Of a stretch of DNA of 14,098 nucleotides, positions 1 to 14,098 are shown piece by piece. The stretch is from Elusimicrobiota bacterium. Lineage in GTDB: Bacteria; Elusimicrobiota; Elusimicrobia; F11. Both the position numbers and the translations under genes were made by a program. The notes under the pieces were generated by a model, which saw only the letters and a program-made list of their open reading frames with translations, was not told the origin of the DNA and ran no database searches. The first letter of the stretch is position 1. Each line of letters starts with the position of its first letter. The DNA is taken from NCBI GenBank assembly GCA_046153645.1, contig JBJXGI010000082.1:1-14098 (forward strand). Reading direction: 5' to 3'.

Positions 1-1
1 G

Positions 2-547
2 AAATGGGTGGAATGGATTTTTGGTTTATTTATAAATCAGAATATGCGTGAGCTTTCTCTTCGGTTAGGAAATAAAAATTTAGTGGTACCTGTTCAAGTT
101 AATCTAAATCAATTGTCAGCTTTGGCACGCTTATCGTCTAAGTTATCAAAGGATAGGAAGATTTTTGCAGTGGTTTCTTCTCAGTATGATTTTGATATGG
201 CGAAATTATGGTTGGGCAAGAATCCAGCTTTGTCCCAACAGATTGTTTTTGTTTTATCTTCAGATCCTTTCATTAATCAAAATGAAACAGTTTTTATTTC
301 TGAAATTTCATTGGAGTCTGTTTTGAATAGCATTATGAGAACCCAGAATATCTCTAAAGAGATGTTGGCGTTGGGCTTTTTTCCTCAGTTTCAGGTATTA
401 AAGACACCTTCGGTATCGCCAAACCTATCTTTGATTTATGGAATGGACCTGTTTCCACTTTTTGATTCATTACTTTCTGCGCCACTTGAGCTTCAAAATT
501 GGGAAAGAATTCGCTCCTTAGCTCAAGTGTTATCTTCACATGCTTAA
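2..547 (+). CDS. C-terminal part of a hypothetical protein (5'-truncated by the window edge), probably another member of the giant-protein family
   Basis: The frame is open from position 2 (AAA TGG GTG..., K-W-V-E-W), so the GTG at 8 in the ORF track is probably not the real start. The stop is TAA at 545-547. Alternating beta/alpha pattern (NLVVPVQV, KIFAVVSS, QIVFVLSS). It ends in PLELQNWERIRSLAQVLSSHA, which resembles the tail of the next protein. Confidence 0.75.
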   Translation, partial: KWVEWIFGLFINQNMRELSLRLGNKNLVVPVQVNLNQLSALARLSSKLSKDRKIFAVVSSQYDFDMAKLWLGKNPALSQQIVFVLSSDPFINQNETVFISEISLESVLNSIMRTQNISKEMLALGFFPQFQVLKTPSVSPNLSLIYGMDLFPLFDSLLSAPLELQNWERIRSLAQVLSSHA

Positions 548-614
548 TAAAATTAAAAAAATAATATTGGTTGGTTTGTTGATTGTTTTTTCGTGGACGA
601 ATATTTTAACGGCC
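540..614 (+). other. Predicted Sec signal peptide of the giant protein
   Basis: MLNKIKK (basic n-region), IILVGLLIVFSW (hydrophobic h-region), TNILTA-A (polar c-region ending in small residues). No lipobox Cys and no twin-Arg. Confidence 0.7.
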
Positions 615-3600
615 GCTTTAAATTCAAATCCTTATTTTAGAGTTCATGATTTTAAAAAGAACGGGGCTTCTCCCGTTATTATTTTTCAAGATATTCACGG
701 GCATCCAGAAGCTCAAAGGAATATTGCCACTTCTTTTTCTTTGTTTCGTGATAAACGCCCGATTGGAGTTGAAGGCGGGACTGGGGAATTTGATTTTAGT
801 TTATACCACGAACTTCCAAACTCAAAAATAACGAAAGATATCGCTTCTCAATTTTTAAATGAAAATAAAATAGCCGCAGCAGAATATTATGGGCTTACGA
901 TGCCTTCAGAAAAGCTTATTGGAATTGAAACGTCAGCTCTTTATTTACAACATGTAGATGTTTATAAAAAAGCGAATTTAAACCAACAGAAAATAAAAAA
1001 AGAATTGAATGGCTGGGGCCAAGAATTACTGGAAAAAGAGAAAAAATATTATCCCTCCTCGTTATTTAACTTAATCCAAGTTCAGGAGTCTTATTTAAAT
1101 AAAAAACAATCGCTCACTGAGTACATAAAAGTCTTATCAGAATTTGAGGATCTTCCGTTGTCGTTGGAGACTTTTTTAGTAACGGTTCAATTAGAAAAAG
1201 GTCTTAATTTTAAAAATATTCAAAATGATAAAGATCGTTTTATCGAACAGCTAGCAGTCCAAATGTCATCAAAAGAGAAGTTGTTTATTCGTGAGTTGGT
1301 TCTTCAAGTTTCCAATGCCGAAGGTAAATGGAGTGGGCCTTTTTCAATTTTGTTTAGATATGCAGCGGATCGTGGTATTAAGCTGAATAAATTTCCACAT
1401 TTGAATGATTATTACCGTTATTTGTCATTGGTTGATTCACTTAAAATGGAATCTATCTATGATGAATTAAGTCTTCATGAAGAAAGCGTTTTTGAATCTT
1501 TATTAAAGAAATGCCCTCCTTTAGCCCATAATATTTTTAAGGCGCGTCAGTATAAACTTTTACTTCAAAAGCTTGCCCAGTTTGAAATGACACCGCAAGA
1601 ATGGGATAAATGGGAAAAAAGAAAAGCCCCGTTAGATCTTAATTCAATGAAACATATTCCCATTTCTCTCAGAGATCAATCTTTACTAGCCCCATTTGAA
1701 GATTTTTACCGTATTGCGGATTTAAGAAGTGCCGACATGGTCAAACATATCATTAAAAATAAATTAGGACGGGTTGTCTTAGGGGGCTTTCATACACAAA
1801 AAATAGAAAACCTTTTAAAAGCTAATAACGTGGATTATTCAGTGGTTCGCCCTAAAATAACCAGTCTTAAGTTTGAAGATACCAATATTTATTTAAGCGC
1901 GTTTGCCCAAAAAGAATCATTCTTGGAAAAGTTTTTTCTTCGGTGGAAGTTGTTTTTGTCTCATCCTATCCAAATGGGGACAGCACCACTTTTAAAAATG
2001 GGCGATCCTGTTGGAGAGTTTGAAGAGGTGTGGATGAATAAAGCCAATAAGCAAGAAAAGAAAATAGCCAAACCGCTATTTCAAAAAATAAAGTCAACAA
2101 CTCGAAAAATTTTATTGAGACCTTCTGTTAAAGAAACATTTCAATATTTAAGTGTTTTTTCTGCTGCACTTGTCACGTTAAACCCAACCCTTTTGGTTTT
2201 GGGGGTTTTCATTCAGATGTATTTATTTCCTCGAAATCATCCTCGAGATGGGGGGAGAATATATCGAACTGTTATGAGTGTTTTTGTTCTTTTATCCGCC
2301 ACAGGGGTATTTTTGACAGCAAAAGATTTATTTCAAAATGAGTGGGTCGCTTTATCATTCGCAATAATTCTTATTATGGTCTGGCACGAATGGCACATTC
2401 GAACCTATCAAAACGTTATTAAGTCTCGATCAATGAAAAGCCCTTTAACTCCTATATCCAAAATTTATATGGCTATTCATAAATTATTTTTTGGTGATAA
2501 CATTTTTCTCTTATCGGTTGAGAAATTTAAGCCTATTGATGTGTCTAAATTTGATTTTGATGTCGATATTATGAGTGATGAGGAATTTGGGGCTCTCCTT
2601 TTTTTAGTTCGATTGGAAAATATAGAGAGTGTCATAAATTTAGTTTCATTCACTGAGCAGTATTATGAATTGATTGAGAAAACAAAAAATACCAAACGGA
2701 AAGCTGAGTTGGAAGTTGTTTTTGCAGATGGGATTGATATTCTTAGTAGAAAACTTGACGAGGTAGGATCGTCGGGAGAGTTAAAAATACGTTTTGACAG
2801 AATGAAAGAAAAAGCACTTGGCATGCCCCGATCATTTTCTTTGGTAGATAACGTGATCAAATATCCATCAATTATATTGAACTTGGTTAACCAACTAGAT
2901 GATAGACAGTTCTCTTATTTTTTAAAAGCCATTACGGATGCCAATCCTCCTGATTTCAATGTTCATTTGCTTATTCTTGAAAATCTGATGGAAGCTATAA
3001 AACTCGATTCAAGTAATTTAATAAAGATGAAATTGCTTGGAGTATTTACTAATAAATTTCATGCGGCGATGGCGTACTTGGCAAAAAATGAAAAATTTTA
3101 TTCAGATGGAAATATTGACCGAATTGAAAAATTGTTAACTTTTGCTTCGGATCAATGGATTGGATTAATTCATGAGGATCCCGATTTAATTAGAACCAAG
3201 TCTGTTTATATAGATGTCTTGGTTAAATATTTAAAATTAGGCCATAAATTAGGTTTTGAAAATAAAATAGCTGAAAAGTTTTATCCGAGGATTCGTTCTT
3301 TATTAGTTTATGAAAATAAGCAATTTCCAAACGTTTATAATGCTTTACTTAAAGTAGTTGGGATGACGCCGCAGTTGATAGCGAAAAAATCAGATTTTTC
3401 AGTATTGCAGGATATTTTAGACCGTGAATTTAGGGATTTTTTACCAGCGCGAGAAGAAGGGATGGGCCCTCTCCCAGGATTTATTTTGGTTTCTGCCCCA
3501 GGCTTGCTGGAAAAAGGTGATTTGCGACCTTTTTATGAAGTGTTATTCGTAATTTCAAAAAATTTCCAAGAACTTCATCAACTTTCTGCAGAACGTAAAA

Positions 3601-6600
3601 CAGCATTAGTGGGATCTATTGAGCTTATTGCCGGTATTTTCACTTTAATAAATCGACCTGAAATAAGTGAATTACTTCAGGTTTTTATAGAAGAGTTAAA
3701 AAAAGACCGGCCAGATCTATCACAGATCGTGTCTAAATCTCTTTTGTTGTCCTATCAACTAAAAGACCCCAAAATAACTCAAAACATCTTGATGGGTTTT
3801 TATCATTGGATCAATACCAATAGTGACGGTTATGAAGGCGTTAAAATTATTTCTGATTTTGAAGATACAAAAAAACCTTTCTGTTTTTATAATAAAGCGT
3901 TTGAAAAATGTTTTGATGGGTTAACGAATGAGGAATTTCAACCATTTATTAAATTCCATATTGAAGGTGCGCTTAATTTTCTTATTTTTAAAAATAATGA
4001 TTCATATTTAGGGCAAATTAAATTTGGACTTCAGGAATACCTTGAAAAACTAGTTGTATATGATGGACGCGTGCATTTTTCTTTAATGGGTATTTTGGAG
4101 GCAGTCGAGGCGTATCCTGCAAATTATTTGGGTAACACTTTGTCTGAATATTTATATTCCTTAACAGCCCCTTTTTTGAATGTTGATTGGATTGATAAAT
4201 TCCCAGCTGAAGTATTCAAAATGTCCCAATATGTTTTAAAACTTTCGGTGAGTAAAAAAAGTAACCTGCCACAATTGTATTTCATTTATTCGGAGTCGGC
4301 TAAAAAAGCATCCCAATGGAATATCGCGCTTTATGATGGGAAGCAAAGTTATGTCGCTATTAACTTTTCCCGTTTAACCAAAAATCTTACCCCTCAAGAA
4401 TTAGAACTTTTTAATTATGATTTTATTCCATTCCTTTTTGATCTTTACCGAGATAGGTCTTATTCATTGGTGTTAAGTTATCTTTCGGCTTATTTATCTT
4501 TTTTAGAAAAAAAATCTGAATTTAAAAAGTCTCTCTCAAATCGAAATAAGGCTATTCTGGGTATTTTGTGGGAAAACTCACAAATTAAACGTGAGAGCAG
4601 CTCTCCAGATGAACAAGGTCTCAAAAGAGTGATCGATGCCATTTATTTATTGTTAAGTGATGATGATCGAACTCTTATTCAGGAAAAGATAGTAAAAAGA
4701 CTGTTCATGGATTATCTCATTGAACTTGCCATAAAAAAATCTAACCTCAAATATATATCCGTTGCTCAATTGATATTTAAAGATTTGTCTTCATCGACAT
4801 CTGAGGGATTTTCGACAAGATCATTTCCACTCCTAAATGGTTTGGAAATACCTGGTGACCAGGATTTATCAACGCTTAACCCATTTTTACCTGCTGTGAT
4901 CAAACAAGACGTTGTTGAAAGAAATGGTGAGCGGGAGATACTAAACGTTCCTATTTTTCCCATTGTTGATGAAGTTGATGAAATTTTGTTGGTAACCAAA
5001 AAGTCTCAAATCAACGCGGCTAATAAGAAAGAAGGTGGCGATAATAATTCGGTTCATGAAAACTGGGAGCCTTCAGAAATAGAAAGCATTTCTATTTATT
5101 CTTCTTCCCGCTTAGAAAAAGAAATTTGGAAAAGTCTTCATAGTAAAGACCCTTTAAGTGGATTAGCCCGAATAAAGAAAGATTTGGTTGAGAAAACCCC
5201 TTTTTTCCCATGGGTTAGTAAGTATATTTCTGTGATAACTCTTATCGAGTTAGGATTGAATAAAGAAACCCCTGATTTAGACGAAGTTTTTAAATGTTTG
5301 CATAAGTTGGTATATGATTCTCCCTACTCATTAGCATATTTCGAATCAATATCTTTTTTTATGCGAGACCTTGTTCATATTGATTGGCAATTTCTTAAGC
5401 CCGTTATTAATAAGTTCATGTTATTTCAAGGTAAAAATATTTATATGACAGATGCTGAAAAAATGATGTTGTCATTTTTTTACTTTCGATTGCTGGGTCG
5501 CATAGAAGATGATGAATTAAGCTCTTGGCTCAAACCTGCCTCAGAAGAATTACGACTTTTTCTTAATCTCTTTTTAGATAAAAAAAATAAAAATATTGTG
5601 TTTAATCCAGCGCCATATCAGCCAATGAAAAATATTGAAACGATTTCTTATGTTTTAGGTATCCCATTTTCTTCAGATGACTATAAATTCGACGATTCTG
5701 AAAATGAATTTATGTCAACTTGGCCGGGAGTTCTTGAAATTAAAAACGAATTGAAGCTTGTTTATAGAGTGATGTCAGGATCAATAGAAAAAGGAAATAT
5801 TGAGAGAATTTCCACGGATAGAGTAAAAAATATAGCGGCAAAAACTGTCTTTTCCGATTTGTTGGAAAAAGTTTTACTTATGGGGGAATTAGGCAGTTCT
5901 CGGGATTATATTCTTGCTTTAAGAGTTGCAGATTTGTATTCGAGATTATTTTCAACAGGGAAAGGGATAGAAAACTTAACCTTTTATTCTCATGCTTTTT
6001 ATCCCGCTGTGTCTCATCTAGACCCTACGGGACGATGGTTTTTGGATGCAATTTCAGTTTCCAGCCAGATGCTTAAGTTAATTCAAAAAAGTTCTCCTTC
6101 TGTTTTTCGTGATGGATTGATAGCAAGTGTTGATGAAATACTTGAGAAGTGCGAAACATTTGCAAAGAACTTGGGCACTTATTGTTCTGCTCTTTTATCG
6201 GAAGAAGTTTCTCGAGTTATATTGAGTGGAAAAATAGATCAAGATGTGAATTTCATTGTTGAAATAAACAAAGGTAGTTTTTTAGATTTTTACTTAAGTA
6301 TGTTTAAGTGGGAAATAACAACAATAATAAAAATGTTGAAAAGAGGGATAGGGCAAAATGGTGTTTTTCGAGATTTTTTAAGAGGGAATTTTATCTTTGC
6401 CATTTTTCTGCTAAACCCTACTGAATCTTGGGCCCATTCGCTTAAAAGATTAAGAAATGAAATTTCTGCTGAAAATGGTTTTTCTGATCAAGAACTGAGA
6501 ATTGCCAAAATTTTTGAATCGTTTTTTTCATCGGAAAAATCTTCTAAAGAAAAATTGGAGAGTTTGGTTTATTATGTTGAATTATCTTTTCAAAATAGTA

Positions 6601-9600
6601 GAACTAAAGTCGCGGAAGGGTTTCTGTTCCCGTTTGCAATGCTGTTAGCTCTCGTAAAAGAAGAAGACCCTGAATTTGTTAGGACTGTTTCTTTCCCTGT
6701 TTTTGAAAAATTAGCTCAAAAAAATGATGACCCAGAATTTAAGTTGAAAGTCAGTTTTCTTAAATATGTACTTGATAATTTCAACGATCCTCAAAAATTA
6801 CTACAAAAAATTGAAGAGAAAGATTTCTGCAAGCTTGATCCAGGGGAAAAGTTAGATTTAAAACTAATATTAGCGTATAAGTTGCAAATACCAGAAGCAA
6901 AACAATACATGCTGGATTTTTTAAATGGAGCCCCATCGTATTTTCAAAATGATTTTTCATTACATAACTTGCTAACCTCCGGTTCAATTTTTCCTTTATT
7001 TAAAGATGCTATTTGGGCTTACACTAAAAATTACTTTCAAGATAATGATACTTCATGGAAAACTCTCTCAGGGTTTAGCGAAAAAAACATGATCCGATTA
7101 TTGGATTTGTCAGTTCTCTTGGGTTACACAGAAGCGGGAATTTTAAGGTATACACTAATAAAGACTGATGATGAAAGAAGACGATTATTCAATGTAATGA
7201 CGCCAGATCAATGGTTTTATTTGATTGCAGAACTCATCAAAGAAAAGAAAATCAAGGAGGCTGAAGAACAATTGAAAAATGCGCAGGTTCATCTGAGGGG
7301 AATAGAATATCCAGAAACATTATTGAGACAGGTAGAGGCTTTACTAAAGCCCTATCAAGAAGCACGGATTCTTATTCCTAAAACGGCTGAACAATTAAGA
7401 GGTTTATTAAGGTTGGAGAACTTGGGAACATTAGATGAAGTTCTTCGTTCCGTTCCCAGGTATTTGTTTCCCTATTTCAATGATCCTAAGACTGTGAATG
7501 AAATTGAATCTTTCATTTCAACTCTGACTTACTTGGTTGATTTTTTAAAACGAATAGATTCAATTACGGATGATGAGTCCATTAAAAAGTTATTATCGGA
7601 TATAAGAAGTAGTCCTCTCAATAAAACTCATTCTAATATTGCCAAGTTTCTTGTTAAGGTCGTTGAAGGAATAGGTTCTTTTGAAAATGAAATGATCAAG
7701 GGAGATTTATCACAAGCTGAGCAAGCGCTTTTTGAGTTAGATGGAATCCTGACCCAGCCAAATCTTCGTATTCTAAGGGTTGATAAAAGTAAAGATCGAG
7801 TTAAAAAATCAAAAGAAGAAATTGACGGCGCTTACCTTTTGTTAAAAGATGCGGCGACTCAAAAAAATTGGTTTGGAGACAATGGGGTTTATCCTTTAAT
7901 TCAGTCTATATTTAAAAGATCAAAAAAACACAAGCCAACTCGGGATTGGATACTGCAATTTTCAACTGAATGGCTAAAACAAAGGCAAAAAGAAATTGGG
8001 TTTAACGAGCTGAAACTTATTCAAAACCTGGTTACCATTATTCTTGAAACAAAAGTATTTTTAAGTGGAGAAGAAGGTTCCCTTCGAACTATTTTTAAAG
8101 GATTTATTAAAGTTCGAGGGGTACAAGTATTAAGAGATTTGCAATCCAACTTATCTTTTTTACAGCTTAAGCGAGCGGCTCAGGAATACAAACAAGAGAA
8201 AGCGGGTCAAGTTGACACTCCTTTTGGGCAAGTAAAAACTGTCCCCATTTATCAGTTTTCATCAACGGGTTTTCAAGTTTATGTGGATGAAAGGACCAGG
8301 AAAAAATATCTTATTATCAAAGAACTCAATTTGCCAGAGCCCAACGGTAAAAAAATGGCAGTTTTTTCAGCAAGTGATGGAAGTCTATTCACCAAAACCA
8401 ATGTGGGTATTATTAAGGATTACCAAGTTGTTTTAAAAATTCCTTCCAAAAAACCAATGCGGGTCCCTGTTCTGTTTGTGGGGATGAGAGATCCCAAGGG
8501 GAGTATTTCAGAATATGCAAAGTTCAAAACTTTCCCTCCAGGGATTATTTTCGAAATAGATCCCAGGTATTCAAATGATTTTGATTTGCTCACTGTAAGT
8601 GAGATTAATCGGTCAACATCAAGTCATCTTTTGCGATTTATTGATGATTTAAAATTAGTTGCCCAGATTCGTTCGCTTGAAAAAGTTGTTGATAGGGTTG
8701 GTCTTAATTTGGATGTTCCCAATACAGGAAACCCTTTGTTAAATGAAATGCTGGGGCTTCAAATTAATTTGGCCAATCTGGAAGGAGTGTTTTCTAAAGG
8801 AAAAGATAATGGGAAAGGGAAAACGACCCCTACCGATAATCCTAGAATTCCGGAATCTTCTCTTCAATTTGCTAACGACAAGTTAGACCCGTTTCAACAG
8901 AGTGCTGTTAAAAAAATTATTAAAAAAGTTAAAAAAGGCCAACCAGGATTTATGGTGGTTCAAGGGTCTCCGGGGAGCGGGAAAACAACATTATCTGCTG
9001 AAGAAGCTCATCAATTAACCAAAGAAGGACATATTGTTGTTGCCTTAAGCCACACACATTTTGCGGCCAATAATTTGGCCAAAAAACTTATTAATAAAAT
9101 TCCTTTTATTAGAGCTGCGGCGGTGGATAAAAAAATTGTGAAGTCACTGCGTGGTTATCACTCTCGCCGACTAAAAGATTTGTGGGAATTTATTGAAAAA
9201 AGAGAAATGGCTTTAAAATTAAGGCAAACTCCCCCTGGTTTTGTTTATATTTCAACCGCGGATGGGCTTTTTGGCGATCCTATTTTTAAATTATTTGATT
9301 TGTATTTGACCGGTGCGCCTATGAACGACGTGAGAGACTATTATTCTTATTTGTCCAACATGTTGATGAAAGAAAAAATTATCTTTGATAAAAATGGTGA
9401 AGGAGAAAAATCTCGGTCTTATACACCAATTGTTTTGTGTTTAGAAGAGAGTGGGCAATTAACCAAGGCCGAAGAATTGGCCGCCATGGAATTACTGCGA
9501 GCGGACGTTCTGTATTCTATAGGAGATCATGATCAACTGCCTCCCTATGGTGCAAACCTATCCGATAAAAAAGAAATTTTAGATCAAATGAAACAGGGGC

Positions 9601-11372
9601 TAAAAATTTTTAAAACCGATATTTCATTGGATGCTGATTTTTGGGTCTCTCATGGAGTTTATGTAACTCCAGATGATTTAGAAAAACTATTTGCGAAGGA
9701 TTCTCCCTATTTGACATCAACCAGAGTGTCATTTTTAGAAGAAATGGCCGAATCGACTATTCGATGGATGGAAATATTGGAATCATTGTTGGGGAAAAAT
9801 AATGGATCTGTTTCTGCGGATTCTTTTGAGAAATTGCGAATGGTTTATCGAGGACCATGGTATTTTGCTGATCTCTTAAATGGACTCATGCCCGATTCAT
9901 CTCATGGTGAGTTGTTAACTTATGAAACAGCAGAAAATAGAACACCCCTTCACGAAGACTCACTCATGATTATTCATGAACCAAAAGGAATCGAAGAAAA
10001 AACCGAAGAAGGGTCTCTCCGAAATTTTGCTGAAGCTGGACGTGTGGTTCAAGCCGTCACTCATTATTTAAACACAAAGCTCTTGAGGCCGGAGGAAGGA
10101 GAATTTCCTTTTTATGAACCAAAAGATATTTTAATTATTACCCCCTACAGCGCGCAAAACGCTTTGATTGGAGAGGTGTTAACCGTTGTCGCGGTGCTAA
10201 ACGACCTTACCACTAAGCAAGTATTAAGTGGAACCGAATGGGATTTGTTTCAGGAAATTTTAGAAAATCATCTTGATAGTGCTCAGGGAAGAAATATCGT
10301 TGATGCAGACGTCGATAAAATTTGGAATTTATTGGATGATGTCTATAACGGCAAAGGGATTCGAACCAAAAAAGTTGAAGATATTTTTACATTGCTTCAA
10401 CCTCTTTATGATCTTAACCTTCATGAACCTCATACGAGAAAAATTTCTCGGGATGATGTGAAAAATATATTTAAGGGAGAAGAAGAGGAAGTTGAAGAAG
10501 AAAAGAAAAATCATATTGAAGTAAGAACCGTTGATAGTTCACAAGGGCATGAGGGGCCTGTGGTAATTTTATCCATGGTCAGATCAAATAAACCTAATGA
10601 AATTGGATTCCTAGCGTCAAAAGAAGGCATAAGTCGGTTTTATGTAGCAGCCTCTCGATTTCAAGAAAGAATGGCCGTCGTTGGTAATTTTGTTACCCTT
10701 GAAAAGTACGGGATTTATAAAAGACTCATTCAAACCATTCGAAGAATTTACAAATCTGTTGGTTTAGAGTTTAAAGCCTTTAAGTCACCTGGAGAACCCC
10801 ATGTAAAAACAACGAAAAGTCTGCGTGCTGCTTGGGATGTTTCTTTCGGGAATGAAAATTTAGACGAACTTTTTGACAAAAATGTAGCCGGACCTGTCGA
10901 ATCTCTTATTTTCCTTTCAATGTTGGGTTATGGTTTTACTGTTCTTTTTACGCAAGGTTTCACGCTGGGCGGAATTCTTTTTCTTCTTGGCGGGCTTCTG
11001 ATTCAGGGTGTTGTTTTTCCAGCATTACACCACATAAAATCCAATAAAACTAAGCAACGTTCTTTTAAAAACGATGTCATCTTTAGTTGGAAAGTCATTT
11101 TTCTTTACGTGGTTTCCTATACAGGGTTTATTCTTATAGGAGTTTCAGTTGAATGGGCATTTTGGTTGTCACTCATCGCACCCAGTTTGTTTCACAACCG
11201 TGACAATAGAGCTGTTCTTCGACGGCTTAAAAGCATAGTTCCTGAGCCAGAGAGTTTAGGCGTTGGAGCCGTTGAACCTGTTTCGCCGTTAATAATTCCT
11301 CTTCCTGGCGTTGGTCCGGTTGATTTTGATCGAGGGCGTTATCGATTTGAGCTTCTAGAAAAAGCGGCTTAA
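540..11372 (+). CDS. Giant (3610 aa) multidomain signal-peptide/membrane protein with an N-terminal ChaN/TIKI-like domain and a C-terminal UPF1/DNA2-like SF1 helicase
   Basis: Uninterrupted 10,833-nt ORF in AT-rich DNA. ATG at 540 overlaps the upstream stop. It has an N-terminal signal peptide, ordered SF1 helicase motifs at about 8880-10660, and two hydrophobic multi-TM blocks. Confidence 0.93.
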   Translation: MLNKIKKIILVGLLIVFSWTNILTAALNSNPYFRVHDFKKNGASPVIIFQDIHGHPEAQRNIATSFSLFRDKRPIGVEGGTGEFDFSLYHELPNSKITKDIASQFLNENKIAAAEYYGLTMPSEKLIGIETSALYLQHVDVYKKANLNQQKIKKELNGWGQELLEKEKKYYPSSLFNLIQVQESYLNKKQSLTEYIKVLSEFEDLPLSLETFLVTVQLEKGLNFKNIQNDKDRFIEQLAVQMSSKEKLFIRELVLQVSNAEGKWSGPFSILFRYAADRGIKLNKFPHLNDYYRYLSLVDSLKMESIYDELSLHEESVFESLLKKCPPLAHNIFKARQYKLLLQKLAQFEMTPQEWDKWEKRKAPLDLNSMKHIPISLRDQSLLAPFEDFYRIADLRSADMVKHIIKNKLGRVVLGGFHTQKIENLLKANNVDYSVVRPKITSLKFEDTNIYLSAFAQKESFLEKFFLRWKLFLSHPIQMGTAPLLKMGDPVGEFEEVWMNKANKQEKKIAKPLFQKIKSTTRKILLRPSVKETFQYLSVFSAALVTLNPTLLVLGVFIQMYLFPRNHPRDGGRIYRTVMSVFVLLSATGVFLTAKDLFQNEWVALSFAIILIMVWHEWHIRTYQNVIKSRSMKSPLTPISKIYMAIHKLFFGDNIFLLSVEKFKPIDVSKFDFDVDIMSDEEFGALLFLVRLENIESVINLVSFTEQYYELIEKTKNTKRKAELEVVFADGIDILSRKLDEVGSSGELKIRFDRMKEKALGMPRSFSLVDNVIKYPSIILNLVNQLDDRQFSYFLKAITDANPPDFNVHLLILENLMEAIKLDSSNLIKMKLLGVFTNKFHAAMAYLAKNEKFYSDGNIDRIEKLLTFASDQWIGLIHEDPDLIRTKSVYIDVLVKYLKLGHKLGFENKIAEKFYPRIRSLLVYENKQFPNVYNALLKVVGMTPQLIAKKSDFSVLQDILDREFRDFLPAREEGMGPLPGFILVSAPGLLEKGDLRPFYEVLFVISKNFQELHQLSAERKTALVGSIELIAGIFTLINRPEISELLQVFIEELKKDRPDLSQIVSKSLLLSYQLKDPKITQNILMGFYHWINTNSDGYEGVKIISDFEDTKKPFCFYNKAFEKCFDGLTNEEFQPFIKFHIEGALNFLIFKNNDSYLGQIKFGLQEYLEKLVVYDGRVHFSLMGILEAVEAYPANYLGNTLSEYLYSLTAPFLNVDWIDKFPAEVFKMSQYVLKLSVSKKSNLPQLYFIYSESAKKASQWNIALYDGKQSYVAINFSRLTKNLTPQELELFNYDFIPFLFDLYRDRSYSLVLSYLSAYLSFLEKKSEFKKSLSNRNKAILGILWENSQIKRESSSPDEQGLKRVIDAIYLLLSDDDRTLIQEKIVKRLFMDYLIELAIKKSNLKYISVAQLIFKDLSSSTSEGFSTRSFPLLNGLEIPGDQDLSTLNPFLPAVIKQDVVERNGEREILNVPIFPIVDEVDEILLVTKKSQINAANKKEGGDNNSVHENWEPSEIESISIYSSSRLEKEIWKSLHSKDPLSGLARIKKDLVEKTPFFPWVSKYISVITLIELGLNKETPDLDEVFKCLHKLVYDSPYSLAYFESISFFMRDLVHIDWQFLKPVINKFMLFQGKNIYMTDAEKMMLSFFYFRLLGRIEDDELSSWLKPASEELRLFLNLFLDKKNKNIVFNPAPYQPMKNIETISYVLGIPFSSDDYKFDDSENEFMSTWPGVLEIKNELKLVYRVMSGSIEKGNIERISTDRVKNIAAKTVFSDLLEKVLLMGELGSSRDYILALRVADLYSRLFSTGKGIENLTFYSHAFYPAVSHLDPTGRWFLDAISVSSQMLKLIQKSSPSVFRDGLIASVDEILEKCETFAKNLGTYCSALLSEEVSRVILSGKIDQDVNFIVEINKGSFLDFYLSMFKWEITTIIKMLKRGIGQNGVFRDFLRGNFIFAIFLLNPTESWAHSLKRLRNEISAENGFSDQELRIAKIFESFFSSEKSSKEKLESLVYYVELSFQNSRTKVAEGFLFPFAMLLALVKEEDPEFVRTVSFPVFEKLAQKNDDPEFKLKVSFLKYVLDNFNDPQKLLQKIEEKDFCKLDPGEKLDLKLILAYKLQIPEAKQYMLDFLNGAPSYFQNDFSLHNLLTSGSIFPLFKDAIWAYTKNYFQDNDTSWKTLSGFSEKNMIRLLDLSVLLGYTEAGILRYTLIKTDDERRRLFNVMTPDQWFYLIAELIKEKKIKEAEEQLKNAQVHLRGIEYPETLLRQVEALLKPYQEARILIPKTAEQLRGLLRLENLGTLDEVLRSVPRYLFPYFNDPKTVNEIESFISTLTYLVDFLKRIDSITDDESIKKLLSDIRSSPLNKTHSNIAKFLVKVVEGIGSFENEMIKGDLSQAEQALFELDGILTQPNLRILRVDKSKDRVKKSKEEIDGAYLLLKDAATQKNWFGDNGVYPLIQSIFKRSKKHKPTRDWILQFSTEWLKQRQKEIGFNELKLIQNLVTIILETKVFLSGEEGSLRTIFKGFIKVRGVQVLRDLQSNLSFLQLKRAAQEYKQEKAGQVDTPFGQVKTVPIYQFSSTGFQVYVDERTRKKYLIIKELNLPEPNGKKMAVFSASDGSLFTKTNVGIIKDYQVVLKIPSKKPMRVPVLFVGMRDPKGSISEYAKFKTFPPGIIFEIDPRYSNDFDLLTVSEINRSTSSHLLRFIDDLKLVAQIRSLEKVVDRVGLNLDVPNTGNPLLNEMLGLQINLANLEGVFSKGKDNGKGKTTPTDNPRIPESSLQFANDKLDPFQQSAVKKIIKKVKKGQPGFMVVQGSPGSGKTTLSAEEAHQLTKEGHIVVALSHTHFAANNLAKKLINKIPFIRAAAVDKKIVKSLRGYHSRRLKDLWEFIEKREMALKLRQTPPGFVYISTADGLFGDPIFKLFDLYLTGAPMNDVRDYYSYLSNMLMKEKIIFDKNGEGEKSRSYTPIVLCLEESGQLTKAEELAAMELLRADVLYSIGDHDQLPPYGANLSDKKEILDQMKQGLKIFKTDISLDADFWVSHGVYVTPDDLEKLFAKDSPYLTSTRVSFLEEMAESTIRWMEILESLLGKNNGSVSADSFEKLRMVYRGPWYFADLLNGLMPDSSHGELLTYETAENRTPLHEDSLMIIHEPKGIEEKTEEGSLRNFAEAGRVVQAVTHYLNTKLLRPEEGEFPFYEPKDILIITPYSAQNALIGEVLTVVAVLNDLTTKQVLSGTEWDLFQEILENHLDSAQGRNIVDADVDKIWNLLDDVYNGKGIRTKKVEDIFTLLQPLYDLNLHEPHTRKISRDDVKNIFKGEEEEVEEEKKNHIEVRTVDSSQGHEGPVVILSMVRSNKPNEIGFLASKEGISRFYVAASRFQERMAVVGNFVTLEKYGIYKRLIQTIRRIYKSVGLEFKAFKSPGEPHVKTTKSLRAAWDVSFGNENLDELFDKNVAGPVESLIFLSMLGYGFTVLFTQGFTLGGILFLLGGLLIQGVVFPALHHIKSNKTKQRSFKNDVIFSWKVIFLYVVSYTGFILIGVSVEWAFWLSLIAPSLFHNRDNRAVLRRLKSIVPEPESLGVGAVEPVSPLIIPLPGVGPVDFDRGRYRFELLEKAA
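672..1860 (+). other. ChaN/TIKI(TraB)/EreA-superfamily-like domain with a large helical insertion
   Basis: Ordered motifs: IIFQDIH (H53, 696), IGVEGG (E78, 771), LIGIE, RSADM (R396, 1725) and VVLGGFH (H418, 1791), followed by helix-strand (IENLLKANNVDYSVVRP). This matches the H...E...R-x-x-x-M...G-x-x-H signature of that superfamily. Confidence 0.55.
2118..2414 (+). other. Multi-pass membrane module 1 (3-4 TM; degenerate CPBP/Abi-like motifs)
   Basis: Hydrophobic stretches FQYLSVFSAALVTLNPTLLVLGVFIQMYLF, VMSVFVLLSATGVFLTA and WVALSFAIILIMVW. Motifs PSVKE (E532), FPRNH (F563/H567) and HEWHI (H616). Confidence 0.6.
8130..10760 (+). other. Superfamily 1 helicase domain, UPF1/DNA2/NAM7-like (AAA_11 + AAA_12 type)
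   Basis: Q motif LDPFQQSAV (8883). Walker A QGSPGSGKTT (8961-8990). Ia SHTHFAANNL (9048). II LEESGQ (9441). III GDHDQLPP (9522). IV YR (9846). NFAEA. IITPYSAQ (about 10134-10157). V TVDSSQGHE (10527). SMVRSN..IGFL. VI RFYVAASR (10635-10658). A putative stalk helix and beta-rich 1B segment lie at about 8130-8650. Confidence 0.92.
10884..11210 (+). other. Multi-pass membrane module 2 (about 4 TM; degenerate CPBP/Abi-like motifs)
   Basis: Hydrophobic stretches LIFLSMLGYGFTVLF, GFTLGGILFLLGGLLIQGVVF, VIFLYVVSYTGFILIGV and WAFWLSLIAPSLF. Motifs AGPVE (E3454), FPALH (F3493/H3497) and HNRDN (H3552/N3556). Confidence 0.65.
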
Positions 11373-11373
11373 A

Positions 11374-11410
11374 CCCTCACCCTGGCCCTCTCCCCTGCGG
11401 GGAGAGGGGA
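11374..11410. repeat. BoxC-like extragenic palindromic element (possible terminator or mRNA-stabilising hairpin)
   Basis: CCCTCACCCTGG-CCCTCTCCCC-TGC-GGGGAGAGGG-GA. Perfect 10-bp stem (11386-11395 with 11399-11408) preceded by a pyrimidine-rich tail, starting 2 nt after the giant gene's stop. It matches the widespread CCCTCACCC..CCCTCTCCC..GGGAGAGGG repeat pattern. Only one copy is in the window and there is no strong U-tract. Confidence 0.75.
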
Positions 11411-11433
11411 ATCCTCTTTCAACGCAGTTTTTC

Positions 11434-11462
11434 TTGATTATCCATGAAAATAAAGGCAGAAT
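11434..11462 (+). promoter_or_regulatory. Possible sigma70-type promoter for dxs-tlyA
   Basis: TTGATT (11434-11439), a 17-nt spacer, then CAGAAT (11457-11462), about 40 nt upstream of the dxs ATG. Both hexamers match consensus at only 4/6 in AT-rich DNA. Confidence 0.3.
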
Positions 11463-11494
11463 ACGCGAAAGTTTTTCGTCGAATCTACACTCTC

Positions 11495-11501
11495 AAGAGG
11501 A
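11495..11501 (+). promoter_or_regulatory. Shine-Dalgarno-like site for dxs
   Basis: AAGAGGA immediately upstream of ATG 11505 (short spacing). Confidence 0.45.
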
Positions 11502-11504
11502 AAG

Positions 11505-13379
11505 ATGCCAATACACCACATGATTAAACATCCCAACGATATTAGAAATTTAAAACCTGAATTATTAACTGAAGTCGCAAAGGAAATTCGCCAAAAAATT
11601 ATTCAAGTTACTTCTCAAACAGGGGGGCATTTAGGCGCTTCTTTGGGGTGTACGGATTTGGCGGTCGCGCTTCATTATGTGTTTGAATCTCCAAAAGATA
11701 AATTAATTTGGGACACTGGCCACCAAGCTTACGCGCATAAACTTTTAACCGGACGTTGGGACCAATTTCATACCTTAAGACAATTTGGCGGAATCAGTGG
11801 CTTTTTAAACCGTTCAGAATCTGAGCATGATGTATTTGGAGCCGGACATGCCTCAACTGCTATTTCAGCCGCCGTTGGTTTTGCAGCCGCTCGTGACGTG
11901 CAAAAACAAGACCATAAAGTGGTTGCCATCGTCAATGATGGTTCTATCACTGGAGGAATGTCATTTGAAGGACTACAAAATGCCGGTCATTTGGGAACTG
12001 ATATGTTGGTCGTCTTAAATGACAACCAAATGTTTATCTCTCATAGAGTAGGGGCTGCGGGCGCATTTTTAGCTAAGTTTTTAACAGGGGGATTGGTGAA
12101 GTCGTTAGAAGCCCGTGTGGAAAAATTTCTGGCTCGGACGACTTTTTGGGGATCACACATTCTCCGTATTGCTAAACGAGTCAAAGTACTTTTATTTCCT
12201 GGTCTTTTGTTTGAAGAAATGGGCTTTTCATATCTTGGTCCTGTGGATGGGCATGACTTACCCAAACTCATTGAAGTTCTCCAGGCGATTAAAAAAATAA
12301 AAGGGCCTACACTTCTTCATGTTGTAACGAAAAAAGGCCGAGGGTATGAAAAAGCGGAGTCTGACCCTATTAAATATCATGGCGTCACTCGTTTTAATCC
12401 TGAAACCGGCGAAATGCAAAAAGCGCCCGATGGACCTCCTTCCTATACCAAAGTGTTTGGTCAAACCTTATGCAAGCTTGCCAAAGATGATGAAAAAATT
12501 GTGGGAATCACCGCTGCTATGCCAGAAGGAACTGGGATGGATATGTTCCGCGATAAATTTAAAGAACGATATTATGATGTTGGTTTGGGAGAACAACATG
12601 CCGTTACTTTTGCGGCAGGACTTGCCGCTGGGGGGACAAAGCCCGTTGTCGCGATTTATTCCACTTTTCTTCAACGCGCTTTTGATCAAATTGAGCATGA
12701 CGTTGCCTTGCAAAAATTACCCGTTGTGTTTTGTCTAGATCGTGGCGGCCTCGTGGGGGATGACGGTGCCACTCATCATGGAGTATTTGATCTTTCCTAT
12801 TTAAGAATGATTCCCAATATTGCCGTCATGGCTCCAAAAGATGAAAATGAACTTCAACATATGCTCAAAACAGCTTTAAATTATAAACAAGGGCCTGTGG
12901 CGATTCGTTACCCTCGTGGAGCGGGTTATGGTGTTGCCTTAGACACAACCTTAAACCTTATTCCCTGGGGAAAAGGGGAAGTGCTTCAAGAAGGGGAAGA
13001 AACAGCCATTTTTGCCATTGGAAATATGGTGCAACCCTCAGTAGAGGCGGCAAAAATGCTTTCCACTCAAGGGATTTCTGTGAAAGTGATTAATGCCCGA
13101 TTTGTTAAACCTCTTGATAAAAATTGGCTTTTAGACACCTTAAAAGGGATTAAAACTGTCCTTACTGTTGAAGAAAATGTGATTGCTGGCGGTTTTGGAA
13201 GCGCCATAAAAGAATATTTAGAAGGAACAGATATTAAAGTTTACAGCCTTGGAATTCCGGACCGATTTATTGAGCATGGAACTCAACCCAAATTGAGAAG
13301 TTTGGTAGGTCTCACCACAGAAAACATCGCTGAATCCGTCAAAAAGATTCACGCCTCAAACTGGCAACCTGTTGTTTGA
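11505..13379 (+). CDS. dxs: 1-deoxy-D-xylulose-5-phosphate synthase (MEP pathway, TPP-dependent)
   Basis: 624 aa with DXS hallmarks GGHLGASLG, WDTGHQAYAHKLLTGR, FGAGHASTAISAA, TPP motif (N)DG...LNDN, GPVDGHD, TKKGRGY, ITAAMPEGTG, EQHAVT, IYSTFLQRAFDQ, GDDGATHHG, IRYPRG and NARFVKPLD. Confidence 0.98.
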   Translation: MPIHHMIKHPNDIRNLKPELLTEVAKEIRQKIIQVTSQTGGHLGASLGCTDLAVALHYVFESPKDKLIWDTGHQAYAHKLLTGRWDQFHTLRQFGGISGFLNRSESEHDVFGAGHASTAISAAVGFAAARDVQKQDHKVVAIVNDGSITGGMSFEGLQNAGHLGTDMLVVLNDNQMFISHRVGAAGAFLAKFLTGGLVKSLEARVEKFLARTTFWGSHILRIAKRVKVLLFPGLLFEEMGFSYLGPVDGHDLPKLIEVLQAIKKIKGPTLLHVVTKKGRGYEKAESDPIKYHGVTRFNPETGEMQKAPDGPPSYTKVFGQTLCKLAKDDEKIVGITAAMPEGTGMDMFRDKFKERYYDVGLGEQHAVTFAAGLAAGGTKPVVAIYSTFLQRAFDQIEHDVALQKLPVVFCLDRGGLVGDDGATHHGVFDLSYLRMIPNIAVMAPKDENELQHMLKTALNYKQGPVAIRYPRGAGYGVALDTTLNLIPWGKGEVLQEGEETAIFAIGNMVQPSVEAAKMLSTQGISVKVINARFVKPLDKNWLLDTLKGIKTVLTVEENVIAGGFGSAIKEYLEGTDIKVYSLGIPDRFIEHGTQPKLRSLVGLTTENIAESVKKIHASNWQPVV

Positions 13380-14098
13380 ATTTTTCCTCTAAAAAAGAAC
13401 GCCTCGATCAACTTGTCTCTCAACAAGAAGAAATACCTCTTTCTAAGGCTCAGGCCATTATCATGGCCGGTCAAATTGCTGTCGATGGAAAAGTAATCAA
13501 TAAAAGCGGTACATTGATTGGCTCTGATCAATCTATTGAGTTTATTCCTTCTCAAAAATATGTCTCTCGAGGCGGTTTTAAGTTAGAGGGTGCGCTAGAT
13601 CATTTTCAAATCGATCCATTAAATAAAACTTGTCTTGATGTGGGATCTTCCACGGGTGGTTTTACGGATTGTTTGCTTCAAAGGGGAGCTTCTAGAGTTT
13701 ATGCAGTTGATGTGGGAAAAGCCCAATTAGATTTAAAGCTTCGTAAAGATGAGAGAGTTGTTTCAATAGAAGAAACTCATATAAAAGATTTACTTTTTTC
13801 TCAAATATCATCCGATATTTCATTGGTTGTTATTGATGTTTCTTTTATCTCTCTGGTTTCCGTTCTTTCTTACGTGAAAAATCTTGTAAAAAAAGACACA
13901 ATAGTGCTTTCCATGGTAAAACCTCAGTTTGAAGTAGAGCCCTCATTCTTGAGAAAGGGTGTTGTGTTAGATGAAAGTGTGAGGTTGTCTGCTGTTAAAA
14001 AAATTAGAGATTTTTCGTTAACGGCGGGATTTAAGTGTGAAGGAGAAAGTCTCTCCAAGCTGAAAGGACCGAAAGGAAATCAGGAATATTTTTTATAT
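13376..14098 (+). CDS. tlyA: TlyA family rRNA (cytidine-2'-O)-methyltransferase (S4 + FtsJ domains), 3'-truncated by the window edge
   Basis: Not in the ORF track; translated by hand from TTG 13376, which overlaps the dxs stop (TTGA). Sequence: MNFSSKKERLDQLV...AQAIIMAGQI...YVSRGGFKLEGALDHF...CLDVGSSTGGFTDCLLQRGASRVYAVDVG...IDVSFISL...MVKPQFE...KGVV...KGPKGNQEYFLY. Open for 241 codons to the edge. dxs-tlyA adjacency is common. Confidence 0.96.
   Translation, partial: MNFSSKKERLDQLVSQQEEIPLSKAQAIIMAGQIAVDGKVINKSGTLIGSDQSIEFIPSQKYVSRGGFKLEGALDHFQIDPLNKTCLDVGSSTGGFTDCLLQRGASRVYAVDVGKAQLDLKLRKDERVVSIEETHIKDLLFSQISSDISLVVIDVSFISLVSVLSYVKNLVKKDTIVLSMVKPQFEVEPSFLRKGVVLDESVRLSAVKKIRDFSLTAGFKCEGESLSKLKGPKGNQEYFLY

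Follow-up and report, generated by a model that had tools for sequence, protein, structure and literature searches.

Organization of the locus

The window analyzed here, the whole stretch of 14,098 nucleotides, is an entire contig of a 2.63-Mb genome with a completeness of 99.7%. Most of it is taken up by one giant gene, which is overlapped at its start by the end of another frame. The features, with their predicted assignments, are as follows.

2..547, forward strand: 5'-open frame that ends in Ala and overlaps the start of the giant frame (open reading frame list; tail profile E 0.027)
540..11372, forward strand: giant open reading frame of 3,610 aa, with the same layout in P0003, P0005, P0006 and G005:C76
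540..617, forward strand: signal-like leader, aa 1-26, with a basic start and a hydrophobic core (Kyte-Doolittle; cleavage only putative)
666..1964, forward strand: head of TIKI/ChaN fold, aa 43-475, with a helical insert of ~300 aa and residues D51, H53, E78, R396 and H418 (alignment and model)
2100..2399, forward strand: membrane module 1, aa 521-620, CPBP/Rce1-like, with E532, H567 and H616 and without the motif-3 Asn (hydrophobicity and homology)
2427..8489, forward strand: body of ~2,000 aa, of no known family and highly diverged (profile comparison)
8544..10739, forward strand: IGHMBP2/UPF1-like superfamily 1B helicase with an upstream stalk, aa 2669-3400 (Pfam, NCBIfam, PDB, tree)
10875..11213, forward strand: membrane module 2, aa 3446-3558, CPBP/Rce1-like, with E3454, H3497, H3552 and N3556 (homology and model)
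11214..11372, forward strand: short tail ending in Ala (terminal Ala common to the family)

We are confident of this anatomy, both in its parts and in their order. The leader and transmembrane segments named in a sequence-only reading of the same DNA correspond to hydrophobic stretches at aa 5-28, 536-620 and 3452-3550 in a Kyte-Doolittle scan, which finds none between aa 620 and 3452. The frame at 2..547 is probably the tail of another head-family gene, truncated at the contig end. Downstream of the giant gene, dxs follows after 132 bp and is itself followed by a gene for a TlyA-like methyltransferase, both of them housekeeping neighbors.

That the frame is an assembly chimera, or a decayed fusion without function, is largely refuted, and we give it almost no credence. 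Its body has no pairwise homologue in the 11 family genomes, and no contig from four DNA runs spans the gene, where depth is low, which would suit an artifact. However, four proteins of other assemblies (3,545-4,103 aa) repeat the order of head, membrane module, body, helicase and membrane module, so the frame is real; its 3,610 codons are open, and the motor and head residues are kept at ~27-30% identity. The 107 contig pieces, drawn from four runs of one biofilter study that may include the source sample and covering up to 30 of 30 bins, show neither joints nor indels and are nearly all 99% or more alike. G+C content is uniform across the gene.

A head of the TIKI/ChaN fold

The head has no sequence-level match to NCBIfam, and its profile reached at best E 0.015 against PDB sequences; a Foldseek search with the head model also returned no match. 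The model itself has a pLDDT of 87.6, and D51, H53, E78, R396 and H418, which are invariant in all 78 aligned heads, sit after strands in it. VIA Z scores for ChaN (2g5g), HopBA1 (5t09), Bcr135/136, EreC, TraB-family, PMT C2 and RRSP (5w6l) were, in that order, 8.7, 8.2, 7.7, 7.3, 6.3, 8.4, 6.1 and 5.5. These matches are modest (Z up to 8.7, rmsd 3.5-6.0, 135-174 residues aligned), and TIKI-superfamily members make up six of the top seven rows in one structure comparison and hold ranks 1, 2, 4 and 7 in another. Since the matches cluster in one superfamily, the modeled head is assigned to the TIKI/EreA/ChaN superfamily; together with the invariant residues of the H-E-R-H type, they bear out the ChaN/TIKI call made from the sequence.

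The residues essential to RRSP are Glu-x-His, Glu, Arg and His, that is, two His and two Glu plus an Arg (PMC6254334, excerpt). The head has the same order of acidic-x-His, Glu, Arg and His, a correspondence made by residue order rather than by residue-level superposition. It shares the parallel beta-sheet core of the TIKI/EreA/ChaN superfamily but differs in its helical insert of ~300 aa, in the Asp that replaces the first Glu, and in capping giant polytopic proteins that occur in dozens of copies per genome. By family knowledge, the head would be a hydrolase, most likely a peptidase.

Paired membrane modules

The twin membrane modules of the sequence-only reading proved to be two homologous four-helix units, linked to one another through the first module of a relative (BLAST E 1e-8). 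Their assignment as CPBP-like is supported by sequence comparison. One paralogue module passes the Pfam cut-off for PF02517 (Rce1-like) with E 1.4e-6, one of only 3 of 17 paralogue modules that match at all. A profile of those 17 modules compared with a profile of this protein's modules and those of four relatives gave a probability of 74% and E 2.8e-5 over 98 columns. The same paralogue profile was not significant against either single module of the 3,610-aa protein, and an iterated profile did not recover them; the link of these modules to CPBP runs through the relatives.

CPBP proteins are defined by the motifs EExxxR, a motif 2 His and a motif 3 His-x3-Asn/Asp (PMC13692083, PMC11980579; excerpts). 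Among 27 modules, the Glu and each of the two His are retained in 25, whereas EExxxR has its second Glu in 5 and its Arg in 3; both modules of the 3,610-aa protein have one Glu only in motif 1. Motif 2 and motif 3 are complete in module 2, which keeps the four residues used by Rce1, whereas module 1 has both His and no Asn. Module 2 is modeled as four helices with a pLDDT of 94. Compared with 48,161 chains, it matched Rce1 (4cad, residues 126-239) with Z 5.7 at rank 32 and SpdC (6u0o) with Z 5.8 at rank 24, not above unrelated bundles, and Foldseek found no match for the model. The modules have in common with the CPBP/Rce1-like intramembrane glutamic peptidases (PF02517) and the non-catalytic scaffolds SpdC and CflP four helices with Glu, His, His and Asn in order, the Asn missing from module 1. 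They differ in being the four-helix core alone, embedded twice, and in lacking the second Glu and the Arg of motif 1. By family knowledge, module 2 may cut within the membrane.

Membrane topology and an own-cell alternative

Positively charged residues are concentrated in the loop between helices B and C, where 74 of 423 residues are Lys or Arg, compared with 4 of 136 and 2 of 58 in the other two loops. The bias has the same direction in 27 of 27 modules, a set partly chosen by eye and not independent. Under the positive-inside rule, by which such loops stay in the cytoplasm, whatever follows a module should be cytoplasmic, which puts the body, helicase and tail inside. Each module would accordingly start and end on the cytoplasmic side, with body and helicase forming one large cytoplasmic loop. 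The charge bias after helix D places the helicase inside whichever way helix A lies, and it is this that supports the earlier suggestion that the helicase faces a cytoplasm.

The head, too, is probably on the cytoplasmic side, if helix A of module 1 crosses the membrane. The hydrophobicity scan detects no extra helix between head and module 1. The 20 residues before helix A hold six Lys/Arg and no Asp/Glu, although the excess is modest across 16 first modules (mean 3.4 Lys/Arg and 1.25 acidic residues, against a background of ~2.4 each). A head on the inside conflicts with a cleavable Sec signal that exports it. The conflict disappears if helix A of module 1 fails to span the membrane or if the leader is something other than a simple export signal.

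The first of these options leads to a platform within the producing cell, in which the head, carried out by the leader, works in the periplasm as a hydrolase or sensor, helix A does not cross, and the helicase lies in the producer's cytoplasm, perhaps freed by intramembrane cleavage as in anti-sigma signaling. A TraB/PrgY-like layout offers a model for such a periplasmic head. We consider this arrangement the main rival to the reading favored below, though less likely than that one. It agrees with the resemblance of the leader to a Sec signal, with the inside position of the helicase, with the stable orthologous layout, and with paralogues in which protease-like modules carry sigma-70, kinase-type or cNMP domains as tethered partners; PrsW-type peptidases fused to signaling domains exist (PMC3482391, excerpt), and many CPBP proteins are non-catalytic scaffolds (PMC13692083, excerpt). 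It is harder to reconcile with the Glu that opens helix A in 25 of 27 modules, with the four-helix fold of the homologous module 2, and with the basic flank of helix A, modest as its excess is. A conserved input with dozens of outputs would also reverse the usual pattern of sensor families.

The helicase and its orthologues

The UPF1-like helicase was recognized along with the other parts in the sequence-only reading, and database matches confirm it. The two-RecA core of AAA_11 and AAA_12 is present (Pfam AAA_12 E 3e-20; AAA_11 E 8e-5, below its cut-off), with K2815, E2969-E2970, Q2999, R3104, E3338 and R3373. In NCBIfam, the IGHMBP2 family matches with E 1e-22, below its cut-off, and the closest solved structures by sequence are IGHMBP2 (E 2e-51) and Upf1 (E 6e-46). 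It shares the Walker A Lys, catalytic Glu, motif III Gln and both Arg with IGHMBP2, UPF1, SEN1 and DNA2, and differs from them in inserts of 50-110 aa and in the membrane modules on both flanks. From its family, we infer an ATP-driven motor that travels along single-stranded RNA or DNA in the 5'-to-3' direction.

A word-index search with the helicase region, too insensitive for this purpose, recovered the query alone among 2,207 candidates. Strong matches (E <= 1e-21) among the 301 genomes of the class come from 4 of the 11 family genomes; in three the frame has 2,028-5,311 aa, and in the fourth it is truncated by the end of a contig. When 1.84 billion proteins were searched with a profile, three further ones of 3,545-3,671 aa turned up, each running from head through module, body and helicase to a second module. 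The layout is stable across genera. In a FastTree phylogeny of 149 of 156 helicase cores, whose sampling is biased because matches were picked with a clade profile, the 3,610-aa protein belongs to a 12-member clade (support 0.998). This clade is nested in a larger group of 52, mostly long proteins, of which 31 end in Ala and one is labeled Omnitrophota. The genome's own stand-alone helicase homologue is placed elsewhere in the tree, and on this ground we rejected its recent capture. Among other long proteins with the same type of helicase (P0010-P0036, 1,300-7,000 aa), many have a hydrophobic leader and terminal Ala and some carry TPR, endonuclease, methyltransferase or GGDEF domains; none matches the head profile.

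Over the seven columns counted, none of the 12 clade members has lost the Walker A Lys, the catalytic Glu, the motif III Gln or either of two Arg, and retention of motor residues at ~27-30% identity points to selection on ATP use. The first Walker B residue is Glu rather than the canonical Asp in 10 of 12 clade members, 37 of 52 in the wider group and 3 of 76 others, giving Glu-Glu (2969-2970) in the 3,610-aa protein. Active Aquarius and ZNFX1 probably also carry Glu-Glu, which the literature searched did not confirm.

A helicase of this type might instead serve as a membrane-tethered defense or decoy in the producer, sensing or stripping phage nucleic acid, with the family as a fast-evolving anti-phage repertoire. 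The 3,610-aa protein has the longest branch of its clade (1.4, compared with 0.18-0.85), the NCBIfam PLuB-system helicase gives a weak match (E 3e-14, far below its cut-off), and a UPF1-like helicase, ZNFX1, is antiviral (PMC13710534, excerpt). We nonetheless judge this role improbable: the neighbors are housekeeping genes, no nuclease domain was found in the 3,610-aa protein, and the co-regulation with exported and pilin-like genes described below would not be expected.

The body

The long body of the sequence-only reading, put there at about 1,900 aa, stands; its helical character is presumed, and the body is probably a helical scaffold. It shows no internal repeats and no Pfam match in any of five windows, while the bodies of relatives give only weak Pfam matches in 6 of 12 windows, including TPR at E 0.004 in one. 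Matches to the Atlas were weak, with low recognition. Against a profile of nine orthologue bodies, which are 20-30% alike, the body gave a weak but colinear match (E 3.4e-6; best of 21 controls E >= 2.3). The in-order match and the likeness among orthologues suggest that the whole layout has been inherited as a unit.

The head family and its cargo

The 3,610-aa protein is not the lone oddity it had seemed. A profile of 78 heads matches 48 of 2,948 frames of at least 100 aa in this genome, which amount to 106,760 aa or 12.2% of the DNA, and there are orthologues with the same layout. Heads occur in 50 of 301 genomes of the class, spread over six families (11 of 11, 11 of 12, 10 of 11, 15 of 15, 1 of 1 and 1 of 1 genomes), and none was found in the searched genomes of eleven other families of the class. 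Homologues that combine this head with other cargo, as the sequence-only reading predicted, are found among the paralogues: 13 of 39 scanned have Pfam matches at E <= 1e-5, and 26 have none. The cargo comprises AAA_5 (three, one with VWA), sigma-70 (three), histidine-kinase ATPase, cNMP-binding, methyltransferase, SNF2 and phosphoesterase domains and two propellers, different kinds that are of cytoplasmic type or propellers. One paralogue of 10,189 aa (L092/L093, G000:C86:11315-41881) has eight tandem membrane modules with His-Glu-x-x-His in addition to AAA_5/VWA. In L103, L105 and L117, sigma-70 domains lie between CPBP-like modules, some with several region-4 copies.

Three further traits run through the family. 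Most paralogue leaders have conserved polar positions and a Trp-Glu-Arg-Arg pro-region, from which the 3,610-aa protein largely departs, a leave-one-out leader profile reaching only E 0.35. Terminal Ala is found in 29 of 31 closed family frames, against 123 of 1,291 frames of at least 250 aa (9.5%). It is this residue that is common, rather than the conserved-looking tail described earlier, as the tail here has only ~52 aa and the family long-tail profile gives no match at E<1. Of 37 head genes, 18 have a perfect TTAA-N7-TTAA in the 100 bases before them, compared with 21 of 1,070 other frames. A matrix of this element, trained on head genes and therefore circular for them, also finds sites in front of pilin-like genes, a PorV-like gene and the genes of two other giant exported proteins. 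The element is absent upstream of the 540..11372 gene, whose start also overlaps the upstream stop; the gene is therefore probably read from the promoter of the upstream gene.

Pilin-like proteins of ~1,000 aa with the element upstream are encoded at L209:9279-15330 and L275:2919-6179, and PorV-like and type IX CTD-like proteins lie downstream of element matches at L212:1671-3659 and L210:4385-5686. In another genome, G003, a helicase giant is divergent from a similar pilin-like gene. At L208:9274-18829 and L271, a head gene and a type II secretion-like operon (GspE, pseudopilins, secretin) are transcribed away from each other, and the element lies between them. In G000 and G011 a head gene and the GspE orthologue point away from each other, in G008 and G006 they do not, and the G010 locus stops at a contig edge. 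A close secretin orthologue is found in only 5 of 11 family genomes, all 11 of which have heads; on both counts, we rejected the operon as an obligate export route.

A possible effector arsenal

We tentatively favor, at somewhat less than even confidence, a reading of the 3,610-aa protein as one member of a co-regulated arsenal of effectors that have a constant head and variable cargo and act in another cell. It would be a membrane-anchored polyprotein, with body and helicase looped into a cytoplasm between two four-helix modules, the head acting as a hydrolase, most likely a peptidase, and module 2 possibly cleaving within the membrane. Leader, head and terminal Ala would serve routing and processing, and the motor would act on the target's RNA, ribosomes or transcription complexes. 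Least certain in this account is that the arsenal is co-regulated and produced for encounters with prey or host cells, together with these roles of leader, head, terminal Ala and motor.

This role is suggested by the pairing of an unchanging front part with diverse cargo that acts in the cytoplasm, by the terminal tags and upstream element shared in the family, and by precedents for TIKI folds in effectors and for CPBP-related peptidases in polymorphic toxins. Polymorphic toxins have the same polarity, with a constant N-terminal peptidase and variable cargo, and CPBP-related PrsW peptidases release fused toxin domains (PMC3482391, excerpt). The head fold is common to HopBA1, PMT and RRSP, and the TTAA element also precedes giant exported and pilin-like genes. 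Giant proteins of Omnitrophota have been linked to prey attachment (PMC10066038, excerpt).

Several observations weigh against an effector. The head-fold matches, with Z of only 5.5-8.7, include harmless ChaN, TraB-family and esterase proteins; there is no adjacent immunity gene and no toxin family match in Pfam or NCBIfam; and the 540..11372 gene has neither the upstream element nor the leader pro-region. A layout this stable across genera is more suggestive of inherited machinery than of an exchanged toxin tip, and the genome, at 2.6 Mb and 99.7% completeness, also speaks against this role. To our knowledge, no route inserts a polytopic protein into another cell's membrane.

A wider form of the effector reading, which we consider doubtful, is a contact-dependent system in several Elusimicrobiota families and probably Omnitrophota. 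Dozens of co-regulated polyproteins with special leader and terminal Ala tags would be processed by the TIKI head and the CPBP-like modules and end in the prey membrane, their soluble parts facing the prey cytoplasm, where the UPF1-like motor would strip or unwind prey RNA.

Relation to known giant proteins

The head family shows the constant trafficking region and variable cargo of polymorphic toxins (PrsW-type, PVC metallopeptidase) and shares with them and with MARTX polyproteins the presence of protease-like modules between the parts. It differs in having no recognized toxin domain, immunity gene, or RHS or RTX repeat, and in a cargo that is here an ATP-driven motor between two membrane anchors. 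The earlier term MARTX-like holds as an analogy; Pfam and NCBIfam give no RTX repeat or cysteine protease family match at E <= 1. The host is Elusimicrobiota-like and not a member of Omnitrophota, the lineage given as an example in that reading: among the dxs matches listed, the closest, at 79% identity, belong to two Elusimicrobia/Elusimicrobiota MAGs. The Omnitrophota 'Archaeovorins' share a signal, many membrane helices, scattered enzyme domains, and proposed self-cleavage and predation, but have at least 30,000 aa, about one copy per genome, a SecA-like helicase and C39/S8 peptidases, compared with 3,610 aa and a superfamily 1B helicase here (10.1101/2023.11.21.568195, excerpt). The available text of that preprint makes no mention of TIKI, CAAX or M50.

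Giant proteins have been noted in Elusimicrobiota without family assignment (10.1101/2023.11.21.568195, PMC11573180, PMC10066038, PMC12057145, PMC13710534; excerpts), and those of Elusimicrobiota and Omnitrophota are a recognized gap, most being without assigned function. A search of the accessible literature found no description of the head family or of the architecture; nor did it find a membrane-tethered UPF1-like motor in bacteria. The 3,610-aa protein and its orthologues form a conserved subfamily with a helicase, within a family of giant modular membrane proteins that is apparently undescribed. That family takes up 12% of a small genome and has a readable grammar of leader, TIKI head, protease-like membrane units, cargo, terminal Ala and upstream element. 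Its helicase member offers small expressible pieces with clear assays, and resolving its topology conflict, in which an export-like leader precedes a head that probably lies on one side with the cargo, would tell an effector system apart from own-cell signaling.

Other features near the gene

In two relatives, a polyprenyl-synthase-like gene lies immediately 5' of dxs. In this genome, that gene is on a separate contig and the giant gene takes the place 5' of dxs (window 11505-14098; L020, L024, L213), suggesting an insertion or rearrangement. Directly 3' of the giant-gene stop, at window 11374-11411, is a G+C-rich hairpin element with 24 further matches in the genome. Copies lie within several head-family genes, where they seem to add in-frame Pro/Gly/Arg inserts, and hairpin-like elements of a similar kind are also present in contigs of other organisms.
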